64,000 nucleotides of DNA from Thermoplasmata archaeon (GTDB taxonomy: Archaea; Thermoplasmatota; Thermoplasmata; RBG-16-68-12; JAFNFQ01). The notes under the pieces were generated by a model that was given only the letters and a program-made list of their open reading frames with translations, was not told the origin of the DNA and did no database searches. Location of the stretch: assembly GCA_041489255.1 (NCBI GenBank), contig JBGPQV010000002.1:128001-192000 (forward strand). Reading direction: 5' to 3'. Made by a program: the position numbers and the translations under genes. The stretch's first letter is position 1; each line of letters opens with the position of its first letter. Below, piece after piece: positions 1 to 64,000 of this stretch.

Positions 1-1609
1 TCCGTACGAGCCCAACGCCGTCCTGGAGTTCGACCTGATCGTGATGAACAGGGGGAGCGACGACCTCGCAAGCCTCGAAGTATTCCTTGCAATACATGGG
101 CCGGGCGTCGATGGTCCGCCGGAGAACCACCCCGAGTTCGAGACGACCACAGACGACATGGCCAGCGTTGCGGTCGAGACTCAGAGCTTCGTCATCGCCG
201 ACTTCTCCAACACACTGGAGAACCCGTTCGATGAGATGTGGGGCGGCAGGCACTCGGTCTACGTCGGCGACGACGCCATCTGGACCGCATACATGCATGC
301 ACCGGAGGTCCTGCTCGCCGGAGAGACAATCCGCCTGCATGTGACGGTAGTCCTCGGCCCGAACCCGAGCCCGCTCTTCGAGATTCATTTCGATGCATGG
401 GACAAGGACACGAACGAGAAGACGCCGAATGGCCACGATGTAACGCTCATTTCAAGGGGTACCCAAGGCAACCAGCCGCCAGAGGCCTGCTTCGTGTTTA
501 TTCCTGGCGATGTCGTCTATGAGGGCGACCTCGCCACCATGGACGCATCATGCTCAAGCGACCCTGACGGCAAGGACGACATCGTCAGCTATGAATGGGA
601 CTTCGATGTCGATGTCGACAGTGACGGCGACGGCATCACGGACAACGACATCAACGCGGTCGGACCGTATGTGAATTTCATCTGGTTCGACGACTACAAG
701 AGCACCGTCAAGCTCACCGTTGCCGATTCGAAGGGGAACGCTGACATCGCCTATGGTACCGTCACGATCTTGAACCTCCCGCCGGAGGGCAAGTTTGAGG
801 GCGGACTTTTAGAAATCGAACTCTGCATCCGGATGGCTGGGAGCAAGTGGAGCAACGCCGAGGCCAAAGTCTGGGAGAACTACGACCCAGTCACGGGCAG
901 GGGCGACAGGCTGCTTGCAGACATAGAAGTGGAACGCTGGCCGGGCCCGCCAGACCAGAACCCGACCTCCACAGGCGACAGTTGCGTGCCTCTGATTCTT
1001 GATGTGGCCGGGACTTACAACTATACCGCAGTGGTCACGTACGACCCGTTCCCCGACAATGGCGACGCGATCATGGGCGACCAGCCGAACAACGGCAAGG
1101 ACCCGAACAACAACGCGGGCAACCCCCTGTGGCTGATATGCAAGTTCCCTGACGGCACCGAGTGCAAGTGGCACCACACCTTCAACACGCAACAGTCGAT
1201 GATCAGGGACAGCAACCACTGGAACCATGTCGAACCTTGGCTCGTCCCGCTGAACTTCGGACTGGTGGCGGGCGCGCCCATGAAGTTCATGGCGAGCGCG
1301 ACCGACCCCGGCACCGACGACCTGACGTTCGATTGGGATTGGGGTGACGGCTCAACCGACAGCACGACCTACCTGTATGACGGCATCAGGGGACCCGACC
1401 CCACATACCCGCCAGGCAGCCCGTATGAGCCCTACGCGCCGCCTCTCGGCCTGAACGACCCTGCACCTCCTGTGTACGCAACGAACACAATGTTCCACAC
1501 CTACGCCACGCCGGGCGACTACACGGTCACGCTGACGATCACTGATGACGACGGCGGAGTCTGGACGTACCAGACGACCATGACGGTGGTCGACACCTTC
1601 TGCAAGTAG
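1..1609 (+). CDS. PKD-domain surface/secreted protein, 5'-truncated by the window edge
   Basis: Frame is open from nt 2 (PYEPNAVLEFDLIVMNRG...). PKD motifs: DASCSSDPDG..SYEWDFD, FDWDWGDG, HTYATPGDYTVTLTITDDDGG. Confidence 0.8.
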   Translation, partial: PYEPNAVLEFDLIVMNRGSDDLASLEVFLAIHGPGVDGPPENHPEFETTTDDMASVAVETQSFVIADFSNTLENPFDEMWGGRHSVYVGDDAIWTAYMHAPEVLLAGETIRLHVTVVLGPNPSPLFEIHFDAWDKDTNEKTPNGHDVTLISRGTQGNQPPEACFVFIPGDVVYEGDLATMDASCSSDPDGKDDIVSYEWDFDVDVDSDGDGITDNDINAVGPYVNFIWFDDYKSTVKLTVADSKGNADIAYGTVTILNLPPEGKFEGGLLEIELCIRMAGSKWSNAEAKVWENYDPVTGRGDRLLADIEVERWPGPPDQNPTSTGDSCVPLILDVAGTYNYTAVVTYDPFPDNGDAIMGDQPNNGKDPNNNAGNPLWLICKFPDGTECKWHHTFNTQQSMIRDSNHWNHVEPWLVPLNFGLVAGAPMKFMASATDPGTDDLTFDWDWGDGSTDSTTYLYDGIRGPDPTYPPGSPYEPYAPPLGLNDPAPPVYATNTMFHTYATPGDYTVTLTITDDDGGVWTYQTTMTVVDTFCK

Positions 1610-1684
1610 AAGCACGAGCCTTTTCCCGGGCCGTCGCTGTTCCCCGCGAGCTGCCGTCGGCCTCTCGCGGCCACCGGAGGTCAG

Positions 1685-3823
1685 ATGACCCGCAAATCCA
1701 TAAATAGGCCATCCGAGAATCGAACAGCCGTGCAAGGCAGGGCGATTGCGCTGGCATTCCTGTTGGTCCTCGGGGCCTGCACCTTCCTGACGCCGAAAAG
1801 CGCTCTTGCGGCCCGAGCAGAGGTCAACGATGTCTTCCTGATGATAGACGATTACACCAACGACTCCATCGTGGACGCCTGGGCAGCTCTCAACTTTACC
1901 GAGGCCCCAATACCGCCGCCAAGCCAGGTGGACGACATCCTCTTCGAGTGGTTCGCGCCAAGCGGGGCGATGGTGAACCAGGAGACGGTGAATCCGAACG
2001 ACCAGGCGTGGGCCCCGAGCAGCTTCCGCGTGACGCACATCGGGCAGTGGATGATCAACGCCACGTACACCACGAACACGAGCGTTCACGAGAGCCTGAG
2101 CTTCAACGTCCTGCCCGAGGTCTGGGGTCCGGGACAGGTCATGCTTGGGCTGACGACGGTTGTCGGTAGGACCGGCGAGCTGACGATAGCTCCGGGAACC
2201 GATATCCGATTCCCGACTGGCGGAGCGTTGCGTGTTCAAGGGAAGATCACCGCGATCGGGACCGGCGGCCAGCCCATCGTCTTCACGTCGAACGAGTCCG
2301 CCCCCGTTGCGGGAGACTGGAACGTCATATCCTTCCTGGAGACAGCCGAGAACTCATCGCGCATATCTCAAGCCCGGTTGAGCTACTCCACCGGAGGGAT
2401 TAGGATCAAGGGCGCATCGCCTGCGGTGGACAACGTGACATTCTCGGACAACAATCAGAGCAGCATAGACGCCGAATACTCGATGTCTTCACTACGCGAC
2501 CTCACGATTGCGGGAGGCGCATACGGCATCGACCTCGCCGGCTGCACGATGAACATCACATCCGTCACGATAACCGGGGCCAACTACGGATTGAGGTTCC
2601 AGGGCGGCGGCGGGCTCGTCTCGGACGTCAACATCGCAGGGTCGGCTCAGACAGGATTGCTGGTCAACGGGGCAACGGTGTCAATCAGCGATTCCGCATT
2701 TGGCGACAACCGGATCGGGATTAGGGCGGACGCCTCGACGGTCACCGCCGAAGCAATCTCGAGCTCTCGTGACCGCATTGCGGTGCAGGCAGTGCAGGGC
2801 GCGAGCGTTTTCTTCTCGAACTCCTCGATAGTCGACGCGGGCCTGCGGCAATACTCGGCATCGGGCGCCTCGAGGATATTCGCACGCAACGTCCAGCTGA
2901 GCCCGCCGACACCGATCTTGAGGGATATCACGGACACGTCCCTGCTCGTCATCCAGAGCTATCTCTGGGTGACGACAAGATTGTTCGACACCGGCCTCGT
3001 GCTCTCCGGAGCGACTGTCGAGTTCTTCGAAGACTCGACCCTCGTCGGCACGCTGCTCACAGGGGCTGGCGGTGCAGCTGGGCCAATCGCGCTCACATAC
3101 GGCAGCTATGACGCCACGACTTTCATAAGGAAGACGACTGTCGTCTCGGTAGGCCTGACCGGTTACGCTTTCGCAAACAACAGCCGGATAGTGAACATGG
3201 CATCAAGTCATTCGGAGACATTCAACGGCAGCATCCACGACTACGACCGCGACGGGAATCCCGACTTCAACGACTCCGACGACGACAACGACGGTCTGAG
3301 CGACCTGGTCGAGCTCCAGATAGGCACCGACCCCCGCAACGCCGACACTGACGCCGACGGGATGCCGGATGGCTGGGAGTACGACCATGGGTTCGACCCG
3401 ACGAATCCCGCAGACGGCAACTGGGACGCTGACGGTGACGGGCTGTCCAACAAGCGCGAGTACCAGTACGGGACCGACCCGAACAACCCGGACAGCGACG
3501 GCGACGGCATGCCGGACGGCTGGGAGGTCAGGTACGGCCTGAACCCGCTTGACCCGACCGACGCGAGCAAAGACTCGGACTTCGACGACTACTCGAACCT
3601 CGATGAGTACCTGAAAGGGACGAATCCCCGGAGCGCGGAGTCCCGCCCGCCATACAACCCGAACCTCGGCCTCCTCGGGGCTGGAGACTATTGGCCCATC
3701 GCCTTGGTCCCCTTGGTCGGACTTGGATTGATGGTCGTCTTCGTCGTGCTGCTCTACCTCCTGTCGGTGCCGCGCAAGAGACGAGGAAAGTCACCGCCGC
3801 CCGAACTCGAAAAAGAGACCTAG
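1685..3823 (+). CDS. Membrane-anchored surface protein: right-handed beta-helix plus Ca-binding DxDxDG (TSP3-like) repeats
   Basis: Signal peptide; parallel beta-helix repeats; DSDDDNDGLSD, DTDADGMPDGWE and DSDGDGMPDGWE repeats; C-terminal TM helix with basic tail. Confidence 0.8.
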   Translation: MTRKSINRPSENRTAVQGRAIALAFLLVLGACTFLTPKSALAARAEVNDVFLMIDDYTNDSIVDAWAALNFTEAPIPPPSQVDDILFEWFAPSGAMVNQETVNPNDQAWAPSSFRVTHIGQWMINATYTTNTSVHESLSFNVLPEVWGPGQVMLGLTTVVGRTGELTIAPGTDIRFPTGGALRVQGKITAIGTGGQPIVFTSNESAPVAGDWNVISFLETAENSSRISQARLSYSTGGIRIKGASPAVDNVTFSDNNQSSIDAEYSMSSLRDLTIAGGAYGIDLAGCTMNITSVTITGANYGLRFQGGGGLVSDVNIAGSAQTGLLVNGATVSISDSAFGDNRIGIRADASTVTAEAISSSRDRIAVQAVQGASVFFSNSSIVDAGLRQYSASGASRIFARNVQLSPPTPILRDITDTSLLVIQSYLWVTTRLFDTGLVLSGATVEFFEDSTLVGTLLTGAGGAAGPIALTYGSYDATTFIRKTTVVSVGLTGYAFANNSRIVNMASSHSETFNGSIHDYDRDGNPDFNDSDDDNDGLSDLVELQIGTDPRNADTDADGMPDGWEYDHGFDPTNPADGNWDADGDGLSNKREYQYGTDPNNPDSDGDGMPDGWEVRYGLNPLDPTDASKDSDFDDYSNLDEYLKGTNPRSAESRPPYNPNLGLLGAGDYWPIALVPLVGLGLMVVFVVLLYLLSVPRKRRGKSPPPELEKET

Positions 3824-4650
3824 GCGAACTCTTGGAGAAGACCCTCCACAGTGTCCGGCCCGGCCTTCTTCACTTTTGCGGCCAGTGAGTCAAGCAACTC
3901 ATGCAGTGTCGGCGTTTCGATGTCGTAGAGCACGCCCGTGTAGGGAGTCTCCGACCACGCGAGCTTGAGAGCCGCGAGCTTGTCTTTCTTGTCGTGCTCA
4001 GCGGGGACCTCCTTCGCGTTCTGCTTGAGCTCGGGGTAGGTGTTGTGGAATGTCACGCACGGGCTCAGGATCTGTACGAACGAGAATCCCTTGTGGATCA
4101 TCGCATTGAGCACGATCTGCCTCAGCTGGCGGGGGTTGCCGCTGAATCCTCGCGCGACGAACGTGGCTCCGACGGTTATCGCAAGAGCGGCGGGATCGAC
4201 GGGCGTCTCGATGCTCCCGTATGGCGTGGATTTCGTCGTGAGGCCGGGACCTGCCGTCGGCGACGCCTGCCCCCTCGTCATCCCGTAGACCCCGTTGTCC
4301 GTCATCACGTAGAGGATTTGCGGGTTGCGCTTCAGGGTGTGCAGGAAATGGTTGCCGCCAATCGCCAGGCCGTCTCCGTCACCGCCAACGGCGATGACCG
4401 TGAGCGCGGGATTCGCGACCTTCGCCCCAAGCGCGGCGGGAAGCGCACGTCCGTGGACCGTGTGCAGCCTGAACGACTTCAGGTAGCCGGGGAGCCTGCT
4501 CCCACAACCGATACCCGCCACGAGCACGACGTCCTGCGGTCTCGGTTTCGTGGTCTCCAGTGCCTTCGCAAGCGCGTCCAGGGCGGCGAAATTGCCGCAG
4601 CCCTCGCACCACACGGGCTTCAGTTCGCTCCTGAATCCGCCTTCAGCCAT
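3820..4650 (-). CDS. 2-oxoacid:ferredoxin oxidoreductase beta subunit
   Basis: WCEGCG, GIGC, TPP-binding GGDGDG..N motif, SPCVTF. Confidence 0.95.
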   Translation of the reverse strand: MAEGGFRSELKPVWCEGCGNFAALDALAKALETTKPRPQDVVLVAGIGCGSRLPGYLKSFRLHTVHGRALPAALGAKVANPALTVIAVGGDGDGLAIGGNHFLHTLKRNPQILYVMTDNGVYGMTRGQASPTAGPGLTTKSTPYGSIETPVDPAALAITVGATFVARGFSGNPRQLRQIVLNAMIHKGFSFVQILSPCVTFHNTYPELKQNAKEVPAEHDKKDKLAALKLAWSETPYTGVLYDIETPTLHELLDSLAAKVKKAGPDTVEGLLQEFA

Positions 4651-6388
4651 CGCGAGTCACCCCCCTCAGATGATCTGCGATTTCCCCTGCTGTGAAAGGG
4701 AGCCCGATGTACTTGTCGATGGCCTTCGTCGATACGCCCAGCTCGGAACGGAGGAGTCTCGCGCACTGCCCCGTTCGATTGAGCTCCGCAACGAATACGT
4801 TCTTCTTCCATTCGAGGAACTTCATTATCGGATTCACGGGCAGAGGCCACAGCATCTTCAGCTGCATTCCGTGAACGGGCAGGCCTTCCTTCGCGAGCCT
4901 GTCCACCGCCTCCATTAGCGCACCCTCCGTCGACCCCCAGCCGATTAAGCCCGTCGGCGACTCCGGGTCTCCGAACATCCTGACGAACCTGTCCGCGTCG
5001 ACCTGAGCGAGCTTGCGGAACCTTTTCTCCGTCATCTCCGAACGGGTCTCCGGCGTGTACGAGGGGAAGCCTCTCTCGTCGTGCTCGATGCCCATCGCCG
5101 CGTACATCCCGTTCTGGCCGGGGATGGCCATCGGCGAGACTCCGGTCTCGGTGACCTTGAATCGCCGGTACTCCCCAAGCGCGGTTTCGTCGGGGATAAG
5201 CCGGTTTCTGACAGGAACCCGATCCATCTCGATGGCGGGCACCGCCTCCATCCTGTGCGACAATGCCAGATCCGCCAGCAGGATGACAGGCATCTGACAC
5301 TCCTCCGCGAGGTTGAACGCTTCAATCGTCATGTAGAAGCAATCCTCGACGCTGGACGGCGCGAGCACTATCCTCGGAGATTCCCCGTGGCTCGCGTGCA
5401 CCGCGAGAAGCAGGTCGGATTGCTCCGTCGCGGTCGGTATTCCAGTGCTCGGCCCGACGCGCTGCGAGTCGACGATGACGCAGGGGACCTCCGCCATGCT
5501 CGCGTAGCCGATCAGCTCCCCCATGAGCGAGAAACCCGGCCCGGACGTGGCCGTCATCGCCTTTGTCCCAGTGAATGACGCACCTATCACGGCTGCGAGG
5601 GCTGCCATCTCGTCCTCGACCTGCAGCACCCTCCCGCCGAACCGAGGGAGCGTCTCAGAGAGATATTCCAGGATCTCGGAGGCCGGGGTTATCGGATACC
5701 CGGCGAAGAACCTGCACCCCGCGGCTATCGCCCCGAGAGAGATCGCCTCGTTGCCGGAGAGAAGCATCCTTGGAGGAGCGGTGAGAGCGGGCGCGATCTG
5801 CTTGGAATGCCGCCAGCCTTTCTCCCCGCAGAAGTCCCAGCCCGCCTCGAACGCTCCGACGTTCATCTTCAGGGCCTCGTCCCTCTTCGCGTATCGTTCC
5901 TGGAGCAATCCCTGGATAACATCCTTGTTCACGCCGAGATATCGGGCGCATACTCCGAGGACCGCCATGTTCCTCCTATCCGCCCCGAAGCGCCGCGACA
6001 GCTCTGAAATTGGCGTGGGAAGGACACTCTTCGCGGCCTTCGCGAATTGGGCCGCCTCGGCATCGACGAGTACTACACCATCCGGGGTCAGGTCTCCCTG
6101 GTTGTTCTCCAGCTCCTTCTTGCTGAATACCGCCAGGAACTCAGGCCGGTCGCCCTGACTCAGGGCGGGGCCCGAGCATATCCTCGCCTGGTACATGACG
6201 CTCCCGCCGCGCACCTCCGTCGGGTACGAGCTGAATGTGAAGACGTTCAGACCGATCCTGACGCATGCCTTGATCAGCGTGTCTCCCAGGGTAATCACTC
6301 CATCGCCCGCCTCCCCTGCGAAGCGGACGACGATGTCGGTGTCTGCCATCGACTCTCTCTCCGAGTGCGGGAAGTTGGACATTCTCAT
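4643..6388 (-). CDS. 2-oxoacid:ferredoxin oxidoreductase alpha subunit (gamma-alpha fusion)
   Basis: GEAGDG, EVRGG, YPITPA, EDEMAA, TATSGPGFSL motifs; overlaps the beta gene. Confidence 0.95.
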   Translation of the reverse strand: MRMSNFPHSERESMADTDIVVRFAGEAGDGVITLGDTLIKACVRIGLNVFTFSSYPTEVRGGSVMYQARICSGPALSQGDRPEFLAVFSKKELENNQGDLTPDGVVLVDAEAAQFAKAAKSVLPTPISELSRRFGADRRNMAVLGVCARYLGVNKDVIQGLLQERYAKRDEALKMNVGAFEAGWDFCGEKGWRHSKQIAPALTAPPRMLLSGNEAISLGAIAAGCRFFAGYPITPASEILEYLSETLPRFGGRVLQVEDEMAALAAVIGASFTGTKAMTATSGPGFSLMGELIGYASMAEVPCVIVDSQRVGPSTGIPTATEQSDLLLAVHASHGESPRIVLAPSSVEDCFYMTIEAFNLAEECQMPVILLADLALSHRMEAVPAIEMDRVPVRNRLIPDETALGEYRRFKVTETGVSPMAIPGQNGMYAAMGIEHDERGFPSYTPETRSEMTEKRFRKLAQVDADRFVRMFGDPESPTGLIGWGSTEGALMEAVDRLAKEGLPVHGMQLKMLWPLPVNPIMKFLEWKKNVFVAELNRTGQCARLLRSELGVSTKAIDKYIGLPFTAGEIADHLRGVTRDG

Positions 6389-6443
6389 AAGACTATGCCG
6401 TCATCACAATCCGTATGGCCCCGAGACGAACCGGCTGGTGATT

Positions 6444-6950
6444 TCACTTCAGAAGGTCGACACGCGCAACTCTCTCCAGCACGAGATCGCAAGCCTTCTC
6501 CTTGCCGACGCACTCAATCTCTTCTTTGGCAATCCCGAAGTTGGCGAGCTTGGAGACATCTCCTTCGAGGACGCCGTCGTCCCTTTCGATGTCGAGAGAC
6601 TGGAAGACATCCGCCAATGTGGACTGTTCCGACACGACGACGGCCACGCGTGTGGTCGCTGCCTTGACCCCCATTTTCTCGATCGCGCTGGAGAGCTGCC
6701 TTTCTCCCGAGGCGTAGAGCATGACCTCGAGCATCTTCGTCGTTGCAGCATTCCTCCCTCGCTCGAACGCCCGAGAAGCATGCTCCAGCGCGCTCTCGAT
6801 GTGGACCTTGCCGAGAATCAAGTCAGCGTCCATGAGCAAGATCTCTATCCCGAGTTTGGCGGCAAGCGCCTTCGATTTTGAAAGCAGGTCATCAGCTTTC
6901 CCGGCAGGTATCCTGCCCCCGCCAATGCCCGCGCCCGCCACGTCTATCAC
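6444..6950 (-). CDS. cgi121: KEOPS complex subunit Cgi121
   Basis: GTG start overlapping the upstream TGA (GTGA). HIESALEHA..AF, EVMLYASGERQLSSAIEKMGVK and LVLERVA are typical of Cgi121. Confidence 0.85.
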   Translation of the reverse strand: MIDVAGAGIGGGRIPAGKADDLLSKSKALAAKLGIEILLMDADLILGKVHIESALEHASRAFERGRNAATTKMLEVMLYASGERQLSSAIEKMGVKAATTRVAVVVSEQSTLADVFQSLDIERDDGVLEGDVSKLANFGIAKEEIECVGKEKACDLVLERVARVDLLK

Positions 6951-7318
6951 TTCGCCCCCATCTTTTCCCACGCGTCGTACAATCTCCTGATGTGCGGTAT
7001 CGTGATCGACCCGCCAACGACCAGCCCCACATTCACGAGCTCCTCCAGTTCCCTCTCGGTAATCCCCTCCGCCCTGCAGCGAAATAGGTGATAGAGTATG
7101 CAATCGTCGCACCGCAGCACCAGAGACGCCACGAGCCCCATCATCTCCTTCGTCTTGGCGGGGAGTGCCCCCTTCCGGTAGGCCTCGCTGTCGAGCGCGT
7201 AGAACCTCTTGATCTTCAGGCTCGCGTGCCTCATCACGAGCTCATTGAGCCTTTCCCGCTCTCTCTGGAACTCCTCGACCCGGTGCGCGTGCCTGCCCTT
7301 TCCCGCCTTTTCTTTCAT
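6947..7318 (-). CDS. Carboxymuconolactone decarboxylase / AhpD-like protein
   Basis: KTKEMMGLVASLVLRCDDCILYH (CxxC..H) motif; RBS-like GGAGG upstream. Confidence 0.85.
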   Translation of the reverse strand: MKEKAGKGRHAHRVEEFQRERERLNELVMRHASLKIKRFYALDSEAYRKGALPAKTKEMMGLVASLVLRCDDCILYHLFRCRAEGITERELEELVNVGLVVGGSITIPHIRRLYDAWEKMGAK

Positions 7319-7332
7319 CTCCCTTCCTCCGC

Positions 7333-9483
7333 TCAATCGAAATCCGTGAGCCCGGACTGGCCGATGAGCGGCCCCTTCACCGCCTCCTCGCCAGCTCCGA
7401 GCTGCTCCTTGATCTTCCTGGCGACCGCGGGTCCTATGCTCGGTATCCTCGCGATGTCCCCCGCCTCCGCCTTCTGAAGGTCCCGCAGGGTCTTGTACCC
7501 TCGGGAGAACAGCGCCCTACCCCTCACCCGCCCGACGCCCCGCAGCTCCACCAGGGGCAGCAGCTCCTCCTTCACGCCGTACGTCTCCCGCAGCACGAGG
7601 CGGCTCACCGGCCTGACCCGCGCCTTGTTGAATATCCGCGCTAGCTCCTGCATCGAGTAGAGGAGCCACCTGGCCTGCTCGGTCATCCGCCTGATGTCAC
7701 CAGGCCCGATGCCGAACCTCTTGGTGATGTCGTTCTCCGGCCTCTCGTCCAGCCAGTCCTCAAGGAGCGCGGCGGTCTTGACCTCCGCCATCATGAAGTC
7801 GTAGTCGTCCACAGGGAAAGTCAGGCCCTCGAAGACTATCTTCTCGTCGACCCACTGGTAGTCTCCCCGCCGGAGGTAGAGCTTCGGCATGTCAGGCGTC
7901 GAGCAGGCCGCCCACAGGTGTGCAAAGTCGCTTTCGAGCTCGGTCTTGAGGTGGTCCCTCATCTTCACCGCGGACAGGGGGTCGATGTAGAGGTCGGAGG
8001 TCCTTTTGCCGAAGAGCGTCGCCCTGAGCGTGTCCTTGGCGGTGATGAAGCCCTCGCGCTCCAGGAAGCTGAGGACCGCCACGACCTTGTCCCTGATGTT
8101 CTCCACGTCCTCGCAGTGCGCGAAGAACGTGGAGCCGATGAAATCGAAAATCTCCTGCTCCGTCTTCGTATGCTCGGTTGCGATGCTCGCGAGGATGTGC
8201 ACCCTGAGCGCAGGTTCGGCCCCAAGCTTGGAGACTATCGCCTCCGGCTTGCTCAGGAAGTACGCATCAGTGAGTTCCTTGATGTCCTCCTCCTTCTTGG
8301 CGATGAGGATGGCCTCTCCGAACTTGTCATATCGCGGCCTCCCCGCGCGGCCGCACATCTGCTTGATCTCGAGCACGGGGATCGGCGCATTCCCATAGGT
8401 CACATCGAACCTGCTGAGATCCCTCACGACGACCCTTCTGGCGGGGAGGTTGATTCCACTTGCCAATGTCGGGGTTGCGACGATGCACTTAATCCTGCCT
8501 TTCTTGAAGTTCGTCTCCACCATCCGTCTCTGGTCGTTCGTCAGGCCGGCGTTGTGGAACGCGGCTCCGCCCTCGACGCACTTCGCGAGGCGCGCGACCA
8601 TCGATGTCGGCTCATCCTGCCGCTTCGAGAGATCATCCGCCATCTCGGCGAGTTTCTCCCGCTCCTTAGGCTCGATTGCCTGCTTCAGGCGGGAAGCCAG
8701 GCTCGTGGCGAGAGCCTCCGTCGATCTCCGGGTGTTCACGAAAATCAGGCACTGCCCGCCCTCTCTGACCGTGTCCAATACCAGGGCAAGGAGCTCCTCG
8801 CCCTCTGGCGGGACCGGCCTCGACGAGCCATCGGTGAAGTGGATTTTATCGTTCCAGCAGACTCCTTGTTTCAACGGGACAGGCCGCCACTCGCTCCTGA
8901 AATGCTCCGCCTCCAGCCACTTGGCGAGTTCGTCCGAGTTCCTGATGGTAGCCGACAGGGCGATGATCTGAGCGCGGGGGTTGACCTGCCTCATCTTGGC
9001 CAGGGTCACCTCGAGGGTCGGCCCTCGGTCGCCGTCGTTGATGAGATGCACCTCGTCTGCGACGACCGTGGTCAGCCTCTTCAGCCAGCTCGTCTTGTGT
9101 CGCAGGAGGGAGTCGGCCTTCTCCGAGGTCGCGATGATGATGTCGTATCGTTCCAGGGTCGGGTCAGGAGTGTCGAAGTCCCCGACGGCAATGCCCACCT
9201 TGATCCCGAGTGAGTCGAACTCCTTCAGGTCATCATACTTCTCTGACGCGAGGGCTCTAAGCGGGACGATGTAGAGCGCCTTCCCTCCCGCCATGACCGA
9301 CTTGACGGCAGCAAGGTAGGCGATGAGGGACTTGCCGGCGGCGGTGGGAATCGCCAAGACAATGTTCTTTCCCGCCAGAGCGGCACCAATCGATTCGGCC
9401 TGCGGCGGGTACAGCTCCTCGATTCCCTGCTTGGAGAGGATGGAGACAATCCTTTCATCGAGACCGAGGTCTGAGACCTTCAT
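7333..9483 (-). CDS. hel308: Ski2-like ATP-dependent DNA helicase Hel308/Hjm
   Basis: LYPPQ, PTAAGKSL (Walker A), DEVH, SAT, QMCGRAGRP and C-terminal HhH. Real start is MKVSDL at 9483; the longer ORF start runs into the repeat array. Confidence 0.95.
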   Translation of the reverse strand: MKVSDLGLDERIVSILSKQGIEELYPPQAESIGAALAGKNIVLAIPTAAGKSLIAYLAAVKSVMAGGKALYIVPLRALASEKYDDLKEFDSLGIKVGIAVGDFDTPDPTLERYDIIIATSEKADSLLRHKTSWLKRLTTVVADEVHLINDGDRGPTLEVTLAKMRQVNPRAQIIALSATIRNSDELAKWLEAEHFRSEWRPVPLKQGVCWNDKIHFTDGSSRPVPPEGEELLALVLDTVREGGQCLIFVNTRRSTEALATSLASRLKQAIEPKEREKLAEMADDLSKRQDEPTSMVARLAKCVEGGAAFHNAGLTNDQRRMVETNFKKGRIKCIVATPTLASGINLPARRVVVRDLSRFDVTYGNAPIPVLEIKQMCGRAGRPRYDKFGEAILIAKKEEDIKELTDAYFLSKPEAIVSKLGAEPALRVHILASIATEHTKTEQEIFDFIGSTFFAHCEDVENIRDKVVAVLSFLEREGFITAKDTLRATLFGKRTSDLYIDPLSAVKMRDHLKTELESDFAHLWAACSTPDMPKLYLRRGDYQWVDEKIVFEGLTFPVDDYDFMMAEVKTAALLEDWLDERPENDITKRFGIGPGDIRRMTEQARWLLYSMQELARIFNKARVRPVSRLVLRETYGVKEELLPLVELRGVGRVRGRALFSRGYKTLRDLQKAEAGDIARIPSIGPAVARKIKEQLGAGEEAVKGPLIGQSGLTDFD

Positions 9484-9547
9484 CTGGCGAGGGATTATGG
9501 CGGGTGTCAATAAAGGTTCTCGGTGGCGGGTGTGAAAGTGACCCCGC

Positions 9548-9900
9548 CATACGTGGAACATATCCCGCCACACTTGGCGCGCTTCACGCAACATGCAGCG
9601 CACAATCCGCAACACTCAGCGGGACTTACGCGACACTCAGCGCGCTTCCCGCCACATCCGCCGCATTTTCGGGAACATTCTGCGGGATTTGCGCAACATG
9701 TAGCGGACATCACGGAACATGTAGCAGGGTCCAAGAACATGTTGCGGGGTTTGCGAAACGTGTAGCGGGGATTCGGGAACATGTAGCGAGGTTCACGCAA
9801 CATGTAGCGAACTTCATGGAACATGCAGCGGGGTCCGAAAACATGTTGCGGTGTCTGCAGAACATGTTGCGCGGATTCGGCAAGACGTTGCGTAAATCGC
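9548..9900. repeat. Degenerate 21-bp tandem array, about 17 units, core approximating the palindrome GCAACATGTTGC
   Basis: AACATG-like cores at 9590, 9611, 9632, 9653, 9674, 9695, 9716, 9736, 9757, 9778, 9799, 9820, 9840, 9861 and 9882. Confidence 0.9.
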
Positions 9901-9916
9901 ATTATCATCGCACTTT

Positions 9917-12900
9917 TCATGCGACCGGAGGCTGCTCCTCCTCTTCCTCGGGCTGTTTCGGCTTCCTCTTCCTCAGGACAAAGAAGAACACAACCGCCAA
10001 GATCACGCCGACCAGCAGCACGACGCCGGAGATGACCGCGATGGAGCCAAGGTCGAGTCCCCAGCCGCCAGTCACGTGGATCTCATACATCTCAGTCGGC
10101 GCGCCGGCGGGCGCTTTCGCCACGTTCCCATAGATGTCCACCGCCTCGATGTAGTACTCCACCGTTCCGGGATTCTGGCCGACATTGTAGCTGATAAAGA
10201 ACCGGCCTTCGGGAATGTAAGTCTGTTCGATTGGAGGATTGAAGTAGGATGCGCCGATCGGCTTGACGTACAGCTTGACCACCGCGACGCCGGAGTCGTC
10301 AGTCGCCGTGCCTGTTATGACCACGGTATCCCTGGTCTTCATGTCCCCCGGCGGTGTATGTGTGATCAACGGCGGAATCATATCGGAGGCTATGAAGTCC
10401 ATCCAGGCGTACATCTCCGGGCGTGCTCCGCCGAGCAGATCGGTGAATCTCAAAGTCCCCGTCGTCCTGAGGACGGTGTTGAGCGGGAGGGTGGCGTTCA
10501 CTCTCGCTCCAATCACGATCTTCTCGAACCCCAGGGAAGACAGGTTACCGAGGTCCCACCACCGCTGCTGCCCGATTGTCCAATTAGGCGCGGGATCCGA
10601 AGAGACGAATTCGAGACCGGCGGGGAACACGTTGCTGACGTTTACAGCCCTGGCGGCGATCTGCCCGATGTTCCTCACCCAGATGCTGCAGCTGACATTC
10701 CAGCCCGGTTCCGCCCTGTTCTGGTCCGTCTCCATGTAGAAGGCCATGTACGGGCCGTGCGGGCCGGAAACCGGGTCTATCGGAGCCGTGGCGGCGTAGA
10801 TGTCCGGTCCGCCCGGGCGCCTCCAGTCCTGCCAGATCGCGGTGATATAGCCGAACGGGTTGAGAATTATGCGCGGCATGTAGTGGCTGTTCCCTGGCGG
10901 GTCGTCGTTCACGGGGAACGGATTGAATAGGGTCCGCCATGACGGTCCGTCCGCCCTCTGCAACACCTCGTCGACCGGCTGAAGGTTGCCTCCGGCTCCC
11001 GTGATCGCTGAGGTGCGTATGATCGGCTCTCCCCTCATGTAATGCCCGGTCATGTTCACATCGACGAACACGATCTTGTCGAGCGAGGAAAACGCCGCCA
11101 GAGGTGAGTCGAGCGGGGTCGCTGAAGTGCCGTTGTAGACGATGGTGTCCGCGTTATCATATACATCGACGGCTCCTTTGGTGACATTCAGGGCCACTCT
11201 GTTGAACGATACGTTGCCTGCGCCATTGTTCATGAAGGAGACGTTGAGGTCGCGGACATCCGGGACCGTAGTCACGCCCTGCGCGTACAGATCGACGCTC
11301 GCGTTCGTCCATACATCCCCTGTGTCCGACGGAGCGAACCAGGAGTTGTTCGCGCCGCGATCGAGTGACCAGTTCACGGTGCCTGTTCCCGTGTATGTGC
11401 TGTTCGCCCTGTATGTGATCTCCAGGCGGACGCTGGAAATCACATCCCCCGCATTCAATCCAGTCTTGGCTGGGTCGAAGGGCGACGTTGTGGCGCCATC
11501 TGTGTCGAACCCCTCAAGGGCGAGAGTCTTGCCAGGTCCGACACTCATCGAGAAGAGGTCGACAAAGTAGAGGAGAGAAATCTGCGCAAGAGTGTATCCC
11601 GTGGTGTCCCACGGCGCGATGAGATTCGGCTTCACTCCCGGGTATGTGTCGCGCGACCCGCTCATGACTATGTCCTCGTCTCTGTCCCAGGAGCCATTCA
11701 AGTTCGCATCGAAGTACCTCAGGTCGTCTCCTGTCAGGTCCTGCTGGAGGTTCGCCCTCCCCGGATTCATGACGCGGTCGGGGGAACCGTCGAGAATGCC
11801 TGGATCGAGGACATCGTTCCCGTTGTCGAGTATCGCAACTTCTCCCGGATCCAAAATTCCGTTGTAGCTTGACACATCGTCGATGAAATAGTTCGCACCC
11901 GATGTCGCGATTTTGGCGGGAAGGAAGGTCAACCCGCCATCCGTGGACTTTGCGACGTACACGGTATGTTTCGTGCTCCTGTCGTCCACCCAAGCGATAT
12001 AGATGAACTGCCCCGTCGGGTCGACCTGTATCCAGGGCTGCTGATGGGTCGTCCTGCTTGGCGCCATCACTATCGGCGAGGAATCGTTCACCGGCAGATT
12101 CATGCTGAAGTGCGTTCCGTCGTCCGAGTGCGCGTAGAAGATGTCCGTGCCCTCGTTCGGCTCGAAGCGTTCATCTTTCCAGGTGATGTGCAGCCGCCCG
12201 TTGGCGTCTATCGCGATCGAGGGCGAGCTCTGCACCTTGCCCGTGATGACGTCGTTCACCGGCGTGTTCGGTCCGAAAGTCCTCCCGCCATCGGTCGAGT
12301 TGGCGATGTAGACGTCGTCGTCTTCGACCTGGACGCCGCCCGGACGGTCGATCATGTCGCTGCGCCCATCCCGCCAAGTGACGTACACCTTGCCGCGCGG
12401 GTCTACGGCAACTCTCTGCTCGCTCCTAGTATTCACCGTGCTCGTTGACACGAGACTATGATTCGTCCACGTGTCCCCGCCATCATAGGAAGCAACGAGC
12501 CTGATGTCATTATAGTTCTCGCTGTAGGCAACGTAGATTGTGCCATTCGGCCCGACGGCCATGGAAGGCGCGTAGGCGGATATCCCCTCCATCGGCCCCT
12601 GGGCTATCCGCCTCGCGAAATGCGGCAGTCCGCTCGGCAGGGGGATCGACGTGAACATTATCACGTCGCCCTCCATCAATGCGCTCTCCTGCCATACGAC
12701 ATAAACCGTCTCGTTCCAGTACGCGATGTCGGGGGATTGTTGAATGGCGTCATTCATGGAAGGAACCGAGACCTGGACATGGCCCGTGAACGTCCCGCCG
12801 CTCCCGGGTGCGTGAGCGAACATTATCCGCCAATGCCCGGAGCTCTTGTCCTGCCAGGCAGCGTAGATTGTCCCGTCCCAGGCTACCGCCAATACCGGAA

Positions 12901-13051
12901 CGTTCCGGTCGAGATTCGTCTCGAGGTTGACACGGATGTTCGGCCTGAATGTCTCGCCTCTGGTTGAAGGCGCGAGCTGAACCGCGAACCCGACTACCAG
13001 CACCCCGACGACCAACGCTGCGAGTCTCATGGCGACATCGGAATGGCCCAA
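9917..13051 (-). CDS. Surface protein with BNR/Asp-box (sialidase-like) propeller, DUF11-like domain and C-terminal TM anchor
   Basis: SYDGGDTW, STDGGRTF, SDDGTHF and STDGGLTF Asp-boxes; signal peptide; TM helix followed by RKRKPK. Confidence 0.8.
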   Translation of the reverse strand: MGHSDVAMRLAALVVGVLVVGFAVQLAPSTRGETFRPNIRVNLETNLDRNVPVLAVAWDGTIYAAWQDKSSGHWRIMFAHAPGSGGTFTGHVQVSVPSMNDAIQQSPDIAYWNETVYVVWQESALMEGDVIMFTSIPLPSGLPHFARRIAQGPMEGISAYAPSMAVGPNGTIYVAYSENYNDIRLVASYDGGDTWTNHSLVSTSTVNTRSEQRVAVDPRGKVYVTWRDGRSDMIDRPGGVQVEDDDVYIANSTDGGRTFGPNTPVNDVITGKVQSSPSIAIDANGRLHITWKDERFEPNEGTDIFYAHSDDGTHFSMNLPVNDSSPIVMAPSRTTHQQPWIQVDPTGQFIYIAWVDDRSTKHTVYVAKSTDGGLTFLPAKIATSGANYFIDDVSSYNGILDPGEVAILDNGNDVLDPGILDGSPDRVMNPGRANLQQDLTGDDLRYFDANLNGSWDRDEDIVMSGSRDTYPGVKPNLIAPWDTTGYTLAQISLLYFVDLFSMSVGPGKTLALEGFDTDGATTSPFDPAKTGLNAGDVISSVRLEITYRANSTYTGTGTVNWSLDRGANNSWFAPSDTGDVWTNASVDLYAQGVTTVPDVRDLNVSFMNNGAGNVSFNRVALNVTKGAVDVYDNADTIVYNGTSATPLDSPLAAFSSLDKIVFVDVNMTGHYMRGEPIIRTSAITGAGGNLQPVDEVLQRADGPSWRTLFNPFPVNDDPPGNSHYMPRIILNPFGYITAIWQDWRRPGGPDIYAATAPIDPVSGPHGPYMAFYMETDQNRAEPGWNVSCSIWVRNIGQIAARAVNVSNVFPAGLEFVSSDPAPNWTIGQQRWWDLGNLSSLGFEKIVIGARVNATLPLNTVLRTTGTLRFTDLLGGARPEMYAWMDFIASDMIPPLITHTPPGDMKTRDTVVITGTATDDSGVAVVKLYVKPIGASYFNPPIEQTYIPEGRFFISYNVGQNPGTVEYYIEAVDIYGNVAKAPAGAPTEMYEIHVTGGWGLDLGSIAVISGVVLLVGVILAVVFFFVLRKRKPKQPEEEEEQPPVA

Positions 13052-13104
13052 GGTATTATTAAATCGGATGCCGCGCTTACCCGCCGAAGGAGAGGTGAGG
13101 AGCC

Positions 13105-13638
13105 ATGGTCACCCAATCGAGGATATTCATCGCGAAGGACGGGAGGCGGGTCGTCATAAGGTCGATCAGATGGGAGGATCTAGATGGCGTGATCGAGTTC
13201 ATCAATTCCTTGGCAGACGAGGGTTTCGAGAGCACGCAGAGGGTGACGAGGAGCGAGGAGGCCGATTGGCTCGGGAGGAGACTTGCGCGAATGGAGAAAG
13301 GCGAGCTGATCGAGGCTGTCGCGGAGGTCGACGGGAAGGTCGTCGCGAACTCTGAGGTGGAAAAGAGGACCGGGGTGATGAGCCACCTCGGTTACCTCGG
13401 CATGGCGACAATGTCCGGGTATCGAGGAATCGGAATCGGGACGGAGCTCATGAAGACCTTGATCGAGGAGGTAAGGATGGCGGGACTCAGGGTGCTCGTC
13501 CTCGATCACTACGAGACGAACACGGTCGCCAAAAGACTGTACGAGAAGGTCGGGTTCAAGGAGGCGGGCAGGATTCCCAAGGCCATCCATAGAGACGGCA
13601 CCTACACCGACTTGGTCCGCATGGTCATGGAGCTCTAG
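13105..13638 (+). CDS. GNAT family N-acetyltransferase
   Basis: YRGIGIGTELM acetyl-CoA motif; NTVAKRLYEKVGF. Confidence 0.9.
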   Translation: MVTQSRIFIAKDGRRVVIRSIRWEDLDGVIEFINSLADEGFESTQRVTRSEEADWLGRRLARMEKGELIEAVAEVDGKVVANSEVEKRTGVMSHLGYLGMATMSGYRGIGIGTELMKTLIEEVRMAGLRVLVLDHYETNTVAKRLYEKVGFKEAGRIPKAIHRDGTYTDLVRMVMEL

Positions 13639-13716
13639 CAAAAGAAGATATATCAGTAAAACCGCGCTCAGGAATCTACATCTAGTCGGGGCACCGCTAG
13701 GACCGCAGGGATTGCA

Positions 13717-16700
13717 TTGAGAGTCTCGAGCGCTATTGCGATTGGGCTAGTGATCATTGCAGCACAGGCCTTGATCCTGATTTCTTTGCCGCAGACTGCA
13801 TCTGCATATGCGTTTCATACGCCGATAGTCATCACAAGTGATTCAGGTTTTAATTCAAGTAATGGCGTCACCGGGGGAAGCGGCCTGCCCGGCAATCCCT
13901 ACATCATCGAGGGCTGGGAGATCAACACATCCGCATCGTATGGCATCTCGATCCAGAATACGAACGCATATTTCGTCATTCGCGGTGTCTATGTTCACGG
14001 CGGATACTGGAGTGGAATCTATATGTATATGGTCTCTGGCGGGCGTGTTGAGAACTCGACGATTTCTGACAATGACTACGGGCTGTATCTCTCATCGGTC
14101 ACGAATACCACCATTGCGGATAACCTGATCACCGGCAACTCATGCGGTATCGAGGCGGGCGGCTCGATAAATGTGACGATAGAGGGCAACGTCGTCACAT
14201 CCAACTTTGGACTTGGAGTCTTCGTCCATTCAGATTATTCGGTGATAAGAAACAACAACGTCACCTGGAATGGCGGCGAGGGCCTCTACTTGGACGGTGC
14301 CGCTTGGCTCACCGTGGAAGGCAATGAAGTGGCGAACAACTACGATGGAATAGTACTCGAGCACCGGATCAACAATTGCACGCTCTCGCACAACCGGATT
14401 ATCTCAAACCGAGTCGGCATCAGATATGACAATAACTCTCGCATGATTTCTCTCATCTACAACCTGATTCGTCAAAATACCCAAGATGGTCTGGAGATTC
14501 GTGGCGGCATTGAGAATCTCGTGGCGTACAACGAGATTTCCTACAACGCAGGCTATGGTGTCAGAATAATGGATCCGTTCAACTCCACAAACTTCCTGGT
14601 TCACCACAACAACTTCATCGGCAATTCGGTGCCCCAAGCGTACGATTACACCGGGATGTACGATCGCTGGGACGACGGCTGCTCCGTCGGCGGCAACTAC
14701 TGGTCCGACTACTCGGGAAGCGATGGTTTCGATTGCGTCTCCGGCATGGCGGGAAGCGACGGATACGGCGACACGCCATATGTGATAGACTCCGATTCGC
14801 AGGACAACTACCCCTTCATGCAGCCCTTGGATCTGTCCTTCAACAACACTCCGCCGACCGTGACTGTCACCAGTCCGAACGGAGGTGAGACTTGGACAGG
14901 GGGCAGCGTCTACAATATCACATGGTCGATGTACGACGACTTCGACTCGGATCTTTCGGTCTGGATTCAGTACTCCATCGATGCTGGGAGTAGCTGGGAA
15001 GACATCCCCGGCGCGCAGAACATCAACCTGCCTGTCGGAAACCAGACATTCCCCTGGACGGTGCCTTATGCTAACACGGACTACGCGCAGGTTAAGGTCG
15101 AAGTCATGGATTCCAGCGGCGCGACAGCTACTGACTATAGCGATGACTTCTTCACGATCTTCACAGACGCACCCTTCATCGTCGCCACAAATCCGACTGA
15201 TGGCGAGATTGACGTGCCCGTTACCGCCCCAATAGTGATCACATTCAGCGAGTCGATGAATACATCGAGCGTCACGGTCTCGGTCGTCCCCACTCAGCCA
15301 TTCACGCACAGTTGGTCGGCGGGTGACACGGTTCTCACTCTCGGTCACACGACTCCTTTCATGGACTGCACGATGTACACCGTCTCCGTCTACGGCCAGA
15401 ATTGGAACGGGGATAGCCTCGTCCCCGGCCCCGTGCCGAATCCGTTCAGCTTCACTGTGGGTTGCGGTGCGCAGTTCTGGGTCGCGCTCCAGAGTCCTGT
15501 CGGCGGGGAGGACTGGACGGGCGGCTGCCTCAAGACTATTGCTTGGAACGTCACGGACCAGGGAGGACCTCTCTTCAACCTCACGATCGACCTCTACTAC
15601 TCCGGCAATGGCGGGAGTTCTTGGACTGCCATTGCCTTGAATGTCACCGGGGCAAACGGCACCTACGATTGGTCAGTTCCCCTTATTGATTCAAGTATCG
15701 TAAAAGTGAAGGTGTGTGCGACGAAGCCAGGAGGCGGCACCGCCTGCGGAATGAGCGGGCTATTCACGATTGATGGAACACCGCCACAGGTAACGCAGAC
15801 GAGTCCTCAAAACGGGACCATCGACGTCCCAGTCGATGCGAACATCCAGGTCTATTGGAGCGAGCCGATGAACATCCAATACGGCGCCGTCTTCACCAGA
15901 CCGACGATTCTTGTCAATACGAGCTGGAATGCCTCGAGGACGATGTATCAGGTCGATCCCTTCAATCCGTTATCCCCCTGCACATGGTACACGTTCACCT
16001 TCGACTACTTCAGGGACGATAGCGATCCTGGCAACAACATGTCGTCGGCCTACGACTTGAGCTTCATGACGAAATGCCCCGGACCGCCATCGGTGACTCT
16101 CCAGCATCCCGTCGGCGACGAGTATATCGCGGGCGGCTCGACGTACACAGTCTCATGGACCGCCATCGACGACGAGACTCCGCTCGCCCAGATTGCCTTC
16201 ATCGTCAACTACACGAGCAGCGCCGGTTCAGGCCTGATCGTCGGACCAGTTCAGGGGATGACCAGCTTTGTCTGGAACGTCCCCGCCATAGACGTCACAG
16301 ACGCGGTCGTCAATATCAGCGCCACGGACGGCGACAGCATGACGGGCTGGGACGCGAGCGGGCCGTTCACGATCGACTCAACGCCGCCATCTCTGTCCAG
16401 CTACGGTCCGACCGGATGGAACGTTTCGGTGAACGCGAGCGTCGACGCGTTCTTCGACGAGCCTGTCAGCGCGATGCTTAACTTCGAAAAGGCGAGTTTC
16501 GGACTCCAAGATGTCGCGACGTCGGGTTGGATGCCTGTCACATGGCACATAGTGCCTTCAGGCTCGCCCTTCCCGCAAGAGTTCCACTTCGTACCCGATT
16601 CGCCTCTGGAGCAATGCGCATCCTATCATGCATATATCAACGGCACTTTCTTCGACAGGGCATCGTGGTATCTCACGAACCCGACTGACTGGATATTCCA

Positions 16701-18168
16701 CACAGTCTGCCCGCCAGGCGTGTCACTCCAAACCTTGTTAGGAGGGAAAGACTGGACCGGTGGTTCGGATCATACCGTCATTTGGTCGATGAGCGACGAG
16801 ATAGACGCGCAGCTGCAGGTCCGGGTCGACTACTCGAAGGACGGCGGGCTCGACGGCTACCCGTACAACGCCTACTCGGCGGTTCGAACCACCGGCGTCA
16901 TAGCGTTCGTCTGGACCGTTCCGCTCATCGACACCGCCAATGCGAGAATCAAGGTCACGGTGATGGACAGCTCCGGGCTGAGGACGGCTGCTGAGAGCCA
17001 AGCGTTCAAGATTGACTCGACGCCGCCGTCGATCCTGACGAGCGTGCCGAGCCAGGGAGGGCTTGGCTTCAAGTTGACCGATGATATCCAGGTCGTGTTC
17101 ACGGAGGAGGTCGTCAGGTCTACCGCTGAGCAGGCGTTCTCCATCACGCCGAATCCCGGGGGGCTCTCCTTCGCCTGGCAACGCCTCGGCTTGGGCAACG
17201 ACATGCTCATTGTCACCCACAAGCCTCTATCGTCGAAGACCGACTACACGATCTCATTCAGCACCGCCATCAGGGATGTGAGCGATCCCGGCAACAATCC
17301 GGCCGCCTCCTTGAACATCCACTTCTCCACGAAGCCGCCGCCCGACGTGAATCCCCCTGTCGCGAAGGCGGTCGGGCACAACCAGATACTGGTCGGCGAA
17401 CGGACGACATTCGATGGCAGTCAGTCCACGGGCAACATAGACTCCTACGTTTGGACGGTCAAGGACAACCAGAACAACATCGTCGACGTGCTCGTCGGGA
17501 TGATCGTCAACTACACCTTCACCAAGAACGGGCGGTACAGTGTCACCCTCGTCGTGACCGACGACGTCGGAAGGACGGGGACCGACAGCATCGAGATCGC
17601 CGTCACGAGCAACGACAACGCCGGCTCCTTGCTCATGCTCTCCGCAGCCCTGATGACCGCCGCCATCTTGGGCGGGACGGAGATAGGCCGGATGTCCCTG
17701 TTCATGCTCGTCGCGGTCCCCGTCTACAAGAGGAAGAACAAGGGCAAGGAGGACCCGGAGCTGCGCGGCATGATCAAGGGTTACATCCTCGTGCATCCGG
17801 GGGACACCTACACCGACATCAAGCGCAACCTCTCGTTGAATGACGGCGCGCTCACCTGGCACCTCATGAAGCTCGAGAAGGCCAGCCTCATCAAGTCAAT
17901 GATCCGCGGCTCGAGGAGACTGTACTTCCCGGCGAACATGCCGCTGCCCTTCGAGGACGGCGGGGACCTGCACGAGATCGAGAAGCGGATGCTGCACATG
18001 GTGAAGACAGACCCCGGGATGACCGTGAAGGTGCTGGCTGAGGAACTCGGGGTGTCGAGTCAACTGGCGCTCTACCACATGAGGAAGCTGTCACAGAGGG
18101 GGCTGGTCTCCCTTGAGAGACGAGGACTGCGTCTGAAGGCCTATCCTCCTTCAAAGCGCGCGACCTAG
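13717..18168 (+). CDS. Giant membrane protein: NosD-like beta-helix, 4x (Ig-like + Big_5), PKD, TM, cytoplasmic tandem winged-HTH
   Basis: GGNYWSDY NosD motif; four SPNGGETWTGG-like units; C-terminal RGMIKGYILVHPG..LTWHLMKLEK and LAEELGVSSQLALYHMRKL. Confidence 0.85.
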   Translation: MRVSSAIAIGLVIIAAQALILISLPQTASAYAFHTPIVITSDSGFNSSNGVTGGSGLPGNPYIIEGWEINTSASYGISIQNTNAYFVIRGVYVHGGYWSGIYMYMVSGGRVENSTISDNDYGLYLSSVTNTTIADNLITGNSCGIEAGGSINVTIEGNVVTSNFGLGVFVHSDYSVIRNNNVTWNGGEGLYLDGAAWLTVEGNEVANNYDGIVLEHRINNCTLSHNRIISNRVGIRYDNNSRMISLIYNLIRQNTQDGLEIRGGIENLVAYNEISYNAGYGVRIMDPFNSTNFLVHHNNFIGNSVPQAYDYTGMYDRWDDGCSVGGNYWSDYSGSDGFDCVSGMAGSDGYGDTPYVIDSDSQDNYPFMQPLDLSFNNTPPTVTVTSPNGGETWTGGSVYNITWSMYDDFDSDLSVWIQYSIDAGSSWEDIPGAQNINLPVGNQTFPWTVPYANTDYAQVKVEVMDSSGATATDYSDDFFTIFTDAPFIVATNPTDGEIDVPVTAPIVITFSESMNTSSVTVSVVPTQPFTHSWSAGDTVLTLGHTTPFMDCTMYTVSVYGQNWNGDSLVPGPVPNPFSFTVGCGAQFWVALQSPVGGEDWTGGCLKTIAWNVTDQGGPLFNLTIDLYYSGNGGSSWTAIALNVTGANGTYDWSVPLIDSSIVKVKVCATKPGGGTACGMSGLFTIDGTPPQVTQTSPQNGTIDVPVDANIQVYWSEPMNIQYGAVFTRPTILVNTSWNASRTMYQVDPFNPLSPCTWYTFTFDYFRDDSDPGNNMSSAYDLSFMTKCPGPPSVTLQHPVGDEYIAGGSTYTVSWTAIDDETPLAQIAFIVNYTSSAGSGLIVGPVQGMTSFVWNVPAIDVTDAVVNISATDGDSMTGWDASGPFTIDSTPPSLSSYGPTGWNVSVNASVDAFFDEPVSAMLNFEKASFGLQDVATSGWMPVTWHIVPSGSPFPQEFHFVPDSPLEQCASYHAYINGTFFDRASWYLTNPTDWIFHTVCPPGVSLQTLLGGKDWTGGSDHTVIWSMSDEIDAQLQVRVDYSKDGGLDGYPYNAYSAVRTTGVIAFVWTVPLIDTANARIKVTVMDSSGLRTAAESQAFKIDSTPPSILTSVPSQGGLGFKLTDDIQVVFTEEVVRSTAEQAFSITPNPGGLSFAWQRLGLGNDMLIVTHKPLSSKTDYTISFSTAIRDVSDPGNNPAASLNIHFSTKPPPDVNPPVAKAVGHNQILVGERTTFDGSQSTGNIDSYVWTVKDNQNNIVDVLVGMIVNYTFTKNGRYSVTLVVTDDVGRTGTDSIEIAVTSNDNAGSLLMLSAALMTAAILGGTEIGRMSLFMLVAVPVYKRKNKGKEDPELRGMIKGYILVHPGDTYTDIKRNLSLNDGALTWHLMKLEKASLIKSMIRGSRRLYFPANMPLPFEDGGDLHEIEKRMLHMVKTDPGMTVKVLAEELGVSSQLALYHMRKLSQRGLVSLERRGLRLKAYPPSKRAT

Positions 18169-18245
18169 ATACATTGAAATAAGCGTAAAAGGCGCGTACA
18201 GCAACTTACTTCTATCCAGCGCACCGTGAGTGCACCGGGATTGTC

Positions 18246-21200
18246 TTGAGGAAATCGGGAGCGCTCGAGATAGTCAGCATCGTCCTGGCGGTGCAACTAG
18301 TGCTTCTGCTCCCATCTCCGCGCGTCATGGGATGGATACCGGAGCCGTACGAGCTCTACGGGACCGCGCACGATGAGGTCGGGGTCGTTCTTCTCGACGG
18401 TGAGCCGATAAGGACGTTCATCGACGGCGTCGAGTACTCCAATAAGACCTCCGTGTACAGCCGCCCTGGATACTTCGACGGATATTTCGACGTCGACACC
18501 TACGGCAACTACAGGAGCAACCGCACAGTCCCCGGCACGCCGTGGATAAAGGAGGGCGGGGACGAGGGTGACGACATCATGTACTCTTGGGGGGACATGA
18601 GCAACAACACCCAGATCGGAGGAGCGAGCCAGCCGTGGAAGCAAGGGGTCGTCTTCAAGGAGAATCACACCTGGCAGACAGGTCTTCCGCCCGAGGCCGG
18701 GGATCTGACTACGGCGCCTGACAGATTGCAGCCGCCATCTGTCAAGATATTCAGCATCACCACGAACAGCACATTACCCCCTTACAACGACCACCTATGG
18801 CTCTGCAATGCGGGGCCTTATCCGGTAGACGCTTCGACGCTGTACATCCAGAAGGATATACCAGGAAGCTACGACGGCCCAATCGTCCAAGTGCCGTCCG
18901 GCACCATCGATCCCTACCAGCGCTACCACATCATCACGGGATCGCGGGATTACTTCGTCGAGACTGGCGACGCTGTGAAGCTCGTCTGGAAGAACAACGC
19001 CTCCGACCCCCAGGCTCCTTTTGGCGGTAGAGACATAGTCATTGACAGGGTCGAATTCAACGCGACCGTGGGCGGGACACTCGATTGGGAGCCGGGCAAC
19101 ACGATTATGAACGATGAGACCGCTCCAGACGTGGGCCGTCAGATCAACAGGTCTGCGACTTGCCGCGACACGAATTCGCGCGAGCGGGACTTTTTCCAGG
19201 ATAATGAGATAATAGAATATCCGAGGCCGCTTCCGCCGGATCCTGTCTGCATCGAAGGGTTGTGCAACTGGGACATCGGCAACCCAGCGCTCGATCATGT
19301 GCTCCGCAATATGAATTTCAGAATTAATTGGACACATCACGGCTGGTACGACGACCCTCAAGTTGCAGCGACGGTTTACATGCGGAATTCGACCGCAACG
19401 ACATGGACGGGCTCGACCGGACCCTCCCAGGAGATGACCTACAGCGGCTTACCCCTGCTCTGCGGCACCGACTATTGGATAGGTGTCATCACGAAGGCTA
19501 GCGGACCATTATTCAGTTATGTCACCGAGCTGAGGTTCCGAATAAACTGCTTGCCGACCGCGGTCAACCGCGTATGGCCGCTCAACGGTCAGTTCACCTC
19601 AGCCGAGAGTGGTCAACGCGTCTCGTGGTCAAACTCGACCGATTTTGATCTGGGCGACACGCTGGACTACACCTGGTGGGTCGATGACACGAATCCTATG
19701 ACCGCCCCTTATGTGAGCAATGGAACGACGATGAACAACTACTCAGACCCGTTCCAGACCAACGCGTCGACGACCTATTTCTGGTGCCTCAATGTGTCCG
19801 ACGGCTGGGGCGCGCCCGTGAGCAATTGCGCCAACCTGTGGGTGTTCATGACCGAGGGGCTGCCCGTGCCACCGACCGCCACCTTGCTGAAGGTCGATAG
19901 CCATGCTTCGGGCGAAGGATACTTGAACCGCGTACCAATCACCAACCCCGTCCGTGACCCTGTCTTCTCATGGCTATTCCTCCCGATGAGCAGGTTGCAG
20001 ACGGGCTTCCACATCGAAGTCCGGGACACTGCCGGCACCCTGATGTGGGGACTCAACACCTCTGGATCAGGGTCGACGGTTGAATACAACTCCGACGGCT
20101 CCGGCACTGCGCTGAGCGTCGGCACCTGCAACTACTTCCGAGTGAAGGTGCGGGATTACCTCACCCCGCAACTCTGGAGCGACTGGTCCACACCGCTGGA
20201 CTTCTGCATCAACACCCCGCCCCCGGTCCCGGATCCCCTCGCCCCGGCTGAGAACAGCACCCGCCTTCCGGGCTCCGCGATCATCTACTGGAGCGTGGTG
20301 AATGACACGGATACCGGCACTCCCGACACGGTCACCTATGAGTACTGCATAGATTCTGCCGCCTACCCGCCATACCCGACCTGCAACATCGCTCATGTCA
20401 CGGTAGGCGCCAACAATTCGAACGCATTCATAACGGCCAACGGCCTCATCTATCTCTGGGAAGTGAGGTCGTACGACTCATACGAGTACTCAGCCTGGAG
20501 TGCGGTCTGGAACTTCACCACCATAGTGCCGCCCGTTGCGGAGGCTGTTGGACCCGGCGAGGCGCTTGTGGGGAATATGGTAACATTCTACGGCAACGGT
20601 TCCCAGGGCAACATCTCGCAATACACTTGGACCATTAGAGACTATCAAGGCGCTATCGTCACTCGGCTGACAGGGGCCATCGTCAATTATGCATTCCAAG
20701 ACCCGGGAACCTATTCGGTCACCTTAACTGTCTATGATGATTCAACGGGTTTGAGCGGCAGTGACGCATTCTATGTGCTTGTGAAAAATGTGCCCAAGGA
20801 AGGCTTCGACTGGTTGTGGCTTCTCATCCTGCTCGCCATCCTTTTCATCATCGCTCCAGTCGGCGGGACCGAGATCGGGCGCGTCGCTCTATTGACTCTT
20901 TTGGTCGCTCCCATGCACGGCAGAAGGACGAAGGACAAGGATGAGGCGGAGACTCGGGGGATGATCCGCGGCTTCATCCTGGGCAATCCCGGGGAGTGCT
21001 ATACTTCCATCAGGCAGAACCTCGGGCTGAAGAACGGAACGCTGTCCTGGCACCTGATGAAGCTCGAGAAGGAGGGCATCATCAAGTCCAGGGTGCAGGG
21101 CACGAGGAGGAGGTACTACTCCAAGGGGGCGGCCATCCCCGCCGAGAACGGCGGAGAGCTGCGGGAGATCGAGAAGCGGCTCCTCGGGGCAGTCGAGGAG

Positions 21201-21362
21201 GATGTGGGCAGGTCTGTGAAAGAGCTGGCTGAAGAACTGGGGGTCTCCAGCCAGCTCGCCTTGTATCATATCAGGCGACTGTCGCAGAAGGGGTTCGTGG
21301 ATCTCGAGAGGAAGGGGTTGCGACTGCACGTGTACAAGACCCCGGAGAATCGCAACACCTAG
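18246..21362 (+). CDS. Large membrane protein: extracellular beta-sandwich domains, PKD, TM, cytoplasmic tandem winged-HTH
   Basis: Signal peptide; PKD; TM with GGTEIGR; RGMIRGFILGNPG..LSWHLMKLEK and LAEELGVSSQLALYHIRRL. Confidence 0.85.
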   Translation: MRKSGALEIVSIVLAVQLVLLLPSPRVMGWIPEPYELYGTAHDEVGVVLLDGEPIRTFIDGVEYSNKTSVYSRPGYFDGYFDVDTYGNYRSNRTVPGTPWIKEGGDEGDDIMYSWGDMSNNTQIGGASQPWKQGVVFKENHTWQTGLPPEAGDLTTAPDRLQPPSVKIFSITTNSTLPPYNDHLWLCNAGPYPVDASTLYIQKDIPGSYDGPIVQVPSGTIDPYQRYHIITGSRDYFVETGDAVKLVWKNNASDPQAPFGGRDIVIDRVEFNATVGGTLDWEPGNTIMNDETAPDVGRQINRSATCRDTNSRERDFFQDNEIIEYPRPLPPDPVCIEGLCNWDIGNPALDHVLRNMNFRINWTHHGWYDDPQVAATVYMRNSTATTWTGSTGPSQEMTYSGLPLLCGTDYWIGVITKASGPLFSYVTELRFRINCLPTAVNRVWPLNGQFTSAESGQRVSWSNSTDFDLGDTLDYTWWVDDTNPMTAPYVSNGTTMNNYSDPFQTNASTTYFWCLNVSDGWGAPVSNCANLWVFMTEGLPVPPTATLLKVDSHASGEGYLNRVPITNPVRDPVFSWLFLPMSRLQTGFHIEVRDTAGTLMWGLNTSGSGSTVEYNSDGSGTALSVGTCNYFRVKVRDYLTPQLWSDWSTPLDFCINTPPPVPDPLAPAENSTRLPGSAIIYWSVVNDTDTGTPDTVTYEYCIDSAAYPPYPTCNIAHVTVGANNSNAFITANGLIYLWEVRSYDSYEYSAWSAVWNFTTIVPPVAEAVGPGEALVGNMVTFYGNGSQGNISQYTWTIRDYQGAIVTRLTGAIVNYAFQDPGTYSVTLTVYDDSTGLSGSDAFYVLVKNVPKEGFDWLWLLILLAILFIIAPVGGTEIGRVALLTLLVAPMHGRRTKDKDEAETRGMIRGFILGNPGECYTSIRQNLGLKNGTLSWHLMKLEKEGIIKSRVQGTRRRYYSKGAAIPAENGGELREIEKRLLGAVEEDVGRSVKELAEELGVSSQLALYHIRRLSQKGFVDLERKGLRLHVYKTPENRNT

Positions 21363-21432
21363 GCGTACCCATCAAGCTCGCGACCGAATGTGGACAAAGG
21401 GATTTAAGGTGAGGGTCGCTTAACGCTGCGGC

Positions 21433-22341
21433 ATGACAGACCTCGCCGTGAAGCTGGCGGGCCTGAGTCTGCGGAACCCGACCCTGCTCGCCTCCGGGAT
21501 ACTTGACGAGACTGGCGGTTCCCTTCTGCGCGTTTTCAAGAGCGGGGCTGGCGCAGTAGTGTCGAAGTCCATCTGTCTTCATCCTCGAGCGGGCTACAAG
21601 AATCCGACAATCGTGGAATTGGAGAACGGCATGATTAACGCGATGGGCCTGCCCAATCCAGGAGTCGAGGATTATGGCACTGAGATCACGAAGGCGGTGA
21701 AATCGGGTGTAATCCTCGTGGGCAGCGCCTTCGGGAAGGATGAGCACGAATACGCATCCGTGGCGAAGGAGTTTGAGAAGCACGGTGCCGCGGCGGTCGA
21801 ACTCAACCTCAGCTGCCCGCATGCAAAGGGCCTCGGTCTCGAGATCGCACAGAGCGCCGAGGCAGTCGAGGGATTCACACGAACGGTGAAGAACGCTGTG
21901 AGGATCCCGGTGATGCCCAAGCTGTCCCCGAACGTCACGAACGTGGCTAACCTCGGGCTGGCCGCCGAACGTGGCGGTGCCGATGCCGTCGTCGCAATCA
22001 ACACGGTCAAAGCGATAGCCATATCCGCGGAGCTGAGAACGCCGGTTCTTTCGAACAAGTACGGCGGATTGAGCGGCCCTGCAATCAAGCCGATCGGGCT
22101 CAGATGCGTCTATGACCTCTACGAGGCGGTGGACATCCCGATAATCGGGGTTGGCGGCGTCACCTCTGGTCTGGACGCCGTGGAGTATTTCATGGCGGGA
22201 GCGAGCGCAGTCCAGATAGGCACCGCTCTCAGGACGCGTGGATACAGCGCGTTCCGTCTGATCTGCAAGGAGATTCAGCAGTTCATGGAGAAAGAGGGAT
22301 TCAAGACTGTCGGGGAAATGGTCGGGCTTGCCCATGAGTAA
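21433..22341 (+). CDS. pyrD: Dihydroorotate dehydrogenase family 1B catalytic subunit
   Basis: LASG, NAMGLPNPG, ELNLSCPH, KLSPN, INT, GGLSGPAIKP. Confidence 0.95.
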   Translation: MTDLAVKLAGLSLRNPTLLASGILDETGGSLLRVFKSGAGAVVSKSICLHPRAGYKNPTIVELENGMINAMGLPNPGVEDYGTEITKAVKSGVILVGSAFGKDEHEYASVAKEFEKHGAAAVELNLSCPHAKGLGLEIAQSAEAVEGFTRTVKNAVRIPVMPKLSPNVTNVANLGLAAERGGADAVVAINTVKAIAISAELRTPVLSNKYGGLSGPAIKPIGLRCVYDLYEAVDIPIIGVGGVTSGLDAVEYFMAGASAVQIGTALRTRGYSAFRLICKEIQQFMEKEGFKTVGEMVGLAHE

Positions 22342-23113
22342 TCTCCACATCGTCAAGATAGAGAAGATCGCCGTCGAGTGCCACCACACCAAGACCTTCC
22401 GGTTCCGCGCTCCTTTCGAGGCGGAGCCCGGCCAGTTCGTCATGGTCTGGGTCCCCCGCCACGACGAGGTGCCGATGGCGCTCTCGTATATCGATGGCCT
22501 GAAAGGATTCACTTCTCACGCTCAAGGGGAAACGACGAACGCGCTCGCGGGTTTCGAGGCGGGCGATCGCCTGGGGATCCGGGGCCCGTTGGGCAACAGC
22601 TTCGACATCAGGGGTAAGAGGATCCTCTTCGTTGCCGGCGGTACAGGGATGGCTTCGGTGGTCGCCGCTATGGAAGCCGCCGCGAAAGATGGGAAGAAGG
22701 TCGTCACCGCGCTCGGAGCGAAGACCAAGGACGATCTCATCTTCGTGAAGCGCGCAGAGAAGGTCGGAGAGGTCCACGTGGCCACCGACGATGGCTCCGA
22801 GGGGTACGACGGCTTCGCGAGCACTCTTGCGGAGAGATTGCTGGAGTCGCACAAGTTCGACCAAATCATCACTTGCGGACCCGAAGCGATGATGAAGAAG
22901 GTCGTCGAAGCCGCGACGAAGAAAAGGATTCCGGTCCAGGCATCCGTCGAACGATTCATGAAATGCGGCATCGGGATCTGCGACGCTTGCGCCTTCGGCG
23001 ACAGGCTGGTCTGCGTCGACGGCCCTGTTTTCGATGGCGAGTATCTTGCTGTGTGCGAGGACTTCGGGCGCTACCGCCGAGACGAGAGCGGGCGCAGAGT
23101 ACCCATCAAGTAG
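22334..23113 (+). CDS. pyrK: Dihydroorotate dehydrogenase electron transfer subunit
   Basis: PGQFVMVW, RGPLGN, GGTG, CGP, MKCGIGICDAC..VCVDGP (2Fe-2S). Confidence 0.93.
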   Translation: MSNLHIVKIEKIAVECHHTKTFRFRAPFEAEPGQFVMVWVPRHDEVPMALSYIDGLKGFTSHAQGETTNALAGFEAGDRLGIRGPLGNSFDIRGKRILFVAGGTGMASVVAAMEAAAKDGKKVVTALGAKTKDDLIFVKRAEKVGEVHVATDDGSEGYDGFASTLAERLLESHKFDQIITCGPEAMMKKVVEAATKKRIPVQASVERFMKCGIGICDACAFGDRLVCVDGPVFDGEYLAVCEDFGRYRRDESGRRVPIK

Positions 23114-23147
23114 CAAGGTTAAACTGCCTTCCGACGATTCCGCGTGC

Positions 23148-24779
23148 ATGCTCGACCAGGCAATGGATGCGCTCGCCGAGGAAATCGTGCGGTGGTATGC
23201 GCAGTGGAATCCCGTCTATGGCACGTATCTGGGCATACATGACTACGACCACATGCTGCCAGACTCCTCGCTATCTGCATTGAAAGAGGAGATCCGCCGC
23301 ACAAAGGAGTTCAAAGCGCGGCTCCAGGCCCTCAAACCGGAGGAGCTCTCGCCCGCCAGACAGATCGACAGGCGCAACCTCCTGAGCGCCGTGGAGCTGA
23401 ACCTGTTCGACGAGGAGGTGCTCCACAGGTCGGAGACGTACCCGGCGGCTCCGGGAGAATTCGGCACTTCCATAATGCTCCTGTACCAGAGGGATTTCGC
23501 GCCGCTGCCCGAGAGACTGAGGTGCATCTCATCTAGGTTTGCGGCGGCGCCCAAGTATCTGGGGGATGCGAGGGAGCGGCTCACCAAACCGGTCAAGCTC
23601 TGGACGACGATAGGGATCGAGTCCTGTTCGCAGCTCCAGGGCCTGCTCAAGATGATAGAGGGAATCGCCAGGGGCGCTCTGCCGCCTTCTGACATGGAAT
23701 CATTGGTCGACTCCTCTGCGAAAGCATCAATGGCGCTGAGCGACCACGAGAATTGGCTGAGGGAGGATGCGCTGCCGAAGGCGACAGACGATATCGGAAT
23801 AGGCGCACGCAACTTCGACAGGCTCATCAAGCTCAGGGGACTCGGTCTGACGGCGGACGATATCTACTCCCTGGGAAAGAAGTACCTCGCATCGGCGAAG
23901 AAGCATCTTGGAATCCTCGCCGAGCAGATCAGACCGGGGTCATCGGTCGGTGAGGTCAAGGAACTCGTGCAGTCGAAGCATCCGAAGGACTTCGCAGAAG
24001 CGCTGTCAATGACGGTGAAGGCGATGCACGAAGCGAAGGAGTTCGTTGCGAGGAAGGACTTGGCCACCTTCCCGCCAAAGGAGGAGCTGAAGGTAATCGA
24101 GACGCCCGAGTACCTGAGGCACGTGATGCCGATCGCCGCCTACATGCCCTCCGCTCCTTTTGACACGATTCAACAGGGCATCTACATGGTCACACCCGTG
24201 CAGGAGGACTCAAGCGAGCTGAAGAAGCACAGCTACGCGAAGAACTGGATAACCGCAATCCACGAGGGTTACCCGGGGCACCACCTGCACAACAGCTGCG
24301 CTGCCGTGAGAAAGTCGTATGCCAGGGCATACGTTTGGTCGATCGAGACCGTGGAGGGCTGGGCCCTGTACTGCGAGGAGATGATGCCCGAGTATGGGTT
24401 CCACAACGAGCCCGAGGTGAGGTTCTCGCAGACGCTCGACCTGATCTGGCGGGCCTGCAGGGTCATCATTGACGTGGACCTTCACCGCCGCAAGATGACA
24501 TTCGATCAAGCTGTCGACATGCTCATGGAAGAGGCAGGACTCGACAAGGCGACCGCGGCCTCGGAGGTCAAGAGGTACACCTACACCCCGGGATATCCGC
24601 TGTCCTACCTGATCGGCAAGCACATGATCATGGAGCTGAAGCAGCAGGCGAAAAAGGAGCTAGGGCCGAAGTACAGCGACAAGCTGTTCCACGACACCTT
24701 CCTCTACGCCGGCCTGATCCCGATGGCGCTCATCAAGGAAGTCTTCGAGCAGAAGTTCAGAGAGATGAAGTCCACCTGA
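23148..24779 (+). CDS. DUF885 family protein (zincin-like metallopeptidase fold)
   Basis: HEGYPGHH, EGWALYCE, RACRVIIDVDLH, PGYPLSYLIG. Confidence 0.9.
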   Translation: MLDQAMDALAEEIVRWYAQWNPVYGTYLGIHDYDHMLPDSSLSALKEEIRRTKEFKARLQALKPEELSPARQIDRRNLLSAVELNLFDEEVLHRSETYPAAPGEFGTSIMLLYQRDFAPLPERLRCISSRFAAAPKYLGDARERLTKPVKLWTTIGIESCSQLQGLLKMIEGIARGALPPSDMESLVDSSAKASMALSDHENWLREDALPKATDDIGIGARNFDRLIKLRGLGLTADDIYSLGKKYLASAKKHLGILAEQIRPGSSVGEVKELVQSKHPKDFAEALSMTVKAMHEAKEFVARKDLATFPPKEELKVIETPEYLRHVMPIAAYMPSAPFDTIQQGIYMVTPVQEDSSELKKHSYAKNWITAIHEGYPGHHLHNSCAAVRKSYARAYVWSIETVEGWALYCEEMMPEYGFHNEPEVRFSQTLDLIWRACRVIIDVDLHRRKMTFDQAVDMLMEEAGLDKATAASEVKRYTYTPGYPLSYLIGKHMIMELKQQAKKELGPKYSDKLFHDTFLYAGLIPMALIKEVFEQKFREMKST

Positions 24780-24829
24780 GGACGTGGTCCCGAGGCGGGA
24801 CTGCTCCCGCCATCAACCGGGATGCCGCT

Positions 24830-25078
24830 TCAGGGACTTAATCCCAACTGATCCTGCCCGGCGTCATTCCCTTCGTCGCCGTCGCAGCAGTGACATTGGC
24901 CATGGTTGCCGCCGCCACCGTATGTGCCGTTGTTTCCATCGTGCATTCCGCCGCCATTCCCCTGATCACCCATCATCGGGTGGTCGCTCATCATCTGGCC
25001 CCCGGACATGGCGACCGCCGTCGTGCCGACGCCCGCCACGGACAGAGCCGAAAGCAGGGCGATTACCGCAGTGTTCAT
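24830..25078 (-). CDS. Small secreted Met/Gly/His/Cys-rich protein, possible metal binder
   Basis: RBS GAGGAG; hydrophobic N-terminus; MMSDHPMMG, GGMH, HGQCHCC. Confidence 0.7.
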   Translation of the reverse strand: MNTAVIALLSALSVAGVGTTAVAMSGGQMMSDHPMMGDQGNGGGMHDGNNGTYGGGGNHGQCHCCDGDEGNDAGQDQLGLSP

Positions 25079-25130
25079 TGTTGTGTCTCCTCGGCCCACG
25101 GAACCCGCAGGCCTCAGGCATCATTATGGC

Positions 25131-25188
25131 TGAAACAGCTTATGACACTGACCTGAAACGAAGTGAAATGCATTTCAGAAGGATGAAA
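25131..25188. promoter_or_regulatory. Candidate operator: perfect palindrome TGAAATGCATTTCA (25164-25177) plus TGAAA direct repeats
   Basis: TGAAA at 25131, 25154, 25164 and 25184, upstream of the small secreted ORF. Confidence 0.55.
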
Positions 25189-25770
25189 TCAGGCGGGTTC
25201 TGAGGGTTTTGGCGGCATTGTCCTTAGGCGGATCTTGTTCGTCATGCCGTGCCTTTCGCGGGTCACGATCTCCTTGCCCTCGAGCTTGTCCAGCAGGCGC
25301 GTGACCTTCGCCTTGGAGAACGAGCCAGACGCCACGATGTCCTTCTGGAGCATCTCTCCGCCCCTTTCGCGGATGAGCGCGTAGAGGCGCTTCTCGTCTT
25401 CATCCAGCATCTTGAAGAACGCCGCCTCTTGATTGCGGGACACATGCGGAGCTTCCTGTTCGGGAACTGAAGGGACGGCGGACGAGACCGGATAAGTTGG
25501 GGCCATCGTTCCGACGGCTGGAGCCTGATTGATCGTGGGGACATCCTGGCGGGAAGACATCAGGAAGAAGACCACGGCTACCAAGACGACTCCCAATAGC
25601 AGGGTGACCGCAAGCCAGCCAATGCTGAAGCTTCCTCCCCCGCCGCCCATCATGCCTCCACCCATCATCCCGTTTGACATGAACATCGCGCCGGCGGAGC
25701 CTGCGAGAAGGAGTGCCACGAACACCGCCAGTATCACAAGGACAACGGTCATCTCTTGGCTTCTCGCCAT
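25189..25770 (-). CDS. Membrane-anchored winged-HTH transcriptional regulator with Met/Gly-rich external loop
   Basis: Two TM helices flanking MMGGGMMGGGG; C-terminal GGEMLQKDIV..FSKAKVTRLLDKLE..RERHGMTN wHTH. Confidence 0.8.
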   Translation of the reverse strand: MARSQEMTVVLVILAVFVALLLAGSAGAMFMSNGMMGGGMMGGGGGSFSIGWLAVTLLLGVVLVAVVFFLMSSRQDVPTINQAPAVGTMAPTYPVSSAVPSVPEQEAPHVSRNQEAAFFKMLDEDEKRLYALIRERGGEMLQKDIVASGSFSKAKVTRLLDKLEGKEIVTRERHGMTNKIRLRTMPPKPSEPA

Positions 25771-25852
25771 CTGCTTTCGATCTCCTGCCGAGTGAGTGAC
25801 CTACTCAACGGCATTGTTTAATGTTTGGCAATTCTTGGCGGGATAAGCCATT

Positions 25853-26581
25853 CTAAATCAGGTCGCCCCGGAAGAACGCAGCTGTCCTGTCATCATCGAG
25901 GCGGCGGACCTCGTCAATCGGTCCGCTGCCCAGCACTTCTCCCTGATACAGGAACAGACAGCGCTTCGCGAGCCTCTGCGCCTGGAACGGGTTGTGCGAG
26001 ACCATGACGACCGTGCATCCTGACTTCTGGCGGTAAGTGGCCAGGGCAGACTCTAGCATTTTGATATTTGACGGGTCCAGGTTCGCTGTGAATTCGTCGA
26101 GGAACAGAACCTCGGGCTCGATCGCAATCGCGCGGGCGAACGCGACCCTCTGCGCTTCCCCGCCGGAAAGGGTGAAGGCCTTCCTACGCTCGAACCCCTC
26201 CAGACCAACATTCTTGAGGGCGGTGAGTACGCGGTCCCGGATCTCCTTTTCCTGCACTGCCCTCAATCGTAGACCGTAGGCAACGTTCCCAAGAACCGTG
26301 TCCCTGAACATCACTGACCTCTGGAGGAGCATGGTCATCTTCCTCCTCAGCGCCTGGCCGTCCTGGACGGACGATCCGGGGTCACCGAATCTGACCGCCC
26401 CCTGGTCCGGCTGCTCGAGGAGGTCCAGGATGCGGAGCAGCGTGCTCTTGCCGCTCCCGCTCGGGCCCATTATCGCGAATATCTCGCCCGCCTCGACCCT
26501 GAAATCCACTTTCGAGAGAACTGCAGAACCGCCGTATGACTTCGAGATTCCCGCCGCCTCGACCGCGATCCCCAAACTCAA
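25853..26581 (-). CDS. tupC: Tungstate ABC transporter ATP-binding subunit
   Basis: GPSGSGKS, LSGGEAQR, LDE; in an operon with tupAB. Confidence 0.85.
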   Translation of the reverse strand: MSLGIAVEAAGISKSYGGSAVLSKVDFRVEAGEIFAIMGPSGSGKSTLLRILDLLEQPDQGAVRFGDPGSSVQDGQALRRKMTMLLQRSVMFRDTVLGNVAYGLRLRAVQEKEIRDRVLTALKNVGLEGFERRKAFTLSGGEAQRVAFARAIAIEPEVLFLDEFTANLDPSNIKMLESALATYRQKSGCTVVMVSHNPFQAQRLAKRCLFLYQGEVLGSGPIDEVRRLDDDRTAAFFRGDLI

Positions 26582-27219
26582 CCCCTCTCCTGGATCTCCC
26601 TTATGACGAAGTACACGGCGAACGCGATGATCAACAGGATTCCCGCCAACAGGAATGAGGTGCCATAATCCGCCATCTGGGTGTGCTGCATGATCGCCGT
26701 TGTGATGACCTGCGTCGACCCCTCGATGTTACCTCCCACCGCCCAGACCGCGCCGACCTCGCTAATCGCCCTCCCGAAACCGACCATAACCGCCCCGAAG
26801 ATGCCGAACCTGGCCTCGTGCATCACCCTGGACATCAGCTGCCTATTGTTCGCACCCAAGGTCTTGATCGTGAGCCGGACGCTCTCGTCCACATCGGATA
26901 TGGAGGACATGGTGAGCCCGGTCACAAGTGGGAAGATGAGCACCGATTCGGCGATAACCATGCCTATCGGCGTCCATATCCAATCGAGGAAGCCAAGCGG
27001 ACCACTGCGCGAAAGCAGTGAGTAGACAATCAGGCCCACTACCACCGAGGGAAGCGCGAACAGTGTGTAGACGCCAGTCCTCAAGAGCCAGCTGCCGCGG
27101 AATCTCTTGATCGCAAGGAAAGCACCCAACGGCAGCGCCACGAGCGAGGTCAGTACCGTCGCTGTGACCGAAACGTATAGGGAAAGCGCGACGACCTGAG
27201 CGATGTCAAGTCCGCCCAA
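26578..27219 (-). CDS. tupB: Tungstate ABC transporter permease
   Basis: LPSVVVGL..SRSGPLG and GFGRAISEVGA..VGGNI motifs. Confidence 0.88.
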   Translation of the reverse strand: MGGLDIAQVVALSLYVSVTATVLTSLVALPLGAFLAIKRFRGSWLLRTGVYTLFALPSVVVGLIVYSLLSRSGPLGFLDWIWTPIGMVIAESVLIFPLVTGLTMSSISDVDESVRLTIKTLGANNRQLMSRVMHEARFGIFGAVMVGFGRAISEVGAVWAVGGNIEGSTQVITTAIMQHTQMADYGTSFLLAGILLIIAFAVYFVIREIQERG

Positions 27220-27238
27220 GCGAGTTGCCCTCCATCAT

Positions 27239-28111
27239 TCACGGCTCCGCGTTGGGAAAGAACAGCTGGTGGCCATTGGCGGTGTGGGATGCTATTAGGT
27301 CCTGCATCTCCGGGCTCACGATCCATTCGGCGAATATTACGGCGTACTTCACGTTGACGTTCAGGTTCTTGGCGGGATTGGCCGGAATCACGCTGTATTG
27401 GTTGAAGAACAGGGTATCGTTCCTGAAGAGCTCGACGAGGTCCAGCGCCTGAATCATCGAGAAGTACGTGCCCTCGTCTGTCAGCGTATAGGCATCACCC
27501 ATTCCGTTGGCCATGATGAGCGTATCCTCCATGCCCTTGCCGACCTTCAGATACCACGAGCCGAACTGATCCGGGTCCAAGCCTGCCAATCCCCATATCT
27601 GCAGCTCCTTGGCATAGGTCCCGGAGTTGTCCGATCTCGAGAGGAATCTGGATGTGGAGGAATTGTCCGCGACCTTCTCGAACGCCGCGGTGGCGTTCCA
27701 GGCAGTCGCGACGCCGGCTGGGTCGCTCGACGGACCTACTATCGCGAACTGATTGTACATCACCTGCCATTTGAACAAGCCATACCCTTGCTCCATGAAC
27801 GGCGCTTCCAAGGAGGGTGAGTGCGAGAGGACCACGTCCGCGTCGCCTCTTCTTGCGTAGTCCAGAGCCAAGCCCGATCCGACGGCGACGACGTCGACCT
27901 TGACACCGTACATCGACTTGAAGTCGGGAAGGATGAAGTCCAGCAGGCCAGAGTTCTGCGTGCTGGTTGTCGTTGCGAGGATCAGCTTCGATTCCGGCGG
28001 GGAGAAGATCCCTGAGATTGCTAGTCCCACCGCCACGAGGGCGATCACTACGAGTATCACCGCCAAGAAGAGCCATTTCGTCCTGTTCATGAAGGCCGCC
28101 CGCCTGGGCAT
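27239..28111 (-). CDS. tupA: Tungstate ABC transporter substrate-binding protein
   Basis: LATTTS signature, GSGLAL..GDADV, SRSDNSGT. Start may be the ATG at 28090. Confidence 0.9.
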   Translation of the reverse strand: MPRRAAFMNRTKWLFLAVILVVIALVAVGLAISGIFSPPESKLILATTTSTQNSGLLDFILPDFKSMYGVKVDVVAVGSGLALDYARRGDADVVLSHSPSLEAPFMEQGYGLFKWQVMYNQFAIVGPSSDPAGVATAWNATAAFEKVADNSSTSRFLSRSDNSGTYAKELQIWGLAGLDPDQFGSWYLKVGKGMEDTLIMANGMGDAYTLTDEGTYFSMIQALDLVELFRNDTLFFNQYSVIPANPAKNLNVNVKYAVIFAEWIVSPEMQDLIASHTANGHQLFFPNAEP

Positions 28112-28220
28112 CGCCCTTCGCTAGTTAGACTTTATGACAACCCATGAGGGAAGCGCTCGGAACTAGGCCGGTTCTCGCAAAACTTAATAGAGGAAGTCAG
28201 GATACGAGGCGCGGTGGAAC

Positions 28221-28814
28221 ATGAAGAGCATTGACGCCCTCGTGAAGAAGGCGATGGATTACAAAAAGAAAGGCCTGAAGGAGGACGAGATAGCAGACGA
28301 GCTGCACCTCTCGAAGGACACGATCATCTGGCTGCTGACCCGCGGCCTGAAGGGCGGCGAGCCGCCTAAGGACGTCAAGATCGGCTGGCGCTCCATCGGT
28401 GTCATGGGCAACAGGATAGCGGCGATGGCTTCCTCCATGACCGACATCATCCTCGAGGAGACGGAGAAGAGCGGCAACGAGCCGCAGTGCGTCGCCGGCA
28501 TTGCGATCAACGGCATACCTTATGCCACATGCATATCCGAGGAGCTGGGGGGCGAGCTGGCGATATACAGGCCCCCGAGCGAGAGAGGGAAGGCGGGCGG
28601 TCATTTCTCCAGCAACTACGCCGCGGTTCAAAATAAAAAAGTGATCTTCGTTGATGACGTCGTGAGCACCGGTGAAACGATGAAGGGCGCGATAGCGGAC
28701 GCGCGAGCTTCCGGCGGCACTCCGATCCTCGCGGTCGTCTTGGTGAACAAGACGGGACAGGACGAACTGGACGGCGTCCCCCTGCGGGCACTCATCCGCG
28801 CCAGGTCAATCTAG
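28221..28814 (+). CDS. Orotate phosphoribosyltransferase-like protein with N-terminal HTH (PyrE-like/GfcR family)
   Basis: IADELHLSKDTIIWLL HTH; PPKDVKIGWRSIG; PRPP motif VDDVVSTGET. Confidence 0.85.
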   Translation: MKSIDALVKKAMDYKKKGLKEDEIADELHLSKDTIIWLLTRGLKGGEPPKDVKIGWRSIGVMGNRIAAMASSMTDIILEETEKSGNEPQCVAGIAINGIPYATCISEELGGELAIYRPPSERGKAGGHFSSNYAAVQNKKVIFVDDVVSTGETMKGAIADARASGGTPILAVVLVNKTGQDELDGVPLRALIRARSI

Positions 28815-30424
28815 TGGTGCAGATGCACTGGTTCGACGAGCTCCTCGGGAATGCGGAGGAGTTCCTTCACGGGCGCGAGAGGGTCCTCTGCAACGCGGGC
28901 TTGAGCGTCTCCGGTCTGCAGCATGTAGGCCGTCTAAGAGGGGAAATCGCGCTCAACCACGCGATAGTCAGAGCATTGAGATTGAAAGGAAAGAAGGCCT
29001 CTCAGAACCTTGTACTATACACGCAGGACCAATGGAAAGGCAAGGAGGGACAGCTGGGCAGGTTCAAGGCCGGGGAAGGGGAGCAGTACATCGGTCGGAG
29101 GCTGATGGATGTCCCGGATCCGGAAGGCTGCCACAGGAACTGGGTGGAGCACTACTGGGTCGATTTCGGGGACCACCTGGACAGGTTCGCCCCCGGGATA
29201 AGCGTGATCAGCACGACGGAGGTCTACTCCCGCCAGGATATGAAGGACCTCGTCATCGAGCTCGTGAGCAAGAAGGAGGCCGTGCGGGAGGTGGTGAACA
29301 AGTACCGCAGCAGGAGACCCTACCCGTCGGACTGGATTCCATTTGAGGCTTATTGCGAGAAGTGCCAGCGCGTCGGCAGCGCGAAGACGCTGGAGCTCCT
29401 TCCCGATCACCGGGTGCGCTACGAGTGTGAGTGCGGCAACTCCGGGATCTCCCCCATCGAGAGGGGGAAGCTGAACTGGCGACTCGAATGGCCGGCCCTG
29501 TGGAAGGTCCTGAAGGTCGATGTCGAGCCTTTCGGGAAGGACCACGCCGCGCCTGGCGGGTCGAGGGACAGCTGCAAGGAAATCGCGCAGAAAATCATGG
29601 GGATGGAGGCGCCATTCCCGATCCCCTACGAGTGGGTCGGGCTGGGGCGGGGAGGGAAGGATCTCGGGGACATGGGCTCCTCCGACTTCATCGGTTTCAC
29701 TCCGAAACAATGGCTGGAAATCGGCGACCCGGAGGTCATCCGCTACATCTATTTCTTCAACCCGGTCTCGAGGCGGGTGGTCCTCGACTTGAGCAAGGTG
29801 GACTCATATCACGACCTCTACGATTCCGCCGAGAGGGCACATCATTCCGCGAAGAAGAATGAGGAAGAGGAGGTCGCGGCTCGGAGCTTCGAACTCGCGC
29901 TCGTCGAGAAGACGATGGAGGAGATGCCGTTCCAGCTCTCATACCGCCACGCGGCATACCTTTCGCAGATCTCACCGGCTGAGCACAAGGTGAGCTGGTG
30001 CATCCAGCGACTGAGGGACACCGGCATGCTCTCCCTGCCTCTCACGCCGTTCGAGGAGGGCAGGATAGAGAGAAGGCTGACGCACGCTATGAAATGGGTG
30101 GAGCTCTACTCCCCCGAGAACAAGGTCATGCTCCTTCAGGAAGTGACTCCGAAAGTAATCGAACAGCTCGACGAGAAAGACAGGGAAGCTCTCTCGATGT
30201 ATCTCGGAGCGGCGGTAAAGACTGAATGGCGGGAGGATGCAATCAAAGAGTCCATGGTTGCGCTCACAACGAGCGGGAAATTGCCGGTCGAGACTCCTCG
30301 CTTCTTCAGAGATCTGTATCTCGTGCTCCTCGGACAGGAAAGAGGCCCGCGCGCAGCGCCTTTCCTCGCGGTGCTGAAGAAGGAATGGGTCCTGGAGAGG
30401 CTGAAGGAGACGGCAAAGGCCTAG
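28814..30424 (+). CDS. lysS: Class I lysyl-tRNA synthetase
   Basis: HW..; SVSGLQHVGRLRGE (HIGH-like), KLNWRLEWP, EPFGKDH, DMGSS, GQERGPRAAPF. Confidence 0.93.
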   Translation: MVQMHWFDELLGNAEEFLHGRERVLCNAGLSVSGLQHVGRLRGEIALNHAIVRALRLKGKKASQNLVLYTQDQWKGKEGQLGRFKAGEGEQYIGRRLMDVPDPEGCHRNWVEHYWVDFGDHLDRFAPGISVISTTEVYSRQDMKDLVIELVSKKEAVREVVNKYRSRRPYPSDWIPFEAYCEKCQRVGSAKTLELLPDHRVRYECECGNSGISPIERGKLNWRLEWPALWKVLKVDVEPFGKDHAAPGGSRDSCKEIAQKIMGMEAPFPIPYEWVGLGRGGKDLGDMGSSDFIGFTPKQWLEIGDPEVIRYIYFFNPVSRRVVLDLSKVDSYHDLYDSAERAHHSAKKNEEEEVAARSFELALVEKTMEEMPFQLSYRHAAYLSQISPAEHKVSWCIQRLRDTGMLSLPLTPFEEGRIERRLTHAMKWVELYSPENKVMLLQEVTPKVIEQLDEKDREALSMYLGAAVKTEWREDAIKESMVALTTSGKLPVETPRFFRDLYLVLLGQERGPRAAPFLAVLKKEWVLERLKETAKA

Positions 30425-30460
30425 AACGCCGCGGTGGGTTTTGCGCCCTCCGACCTGCAA

Positions 30461-30516
30461 GCCAAGCCTTCGAGGTTCTGGGCCTCGCGACCGCAGTTCG
30501 AATCTGCTTGGGGCCA
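30461..30516 (+). pseudogene. 3' two-thirds of a tRNA-Gln(CUG) lacking the 5' acceptor and D strands
   Basis: GCCAAGCCTT, anticodon arm CGAGG-TTCTGGG-CCTCG, T arm GCAG-TTCGAAT-CTGC, 3' TGGGGCC-A. No matching GGCCCCA upstream. Confidence 0.75.
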
Positions 30517-30614
30517 TACGTCTCCTCCGTCATGTTTTCAAGATCCCGCCCATGGTCGAGGTTGCCCTCCGAAGGGATGCCTCAGGAGGGAAATGCTTAA
30601 GGCAAGTGTAACAC

Positions 30615-30866
30615 ATGTACTACTTGAGTGAGGAAATGGACACGACAATCCGCGAACTCGACGACGACCTCTACCGGCAGGCAAAGGCCAAGGCGGCCCT
30701 CATGGGTATCTCCATCGGACGCGCTATGAACGAGGCCATGCGGAAGTGGATCTCAGAAGGCAGCGAAGCCAAGAAGGGGAGCATCCTCGATCTGAAACCG
30801 GCGAGATTCGGGAAGGGAAGCGAGCATCTCAGCGAAGAAATCGACAAGGTCCTGTATGGGGAGTAA
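30615..30866 (+). CDS. Antitoxin (ribbon-helix-helix-like, VapB-type)
   Basis: TTIRELDDDLYRQAKAKAA; SEEIDKVLYGE tail; directly upstream of the PIN gene. Start may be 30636. Confidence 0.8.
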   Translation: MYYLSEEMDTTIRELDDDLYRQAKAKAALMGISIGRAMNEAMRKWISEGSEAKKGSILDLKPARFGKGSEHLSEEIDKVLYGE

Positions 30867-30868
30867 GG

Positions 30869-31273
30869 ATGCTGCTGCTTGACACCAGCGTGATAGTCGC
30901 CTTCAGGAATGCCGATGACGTGAACCACGAGAGGAGCATGCGGGTGTTCGAGGACCTGGCGAACGGCAAATATGCGAACGGCCTCGTAAGCGAATTTGTG
31001 TTTCTTGAGACGGTGACAGTGCTGAAGAGGAAGTGTGGAGCGACGATCGCGGTTGAGACCGGCGAGGCACTTCTCGACTCGAAGGAGATCAAAGTCCTCC
31101 CATCTGGAGACTTATCCGATGCTTCCTGGAAGGAATTCGTGAACCTTTCGAAGACGAAGCTGAGCTTCGTCGATGCCTCCAATCTCGTTGCCATGCGGAT
31201 GTACGGGACCCGGGAGATAGCGACGTTCGACCAAGAGTACCGCAAAATCAAGGGGATAGAGGTCGTCGGATAG
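30869..31273 (+). CDS. vapC: PIN-domain toxin (VapC family)
   Basis: LLDTSV, ETVT, LSFVDA and IATFD acidic PIN residues. Confidence 0.9.
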   Translation: MLLLDTSVIVAFRNADDVNHERSMRVFEDLANGKYANGLVSEFVFLETVTVLKRKCGATIAVETGEALLDSKEIKVLPSGDLSDASWKEFVNLSKTKLSFVDASNLVAMRMYGTREIATFDQEYRKIKGIEVVG

Positions 31274-31351
31274 ACCACGCGACCGTGTCCGGAGGGAGAA
31301 CGGCCTGCCACTCTCGGACCGTTTCTGGGCATCTACCTGCCAAGTCCCCGT

Positions 31352-31366
31352 CGAAAATGCTTATAC
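31352..31366 (+). promoter_or_regulatory. Archaeal BRE/TATA promoter for tRNA-Gln and glnS
   Basis: CGAAAATGCTTATAC, about 25 nt upstream of the tRNA 5' end. Confidence 0.6.
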
Positions 31367-31389
31367 GGAGACGCGGCTTGACGGAACGT

Positions 31390-31460
31390 AGCCCCGTGGT
31401 GTAATGGCAGCATAAGAGGCTCTGGACCTCTTGGCATCGGTTCGAATCCGGTCGGGGCTG
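31390..31460 (+). tRNA. tRNA-Gln(CUG), 71 nt, CCA not encoded
   Basis: AGCCCCG/CGGGGCT acceptor, AGAGG-CTCTGGA-CCTCT anticodon arm, ATCGG-TTCGAAT-CCGGT T arm, discriminator G. Confidence 0.93.
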
Positions 31461-31489
31461 CCTGTCCATCCGAGATTCGGTGAAGAAGA

Positions 31490-33175
<1,686 letters not shown>

Positions 33176-33279
33176 GAGGGGGTTTTCTCCGGCTCATCTG
33201 ATTTCCTCCGATGTCATGCATGACATGTCAGGGCAAGTGTGATAAACTCCCCGTGCATTGGTGGAAATGGAGGTTGAAG

Positions 33280-33888
33280 ATGGCCCCCCCTACAAATACA
33301 ATATTGCTGCTTGCCCTGATTGTTGTTGCCTGCCTCGTGATAATCCTTGTGGCATTGGCAATCTTTTGGCTGGGTCAGAAGGAACCTGCACCGAAGGGCA
33401 AGGTGCGGCAGAGAAGGGCCGTTGTGACAATCCTCGGAGCGGCCGTTTTCCTATCGTCGTTCTTCGCTGCGATCTACTCAGATCCTGGCACGCCGTGTTG
33501 CGGAATCAGCCTCAGAATGCGTGTGGTCGATTCGTCCGGTGGATTCACCATGGATGACTTTCTGGTGACTCTGGATCATTCCCCGGACAGGTACCTCAGC
33601 GTCGAAAGGAACAATGAATATGTGCTGATTGATGGGATTTCCAGCAGCGACATCCTTCCAATCAGGCTCGAATGCAGCCAATCACCAATCTTTTGGGGCA
33701 ACAGCAGTCTAACCCTGAACTCCTACGTGTCACACCATTTCTTCATCTTGACATACGCCAATTCGACAGGGGACTCCGATATGGTCACGTTGTATCTGAA
33801 TCATGATGACAATATTCATGTCTACCACTTCGGATTTGGAAACGAATGGGTGGACATCGAGGTTATGGTCTCAGAAAAGCAATATTGA
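33280..33888 (+). CDS. Hypothetical membrane protein (two TM helices)
   Basis: RBS GGAGG; two hydrophobic segments; more AT-rich than its neighbours. Confidence 0.6.
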   Translation: MAPPTNTILLLALIVVACLVIILVALAIFWLGQKEPAPKGKVRQRRAVVTILGAAVFLSSFFAAIYSDPGTPCCGISLRMRVVDSSGGFTMDDFLVTLDHSPDRYLSVERNNEYVLIDGISSSDILPIRLECSQSPIFWGNSSLTLNSYVSHHFFILTYANSTGDSDMVTLYLNHDDNIHVYHFGFGNEWVDIEVMVSEKQY

Positions 33889-34052
33889 CTACCGACTTCG
33901 GCGCACAATTGATGAAGCTAGTCCGTCTTTAAAGCGGTTCATCGGAGGATAGTTCCTTCTCAAGCGGACTGCCATCGAGTGCCATGGGATCGCCTCCCGC
34001 CCGATGGTGCATCAATAAATACCTCATCCGCTTTCGGTGCGCCGGGGATAGA

Positions 34053-34481
34053 ATGGTCCGAGAGGTTGACTATAAACCGAAGCCCATAGACGCCGAATTC
34101 CTGAACAAGCCAGGTGACTACCCTGTCACGGGCAAGCACCTCGAGCACGAGATCATGGCGGAGGGCAAGCAGCGCATGGACGCTGAGAACAAGCCCTACC
34201 CGACCAAGCTCGGCATCCACGGCCATCATGTGGCTGTCGATTTCGAGACGTGCGTCGCCGACGGAGCATGCCAGGACGTGTGCCCGGTCGATGTCTTCGA
34301 GTGGCTGCTGAACCCGGGGAACAAGGGGACCGGCAACGACAAGGTCCTGGAGAAGGGCTCGCCTGACTGGCAGAAGTACAGGACCGACAAGGCCGATCCC
34401 GTCCGAGAAGGCGACTGCATCGACTGCATGGCGTGCGAGACGGCTTGCCCCGTGCTGGCGATAAAAATCACGCCCGGCTGA
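34053..34481 (+). CDS. zfx: Zinc-containing dicluster ferredoxin, Thermoplasma type
   Basis: N-terminal KPKPID..YPVTGKHLEH..KLGIHG extension; CVADGAC..CP and CIDCMACETACP. Confidence 0.88.
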   Translation: MVREVDYKPKPIDAEFLNKPGDYPVTGKHLEHEIMAEGKQRMDAENKPYPTKLGIHGHHVAVDFETCVADGACQDVCPVDVFEWLLNPGNKGTGNDKVLEKGSPDWQKYRTDKADPVREGDCIDCMACETACPVLAIKITPG

Positions 34482-34735
34482 GCAAGAGTCATGGCGCTCT
34501 GGGCGCAGGACTCCTTCGCTGCGAATCGGCTTTGGCGAGTGCGACCGAGAAAGCTCCCTCGACCACTTTCACCTGACAATGTCCGATTTTTCCCAAATCG
34601 TTATCGCGGATGATATCCGCGCCGAAACCGGCTTGAGGAGTGGGTTGACCTTGGGTCTGCTATGGCGGTCGTTTTCACAGCCGGGGGAATAGCTGCGTCC
34701 TGCCATCTCGCTCCGCGGCATGGCGGTGACCGGCC

Positions 34736-35182
34736 TTGATGCCCCTCACCAAGCGAGGGGTGAACAAGGTGCTCGGCTGCAGCCTGTTTCGAACGGGGGA
34801 AGAGGAGCCGATGACCGTCGTGTCCGAGATACTCAGACGGAGCGGCGTGAAGGTCGGGAAGGTCGATAAGAAGAGCAACCAAATCACGGGGAGAATCGGG
34901 TCGTTCTTCGACCCGTACGCCTGCAAGGTTACCGCCCACATATTCAATCAGAAGTCGATAAGCCTCATCGAACTCGTCTGCGAGGGAGCGTGGGGTAGAC
35001 CGGGGGAGAAGGTTCTGTCCGACTACCTCAAGATCCTCTGTCGCAACTTCAATGACCTTTCGCTCTCCGATATCGAGAATACGATCGACTGGGGGTGGAG
35101 CGGTTCGAAGGGGGAGGGATCCCACAAGGCTCGCACACAAGCCGTCGCGCTCATCAAGAACATCGAGGCTGAAATGAAGTAG
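34736..35182 (+). CDS. Hypothetical protein upstream of the GTPase
   Basis: 148-aa ORF with host-like codons, ending 18 nt before the GTPase gene. Confidence 0.6.
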   Translation: MMPLTKRGVNKVLGCSLFRTGEEEPMTVVSEILRRSGVKVGKVDKKSNQITGRIGSFFDPYACKVTAHIFNQKSISLIELVCEGAWGRPGEKVLSDYLKILCRNFNDLSLSDIENTIDWGWSGSKGEGSHKARTQAVALIKNIEAEMK

Positions 35183-35200
35183 AAACGGGGCTGCATACCC

Positions 35201-36016
35201 TTGATGGAGAAAACGGGCAAGACCAAGTTCAAGATTTGCATCGTCGGGGAAAAGTCGGTGGGCAAGACGTCGCTTCTCGAGAGGTATATCTTCGGCACCT
35301 TTGGCGGTGACTCAGGGGCCTCTTCCGGCACGAAGATGTCTTCGGTGAGTTCAAGGAACATCGAGGCGGGCGGCAAGGTGGTCGACGTTGATGTGGCCTT
35401 CTTCGACCTCATGGGTGCGACGGCGGTGAGGGACTCCTTCAAGGAAGTGTTGTTCTGGGGCGCGCATGGTTTCCTGGCGGTGGCGGACATGACGAGGTCG
35501 GACACGATCCGCGCTCTCCCTGCCTGGGTGAAGGTCGTGAGATCCGTTGCGGGGGAGATCCCGTTCCAAGTGCTCCTCAATAAAGCCGACCTGGCACTTG
35601 GAGGCGAATTAAATCTTGAGGACATTGGCTGGTTAAATTCACGGTTCCCCAAGACGCCGTATCATCTAGTCAGCGCAAGAAGCAGCATCGGAGTCGAAGA
35701 CGGCATCGACGCGCTCGTAAAGGACGTCATCGAAAGCATCCTCGCAAAAGCCGCCGTGAAGAAGGAGACACCCGTTCGAGTCGGCGAGATCAGCAGGAAG
35801 ATTCTGTCCTTCGCAAAGAGGAGGAGCCCCATAGGCGTCCCCAAGAAAGACCTCCTGATGGTCATCAAGAACGTGGACCACGATTCCTTGATGGCGGAGA
35901 TTGAAGAACTCAAGGAGAACGGGCTGGTGACGATAGAGTTGACCGGCCCGGCGTCATTCTTGGTCAAGATCACCAAGGAAGGCGAGAAGCAGCTCGAGCT
36001 GACGGCGGCTCACTGA
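35201..36016 (+). CDS. Ras/Rab-like small GTPase with probable C-terminal winged-helix
   Basis: G1 GEKSVGKTS, G3 DLMG, G4 NKAD, G5 SAR; C-terminal LKENGLV..VKITKEG. Confidence 0.8.
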   Translation: MMEKTGKTKFKICIVGEKSVGKTSLLERYIFGTFGGDSGASSGTKMSSVSSRNIEAGGKVVDVDVAFFDLMGATAVRDSFKEVLFWGAHGFLAVADMTRSDTIRALPAWVKVVRSVAGEIPFQVLLNKADLALGGELNLEDIGWLNSRFPKTPYHLVSARSSIGVEDGIDALVKDVIESILAKAAVKKETPVRVGEISRKILSFAKRRSPIGVPKKDLLMVIKNVDHDSLMAEIEELKENGLVTIELTGPASFLVKITKEGEKQLELTAAH

Positions 36017-36021
36017 CAGAG

Positions 36022-36106
36022 TGCGGCGGCCAGGATTCGAACCTGGGGACTCCTTCGAGACGAGGACCTAAACCTCGCGCCGTTGGCCGAGCTTGGCTAC
36101 CGCCGC
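36022..36106 (-). tRNA. tRNA-Leu(UAG)
   Basis: GCGGCGG/CCGCCGC-A acceptor, CGAGG-TTTAGGT-CCTCG anticodon arm, long variable arm, TTCGAAT; TTTATA box upstream. Confidence 0.93.
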
Positions 36107-36272
36107 GGCCCGCCAATGAGGGCGTCCCGCTATAAAGCTCACTTCGCGATTCCATTGTGGACATATGTGGAATACGAAGGTCGCTTCAAATGCTGCCAAC
36201 GAGATGCGGATCTCGGTAGAGTATTAATAGACCGAACTGCACTCAGTCTCAAAATCGAGAGGAAGGCGTCAA

Positions 36273-36635
36273 ATGAGCGCACCACAGCCGCAGATGAGTC
36301 AGCTGCCGATGACTGCCGCATATGATCAAGGCCAGAATCCCGGGCAGACCTGGGGGCCTCCGATGATGAGCCAGCCGTTCATGGCACCGCCTCGGGTTGG
36401 GATGCCACCAAAGACTGGACATGTGCTCGTCCTCATCGGCAATATCCTCGTTGCGACAGGTGTGATAATCTTGGCGTTTTCATTGACAACGGTGACCTTC
36501 GCCATTCAGGACAATCCCAACCCCGACCAGGTTTCGTTAGGCATAGGAGCGATCTTCCTCACGCTCGGTGGACTGCTTGTCGGCATAGGCTTCCTCGTCA
36601 GAAGCTTCGGCGCGTACATGGCCGCAGTCCGGTAG
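36273..36635 (+). CDS. Small membrane protein with Pro/Gln/Met-rich N-terminus
   Basis: Two TM helices. Confidence 0.65.
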   Translation: MSAPQPQMSQLPMTAAYDQGQNPGQTWGPPMMSQPFMAPPRVGMPPKTGHVLVLIGNILVATGVIILAFSLTTVTFAIQDNPNPDQVSLGIGAIFLTLGGLLVGIGFLVRSFGAYMAAVR

Positions 36636-36790
36636 CTCAATGGAAGAACGTCGAGAATCAATCCGACAACTTATGATTGAGACGGGCGAGCAGACCGCTT
36701 GCCTTCGATTTGCTCGTTCACCGATGCCGGCAGCGGGGCATTGCCCTGCAAATCCTTTTGCGGCCGACCGCCTTCCCGCCACGGGAGAGC

Positions 36791-37705
36791 ATGTCTTTCC
36801 ATCCACTCGACTGGGACAAGTCGACACTTATCACTGACTCGGGCATGTTCAACACGGAAGAGTTCGGCGCCATCTACCTTATCGAGGACGACAAGGTAAC
36901 GATGGTGGAATCAGGCACGTCTTTCGATACCGAGCGCATACTGTCGGCGGTCAGGGAATTTGGTCACACGCCCGGCGACATAGACAACCTGATCGTCTCG
37001 CACATACACTTGGACCACGCCGGTGGCGCGGGCTTTTTATTACAGGAGATGAAGAACGCCAGGGTATTCGTCCATGAGAGAGGCTACAAGCACCTTGTCG
37101 ATCCGACTCGGCTGCTCGCGAGTGCGCGGGCGGCACTAGGGGCCTCCGCGAACGAATTCGGCACGATGAGACCGATACCTGCTGAGAGGCTCGTGGCGGT
37201 CAAGGACGGGGACAAGCTGGAGCTCGGCAAGCGGGAGCTTATCTTCTACGATTCGCCCGGGCACGCGCCGCACGAGCTCACGATATTCGACACTTACAAT
37301 AAGGGCATCTACACCGGGGACGCCGCGGGTCTCTATCTATCCAGGGACGAGGTCCTTATGCCGATAGCTCCAGCGCCTACGTTCAGCCTCGAAGACAACA
37401 TCAGGAGCCTGGACAGGATGCTCACTCTCCAGCCGCGCGCGCTTTTCTTCAGTCACTATGGCCCGCACACCAGCCCGAAGGCGGTCGTCACCATCCAGAA
37501 GATACAATATGCCGAATGGGCTGACTTCGTGCGGAGACGGAGAGGCCTGGACTCGGAGGAAATGATGACTGAGCAGCTGTTCAGGGACTATGGCATCCGC
37601 ATCAAAGCCTACGAGCCGGGTTTCGTCAAGAAGAGGATCAGGGACAGCGTCGAGGGGCTGATCGTCTACCACCAGAGGCTGGAGGATGCTGCCCGCAAGA
37701 TTTAG
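36791..37705 (+). CDS. MBL-fold metallo-hydrolase
   Basis: SHIHLDHAGG, PGHAPH, TGDAAG, SHYG. Confidence 0.9.
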   Translation: MSFHPLDWDKSTLITDSGMFNTEEFGAIYLIEDDKVTMVESGTSFDTERILSAVREFGHTPGDIDNLIVSHIHLDHAGGAGFLLQEMKNARVFVHERGYKHLVDPTRLLASARAALGASANEFGTMRPIPAERLVAVKDGDKLELGKRELIFYDSPGHAPHELTIFDTYNKGIYTGDAAGLYLSRDEVLMPIAPAPTFSLEDNIRSLDRMLTLQPRALFFSHYGPHTSPKAVVTIQKIQYAEWADFVRRRRGLDSEEMMTEQLFRDYGIRIKAYEPGFVKKRIRDSVEGLIVYHQRLEDAARKI

Positions 37706-38576
37706 ATCGCGGATGCACAGGATCGCCGCTGACAGGAAGTCCGGCGCGATCGAGCTCGCACTGGCGGTTGTCGAGGCCTTCGAGGGGTTGTCGAACTCAC
37801 GCCCGCTGCCGGAGAAAAAGGAGATGATGGCGGCGGTGAAGTTCCTCTCGAACTCCCAGCGATCAATGGTCCCCATCCGCAATTCGGCGGAGATGTGCGC
37901 GCGGATACTGGCGGGCGGCGGTGAATCGGCATTCCGGCTGGGACTTCTCTGGACACTCATCGAAAGCTCCCGTGAAAGGGTCGCGATGAATTCCCAGGCT
38001 ATCTTCGGCAATAAATCGGTGGTGCTCACACTCAGTCGAAGTTCAACGGTGCTACTTGCCCTCCAAGTCGCTGCGAAGTCGGGGAGGCTCGGAAAGCTAT
38101 TCATCATGGAGTCCAGGCCACGGCTTGAAGGAAGGTCGACGGCAAAGATGGTGGCCGAAATGGGAGTGGAATGCACATTGGTAGCAGACGCCATGGGGCC
38201 TTCGCTCGTCGAGGACGTGGACCTGGCGGTAGTCGGTGCCGACGCGATCCTCAAGGATGGCGGCGTGGTCAACAAGGTGGGGACCTATCCGCTTGCGCTC
38301 GCCTGCACCGATAATGGGAAGCCCCTCTGCGTGCTCGCCGAATCGATAAAGCTTGACCGGCGGTCCAGCTCGGAGACTTGGGCGGGGTCCGAGGAGAGAG
38401 ACGAATTCGAATTGCTCCCCCGACCGCCACGCAGCCTGAGAGCGCTCAACCGCTACTTCGACCTCACTCCCCCCGCCAACGTCAGCTGCGTCGTGCATGA
38501 GGATGGTATATCCAGACAAGGATGGGCGAAGATTATGGGGAAGATACTCGACCGTCTGACGGACGAGAGCGCATAG
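37686..38576 (+). CDS. eIF-2B alpha/beta/delta family protein (sugar-phosphate isomerase-like)
   Basis: DRKSGA, LTLSRSSTV, ESRPRLEG, VGADAI..VVNKVGT, FDLTP. Confidence 0.85.
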   Translation: MLPARFRSRMHRIAADRKSGAIELALAVVEAFEGLSNSRPLPEKKEMMAAVKFLSNSQRSMVPIRNSAEMCARILAGGGESAFRLGLLWTLIESSRERVAMNSQAIFGNKSVVLTLSRSSTVLLALQVAAKSGRLGKLFIMESRPRLEGRSTAKMVAEMGVECTLVADAMGPSLVEDVDLAVVGADAILKDGGVVNKVGTYPLALACTDNGKPLCVLAESIKLDRRSSSETWAGSEERDEFELLPRPPRSLRALNRYFDLTPPANVSCVVHEDGISRQGWAKIMGKILDRLTDESA

Positions 38577-38643
38577 AGCAGGCTCAGGCTTACTTACAGA
38601 ATATAGTCAACCGTTATCTAGCCAGCTCGGGAAAACCCTCTCG

Positions 38644-39999
38644 ATGTCCGCTCTAGCTGCGAAGCCGAAACCGCGCCTCAACCCGGTGAGAGTCAAGGTC
38701 AAGGAAGTCGAGCCGAGCCAGAGGGTGAAGGGCTTCGGCGAGGTCATCATCCCCTATACGCGCGAGGAGGCGATCGCCGAGGCGCAGCGCTGCATACAGT
38801 GCGGCAAACCCTACTGCAACGAGGCGTGCCCGATCGGCCAGGACGCCCGCGGATACATCAAGCTCATGGCCCAAGGGAACTTCGACGAGGCTGCCGCCAA
38901 GATCGTCTGGGACAATCCCCTGGCCGAGTGCCTCGGCAAGGTGTGCTATCACTTCTGCGAGGAGGCCTGCACCATCGGAAAGAAAGGCGAGCCGATTGCG
39001 ATCAGGCAGCTCAAGAGGGCCGCGCTGGAGTTCGGCAAGACGCCCGCACCCTACGATGCCGTCCCCAAGAACGGGAAGAAAGTGGCCATTATCGGAGCCG
39101 GCCCGTCAGGCATAATGGCGGCATGGAGCCTCGGGAAGATGGGCTATGACATCACAGTGTTCGAGGGCACGAAGAACCTCGGCGGGCTCATGACCATGAG
39201 CATACCCGGTTACCGCCTGACGAAGGGCACCTTCCAGAAGGACCTGGAGCGCATGAAGAACATCGGCATCGACTACAGGGTCGGAGTCCGAATCGGCCGC
39301 GACAAGAACTTCGAGGACCTGTTCAATAGCGGGTACGACGCCGTTTTCGTGGCGGTAGGGACGATGGAGCCTCAGGGTATCAGGATCCCAGGCACACAGC
39401 TTCCCGGAGTGCTCACTGCACTCGACATGCTTATCAGCATCAACACCGGCCAGAAGGTAACAATGGGGAAGAGGGTGGCGGTGATAGGCGGCGGCGACGT
39501 CGCAATGGACTCCGTCCGGAGCGCCCTGCGGTTCGGAGCGGAGAAGGTGACCCTCGTCTACCGGAGGAGCCGCGAGGAGATGCCCGCCAGCGACGATGAG
39601 ATCGCGGAGACGCAAGCAGAGGGCATCGAGTTCATGTTCCTGACAGCACCGCTGGATGTCTTGGGGAATGACAGAGTCGCCGGCCTCAAGTGCCAGAAGA
39701 TGCAGCTGGGCGAACCCGACGAGAGCGGCAGGAGGAGGCCCGTCCCGATTCCGGGTTCGGAATTCGTACTCGACGTTGATACGGTCATCCTCGCGATCGG
39801 CCAGCAGCCCAGCCTCAAAGGGATACCGGACATAGGGATAGTCGTGAACAAGAAGGGAGTGATCGAGGGCGACCCCGAGACCGGCGGCACGAAGCAGCCA
39901 GGGGTGTACGCTGGCGGCGGTGCTTCCGTCGTCCATGCCATGGCGGCGGGGAGGAAGGCGGCACTGTCAATCGATAAGTTCCTGCGCCCCGCAAGCTGA
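38644..39999 (+). CDS. GltD/NfnB/SudA-like FAD and Fe-S NAD(P)-dependent oxidoreductase
   Basis: RCIQC..C..CP, C..C..C, GAGPSG, GGGDVAMD, YRRSREEMPA. Confidence 0.88.
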   Translation: MSALAAKPKPRLNPVRVKVKEVEPSQRVKGFGEVIIPYTREEAIAEAQRCIQCGKPYCNEACPIGQDARGYIKLMAQGNFDEAAAKIVWDNPLAECLGKVCYHFCEEACTIGKKGEPIAIRQLKRAALEFGKTPAPYDAVPKNGKKVAIIGAGPSGIMAAWSLGKMGYDITVFEGTKNLGGLMTMSIPGYRLTKGTFQKDLERMKNIGIDYRVGVRIGRDKNFEDLFNSGYDAVFVAVGTMEPQGIRIPGTQLPGVLTALDMLISINTGQKVTMGKRVAVIGGGDVAMDSVRSALRFGAEKVTLVYRRSREEMPASDDEIAETQAEGIEFMFLTAPLDVLGNDRVAGLKCQKMQLGEPDESGRRRPVPIPGSEFVLDVDTVILAIGQQPSLKGIPDIGIVVNKKGVIEGDPETGGTKQPGVYAGGGASVVHAMAAGRKAALSIDKFLRPAS

Positions 40000-40021
40000 G
40001 TGGACAGACCTCTCGAGACAC

Positions 40022-40888
40022 TCACATCGCTTCTTCGATCATCTCTTTGGGATCTGAGATTCCGAGCTTCTGCTTCAGCGGCATCCCCTGCTTGTACGCC
40101 GGCTCCAAGTCCTCGTAAGTGGGCACGCCCTCGGCGACATAGAAAATCCCGATCGGTATCCTCTCGCCCCATTCCAGCGCTTTCGTCCAGGCAACCCCTA
40201 TGTCCTTGGTGTCGTGGTTCTCCTTCTGAAGGTTGTAGACCTTCGGCCGGAAGTAGTCATAGGTGTTGTATTTGTTGTAGGTCACGCAGGGAGAGAACAC
40301 GTCGACAAGGGAGAAGCCCTTGTGCTTGATCCCAGCCTCGATGAGCTCGGCAAGGCCTTTCGGGTCCCCGGAAAATCCGCGCGATATGTAAGTCGCTCCA
40401 GAAGCGAGGGCGAGCGCGATCGGGTTGATGGGGTTCTCGATGACTCCTTCCGGCGTCGATTTCGTCTTCATCTCCTTCAGGGACGTGGGAGAGGCCTGCC
40501 CGGTCGTGAGACCGTAGATCTGGTTGTCCATCACGATGTAGGTGATGTCGAGGTTCCTCCTCATCGCGTGGATGAAGTGACCGGCGCCGATGCCGTACCC
40601 GTCCCCATCTCCACCGGTTCCGATGACCGTCAGCTCGGGGTTCGCCAGCTTCAGTCCGGTCGCTATCGGCATGACCCTCCCATGGATGCCGTGCACGCCG
40701 AATGCTGATAGGAAATGGGGTAGGTTCGACGAACACCCGATGCCCGAGACGATCGCCACCCGCCAAGGCTCCAGCTTCAGGTTCGTCAGCGCTTTGTGCA
40801 CCGCGTTCAGGACGGCGTAGTCCCCGCAACCGGGGCACCATGTCGGCTTCACACCCGACTTGAACTCATAGACCTCCTCGTCAGGCAA
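40022..40888 (-). CDS. 2-oxoacid:ferredoxin oxidoreductase beta subunit (second copy)
   Basis: TWCPGCGD, GIGCS, GGDGDG, SPCVTY. Confidence 0.95.
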   Translation of the reverse strand: MPDEEVYEFKSGVKPTWCPGCGDYAVLNAVHKALTNLKLEPWRVAIVSGIGCSSNLPHFLSAFGVHGIHGRVMPIATGLKLANPELTVIGTGGDGDGYGIGAGHFIHAMRRNLDITYIVMDNQIYGLTTGQASPTSLKEMKTKSTPEGVIENPINPIALALASGATYISRGFSGDPKGLAELIEAGIKHKGFSLVDVFSPCVTYNKYNTYDYFRPKVYNLQKENHDTKDIGVAWTKALEWGERIPIGIFYVAEGVPTYEDLEPAYKQGMPLKQKLGISDPKEMIEEAM

Positions 40889-42635
40889 GCTTCATCACCT
40901 CCTTGATCTTCGAGACGATGTGGCGGGGCTCGAAAGGCTCGCCGTCGTACTTGCGCAGGTGATGGTTCATCTCGATGCTCGTCTCCGCCCTCAATAGGCG
41001 GGCGAACTGCCCTGTGTGGTTGCCCTCCACCGCCATCGTCGAGCTCGCGCTCTTCAGAATCTTCTTCGTTTCGTCCGAGTGGAACGGGAAGACGTAGCAG
41101 TATTCGAGCGAGTTGACCTTTACGCGGTTCTCCGCGTTCACCCTTGAGATCGCCTCTCTAAGAGCGCCTTGAGTGGCCCCCCAGCTCACAAGGGTGAGGT
41201 CCGCCCTCTCCGGCCCCCAGAGCTCCGGTCCGGGAGTGTCCTTGATGATGCCCTCGAGCTTCCTCATGCGCTTGTCGTGCATCTTCACCCTTCCCTTGAG
41301 GGAATCTGGCATTCCCGCCAAGACGTCGCTGATGAGCGTCCCGTCCTCCAGGTGCTCGTCGCTGCCTGCGATGTGCTCGAATCCCTTCTGGCCGGGGAAG
41401 GCGCGCGGAGAGACTCCGGAGTCGGTAACGAGGTACCTCTTGAATTCCTCGGGCTTCGATTCGTCCGCGATCATTCCGCGGTTGATTGGAACGTTGAAAT
41501 CGAATGTGCTGACCGTGCCGTAGCTCTCACTCAGCACAAGGTCCGTCATCAGGATGATCGGTGTCTGATAGACATCCGCCAGGTTGAACGCTTTCACCGT
41601 CGTGTCGAAGCATTCCTGCTGGTTCCTGGGGGCGATTATCGCGCGTGGCCAGTCCCCCTGCCCCGCGCCCATCGCGAGGTTCAGATCGCCCTGCTCGGTC
41701 TTCGTCGGGAGACCGGTGGAAGGCCCGCCGCGCTGTGCGAGCACTACGACCACAGGGACCTCCAGCATTCCCGCCAGTCCGAGCCCTTCGACCATCAGCG
41801 AGAAGCCGCCGCCTGAAGTCGCCGTCATGGCCCTGACTCCGCCCAATCCGGCGCCAATCGCCATATTGATGGAGGCCAGCTCATCCTCCGACTGCTTGAC
41901 CACCACGCCGTTCTTCGGCCCGTGGGCGGCAAGGTAATGGAGGATGCTGGACGATGGTGTCATCGGATATTGGGCGTGGAACTTCACTCCGGAAGCGAGC
42001 GCCCCCATCGCGATGGCTTCATTGCCGGTCACGAGCATACGCCGCTGCTTCGTATACCTGACCGAGTGCTGGAAGCTCCCTTTCCCCTTCGCGACGAAAT
42101 CGTGACCCGCCTTCGCCGCTCCGACGTTGGCGTCGATCACATCCTGCTTCTTAGCACCGAACTGGCTCTTGACGACGCTGACGAAGATGTCGAAGTCCAT
42201 GTCCAGGAGGCCCACGGCCGCGCCCAAGGCCACGGTGTTCTTCATGATCTGCGCAGTGCTGTAGGTACGAGACAATTCCAGAAGAGGGATCTCAACGAGA
42301 GTCACGCCTTTCTTGAGTTCGTTCTTCTCGACCTTCACGGCGTTCGAATCGACGATTATCGCGCCGCCCTCCGTCACATTCTTCGCGTGCAAGTCAGCGG
42401 TGTCCTGATTCAGGCAGATCAGGACATCGGGGTCCTCGCCATGGCAGCTAACCGGGGACTCGCTGGCCCGAACCTGGGTCCAGACGTGCCCTCCACGAAT
42501 TATGGACTGATAGAACGAATAGGTTGAGACGAAGAGGCCGCTCCTCGTGCAGGCCCTCGAAAACGTCTCTGCGCTCGAGGCGACCCCGTCGCCAGCCGCC
42601 CCGCCGATGCGGAATGATACCTCGCCTTTCTTCAT
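40881..42635 (-). CDS. 2-oxoacid:ferredoxin oxidoreductase alpha subunit (second copy)
   Basis: GAAGDG, IRGG, YPMTPS, EDELAS, TATSGGGFSL, RGGPSTGLPT. Confidence 0.95.
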   Translation of the reverse strand: MKKGEVSFRIGGAAGDGVASSAETFSRACTRSGLFVSTYSFYQSIIRGGHVWTQVRASESPVSCHGEDPDVLICLNQDTADLHAKNVTEGGAIIVDSNAVKVEKNELKKGVTLVEIPLLELSRTYSTAQIMKNTVALGAAVGLLDMDFDIFVSVVKSQFGAKKQDVIDANVGAAKAGHDFVAKGKGSFQHSVRYTKQRRMLVTGNEAIAMGALASGVKFHAQYPMTPSSSILHYLAAHGPKNGVVVKQSEDELASINMAIGAGLGGVRAMTATSGGGFSLMVEGLGLAGMLEVPVVVVLAQRGGPSTGLPTKTEQGDLNLAMGAGQGDWPRAIIAPRNQQECFDTTVKAFNLADVYQTPIILMTDLVLSESYGTVSTFDFNVPINRGMIADESKPEEFKRYLVTDSGVSPRAFPGQKGFEHIAGSDEHLEDGTLISDVLAGMPDSLKGRVKMHDKRMRKLEGIIKDTPGPELWGPERADLTLVSWGATQGALREAISRVNAENRVKVNSLEYCYVFPFHSDETKKILKSASSTMAVEGNHTGQFARLLRAETSIEMNHHLRKYDGEPFEPRHIVSKIKEVMKLA

Positions 42636-42777
42636 AGAGTGCCTCCTGATTCATCGACTGCTTGACCCGTTTCAAAGGCAAGGAAACTTAAATAGTTTCA
42701 CAATGGCGCGTCTCCATAACGCGAAGCCTTATGTCATGAATGGCGATTCGGTCGGCCGAAAAGAAGGAGGTTCAAAG

Positions 42778-43173
42778 ATGTCTCCAAAGAGCGCCCCCAG
42801 AATCGAAGGATACTACACGCCCCTCGGTCCATACTCGCACGTGGTCGCCGCCAACGGCTTCATTTTCCTCTCAGCACAGACCCCCCTGAAACCCGATGGC
42901 TCGTCGAAGGAGTTCATCGGCTCAGATGTCAAGGAGCAGACCCGCCAGGTCCTGTCCAACGTGAAGATGCTGCTGGAGAAGGCGGGCAGCTCCCTGGAAG
43001 ATGTGGTGAAGGTCACGGTGTACCTGACCAATCCGAAGGACTCGGGTGCCATGAACGAAGTCTATAGAGAGTTCTTCCCGAAAAACCCGCCCGTGAGATC
43101 CCTCGCCAGAATCGGATTGGAGCCGCCGGGCCTCTTGGTCGCGGTGGACGTCATCGCGGTCCAGAAGAAGTGA
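42778..43173 (+). CDS. RidA/YjgF/UK114 family imine deaminase
   Basis: GPYSH, VVKVTVYL, MNEVYREFF..PPVRS; RBS GGAGG. Confidence 0.88.
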   Translation: MSPKSAPRIEGYYTPLGPYSHVVAANGFIFLSAQTPLKPDGSSKEFIGSDVKEQTRQVLSNVKMLLEKAGSSLEDVVKVTVYLTNPKDSGAMNEVYREFFPKNPPVRSLARIGLEPPGLLVAVDVIAVQKK

Positions 43174-43407
43174 TCAGAAGGCCATCCTCGCGAGCGTCTT
43201 CGTGGCCTTGATGCCCTCTATCGCCCGGACTTTGGAGACCACGATCTCGCCTATCTTGTCGTAGGTCTCCGCCTCGACCTTGGCGATCAGGTCGTACTCG
43301 CCGAAGAGCGGGTAGAGCTCCACCACCTCTTCGATCTTGAGGAGACGCTGGTAGACGTCTCTCTCCATGGAGGGCTCCACGCTTATGAGCACGAATCCTA
43401 CCGCCAA
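43174..43407 (-). CDS. Stand-alone Lrp/AsnC ligand-binding (RAM) domain protein
   Basis: TTG start after GGTGA; GFVLISVEP..LFGEYDLIAKVE..VRAIEGI. Confidence 0.85.
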   Translation of the reverse strand: MAVGFVLISVEPSMERDVYQRLLKIEEVVELYPLFGEYDLIAKVEAETYDKIGEIVVSKVRAIEGIKATKTLARMAF

Positions 43408-43522
43408 ATCGTCACCGAATTTTGCGGATGCGTGGGCCGTAGTTAAGGTTGTCGGTATGGTTCCGATATGCGCTACCATAATATTCAGCCGGGGCTGGCG
43501 AGGTCTGACGTTGCGGTAGTCA

Positions 43523-45184
43523 TCAGCTTGTGTTGAATTCCTGACTGTACGTTGCGTAGCCCCAGAGCACGCTGATTTCGACCTTGTAGTTCGTCTGCGG
43601 ATTCCCGTGGAGTATGAAATAATCGCCAGAAGAAAGGAATCCATTTGCATCGCCGTCTATGAAGGTCAGGTTCCCGCCTGGGAAGTAGTAGATAGATCCG
43701 TTGACCAAGGCGCGGCTATCGAGGACCAGGGTCGAGTTTTCCCGGAGGGACACGTTGAGATGCTTGCTCAGGTTGAGCTCCTGATGCCACCAGGGCACGC
43801 TCACGTTTATCGTCAATGGCATCTGCGTATCTTTGGCTGTGAGACGAACACGAGGAATGTTGCCAATTATATGGCCATAGCCGGCAATCCATGTTGCGTC
43901 AATCGTCCATCCTCCATTGAGCTGGATTCCGAAAGATATTCCCGTCCTGTTTGCGATGCCGCCGATCGTGAAGCGGTCGCCTGCGTTGAGCATCCCGTTT
44001 CCATCAACGTCAGAGTAGCCTATCGTGACTCCATCAGTTGTAGTCACGGGCAAATCCGCCATCCGGCCCTGGAGTATTGTATCGTTTCCCGCCGAGTGAA
44101 AAGTGAAATTCATCTGGGAGAGCGGGAAATCTCCGGTGTGTCCGTGCTGCACTACTTCAATCGTCGAGGTGACATTCAGTCCGATTTGATCTCCAACGTG
44201 GCGAAGGTGCAATGTGCTGGAGTCACCATCAATGACCAATTGATATGGACCACGGTCATGATTCAGGACATACTTGATTCCGCAAATGTAGCCACAGTCT
44301 CTCATGCCGCCGCCAAACGACCATAGATAGGTCTGAAACCCGAGGCCGCTCATCTCGTCAAGATGCAAGCTGAACTGATCGCCGTCGTCGAGCAGGTTGT
44401 TGCCATTCAAGTCGAAATAGCGTATCGTCCCGTTCCGAGATGTCCCGTTCTTCAATGATTGCATCTCGTCCACGACTGGCATGCCCCAATATCCGCCTGA
44501 CAACGATACATATTCGATAGCCGCGATTATGATCCAAGTGGCAGCCGAATCGATCAATGGGGCAGCCGAATCGATCAATGGTATGCCCTGTAGATACGCC
44601 GGGATTTCATAGACTGCCTTGGTCAATGTGACATTCACAAGATTTATGGGGTATCCATCGCCGTCTCGCGTGAGCACCGTATAGGACATCCATCCCGTCT
44701 CGTTCCGTTCCCCAGGCATGAGGTAAACCCCCATCACATATGAGACCGCATCCATGACTACTCCAATCGACTGGAAGACCATTGGAGTCGGACAAATGAA
44801 TTCCTCTGCCCAGACGCCTTGCACGTTGTTGAAATCATGGGGCGTGAAATGGAGGGTCGTTCTGAATCGTTCTCCGACGGCGTACTGCTTATTGATATCT
44901 CCGCGGACTAGACCAGAATCATTGCCACATAAAGCGAATTGACCGTTGAGCTGCACGTACACCTCGCGGCCATAGGTCGTGTTGAAGTAGTTGACTTGCG
45001 TGATTATCCCTTCAACGTCTCTCACCTCACCGAGCTTCCAGTGCTCATGGAGGATAACCTCGTCCGCAGTGTATGGTCTGTAATAGATATGCCATAGGCC
45101 GTAGGATGCACTCGACACGATGGTGAATGCGACTAGAACGGCAATGTCCGCGCCCCACCGTCCAATCCGCAACCTATTCTTCAC
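43523..45184 (-). CDS. Membrane-anchored extracellular protein with three DxDGNGxLxxGD Ca-binding modules
   Basis: N-terminal TM; DLNGNNLLDDGD, DVDGNGMLNAGD, DGDANGFLSSGD. GTG start inferred from an upstream TTTTAAG box. Confidence 0.7.
   Translation of the reverse strand: MKNRLRIGRWGADIAVLVAFTIVSSASYGLWHIYYRPYTADEVILHEHWKLGEVRDVEGIITQVNYFNTTYGREVYVQLNGQFALCGNDSGLVRGDINKQYAVGERFRTTLHFTPHDFNNVQGVWAEEFICPTPMVFQSIGVVMDAVSYVMGVYLMPGERNETGWMSYTVLTRDGDGYPINLVNVTLTKAVYEIPAYLQGIPLIDSAAPLIDSAATWIIIAAIEYVSLSGGYWGMPVVDEMQSLKNGTSRNGTIRYFDLNGNNLLDDGDQFSLHLDEMSGLGFQTYLWSFGGGMRDCGYICGIKYVLNHDRGPYQLVIDGDSSTLHLRHVGDQIGLNVTSTIEVVQHGHTGDFPLSQMNFTFHSAGNDTILQGRMADLPVTTTDGVTIGYSDVDGNGMLNAGDRFTIGGIANRTGISFGIQLNGGWTIDATWIAGYGHIIGNIPRVRLTAKDTQMPLTINVSVPWWHQELNLSKHLNVSLRENSTLVLDSRALVNGSIYYFPGGNLTFIDGDANGFLSSGDYFILHGNPQTNYKVEISVLWGYATYSQEFNTS
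44540..44581. repeat. Perfect 21-bp tandem duplication, in frame (PLIDSAA x2)
   Basis: GGCAGCCGAATCGATCAATGG occurs twice in a row. Confidence 0.95.
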
Positions 45185-45322
45185 CAGATACGATGATAAC
45201 CAATCGTCACCCTTAAAACTATTCTTGGGGCGAATGGCAGCCGTGTCAAGAATGATTATCACGGAAGACAACGCGGGAGCAACCATGAATACCTTGCACG
45301 CCAATAATCATGGTTCAAGACG

Positions 45323-45793
45323 ATGAGAAAAGAGACGCGCCACAAGAGATGCATGCAGAGCTGCGTCCCCTATCCGTTTGAAACGCTGAGACGCTGCTAC
45401 GTCACGTTGTTCGGCGGCGTCTCACCCGACCTGCAGGCATATCAGGTCGGAATCAATAGAGAGGCGCTCGCCGGCAACACAGAACTGGACGCCCTTGACA
45501 GGGTGGCGGTTGGTATCCTAGGCGAAGGTCGCACGCGCCCCTTCTTCATGGAGAGGCTCTACGACGTCACGGCTCTCGACGCCACGACGCCAGACGCGAT
45601 CGCGAAATCGGCATTCGGCGAGGCGGTGTTCTCGGTCGAGCTGGACATGGGAAGAAGGCCGTTCGACTCCCTCAGGGAAGGCCGTATGATCGTCCTCAGC
45701 GCGGTCTTGGCCGACCCTGAGGCGGAAGGCATGGGATGGCGGCTGGACCTGCTCGCCAAGGCCCTCCGCGAACTCCGCATACTCGAATCCTAG
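45323..45793 (+). CDS. Hypothetical protein, start uncertain
   Basis: ORF fills the gap before pdxT; 3' part has host-like codons. Confidence 0.45.
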   Translation: MRKETRHKRCMQSCVPYPFETLRRCYVTLFGGVSPDLQAYQVGINREALAGNTELDALDRVAVGILGEGRTRPFFMERLYDVTALDATTPDAIAKSAFGEAVFSVELDMGRRPFDSLREGRMIVLSAVLADPEAEGMGWRLDLLAKALRELRILES

Positions 45794-45847
45794 ACTCCGC
45801 GCGATTTCTGAAAAACCTTATCTCACACTCCCTTCTACTGATTGCCG

Positions 45848-46438
45848 ATGCGCATCGGAGTCGTTGGTCTGCAGGGAGACGTCAGCGAGCATGTCGAGGC
45901 GGTCAAGCTCGCGTTGAAGAAATCGGGTCGGCATGGCGACGTGATCCTCCTCCGTCGACCTGAGGACCTGGAGAAGGCCGACGCCGCCACGATTCCCGGC
46001 GGGGAGAGCACGACGATTTCGAAGCTGCTGATCAAGTCGGGTCTCTTCGAGCCGCTCAGGCGCAGAGGAAAGGAGGGCATGCCGATACTGGGCACCTGCG
46101 CGGGCTGCATCCTTCTTTCGAAGGAAGCGGGGAATCAGGCTGAGAAGACGAAGACCACCTTGCTTGCCCTGATGGATATGGAGGTCGACCGCAACGCTTT
46201 CGGGCGGCAGAAGGAGAGCTTCGAGGCCCCACTGACCATCGAGGGACTTGACGGGCCGTTCAAGGGGGTCTTCATCAGGGCCCCCGCCATCGTGAAGGTC
46301 TGGGGCGAATGCAGGGATCTGGCCAGGTTCGGCGACTCGATCGTGCTGGCCAGACAGGGAAACCTTGTGGGCGCCGCGTTCCATCCGGAGCTCGGCGGGG
46401 ACACGAGGTTCCATGAATGGTTCCTTAGCCTGATCTAG
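45848..46438 (+). CDS. pdxT: Pyridoxal 5'-phosphate synthase glutaminase subunit
   Basis: IGVVGLQG, PGGESTT, GTCAG, RNAFGRQ, FIRAP, FHPEL. Confidence 0.95.
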   Translation: MRIGVVGLQGDVSEHVEAVKLALKKSGRHGDVILLRRPEDLEKADAATIPGGESTTISKLLIKSGLFEPLRRRGKEGMPILGTCAGCILLSKEAGNQAEKTKTTLLALMDMEVDRNAFGRQKESFEAPLTIEGLDGPFKGVFIRAPAIVKVWGECRDLARFGDSIVLARQGNLVGAAFHPELGGDTRFHEWFLSLI

Positions 46439-48267
46439 GGGATCAGGAACAATGCCAGCAGGGAGAGCGCCACCGCCAGTGAGACGCTCAGGGCCAGGGC
46501 GGGCTTGAGGATGGCCACCGTGAGATTGATTCCTGTGGTCAACCTTGCAGAAGACTCAGGACCGAAGATACTCAGGTCGTCGATATGGCCCGTGGCGGCT
46601 GCTGACTGCGAGAATGACAAGTCCCGGACCGCAAGATCGGTCAATTCCTTCGCCTTATCGATGAGGCTGGTCCGGTCCATCTTCACACCGACGGGGTTGA
46701 AGCCGCCCATGGTCATGTTCACCGCGTGATCATCCGAGGTGAGGACCTCGGCGATGTCGACCATGCCCTTGACGGCCGCGATGATCTCCTCTCTCAGGCC
46801 GCAGACCATGTTGTTTCCGTCGAAGAGGATGTAGGCGGTCTTTTGGCCTCCAGCCTCGACGACGAGCACCTGTATCCCCAAGGGGCCGAGGCCGTCATCC
46901 GGATTGCCGGTGTACGGCATCGAAGCGTAACCTATGCCGATCGTGTCGAAACGAAGGCCCTTGGCAGACTCCACCGCCTTTCTTGACGCGGCGATGATGT
47001 CGTGCGACGCGCGGCTCCCGAAGTGCGTGAGGCCGCTGCCGACCTCCATGCAGTTATGCGCGTCCACGAAGATCGCGTCGGCGGCCCCGGCGGCCTTCGC
47101 CTCTTGGCGGGCGGCGTGGCCTGTCGCCGAGTCGATGTCGTCAGTCGGGTTCGGAGCGAGCGAGCAGAGTATCAGGGCGGTCTCTCCGAAGAACTGCGCC
47201 ATGGCGGTGGCCTTCCCGACGGTCGCCGTCGCCGACCTCGTGCCGCCGTGAAGCGACTTCGCTCCTTCGATGAGCCCCCTCACCTTGTCCCCGATCCTCC
47301 TGCACTCCGCCAGCGTCGAGATGTTCTGGTCGTGGGTGCAGGGTCCCTTGGGAACCATGACCGCAGGCGACAGTTCGAAGAGATAGTGCGCGAGCTTGCG
47401 CGGCAGGTCGCTCCCGCCAAGGGTGCCGAGCGGCCCGGGATGGGCAGACGGCACGATTATCACCGCCTTCATCCTCGAGGCAGAGGCGAACGCGATCGCG
47501 CCGACGTGCACCTGCGCGGGCATCGAGATGGACTGGAAGAAGCCCTCGACCTTGTCCTGCGAGGCCGAGCCTCTCTCGGTCATGTGATCCAGGAACTGGC
47601 TCATGAGCCAGAGGCCGTCGTAGCCGAAGCTCCTCCTCATCGGCCTGTTGGCGAGCTCTGCGAAGAGCATCGAGCTGCCGAGGAAGAATAGGAAGACGAG
47701 CACGGCGAAAGCCAAATCCCCGACGGTGAACGGCATCACGAGGGGCGTGAGCAGATACGCGGCCAGGGTCTGAATCGACGAGGGGAGCAGCGACCTGGAC
47801 GTCCTGCTCTCCGAGGTAGCGAGCATCACCAGATGCCTCAGCCACAGGGGGACCCCCCACGCTAGGATAGTCAGACGCTGCGGAGAGAGACTGCCGGAGA
47901 TCGAGGGCGCCGCAAGTCTCACAATAGCCTCGATCCCCCGCGACGCAGCTGCCACTCCGACCGCGAATGCAAGACCGGCGAGCGCGAGGAGCGCGGTCCG
48001 CCTGAAATATGTCCTGCCCCCGAAGAACTCTGCCAGAGGCTTCGTGAGAAAGGCGGCCAAGAGCGTCGGGATGCCGAAGAGTGCTGTCGAGTAGGCCACA
48101 ATCCACCAGTCGAGTCTGGGCGCTGCGACCAGGAACCCCCCGACGATCAAGAGGATGATGCAGGGTATTATCGTCACGCGCGGCGGCGGGGCCCAGAAGA
48201 GCCTCGATGTGACGCTCGTCGCATCGGAGTGATATTCCTGGGCCGTCTTCGGTTTCGCCGACGCCAT
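46435..48267 (-). CDS. DUF2070 family membrane protein
   Basis: Multi-TM N-terminus; HPGPLGTLGGSDLP, DAHN, DGNN, TSDDH. Confidence 0.85.
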   Translation of the reverse strand: MASAKPKTAQEYHSDATSVTSRLFWAPPPRVTIIPCIILLIVGGFLVAAPRLDWWIVAYSTALFGIPTLLAAFLTKPLAEFFGGRTYFRRTALLALAGLAFAVGVAAASRGIEAIVRLAAPSISGSLSPQRLTILAWGVPLWLRHLVMLATSESRTSRSLLPSSIQTLAAYLLTPLVMPFTVGDLAFAVLVFLFFLGSSMLFAELANRPMRRSFGYDGLWLMSQFLDHMTERGSASQDKVEGFFQSISMPAQVHVGAIAFASASRMKAVIIVPSAHPGPLGTLGGSDLPRKLAHYLFELSPAVMVPKGPCTHDQNISTLAECRRIGDKVRGLIEGAKSLHGGTRSATATVGKATAMAQFFGETALILCSLAPNPTDDIDSATGHAARQEAKAAGAADAIFVDAHNCMEVGSGLTHFGSRASHDIIAASRKAVESAKGLRFDTIGIGYASMPYTGNPDDGLGPLGIQVLVVEAGGQKTAYILFDGNNMVCGLREEIIAAVKGMVDIAEVLTSDDHAVNMTMGGFNPVGVKMDRTSLIDKAKELTDLAVRDLSFSQSAAATGHIDDLSIFGPESSARLTTGINLTVAILKPALALSVSLAVALSLLALFLIP

Positions 48268-48268
48268 G

Positions 48269-49006
48269 TCAGTGCCCCTTCACCGCCTCCACTATGCGCC
48301 GGAGAACGGAGAAGTCGCCAGCCTCCTCGAGGATCGTGCCGGTCACAACGATGTCGGCTCCCGCCGCGGCGATAGCCTTCGCGGCCTTTGACGTCCTGAT
48401 ACCGCCGCCGACCACGAGCGGGATGCTTATCTCCTTCTTCACCGCCCTGATCATCTTCGGCGAGACCGGGAAAGGTGCTCCGGAGCCCGCCTCGAGGTAC
48501 ACGAGGTCCATGCCGAGGAACTGCGCGGCCAGCGCATACTGGACCGCCATGTCGGGGTCGTCCCTCGGAATCAGCTCGGCCCTCCCAACTTCCCCCGCCC
48601 TCATGCCTGGCCAGACCAGGAGGTAGCCCATCGATATGGTCTCGAGGCCCCATCGCTTGATCGTCCTGGAGGCTCGCCTTTGCTCGCCGACCACCATCCT
48701 CACATCATTCGAGTTGAGGAGGCTCATGAAGTAGACCGCGTCCGCGTACTTGCTCAGCCCCTCCTTGCTCGAAGGGAACAGGATCACTGGAACCGACGTC
48801 CTCGCCTTCATTGCCTTGATGGTCGCGTCGACCTTCTGGCGGGTGACGCCCGTCGAGCCGCCGATCATGATGGCATCGGTCCCGGCCTTGCAGGCGTGCA
48901 CCGCCAGCGAGGCGGTCGCCTTCGGCGGCTGCTTGTCGGGGTCGAGGAGGGTCATGTGGACCTTCTCCTCCCTCAGTGTCTCTTTAAGATTCTCGAGGAC
49001 CTTCAT
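48269..49006 (-). CDS. Geranylgeranylglyceryl phosphate synthase
   Basis: HMTLLDPDK, IGGST, YLEAGSGA, VGGGIR, VVTGT. Confidence 0.93.
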   Translation of the reverse strand: MKVLENLKETLREEKVHMTLLDPDKQPPKATASLAVHACKAGTDAIMIGGSTGVTRQKVDATIKAMKARTSVPVILFPSSKEGLSKYADAVYFMSLLNSNDVRMVVGEQRRASRTIKRWGLETISMGYLLVWPGMRAGEVGRAELIPRDDPDMAVQYALAAQFLGMDLVYLEAGSGAPFPVSPKMIRAVKKEISIPLVVGGGIRTSKAAKAIAAAGADIVVTGTILEEAGDFSVLRRIVEAVKGH

Positions 49007-49848
49007 AAGGCGCCTCCGACTAAGAAAGCGAACAGGGCAGCCACCATGCCGTACTTCGCGGCCCTGCTCGCCAGCGTCGGGTTTGCCGTTGAAATCCAAG
49101 CACAATAGATAAAGATGCCGTCTGCCAAGGTGACGACTGCTAGGTACGGCGCCCCTAGGACGTTCGTGACGAATGGCAATGGACTCAAGGCCACTCCGAA
49201 GACGAAGGCGGCGGATGCCATGAATCCGGCCTTATCAACTCCGATAACCATCGGCAGGGTCCTCCTGTCCACATCACCCGCCACATCCTCGATGTCCTTC
49301 ACTATCTCCCGCCCGAGAGTTGCAAGGAAGGCCAGAAGACCCATCCACGAGACCCTCGACAGAGCCTGCATGGACCCATTGTAAGCTGCTGCGCCGCCGA
49401 AGATGAACAGCGACGCGACCAGCCAACCTATGATCACATTGCCGCTCGACCCCTTCCTCTTGAAGCGCACTTCATAGGAGACCATTGCTGCCAGATCGAT
49501 GACGACGATAAGGAGGGCCAACCAACCCGCCAGGATACTGAGAGCCAGGGCGGTCACGAACAGTATGGCAGCGAACCTCAAAGCTCCGGGTGCGGAGACT
49601 CTGCCGGATGGAATCGGCCTTGCGGGATGATTTATCTTGTCGACCTCGCGGTCATAGTAGTCGTTCAGGGCGTTCCCCGCCCCGGTGAACAGGGCGCCGA
49701 CGACTGTCGCAACGGCGACCTGGATGGCGCTCCCGCCAAGGCCCGCGAAACCCACCGCAACGATGGCTCCAACCAATATCGCGGCGGCGGCTATGCAGCA
49801 GTTCAGTGGCCTTAGGAGGACAATGTACCCCCGCATTGAGGTCCGCAT
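49003..49848 (-). CDS. Digeranylgeranylglyceryl phosphate synthase (UbiA family)
   Basis: NDYYDREVDKINHPARPIPSG and REIVKDIEDVAGD motifs; adjacent to GGGPS. Confidence 0.9.
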   Translation of the reverse strand: MRTSMRGYIVLLRPLNCCIAAAAILVGAIVAVGFAGLGGSAIQVAVATVVGALFTGAGNALNDYYDREVDKINHPARPIPSGRVSAPGALRFAAILFVTALALSILAGWLALLIVVIDLAAMVSYEVRFKRKGSSGNVIIGWLVASLFIFGGAAAYNGSMQALSRVSWMGLLAFLATLGREIVKDIEDVAGDVDRRTLPMVIGVDKAGFMASAAFVFGVALSPLPFVTNVLGAPYLAVVTLADGIFIYCAWISTANPTLASRAAKYGMVAALFAFLVGGAL

Positions 49849-50042
49849 GATTGACCCGCCATATTATACTTTTAGAGAATACGAATTCGTGCGACTGGCC
49901 ATACTTGCTGGCTCGATACATTTTTATGCGTTGACTTTCATATCATTTAGGCCACCTACCATCGACGCATCCCCTCGCTTGGCCAAGGTTGAGTGAGGCG
50001 CGTCCATCGACGGGGTAGGGCACGGGGCAGGAAGGGCGGAGC

Positions 50043-51338
50043 GTGGCCGCGACAACGAAGAAGCACTTCGGTTTCTGGGGCGCCAAGACTCAGGCGATGG
50101 ATTCTCTCGCAAGAGCCGAGGGCCTCCTTGAGATGATGAAACTCTCCAGGGCGGATTTCGCGACCCCTCAGATGCTTCTCGAGGAAGCGAGGACTCTCCT
50201 GGCGCTCAAGGATTACCGCAAGTCCCTAGAGGCCGCGGAGCAGGCGGAAAGGCTCGCCGAGATCATCGAGGAGAGATACCGTGCCGCCAGGAAGGCCATG
50301 GGCATCCTCAAGTCTGAGATCAAACAGCTCGAGGAACTCGGTCTCAACGCGAGCGAAGCCCAAGCGGCTCTCGACCTCGCCAAGGAACGCATCATACAGG
50401 GGACGCTCGAGAACGGCATCAGGATACCCAATTACCTCGATGCGAGGTTGACCGCGGAGGATGCGGCAAAGCAGGCCAGAGGAATCATCATCAAAGCGAG
50501 GGAGGCCTCGGATGCTGTGTTTACCGCGCAGCTCGCGCTCGACGCATTGAGGGACATGGAAGGGCCGGTCACCCAGGAGCTGATGGACACGGTCGTCATG
50601 GCGCCGATGGACGACATGATGCAGAGGTCCACGGAACTAATCGCGAAGGGGGAAATGGAGGAGGCAATCGTTCTCGCGACCCAGGCCGAGGAGAAGGCGA
50701 ACGGGATCCGCGTGGACTACATGGAGTGCATGAGGAGCCTGGAGTCTTGTCAGGGCATCCTCAAGAACCTCACCGCCGAGGGCGTGGCGGTCGGCAGGGC
50801 AACACAGCTGCTCGATGGCGGGAGGAGCCTGCTCCTGACGGCGAAGGTCACCGGCGCACGGGATGCGATTTCCAGGGCTGAGAAGGAAGCGCTGACCGTC
50901 AGCAACCAGTACCGCAAGGCAGTCGCCTCGATAGAGAGCGCGGAGCAGGCCCTGAGGGAAGTGTCCAGAACGGGGATGGTGGACGCCGAAGCAGAGAAAA
51001 GGCTTAACGGGGCAAAGAAAGCCCTGGCGGACGGCAAGTACCTAAGGGCGCTCGACCTGGCCGATGACTGCAGGAAGAGTGCGAGCAAGAAAGTCGATGT
51101 CCACGAGGGCCTGGCGAAGAGCCTCCACGAAATGAGACAGAACCTGGAGAACCTCAAGCAAGAAGGGGTGCCCTTCGCGGACGATGTAGAAGAGATCTTG
51201 AGCAGGGCGGAGAGGGAGTACGAGGAGGGCGACTACGCAGGCTGCGGCAAGGACATGAAAATCGCATCGGTGCTTCTAGGCACGAGCGGTTCATCCGGCA
51301 AGGTCCCGCTGTACTTGATTAGAGAGAAGCGAGACTGA
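50043..51338 (+). CDS. Alpha-helical repeat / coiled-coil hypothetical protein
   Basis: E/A/K/L-rich 431-aa ORF with recurrent helical-bundle units. Confidence 0.7.
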   Translation: MAATTKKHFGFWGAKTQAMDSLARAEGLLEMMKLSRADFATPQMLLEEARTLLALKDYRKSLEAAEQAERLAEIIEERYRAARKAMGILKSEIKQLEELGLNASEAQAALDLAKERIIQGTLENGIRIPNYLDARLTAEDAAKQARGIIIKAREASDAVFTAQLALDALRDMEGPVTQELMDTVVMAPMDDMMQRSTELIAKGEMEEAIVLATQAEEKANGIRVDYMECMRSLESCQGILKNLTAEGVAVGRATQLLDGGRSLLLTAKVTGARDAISRAEKEALTVSNQYRKAVASIESAEQALREVSRTGMVDAEAEKRLNGAKKALADGKYLRALDLADDCRKSASKKVDVHEGLAKSLHEMRQNLENLKQEGVPFADDVEEILSRAEREYEEGDYAGCGKDMKIASVLLGTSGSSGKVPLYLIREKRD

Positions 51339-51474
51339 GAGAGACGGCGTTTGTCGGCGTCATCCTGCGACGCGCTCAACGCGGCATCTCCTCCATTGCG
51401 GAATACTGTGCCACCTCGCAAGGTTGAAATAGTAATGGGTTCTTAGGCTCATCTCCAGTGCAGAGGACTCTCTG

Positions 51475-52071
51475 ATGGCCGAGGAAAAAGGGAAGAAGCA
51501 TGCTGAACCAGCCGCTCCTGCGGCTGAAAAGGCACGGCCAAAGCCGGCGAAGCCAAGCGAGCCACACTCGGCCGATTTCAGGTACATCATCCGGATTGCG
51601 GGCGCCGACCTGGACGGCAACAGGTCCGTCGTCTATGCGCTCACGGGCGTGAAGGGCATGGGCGTGCGCCTCGCGGAGATCGTCGCGGACCTCGCCGAGG
51701 TGCCCCGGAACGTCAAGATCGGAGACCTGCCGGAGGCCAAGGTCACCGAGATAGAGCAGGTCCTCCAGAGCCTCCCCGAATACACACCCCACTGGATCCT
51801 CAACCGCCAGAACGACTGGGAGACGGGAGAGGACCACCACGCATTCGGGTCCGACGTCGACCTCAGAATCAGGGACGACATCAACCTGATGAAGAAGATC
51901 AGGTGCTACAAGGGCATCCGTCACGAGCAGGGCCAGAAGGTCCGCGGCCAGAGGACGAGGTCGAACGGCCGGACCGGACTCACAGTCGGTGTCGTCAAGA
52001 AGCAAGCCATCGCAGCCGCCCAGGAAAAGGCGAAGGAAGAGGGCGGCAGGAAGAAGGAGAAGAAGGAGTGA
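51475..52071 (+). CDS. rps13: 30S ribosomal protein S13
   Basis: FRYIIRIAGADLDG, YKGIRH..KVRGQRTRSNGR. Confidence 0.97.
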   Translation: MAEEKGKKHAEPAAPAAEKARPKPAKPSEPHSADFRYIIRIAGADLDGNRSVVYALTGVKGMGVRLAEIVADLAEVPRNVKIGDLPEAKVTEIEQVLQSLPEYTPHWILNRQNDWETGEDHHAFGSDVDLRIRDDINLMKKIRCYKGIRHEQGQKVRGQRTRSNGRTGLTVGVVKKQAIAAAQEKAKEEGGRKKEKKE

Positions 52072-52075
52072 GTGA

Positions 52076-52663
52076 TTGGGCGACCCCAAGTTCTCCAGGA
52101 AGAAGTACGTGAGGCCGTCGAGCCCTTGGGAGGCCGAACGAATCAAGCTGGAGAACGAGCTCCTCAAGAAGTACGGTCTGAAGAACAAGAAGGAGCTGTG
52201 GCGCACGCAGTCTGTCCTGAGGCATTTCAGGCAGAGGGCGAGGATCCTCCAAGCCCTCGTGAGGGCCAGTAACAAACAGGCTGAGAAGGAGAAGGACGAG
52301 CTCATAAGCAAGCTCGGCAAGATGGGGCTGTTGCCTCTCGAAGGCGCTACCTTGGACGATGTCCTGGCACTCGATGTGGAGGCGGTCCTATCCAGGAGGC
52401 TTCAGACTCTCGCATTCGTCAAAGGATTGTCATTCACGCCCCGCCAGGCCAGGCAGTTCATCATCCATGGCCACGTTTCAGTTGGCGGGAGGACCGTCAA
52501 TGTCCCCGGCTACCTTGTGAACAGGGGAGAGGAGCCGACCGTGTCCTATGACGTGCGCTCGCCTATCTCGAGCGACCTGCATCCGGTTAGGCAGGCGCCG
52601 GCGGGAGAGAAGGCCCTCGGCGCGGAGGGTGGAGAAGAGAGCGCAGCTAAGAAGGAGGAGTAG
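52076..52663 (+). CDS. rps4: 30S ribosomal protein S4
   Basis: [36 protein letters not shown]. Confidence 0.97.
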
Positions 52664-52665
52664 GC

Positions 52666-53049
52666 ATGGGCAAGTGGGGGATCGCGCACGTTTTCGCCTC
52701 GTTCAACAACATCATAATCACTCTCACAGACCTCACCGGTTCCGAGACTATCGCAAAGGCGACCGGCGGAATGGTCGTCAAGGCGGCAAGGGATCAAGCG
52801 TCACCCTACGCGGCGATGAAGGCGGCGGAGAGAGTGGCCGACCTCGCGAAGGAGAAGGGCATCGATTCGATACATGTCAGGGTCAGGGCGCCCGGCGGCA
52901 ATAAGTCGCAGTCACCAGGCCCCGGGGCACAGGCCGCGATAAGGGCCCTTGCCCGAGCTGGCCTCAAGATAGGGCGCATCGAGGATGTCACGCCTGTCCC
53001 GCACGACGGCACGAAGCCGAAGGGAGGGCGCAGGGGGCGCAGAATCTAG
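52666..53049 (+). CDS. rps11: 30S ribosomal protein S11
   Basis: [36 protein letters not shown]. Confidence 0.97.
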
Positions 53050-53889
53050 ATGAAGATCAAGGTTCTCGAGTCCAAGCCCACGTACATGAAGTTCATCATC
53101 GAGGAGACCGACCCGGCGACCGCCAACGCGATCAGACGGGCTCTGGTGGCAGACATCCCGAAAATGGCGATCGAGGACGTCGAGTTCCACCTGGGGCCGA
53201 TCAGGGGCGAGGACGGCAAGGAATACGAGAGCATCGCCCCTCTCTTCGACGAGATCATCGCTCATCGCCTCGGGCTGATCCCGCTTCCCACAGACCTGAA
53301 GCTTTTCGTGCGGAAGTCCGAGTGCAAGGCGTGCAACGGCGAGGGCTGTCCCTCTTGCACGATCATCTATTCGCTCAACAAGAAGGGGCCGTGCACGGTC
53401 ACTTCGGGCGACCTGGAGCCTATCGGCGATGTCAAGCTGAAGCCGATCGACCAGAACATCCCGATAGTCAAGCTTGGAGAAGGACAGGCGATGCTCGTCT
53501 ATGCAACCGCCGTCTTGGGCACCGCGAAAGAGCACGCGAAGTGGCAGGTGACGTCGGGAGTCGGATACAAGTACTATCCAGTCGTCGATATCGACAACAG
53601 GAAGATGACCCCGGCGAAGGCGCCGGTGGAGGTCTGCCCGGTCAAGATTCTTCACGTCAGGGACAAGAAGGTCGTCGTCGAGGATGAGGAGAAGTGCACT
53701 CTCTGCATGACCTGCGTGGAGAAGTTCGACCCCGGCAGCATCAATGTGCACGGCGACCCGTCCCGCATGATCTTCCATTTCGAGACTGACGGATCGATGA
53801 GCGCGGGCGAGGCGTTGAACACGGCGCTGGACCTCCTGGACAAGAGGTTCACGGACATAGCGGGAAAGGCGGATGCGCTCGTCATATGA
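53050..53889 (+). CDS. rpo3: DNA-directed RNA polymerase subunit D (Rpo3)
   Basis: ANAIRR, DEIIAHRLGLIP, HAKWQ, ferredoxin-like insert. Confidence 0.95.
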   Translation: MKIKVLESKPTYMKFIIEETDPATANAIRRALVADIPKMAIEDVEFHLGPIRGEDGKEYESIAPLFDEIIAHRLGLIPLPTDLKLFVRKSECKACNGEGCPSCTIIYSLNKKGPCTVTSGDLEPIGDVKLKPIDQNIPIVKLGEGQAMLVYATAVLGTAKEHAKWQVTSGVGYKYYPVVDIDNRKMTPAKAPVEVCPVKILHVRDKKVVVEDEEKCTLCMTCVEKFDPGSINVHGDPSRMIFHFETDGSMSAGEALNTALDLLDKRFTDIAGKADALVI

Positions 53890-53935
53890 GCAATTCTCTA
53901 AGAATGCGCATGATTGCCCTGCCAAGGGAATATGC

Positions 53936-56900
53936 CTAGATTGCTTTTCGCCTGGACTTTCTCCGTCTGGAGCCAAGTCCCAGACCTATGCATAGAACGC
54001 TCATCACAACGATCGTGACATCTCCATATTCTGGAACGTAGAGTATGACAACTCGACCTGCAACAATAGCGCCGCCGGGGAACTTCGGAGCTCCTATTGC
54101 GATGCGATAGTAGTCGTCGTTCGCGAACATGCCACCCGCAAGGCACGTGCCAAGAGCCTCGGTGTCCATGCTCCCGCTCTGAGTCTTTGCGGGAGTTGAA
54201 GAGGTGAGCGGCGCGTCGAACACATAGACTGATCCGCGGGCGCTTCCGCCCGCAGCTGCTGCAGGGGCACCGACCGCCACTGCGGGAGGAGAAGATGCTC
54301 CGAAGAACCTCCCTATCAGGACTGACTCCCCGAACCTTTCGCCGGTGCTCTGGTTATGCAGTTCGGCACTCGGTGTCTGACCTGTCGTTATCCCAGTCGC
54401 GGTGGCCAAATAGAGATAGACCTTTCCGTTGTTGCTGCTACTAAGCCCGTTATATGGTGCCCCAATGGCGACATCTTCGTAGCCATCAGCGTTGCTCAGG
54501 TTTCCCACCGCAACAGACTGGCCAAAGTGTTCTGTCTGCGTCGCCGTCCCAAGCAGGTTCGCGTTGGGCCTATGGAAAACCGGGCCCGTCATATAGCTTC
54601 CTTTGAAATAGCTCGCGCGTCCCTGATAGCTGTTGAACGCTGGCTCGCCCACCACTATGTCATAGCTGTTGTCGTTGTCGATTCTTCCAGAGGCGATTGC
54701 GTACCCGAAATTGCCGGTTACGTTCGTGGGAGGCACCAGGTTGAAGTTGGCATTCGTTACGGAGGACGAGAAGGGGCTGAGGAATACGTATGCAGTACCC
54801 GCCCCGGTATTATTATTGGGAGCGCCAATAATCACATCATCGTACGAACTGCCATCAACATTGCCCACGGCGACGGAGAAACCGAACCTCGAGGCTGGTT
54901 GAGCCGTCGAATGGTTCAGCGTGACATCTGCCTGAGTCAACACCCACGCAGGCCATGTCTGTCTTCCGTAGTACACGCAGCTGGAAATCAAGAACGTGGG
55001 GGAATATCGAGTCACCACGGCATCCCAATATCCATCATTGTTGAGCTTGCCAGCGGCGACAGCTTGGCCTAGTCTGAAACTCTTGTAAAGCCCGGGGATA
55101 TTGACATCGGGTGTCGTTTTATTCGCCGTGAGCGGCCCGAAATATATGTATGCGGCACCACCGGTCGTGGCGTTTTTCCCATTATTGTAGGCTCCCGCAA
55201 GCAAGTCAGCATATCCATCGCCATTGAAATCGCCAACTGCCACCGAGTTGCCCAACCACTCAGAGCCACCGCTGTTGGGCCCGGTGTTCTTAACCGTGTA
55301 GTTGACCCACGGATCCACATAGACCGGGAAGGTTGAACTCAATAGGTAGCTCACCGGAACATCGATCGACAGCGTCGGTCCGGATTTATCCCATGTATAC
55401 GGGACCTCCGTTCTTCTGCCGTTCGAATCCCACACGACGGCCGGAGGGATGGAGAAGCTCTCCGCCTGATCGCGCATGAACGAAATCGGCTTCGACGTCG
55501 TGATTTTCTCCTGCGGACCGCTTCCGTTAAGATAGACCATCAGGCTCGGGTCGACCTTCATCAAGAAGCTGAACCTCATCACGCCGTCTGGGAAGGACAA
55601 CAACGAGTCGATCGGGCTATTGATGACGAATTGCTCCTTCAACGATGTCTCACCGATTTGATAGGTTACATCAGTGTCAATCATGGCATAGGCGCCTTCA
55701 TACCTAGCACTGCCCTCCCCCGAAATCAGGGCCGTGGGCGATAATCCAGAGAGAGCGTAGGTATTCTGACCGTCCACGAGATTGATGCTTTCGGGGAGCG
55801 ACCACTCGAGGTAGTTCGAGTCCGCCACGAATCTGACAGTCTTTCCCGGCGACATCTCATTCGGGAAACTGACGCCGTACAGAGTCTCATAGGTCGTATC
55901 GTCCGCGCTCCTGGTCCTGCTTCTCACCGAGCTGACATCGGTCGTGTCGACGACCCTGCTCCAGCTGCTCGATTCGAATGCGACCTGCATCGAGTTGACT
56001 GTGATGCCGCTCAGGCTGAGGCCGATCTCCATGCGCCTCAGGTCATTCTCCGCGGTTGGAGCCCCTGCTTGCGGCAGCCATCGCCCGCCTGACCATCGGT
56101 AATACGCTCTGTTCGTGATCTTCCCGTTGAAACCCCTGATCTCAACCATGTAGTCTGCGCCGGGCAGACCGAGGACAGGATTCCCCTGGCCGTCCTGGGA
56201 GTCCGAATCGATGTAGACGCGGAATACGTCCTCCCCCCTCTTGGGCATCGGGGGCTGCGGCACTGATGGTGCGCCCTGAGATGGGGCGCTCTGCTGACGG
56301 ATCTGGACCGCCGATGTCCCTGTCATGATCGAGCCGCCCACATCGACATAGTAGAACGCGTCCGTCGAAGTCTTGTTCGAGGCGTACCGGCGGATGTCAA
56401 GGTTGGTCGGCCAGACCGCATTCGGATCGATATTGAAAAAGGTCGGATTCCAATCTGCGAAGACGCCGTCTATGCGCCACCCAGCAGGCACCGCTCCAAC
56501 ATATGCCCTCGCGGATTCGCCGAGTATCGTCACTGGCCTGTCAGCGTCGACCCCTGTGACTTCGAGCGTAAGGAAGTCACCGGCATTCGTGCCCTGCGTA
56601 TCGACCCTGATGTCTCTCGTCACGTTCTGCGAAGGGAATACATCCAGGTTCGTAGGTGAGTCGGATATGACCGTCTTCGGGGATTTCGCGAACTGCATCT
56701 GGTTGATATGGACCGGGCTCCCGACGGCCTCGAATGTGACTGTCAGGAGGGTCTCGACGCCCCCGCCATTCAGCGTCACAGGTCCCCCTTCCTGGTGGAC
56801 CAGCAGAGCGCCGAACGACGCGCCCGACTTCGCGACCGTGGTGGATGTGGTCCCCCTGTTGTCGTCGGAAACGATGTCGACCTCGAACTTGGCGGGGTCG

Positions 56901-58612
56901 AACGTGACTCTCGGCGATGCCAGTCTGCCGGCATCGACCTGGAACTCCAGATTCCTGCCTGATGCCGCGCCGATGACGCTGCCGACCCCCGACCACGCTG
57001 ACCAGTTGTCGTTCCCGCCTGGATTGTTGTCGTTGAAGGCCGAGAACGCCGAGATGTTCACGACGCCGTTCGCGCCACTGACCTCGATCATGAAGTCCGC
57101 GCCGAGATCGTGCAGGCGGTAGCCGGTCGTCTTCGAACCATCGCCGTCGATGAAGGCGTAAAAGGAGTCGAAACTTGTGGTGCCGCCTAGGGCTGTCCCT
57201 TCGACCTGCACCAGGAACGACAGCACATTGTCCTTCAGCATGGTCCTGTAGCCCGTGATGTTGACGTTGTCTGCCGGGACATACTGCGTTTGGCTGTAAC
57301 CCGGAACGCCCGACCAATCTGACGAATCGCCGTCAATGTCGATGCCTCCGATGGGTCCGGCATTTGGGGCCATCGGGACGCTGAATACCGTGACTATGAG
57401 AAGAATCGCCGCGATGGCGGGAATAATGCCCAGTTTCCATCTGCGGTACATCATCTCCCGTCTGAAACGCGAGGACCCCAGACCATTGGTGAAACCATTG
57501 CCGTCTGTCAGGCCGTTGGTCATGCCGCGCCTTGCGGCCTGCAAGCCGTTGACCAGCCCGTTGACGCGTCCTGCCCCGGCGACGCCGTTGACCCGCCCTC
57601 CGGCAGCAAGGCCGTTGACCAAGCCATTGACCCTTCCTTCCGTCGGCCTGAGCGCGGGCGGCCTCGTGACCTTCGGTTCAGTAGTGCGGGGCGCCGCCTG
57701 CCTCGGCGGAACCGTCCCCCTCTCCTCTGCCTTCTCCTTCGCGAGCCTCGCGGCCTCGCGCGCCAGGTCCTTTCCCTTCTCCTCGACGCGGGGCAGCAAT
57801 CGGCCCATGTCCGCCTCGACCCTCCAAATATTCATGGGCGCTTTCATCGCCTCGCGCAGACGGCTCACGTCTTCCTTGAAGCCGGGAACCTTGATGCCGT
57901 CCAGAGTCTCCTTCAGCAGGGCAATCTTCGCGACGTTCTGCTCGAACTGGAAGAACACCGTCCTCGCTTTGTAGGGCTCGTTATCTAGGACATGCTCGAG
58001 GGGGGAGACGTCGAAGCCTTGAGCGGCCCAGGCTTGGATCTTCGCGCGGTACTCCCGCGCCTCAGGCGTCATTTCCTCGGGGGTTTCCTCGACGGCGCCG
58101 AGCGTTTCGAGCTCCTCGAGGACCTCGGAGACTTCCTCAGTCGGCTCCTCCTCTTCCGCATGCGGCAGCTCCTCCTTGGCGGGCTTCTCCACGCCGACTT
58201 CCTTGAGCAATTGCTCGACGCTTTCCGGCCGCCCCATTCTCTTCTTGAACTTCTCATCGACCTGCGGACCGATATGCTCGAGGGCATTGCGGAGGGATTC
58301 GGCGGCCTCTTCGTCCCGTCCGAGTCTCCTGAGCACTTCCGCCCTCGCGTTCCATACGCCAGGATGGGCGTAATTGAGGGCGACCACCCGATCCATGCAA
58401 TCCAATGCCTCGTCGTTCCGCCCCATGTCCATCAGAAGCAGCCCGCGGGCGAACCAGACCCTCTCGTTTTTCGGGTCCTTCTCGAGCAGCTTTCTTTGCT
58501 TCTCGAGGATCGCGTCTTCAGGAGTGGACTCCTTCTCAGAAGTCCTGGAGTATTTCTCGGCGAACTCCTTCGTGAAGCGTTTTTCCTTGGGCTTCTCTTC
58601 CTCCTCAGCCAT
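53936..58612 (-). CDS. Giant membrane protein: cytoplasmic TPR, coiled coil and NG repeats; TM; extracellular domains; FG-GAP propeller; PEF-CTERM-like tail
   Basis: VWFARGLLL and VWNARAEVL TPRs; RVNGLVNG repeats; GDFNGDGYADLLAGA and FGFSVA..IGAP repeats; VPEY-TM-RRRK. Confidence 0.85.
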   Translation of the reverse strand: MAEEEEKPKEKRFTKEFAEKYSRTSEKESTPEDAILEKQRKLLEKDPKNERVWFARGLLLMDMGRNDEALDCMDRVVALNYAHPGVWNARAEVLRRLGRDEEAAESLRNALEHIGPQVDEKFKKRMGRPESVEQLLKEVGVEKPAKEELPHAEEEEPTEEVSEVLEELETLGAVEETPEEMTPEAREYRAKIQAWAAQGFDVSPLEHVLDNEPYKARTVFFQFEQNVAKIALLKETLDGIKVPGFKEDVSRLREAMKAPMNIWRVEADMGRLLPRVEEKGKDLAREAARLAKEKAEERGTVPPRQAAPRTTEPKVTRPPALRPTEGRVNGLVNGLAAGGRVNGVAGAGRVNGLVNGLQAARRGMTNGLTDGNGFTNGLGSSRFRREMMYRRWKLGIIPAIAAILLIVTVFSVPMAPNAGPIGGIDIDGDSSDWSGVPGYSQTQYVPADNVNITGYRTMLKDNVLSFLVQVEGTALGGTTSFDSFYAFIDGDGSKTTGYRLHDLGADFMIEVSGANGVVNISAFSAFNDNNPGGNDNWSAWSGVGSVIGAASGRNLEFQVDAGRLASPRVTFDPAKFEVDIVSDDNRGTTSTTVAKSGASFGALLVHQEGGPVTLNGGGVETLLTVTFEAVGSPVHINQMQFAKSPKTVISDSPTNLDVFPSQNVTRDIRVDTQGTNAGDFLTLEVTGVDADRPVTILGESARAYVGAVPAGWRIDGVFADWNPTFFNIDPNAVWPTNLDIRRYASNKTSTDAFYYVDVGGSIMTGTSAVQIRQQSAPSQGAPSVPQPPMPKRGEDVFRVYIDSDSQDGQGNPVLGLPGADYMVEIRGFNGKITNRAYYRWSGGRWLPQAGAPTAENDLRRMEIGLSLSGITVNSMQVAFESSSWSRVVDTTDVSSVRSRTRSADDTTYETLYGVSFPNEMSPGKTVRFVADSNYLEWSLPESINLVDGQNTYALSGLSPTALISGEGSARYEGAYAMIDTDVTYQIGETSLKEQFVINSPIDSLLSFPDGVMRFSFLMKVDPSLMVYLNGSGPQEKITTSKPISFMRDQAESFSIPPAVVWDSNGRRTEVPYTWDKSGPTLSIDVPVSYLLSSTFPVYVDPWVNYTVKNTGPNSGGSEWLGNSVAVGDFNGDGYADLLAGAYNNGKNATTGGAAYIYFGPLTANKTTPDVNIPGLYKSFRLGQAVAAGKLNNDGYWDAVVTRYSPTFLISSCVYYGRQTWPAWVLTQADVTLNHSTAQPASRFGFSVAVGNVDGSSYDDVIIGAPNNNTGAGTAYVFLSPFSSSVTNANFNLVPPTNVTGNFGYAIASGRIDNDNSYDIVVGEPAFNSYQGRASYFKGSYMTGPVFHRPNANLLGTATQTEHFGQSVAVGNLSNADGYEDVAIGAPYNGLSSSNNGKVYLYLATATGITTGQTPSAELHNQSTGERFGESVLIGRFFGASSPPAVAVGAPAAAAGGSARGSVYVFDAPLTSSTPAKTQSGSMDTEALGTCLAGGMFANDDYYRIAIGAPKFPGGAIVAGRVVILYVPEYGDVTIVVMSVLCIGLGLGSRRRKSRRKAI

Positions 58613-58859
58613 CAGATCGTCTCGCTACGGAAGCCGAGTATCCCTGCGGGGTATATATGGCTTATATGATGTCTGAACAGACATGTGCTGACGACCGCGT
58701 GGCACAGTAGCTCAAACAATTGTCGCGACCGTCACCGGCGGTAACGTCGCGGGAACGCTTGCGTGCGAATGCATATTTCCGGAAATAAGGGTGCCGAGAT
58801 GGCGAATCGCGTGGTTTCGGTGTACAACCCTGCGAATGATTCCTCGGCAGCGAACGGGG

Positions 58860-59078
58860 TCATGCTGCACGCTCCTTTGGTCTTTTCAGGTATGCGGTCC
58901 TCTCCTTGAGACGCAGCTTCCTCGCGGGTGCGTGCGCGGGCGTCTCTGTGTGCTCGAAGTCGAGTGACTCGTGAAGCTTCACCTCGTCGTACCGCCTGAC
59001 CATCTCGTCCAGGCTCTGGAACTCTTTCTTGCCGTCAGGCCGTTCGGTGCGCAGCTCCCGCACAACCGTCCCGAGCAT
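58860..59078 (-). CDS. Small hypothetical protein
   Basis: 72-aa charged ORF with host-like codons; no recognisable motif. Confidence 0.35.
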   Translation of the reverse strand: MLGTVVRELRTERPDGKKEFQSLDEMVRRYDEVKLHESLDFEHTETPAHAPARKLRLKERTAYLKRPKERAA

Positions 59079-59089
59079 CCTTTTAGCCT

Positions 59090-59244
59090 AACCGTTTGCA
59101 TCAGCGAACTGGATGATGGCGGCGGTGGAGAAGAACAGCGAGTCGGCGAAGGTCTTCCAGCGCCTCCGGAGCAAGATCAGGCAGGCGGGGGATCAGACGG
59201 ATGAGAAGCCGCTGCCTGTCCCGGTCCAGGAAGCGACGCAGTAG
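59090..59244 (+). pseudogene. Probable 3' remnant of a gene (43-codon ORF at 59113-59244)
   Basis: MMAAVEKNSESAKVFQRLRSKIRQ... reads like a protein C-terminus and is followed by a strong terminator; no intact 5' part. Confidence 0.45.
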
Positions 59245-59279
59245 TCTCCATTGGCGGTTGCGAAGCCATGTTTCCCTAA

Positions 59280-59317
59280 GCCCCCCGCCAAAGGGGGGCA
59301 TTTTTCTTTTTCCTTTT
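59280..59317 (+). terminator. Hairpin plus oligo-T terminator
   Basis: GCCCCCC-GCCAAA-GGGGGGC followed by ATTTTTCTTTTTCCTTTT. Confidence 0.75.
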
Positions 59318-59379
59318 CATTCGAGGGATTCCTCTGTTGATTCTTTCCCGCCGCGAACAAGACCGGTCCTTCTGCAAGA

Positions 59380-59950
59380 TTGTGGCAGATTCGGAAGAGC
59401 ATCTGCCAGCTCATTGGAATCTGCGTCTCAGCGATCCGCTTCCAGTCTCGGTCGACCCTCGCGGACCTCGAGAACACCCGACCGAATCTCCGTCCGCTCT
59501 GATCCCGTGTCCAAACGGTCCCGACGGATAGCGAGAAGACCCGAACGCACCTCCAGCCGGTCCAATCCCTTATCCAGCCGGTCCAAGGCGAGTCCCAGAA
59601 AGTTGTCTGGAACCGCCAGACAGTCTTCTGACGGCTCCAGACGGTCCGCTGGAACCGCCAGACAGTCCGAAGCGAGTCCCAGACAGTTTTCTGGAAGCGC
59701 CAGAAGGCCTTTACCCCCCTCTGACAGCCCTCCGCGACCGCCAGAAAGTTGTCTGGAAGTCCCAGACAGTCGTCTGGAGGCATCAGACGGTCGTCTGGAG
59801 GTCCCAGAAGGTTGTCTGGCAGGTGATTCGGATCGTCCGGACCCCCATTCGGACCTCTGAAGGCCCAAAATGGTCGTCTAGGAACGCGAGACATCCTTCT
59901 GGAGGTCCCAGAAGGTTGTCTGGAAGCCCCAGAAAGTTGTCTGGAAGTGG
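59380..59950. repeat. Degenerate 21-bp tandem array, about 27 units, core CCAGA-N6-TCTGG
   Basis: CCAG cores at 59553, 59574, 59595, 59616, 59637, 59658, 59679, 59700, 59741, 59762, 59804, 59908 and 59929, with variant cores between. Confidence 0.9.
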
Positions 59951-60389
59951 GTTTTGACTGTTTTCAGGCAGCCATGGAATACGTGGAAGACCGTGCGGGG
60001 CGTCTGGCAAGTACGGCAAATCCTCCGATTGCGTCTTCAAAGAATATAGAGGGACGTGACGGTCATCCAAGAGCTTCTCCATCGGTGTCAAGGCGTTCCG
60101 CTATCCAGCTGGTTCCTGCGTTCTCCATCCACAGGACACATCACATTCGCCTCTGAGGACTTATTTCGGGTCAGAACTTGGTGATCGAGTGCACAGACTT
60201 GAGCCCGTTTTCATCGTGTCTATCATCCGTGCGACCCACCACTGCGCCAACCGAGACATGGGGGGCATTGCGATTTCTCCGATGAGGTAATCACTGTGTT
60301 TGACGTTGTCGCGATTTTGGCGAAGGCTTATGAATCGACATGGCGGTAGGCACGGTCGGTTGAACACCGACGCAACCGGTGCTGTGAGA

Positions 60390-61028
60390 ATGCGGTTTCC
60401 TAAGATATACGCCAAGTGGGGACTCTGGACCATGCTTATCATCTCGCTGATCTGGAATGTTTCGATGGTTCTCGCCCCCATGACCATTCCGCCTGGAACC
60501 GTCAGCGGCTTGTACGGCGGGGCGAACCGCCTGGACTACGGCGACCTGTGGTCGACCTTGCCGCCAGCCCAGGGCACGGTCTACATGCTCGGCGACATCG
60601 AATGCCACCAGATAGCTTCAAGGACGATATATGTCAACGGCAACGAGATGCCCGTCTGCGCGAGGGATGCCTCCCTGTTCCTGTTCCTCAGCTTCGGTTT
60701 CCTGATGGCGGCGGTCGTGAAGCCCGACATCTCCATCAGCAGGATGATCCTCCGATTCCTGCCGGCCAGGATGCGCGGCCGCCTGGAGAAAGGCATGAGG
60801 CCTCTGTTCTTCACGTTGTTTCTTGCATTCATTTGCCTCGCGCCAATCGCCCTGGATGGCGGGCTCCAGCTTGTGACTTCCTACGAGAGCACGAACGCGC
60901 TGAGGTTCATCACGGGCTTTCCCGCGGGCATCTTCTTCGGGCTGATCATCGGACTGATGATCCAGAGCCTGCAGCTGCCGATGGCGTCTAGGAGAGCGCC
61001 AGTTCTAGAAGCGCCGCCGCCGAGCTAG
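60390..61028 (+). CDS. DUF2085 family membrane protein
   Basis: GDIECHQIASRT..NEMPVCARD; DGGLQL..YESTNALRFITG. Confidence 0.85.
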   Translation: MRFPKIYAKWGLWTMLIISLIWNVSMVLAPMTIPPGTVSGLYGGANRLDYGDLWSTLPPAQGTVYMLGDIECHQIASRTIYVNGNEMPVCARDASLFLFLSFGFLMAAVVKPDISISRMILRFLPARMRGRLEKGMRPLFFTLFLAFICLAPIALDGGLQLVTSYESTNALRFITGFPAGIFFGLIIGLMIQSLQLPMASRRAPVLEAPPPS

Positions 61029-61410
61029 AAGACGGATTCGTGGTTCGGGGCTGGCACGCCAGACCTCGGGAGCAAGACTTCCGACTAGTGTTCAGAGCAG
61101 CCGGATTCGACGATTTCGGATTATTGACAATTAGTGTGACGCTGGTCCTCATCTTCGGGCCATGTGGTGCCATTCTGAAAATCCAATCCCATCTATTTCC
61201 GACGGCTGAACAGAGCCAGTCTCACGATCCGCGAGATGGAATCGGTATTGTGGTGGCGGCAGCTCGGTCGTCGCCCTCGGGCAGACCGCCTTCGGCAGTA
61301 GTTATTTATATGCGACATGGCCGTGATATACCGAAACACGCTTTCATCAGCAGTGGAGGCGCGGATGTTTCATGATGCTCAAGGGAGGAGGCTCAACGAG
61401 GGGCGACCAC

Positions 61411-64000
61411 ATGGAGCGAGTCGATTGGGTTGGTCGAAACGGCGGTCACCTGCGCGCCGTCACGTTCGCGTGCCTGCTCCTCTCGTCGGCCACACTCTTG
61501 GCTCCTGGGCTCACCCGGGACGCGGCAGCTCTGCAGATCCGATTCAGCAGACCCAACGTGCTGGTGGACAACGGCGGGGCAAACGTCGAAGGATCTCCGG
61601 CCGGAGGCCCTTCGATGGCCGTCGGCGTCGATGGCATTCTCCACGCCGTCTGGAGCGACAGCAGATCAATCACCGAGAAGGGCATCTACTACGCCCAGTC
61701 ATTCGATGAAGGGGCCTCCTGGACCATGAAGGCGCGAATCGACGGTTCGACCGGATCCAACAATGTGGCCCCCTCCATCGCGGTCGACACCTCGATGGGG
61801 GCTCACAGCGGCAACATCTACATCGTTTGGCAAAGGGGCGAGATGACGAGCGCCGACATCAACTTCGTCATGTCGGCCGATGGCGGCTTGACCTGGGTGA
61901 ACAGAAACAGGATCGACTCCGCCCCTCTCAACGTCCCGAGCATGTACCCCCGAATCACGGTCGATGGTCTCGGGACGGTGTACGTTGCCTTCATGGACGG
62001 GGGGGGCGCGAATGAGGACATATATTTCGCCAGGTCGGACACGGGCGGCTCCTCGTGGACGCCGGACACTCTTATTTCGAATGATGCCTCTGTCAATTTC
62101 TACCCAGCAATCTCTTCGTGCGGCACGCTCGTCGGGGTCGCCTGGGAGGAGAGAGACACTGCGGGAGTGAAGCTGCTCGTTGCGGTATCAAGCGACAAGG
62201 GCGCGACTTGGCTGAGGAACTCGATTATCTCCATTAGCTCTGGACTGGGGAACCTCGGTTGGGTTTCGCTCGCCGTGGACGACAAGGGCAAGCTTCATGC
62301 GTCCTGGACTCTCGTCGACCCATCCGGAATCCAATCGGTCGTCTACTCGCAGTCGGATGACAAGGGCGTCACCTGGTCCTCCCCCGTCCAGGTCAGCGAC
62401 AACTCGCCGAACCGCTCATACTATGCGGACAGCTCGACCGTTCTGGCCACCCCGAGCATCCTTTACGTTGTGTGGACCGACAGCAGGAACGGCGACTCCG
62501 ATATCTTTGCATCGTGGTCAATGGACAACGGAGCGACGTGGGGCGACGGGATTCCGGGCAACGATGTCAGAGTGGACGACACGGATAACAACGGCCCGTT
62601 GACGGACGACGCCACGATCCAGACCGCCCCTGGGGCAGCCTCATCGAGGTTCGGCCTTTACGTCATATGGTCGGACATGAGGGACGGGGCTTCCTTCCGC
62701 GCATACGCCGCGACTTTTCAGGTCGGAGAGGTACTCATCACTGAGGTGCGGGACGCACCTGATGGCGTGGAGAGCATCGAGTTCTTCAATCGCATGACGT
62801 ACATCATGGACGTCACCGGCTGGCATCTGGACATCGATGGCTCGCCTTTCTCGCTCAGCCCAATCGGCTCGATCCCGCCGGGGGGATACCGCACCGTGGG
62901 GGACGATCCTTCCTCGGACTTGCAGATAGACGTCACTCTCGATGACGAGGGCGGGACTCTGCAGCTCTTCGACCAGGCAGGTGTGCTTCGCGATTCGATG
63001 GCTTACGGGCAGAGGGGGCCCGCGCCAGACCCGCTCACCCTTGAGTCGGTCGCCAGGGTGTACCACGGCGGCGCATACCGCGAGTACTGGACCAGGGCGA
63101 AGTCGCCGACATTCAGGATGCAGAATGGCGGGTCCATCCCTGATTCGAGCTCGGGCGTCGTGATCAACGAGGTGTTCTACAATGCCGGCAATCCAGCCCT
63201 GCGGTTCGTCGAGCTCTATTACAGGGGAGACAGTTCCGCGGACATGACGGGCTTCGACCTTGTTGGCGATGCGACCTACACCCTCCCCGCAGTGACACTG
63301 AACACGACCAACCGGTACCTCGTGATCTCTCCGACTCAGGCACCAGGACTGTTCAGCGCCTTGGATGCAGCGGGAGACAACCTCTATCTGTACGATTCCG
63401 CGGGAGCTCTGGTCGACATGGTCGGCTGGACGGCGCCCCACTCGCAGGGCGAGAGCGCGTGCCGCGCCCCCGAGGGCTTCGGACTGCCGGAAGGGTACGA
63501 CGATGCCTCGTCGTCGGTTTCAGGCTGGCGGTTCGACTGCGTCCCGAGCCCGCATCTCATCGGCATAGGCCCCCCTGGCACGGTCCTCGCGAGAATGGGA
63601 GATACCGTTGAACGCAATCTCACCGTGGTCAACTTCATGGACGTGCCGGCATTGGTGGACCTCAGCTGGAATGCACCGCCCCCGGAATGGACCGTCGGCA
63701 TCTTCGCCTCCGACGGCGTGACACCGCTCGCGGACACGAACATGGACTCCTGGCCCGATGTCAGCCTCGGGAGATCCGGCACGGGAAGCGGAACGGTCAA
63801 GATTGTGGTGAGAATCGGGACCCGAGCCACCGCCGAATCAAACGACACCGTCCTGACGCGCGTTGTCGCCGTGGCCCAGCCGGAAGGCAGAGACAGCGTT
63901 GACCTTGTCACCGGCTTCTATCCGTACCTTGCCATCAACCGCTCCGCGAACCCGAAAGAGGTGTACGTGCGCGGGACGGGCTATGGTGAAGAGACGACGA
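61411..64000 (+). CDS. Large surface protein (BNR/Asp-box propeller plus lamin-tail-like domains), 3'-truncated by the window edge and absent from the ORF track
   Basis: Frame open from ATG 61411 to the end; signal peptide; SFDEGASW, SADGGLTW, SDKGATW, SDDKGVTW, SMDNGATW; VVINEVFYN. Confidence 0.85.
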   Translation, partial: MERVDWVGRNGGHLRAVTFACLLLSSATLLAPGLTRDAAALQIRFSRPNVLVDNGGANVEGSPAGGPSMAVGVDGILHAVWSDSRSITEKGIYYAQSFDEGASWTMKARIDGSTGSNNVAPSIAVDTSMGAHSGNIYIVWQRGEMTSADINFVMSADGGLTWVNRNRIDSAPLNVPSMYPRITVDGLGTVYVAFMDGGGANEDIYFARSDTGGSSWTPDTLISNDASVNFYPAISSCGTLVGVAWEERDTAGVKLLVAVSSDKGATWLRNSIISISSGLGNLGWVSLAVDDKGKLHASWTLVDPSGIQSVVYSQSDDKGVTWSSPVQVSDNSPNRSYYADSSTVLATPSILYVVWTDSRNGDSDIFASWSMDNGATWGDGIPGNDVRVDDTDNNGPLTDDATIQTAPGAASSRFGLYVIWSDMRDGASFRAYAATFQVGEVLITEVRDAPDGVESIEFFNRMTYIMDVTGWHLDIDGSPFSLSPIGSIPPGGYRTVGDDPSSDLQIDVTLDDEGGTLQLFDQAGVLRDSMAYGQRGPAPDPLTLESVARVYHGGAYREYWTRAKSPTFRMQNGGSIPDSSSGVVINEVFYNAGNPALRFVELYYRGDSSADMTGFDLVGDATYTLPAVTLNTTNRYLVISPTQAPGLFSALDAAGDNLYLYDSAGALVDMVGWTAPHSQGESACRAPEGFGLPEGYDDASSSVSGWRFDCVPSPHLIGIGPPGTVLARMGDTVERNLTVVNFMDVPALVDLSWNAPPPEWTVGIFASDGVTPLADTNMDSWPDVSLGRSGTGSGTVKIVVRIGTRATAESNDTVLTRVVAVAQPEGRDSVDLVTGFYPYLAINRSANPKEVYVRGTGYGEETT

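Follow-up and report, generated by a model that had tools for sequence, protein, structure and literature searches.

A glnS-linked class of tRNA-Gln(CUG) genes in Thermoplasmatota

Two described systems for making Gln-tRNA lie closest to the locus considered here. In Escherichia coli, the identity elements of glutaminyl-tRNA synthetase (GlnRS) are given as the discriminator, the pairs 1-72, 3-70 and 10-25, and U35/G36 (PMC9976931). In the archaeal indirect route through a non-discriminating GluRS and GatDE, GatDE is described as recognising the first pair A1-U72 together with the D-loop, where positions 19 and 20 are among those read (PMC2330236), and the discriminator of archaeal-type tRNA-Gln is given as A73 (PMC9499178). 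In the statements that the following papers make on GlnRS in archaea, the wording ranges from "All known archaeal ... lineages lack" it (PMC9499178, 2022) and "all archaea lack" it (PMC3439900), through its presence in none of the archaeal genomes analysed (PMC5388404), to "almost all archaea" (PMC8762117); a 2024 preprint mentions in passing GlnRS beside cox genes in Heimdallarchaeia. PMC9499178 ties the absence, citing Tumbula et al. [quoted passage not shown] Two systems for one amino acid have also been described within single genomes: GlnRS with an amidotransferase in Deinococcus, Thermus and Bdellovibrio (PMC4206432), and two PylRS/tRNA-Pyl pairs, one with G73 and one with A73, in one archaeon (Zhang et al. 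2022, as reported in PMC9499178).

Whereas textbooks give archaea no such enzyme, a bacterial-type GlnRS was found in 77 of 401 Thermoplasmatota genomes (75 above the cut-off, one fragment and one below the cut-off). The dedicated tRNA-Gln that accompanies it keeps A1-U72; its D-loop is altered and so, often, is its discriminator. A description of this tRNA-glnS cassette was not found in a full-text literature search, which lay outside subscription papers. We consider it probable (about 0.7) that the tRNA-Gln(CUG) gene considered here is functional and belongs to a linked class that travels with an acquired glnS, in a genome from which the indirect route is gone.

The tRNA-Gln(CUG) gene and its surroundings

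The window, the whole stretch of DNA that was analysed, comprises 64,000 nucleotides (positions 128001-192000 of contig C2) of genome G000, a 2.74-Mb assembly of 41 contigs that is 96.5% complete. The features of the locus are as follows.

31352..31368, forward strand: putative BRE/TATA-like promoter element cgaaaatgcttatacgg, with a TATA-like core some 27 nt 5' of the first tRNA base
31390..31460, forward strand: tRNA-Gln(CUG), 71 nt (ARAGORN, Rfam RF00005 and reading of the sequence)
31461..31489, forward strand: spacer of 29 nt from the tRNA to the start of glnS; an SD-like GGUGA lies at 31479-31483
31490..33175, forward strand: glnS, bacterial-type glutaminyl-tRNA synthetase, 561 aa (Pfam, TIGR00440)
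33211..33888, forward strand: ORF of 225 aa without a Pfam match, at the site held in relatives by a second tRNA-Gln 3' of glnS

ARAGORN predicts tRNA-Gln(ctg) at 31390-31462, and the general Rfam tRNA model, the only covariance model with which the gene was scored, matches 31390-31460 over its full length (59.7 bits against a gathering score of 29, E 2.1e-10). The gene can be parsed into the acceptor stem AGCCCCG/CGGGGCU, the linker UG, the D-stem GUGU/GCAU with the 7-nt D-loop AAUGGCA (31403-31409), a single A, the anticodon stem AGAGG/CCUCU with the 7-nt loop CUCUGGA that holds the anticodon CUG (31422-31424), the 4-nt variable loop UGGC ending in C48 (31435), the T-stem AUCGG/CCGGU with the loop UUCGAAU, and the discriminator G73 (31460), which is the bacterial, E. 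coli-type base and not the archaeal A73. The first pair is A1 (31390)-U72 (31459), as in substrates of GatDE. Position 15 is an A (31404), and the D-loop is not the native 9-nt form, which is AGYGGYCAA in Thermoplasmatota and is contacted by GatE. CCA is not encoded; CC and then U follow G73. All the features that a first-pass annotation had listed, namely A1-U72, the AGCCCCG stem, G73, the AATGGCA D-loop with A15 and the A15/C48 combination, are thus in place, and ARAGORN and Rfam agree.

An identical gene, preceded by an identical promoter element, is found in G001, an independent assembly from the same genus, so that G73 and A15 are not assembly errors. A search for sequencing runs with this stretch listed none of RNA; four DNA runs gave one near-identical contig across it, possibly its source, and otherwise fragments at low depth. 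The D-loop AAUGGCA also occurs in tRNA-Gly(CCC) of the window genome and is therefore rare there without being unique to tRNA-Gln; among the intronless tRNAs that could be placed in register, tRNA-Gly(CCC) is the only other one with A15. Given that the window genome encodes ArcTGT (513 bits, C7:20955-22277, 2.4 kb from its tRNA-Gln(UUG) gene), A15 simply escapes archaeosine. When 35 glnS-linked CUG tRNAs were aligned, 99.0% of the cells were paired and compensatory changes appeared in 8 pairs, all in the anticodon and T stems; none of 500 shuffles of this alignment attained as much pairing, or as many pairs with both bases altered, as was observed. We take the window gene to be a functional tRNA-Gln(CUG), as its sequence predicts.

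Compared with E. coli tRNA-Gln, the window tRNA has G73, G2-C71, G10 (in a G10-U25 pair), U35 and G36 (after C34) and a weak 1-72 pair in common. E. coli tRNA-Gln carries U1-A72 and G3-C70; the window tRNA has instead A1-U72 and C3-G70, and differs further in G37/A38 of the anticodon loop. The host is archaeal, and the tRNA gene is fixed immediately 5' of glnS. With the tRNA of the archaeal indirect route, as described for M. thermautotrophicus (PMC2330236, PMC9499178), it shares the A1-U72 acceptor stem, the 4-nt variable loop and the body. That route is still used by relatives in the same order. The differences are a D-loop 2 nt shorter than the native one, G in place of A as discriminator, and a genome in which GatD, GatE and GatB were not found.

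A/T-rich, TATA-like boxes lie at comparable distances 5' of the linked tRNA in the loci of families f2, f3 and f29. In two relatives (G002 and G182), the glnS ATG comes about 5 nt past the tRNA end, which suggests a single transcript cut by tRNA processing; the linked tRNA and glnS are probably co-transcribed. The 60 nt on either side of the tRNA did not fold above shuffled sequences (z -0.73 upstream and +1.98 downstream, where the spacer lies).

The neighbourhood holds further genes. A class I lysyl-tRNA synthetase gene (Pfam tRNA-synt_1f, 28814-30424, forward strand) lies upstream, separated from the tRNA-glnS unit by a PIN-domain gene (30746-31273, forward strand), so that two synthetase genes stand no more than 3 kb apart. 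Downstream is an ORF for a small GTPase of the Ras/Roc family (35201-36016, forward strand; Pfam Roc 1e-15, Ras 1.9e-13), and tRNA-Leu(UAG) (36021-36106, reverse strand) lies 5 nt beyond its end on the opposite strand.

The synthetase and its linked tRNA across the phylum

The window synthetase matches PF00749 (tRNA-synt_1c, E 5.8e-105), PF03950 and PF20974, and scores 692.4 bits against NCBIfam TIGR00440 (cut-off 425.8), with the class I HIGH/KMSKS motifs present. It is a clear orthologue of the E. coli enzyme (PDB 1GTS/1QTQ family; E 2.3e-195 against the E. coli GlnRS chains) and conserves HIGH (E. coli residues 40-43) and VMSKR (267-271), as well as Leu136 and Asp235. A signature of co-evolution was sought on the enzyme side and not found, the acceptor-contact residues being conserved in the alignment to E. 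coli GlnRS. No archaeal-specific change was seen at the E. coli acceptor-contact residues that were checked; the differences were R130H and E131D only, and the EDH motif of the window enzyme is also found in a bacterial GlnRS.

The nearest bacterial GlnRS, from Planctomycetota, Ignavibacteriota and others, are 62-70% identical to the window enzyme, and three records labelled "Thermoplasmata" are 70-75% identical. In a tree of 128 sequences (IQ-TREE, LG+G4, short search), from which L114 (redundant with the G014 row) and the partial GlnRS of G005, G028, G031 and G034 were excluded, the 52 sequences from Thermoplasmatota group together as one clade (SH-aLRT 96), apart from the 76 nearest bacterial ones, that is, a single origin among the sampled rows. 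Since the root is a midpoint root and the bacterial rows are those nearest to the query, one horizontal acquisition of a bacterial-type glnS is the most economical reading, though an unproven one. The window GlnRS groups with f20, a family of another class (SH-aLRT 89), and not with f2, f3 or f7 of its own order; transfer of the cassette within Thermoplasmatota is therefore possible. Among 77 bacterial glnS loci that were fetched, just one has an adjacent tRNA-Gln, with U1-A72 and an encoded CCA, which argues that the linked archaeal tRNA is home-grown. Contamination or mis-binning was also considered and rejected: the window belongs to a 255-kb contig with archaeal tRNAs and the class I LysRS, and the cassette is present in the single-contig assemblies G027, G387 and G459.

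A tRNA-Gln(CUG) gene 5' of glnS recurs in families f29, f50, f48, f18 and f20 (35 cassette loci in other classes), where the linked tRNAs have D-loops of 7-9 nt and a common AGAGR/YCUCU anticodon stem. The layout of tRNA-Gln(CUG), glnS and a second tRNA is found in f2, f3 and f7 and in most of these 35 loci. The first-pass annotation had proposed a native archaeal tRNA remodelled to fit the neighbouring GlnRS, and the linkage part of this proposal holds, the class being physically tied to glnS across the phylum.

The native origin is borne out in the window's order, of which 61 genomes were sampled. A covariance model built from the two tRNA-Gln genes of the window genome located the tRNA-Gln genes, and 90 distinct ones were parsed in 59 genomes, in a set that excludes the CUG isoacceptors of genus g8 of f4 and any UUG genes of f7. 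All 90 have the acceptor stem AGCCCCG/CGGGGCU of the window tRNA. A73 is present in 86, and the four genes with G73 are two each from the window genome and G001; A15 is confined to the two CUG genes of this genus. GlnRS exceeded the cut-off in 17 genomes of the order, and G031 and G034 hold fragments. A tRNA-Gln with a 7-nt D-loop was found in 18 of these 19 genomes and in 0 of 40 without GlnRS, always just 5' of glnS; in the exception, G005, glnS begins at the contig edge. The linked CUG tRNA has A73 in 16 of the 18 cases (f2, f3 and f7). What follows glnS on its 3' side differs among the families: a UUG copy of the short tRNA in f2, which has no further tRNA-Gln; a native CUG gene with a D-arm intron in f3, which keeps a native UUG gene elsewhere; and an intronless native CUG gene in f7. 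The f3 intron, of about 29 nt, lies at a non-canonical position in the D-arm after AGCGGUCAA (L036:2331-2432, L041:2289-2390, L043:384-486).

Sequence patterns for tRNA-Gln with G73 matched 64 of the 401 genomes and the A73 version matched 220, with no match to the reversed-pattern controls. The patterns catch only genes with AGCC..G and TTCRAATC (any tRNA-Gln was caught in 72 of 77 genomes with GlnRS and 187 of 324 without) and miss others, so that the counts of G73 and A73 are lower bounds.

GlnRS found (77 genomes): G73 found in 47, not found in 30
GlnRS not found (324 genomes): G73 found in 17, not found in 307

G73 is thus enriched about twelvefold in genomes with GlnRS (61% versus 5%), related genomes being non-independent samples; among the genomes in which any tRNA-Gln was caught, the figures are 47 of 72 versus 17 of 187. 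Four of the 17 genomes with G73 and no GlnRS belong to f29, where relatives have glnS, and 13 to f10-f12 of the window's class; no GlnRS was found in the sampled families f8-f17 of that class. In f10-f12, G73 sits on a native-type tRNA-Gln with a 9-nt D-loop, and GatE was present in 6 of 6 genomes tested, a test that covers 6 of these 13 and leaves G324, G396, G447 and G450 outside as well. Because G73 and GatE are combined there, G73 alone cannot be a general block to GluRS/GatDE. In f32, by contrast, 14 genomes have GlnRS and G73 was found in 0 of 24. Across 42 rows the linked tRNA has G in 21 and A in 21, with at least five changes on the GlnRS tree, a pattern also compatible with weak constraint. 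G73, though enriched in genomes with GlnRS, is neither required nor exclusive.

The claim that G73 reflects the presence of GlnRS is favoured by the phylum-wide counts, and A73 on most linked tRNAs of the order speaks against it. The comparison with relatives lacking glnS, in which common G73 and A15 had been named as evidence against remodelling, gave a divided result: G73 does occur in the 13 genomes of the same class, and A15 is not common there. As a mark of remodelling A15 finds no support. Among the tRNA-Gln genes examined it is limited to the window genus and one f50 genome (G432), and nothing ties it to GlnRS; going by this distribution, A15 most likely plays no part in identity.

Two kinds of gene beside glnS are recorded here as separate observations. 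In L219 (2223-2295, G066) and L209 (421-493, G221), tRNA-Gln-like genes combine A73 and the native acceptor and D arms with the odd anticodon loops UCCUGCA and CUUAGAG; these may be native copies in decay, or tRNAs whose decoding has changed. In f32, a tRNA-Glu(CUC) lies directly 3' of glnS in place of the second tRNA-Gln (L210, L211, L213, L229, L230, L237).

Routes to Gln-tRNA in the window genome and its relatives

In the window genome, 96.5% complete as noted, GatE and GatB gave 0 matches and GatD just a 39-bit fragment, so that the genome shows no tRNA-dependent amidotransferase and GlnRS is left as the sole visible route to Gln-tRNA; GatE was also not found in G001. AsnRS is present (410 bits, cut-off 342.6), and an archaeal-type GluRS is encoded on contig C12. 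With AsnRS and GlnRS present and no GatB, GatD or GatE match, both amide aminoacyl-tRNAs appear, from gene content, to be made directly. The second tRNA-Gln gene, with the anticodon UUG (C7:18519-18591), has the same acceptor stem, G73, G15 and the 9-nt D-loop AGUGGCCUA, so that a short D-loop is not needed. No tRNA-Gln with A73 was found in this genome, and both of its tRNA-Glu genes have A73. Replacement of the indirect pathway by the direct one is complete in the window genome. The same genome carries two identical tRNA-Arg(UCU) genes 1.3 kb apart (C1:151194-151271 and 152505-152582). ARAGORN with introns allowed returned many long false "tRNAs" in coding DNA, which were ignored.

Elsewhere in the order, the two routes are distributed by family.

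f1 (the window genome and G001): GlnRS found; GatE not found
f2 (6 genomes): GlnRS found; GatE not found (6 of 6)
f3 (8 genomes): GlnRS found; GatE found
f5 (1 genome): GlnRS found; GatE found
f7: GlnRS in 2 of 14; GatE in 13 of 14, including both genomes with GlnRS
f4 and f6: GlnRS not found; GatE in 23 of 26 (f4) and 4 of 4 (f6)

GlnRS and GatE are thus found together in f3, f5 and part of f7, and outside the order in f29 and f50. Of the 76 genomes with GlnRS counted outside the window's order, GatE was present in 47 and not found in 29. Among those 29, A73 matches were obtained in 6 only, and these are the glnS-linked tRNA itself.

Family f29 shows both tRNA sets side by side. In its genomes with GlnRS, for example G182, G73 genes for CUG and UUG flank glnS, and native-type A73 genes for CUG and UUG lie elsewhere; the sets are never mixed. 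In the nine cassette loci of f29 that were fetched, all parsed genes with G73 have a trimmed D-loop of 7-8 nt. The native-type A73 tRNA-Gln was found in 12 of 16 f29 genomes with GatE versus 0 of 19 without, and the G73 tRNA-Gln in 14 of 16 versus 17 of 19. This gene co-occurrence, among related and incomplete genomes, suggests that the native set goes with GatDE and the linked set with GlnRS.

As in the archaeon with two PylRS pairs, f29 holds two tRNA sets for one amino acid, distinguished by G73 versus A73. In contrast to that case, where orthogonality was measured, here it would follow from gene co-occurrence; the routes use different enzymes (GlnRS versus GluRS with GatDE) for a canonical amino acid, and one route is left in the window genome. 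The coexistence of a direct synthetase with an amidotransferase in f3, f29 and f50 resembles the situation in Deinococcus, Thermus and Bdellovibrio. To our knowledge, no duplicated tRNA-Gln set specific to each pathway has been reported from those bacteria.

Explanations for the linked tRNA class

Our preferred explanation, that the class travels with glnS, starts from an archaeal tRNA-Gln. With its A1-U72 acceptor stem kept, it would have given rise to a glnS-linked class found throughout Thermoplasmatota. The class differs from the native one in a D-loop of 7-8 nt, or sometimes 9 nt ending in CUA, against 9 nt ending in CAA, and also in the AGAGR/YCUCU anticodon stem, in a putative promoter of its own and, in about half of the lineages, in G73. 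Given that GatDE is gone and both tRNA-Gln of the window genome have G73, GlnRS has to charge the two of them, and they must escape glutamylation by the host GluRS. The trimmed D-loop, G73 or both may have made the linked tRNAs good substrates of GlnRS and poor ones of GluRS/GatDE, and this shift could have opened the way to the loss of GatDE and of the native tRNAs. Apart from the distribution, this idea draws on the identity set given for E. coli (PMC9976931) and on the use of A1-U72 and the D-loop attributed to GatDE (PMC2330236). Several findings go against a simple rule: f2, without GatE, lives with linked tRNAs that have A73; the UUG tRNA of the window genome has a 9-nt D-loop; f10-f12 have both G73 and GatE; and GatDE is reported to reject extra, not missing, D-loop bases (PMC2330236). 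Either change may help without being necessary, or GluRS may have changed as well.

We entertain more tentatively, and at somewhat less than even odds, a broader reading, in which many Thermoplasmatota run two insulated routes to Gln-tRNA: GlnRS with a co-transcribed set that has a trimmed D-loop and often G73, and GluRS/GatDE with the native A73 set. Separation of the two would depend on the discriminator and the D-loop, and the window genome would be an end point at which the archaeal route has been replaced entirely. If so, a translation pathway would here have been replaced step by step in nature, by means of a private tRNA set, and the case would directly test the old proposal that GlnRS was kept out of archaea by the peculiarities of their tRNA-Gln. 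The sampled lineages seem to show every stage, from the native route only, through both routes with two tRNA sets, to GlnRS only, and a 25-year-old hypothesis thereby becomes testable with a handful of enzymes and transcripts. Natural GlnRS/tRNA pairs may also be of interest for code engineering.

A rival account, to which we would give perhaps one chance in a few, is that the window tRNA is an ordinary GlnRS-charged decoder of CAG, with G73 and A15 as neutral noise and the linkage as inherited gene order. The A73 of 16 of the 18 linked tRNAs of the order, the repeated flips between A and G on the GlnRS tree, the 13 genomes with G73 and no GlnRS, and the presence of A15 in two lineages and in tRNA-Gly(CCC) of the window genome are all consistent with this account. 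It does not readily explain why G73 is about twelvefold enriched with GlnRS, why the G73 and A73 sets of f29 coexist unmixed with 7-8 nt D-loops on the G73 set, or why both isoacceptors of the window genus have G73 despite their different bodies.

The first-pass annotation had also raised the possibility of a semi-orthogonal pair of tRNA and GlnRS; that such a pair runs beside a native GluRS/GatDE system in this cell we now regard as very improbable. Double systems do appear in f3, f5, part of f7, f29 and f50, and at the gene level a second route with its own tRNA set is present in f29 genomes such as G182. In the window genome, the absence of GatE and GatB matches and the mere 39-bit GatD fragment, together with the presence of AsnRS and G73 on both tRNA-Gln with no A73 gene found, argue that no such pair exists; nor was GatE found in G001. 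Finally, arrival of the tRNA from bacteria along with glnS, which its place beside a bacterial-type gene and its bacterial discriminator G73 might suggest, is scarcely credible given an acceptor stem identical to that of native archaeal tRNA-Gln, with A1-U72 and C3-G70, and given the single bacterial locus in 77 with an adjacent tRNA-Gln, which has U1-A72 and an encoded CCA.

A further observation concerns f29, in which a second ORF of about 577 aa scores about 340 bits against the glnS model, below the cut-off, whereas ordinary archaeal GluRS score about 250; from its score it may be a distinct GluRS/GlnRS-like paralogue. Its copies are located as follows.

G426:C101:3726-4823
G462:C26:8420-9520
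G327:C59:10828-11925
G282:C26:5249-6376
G273:C29:12065-13195
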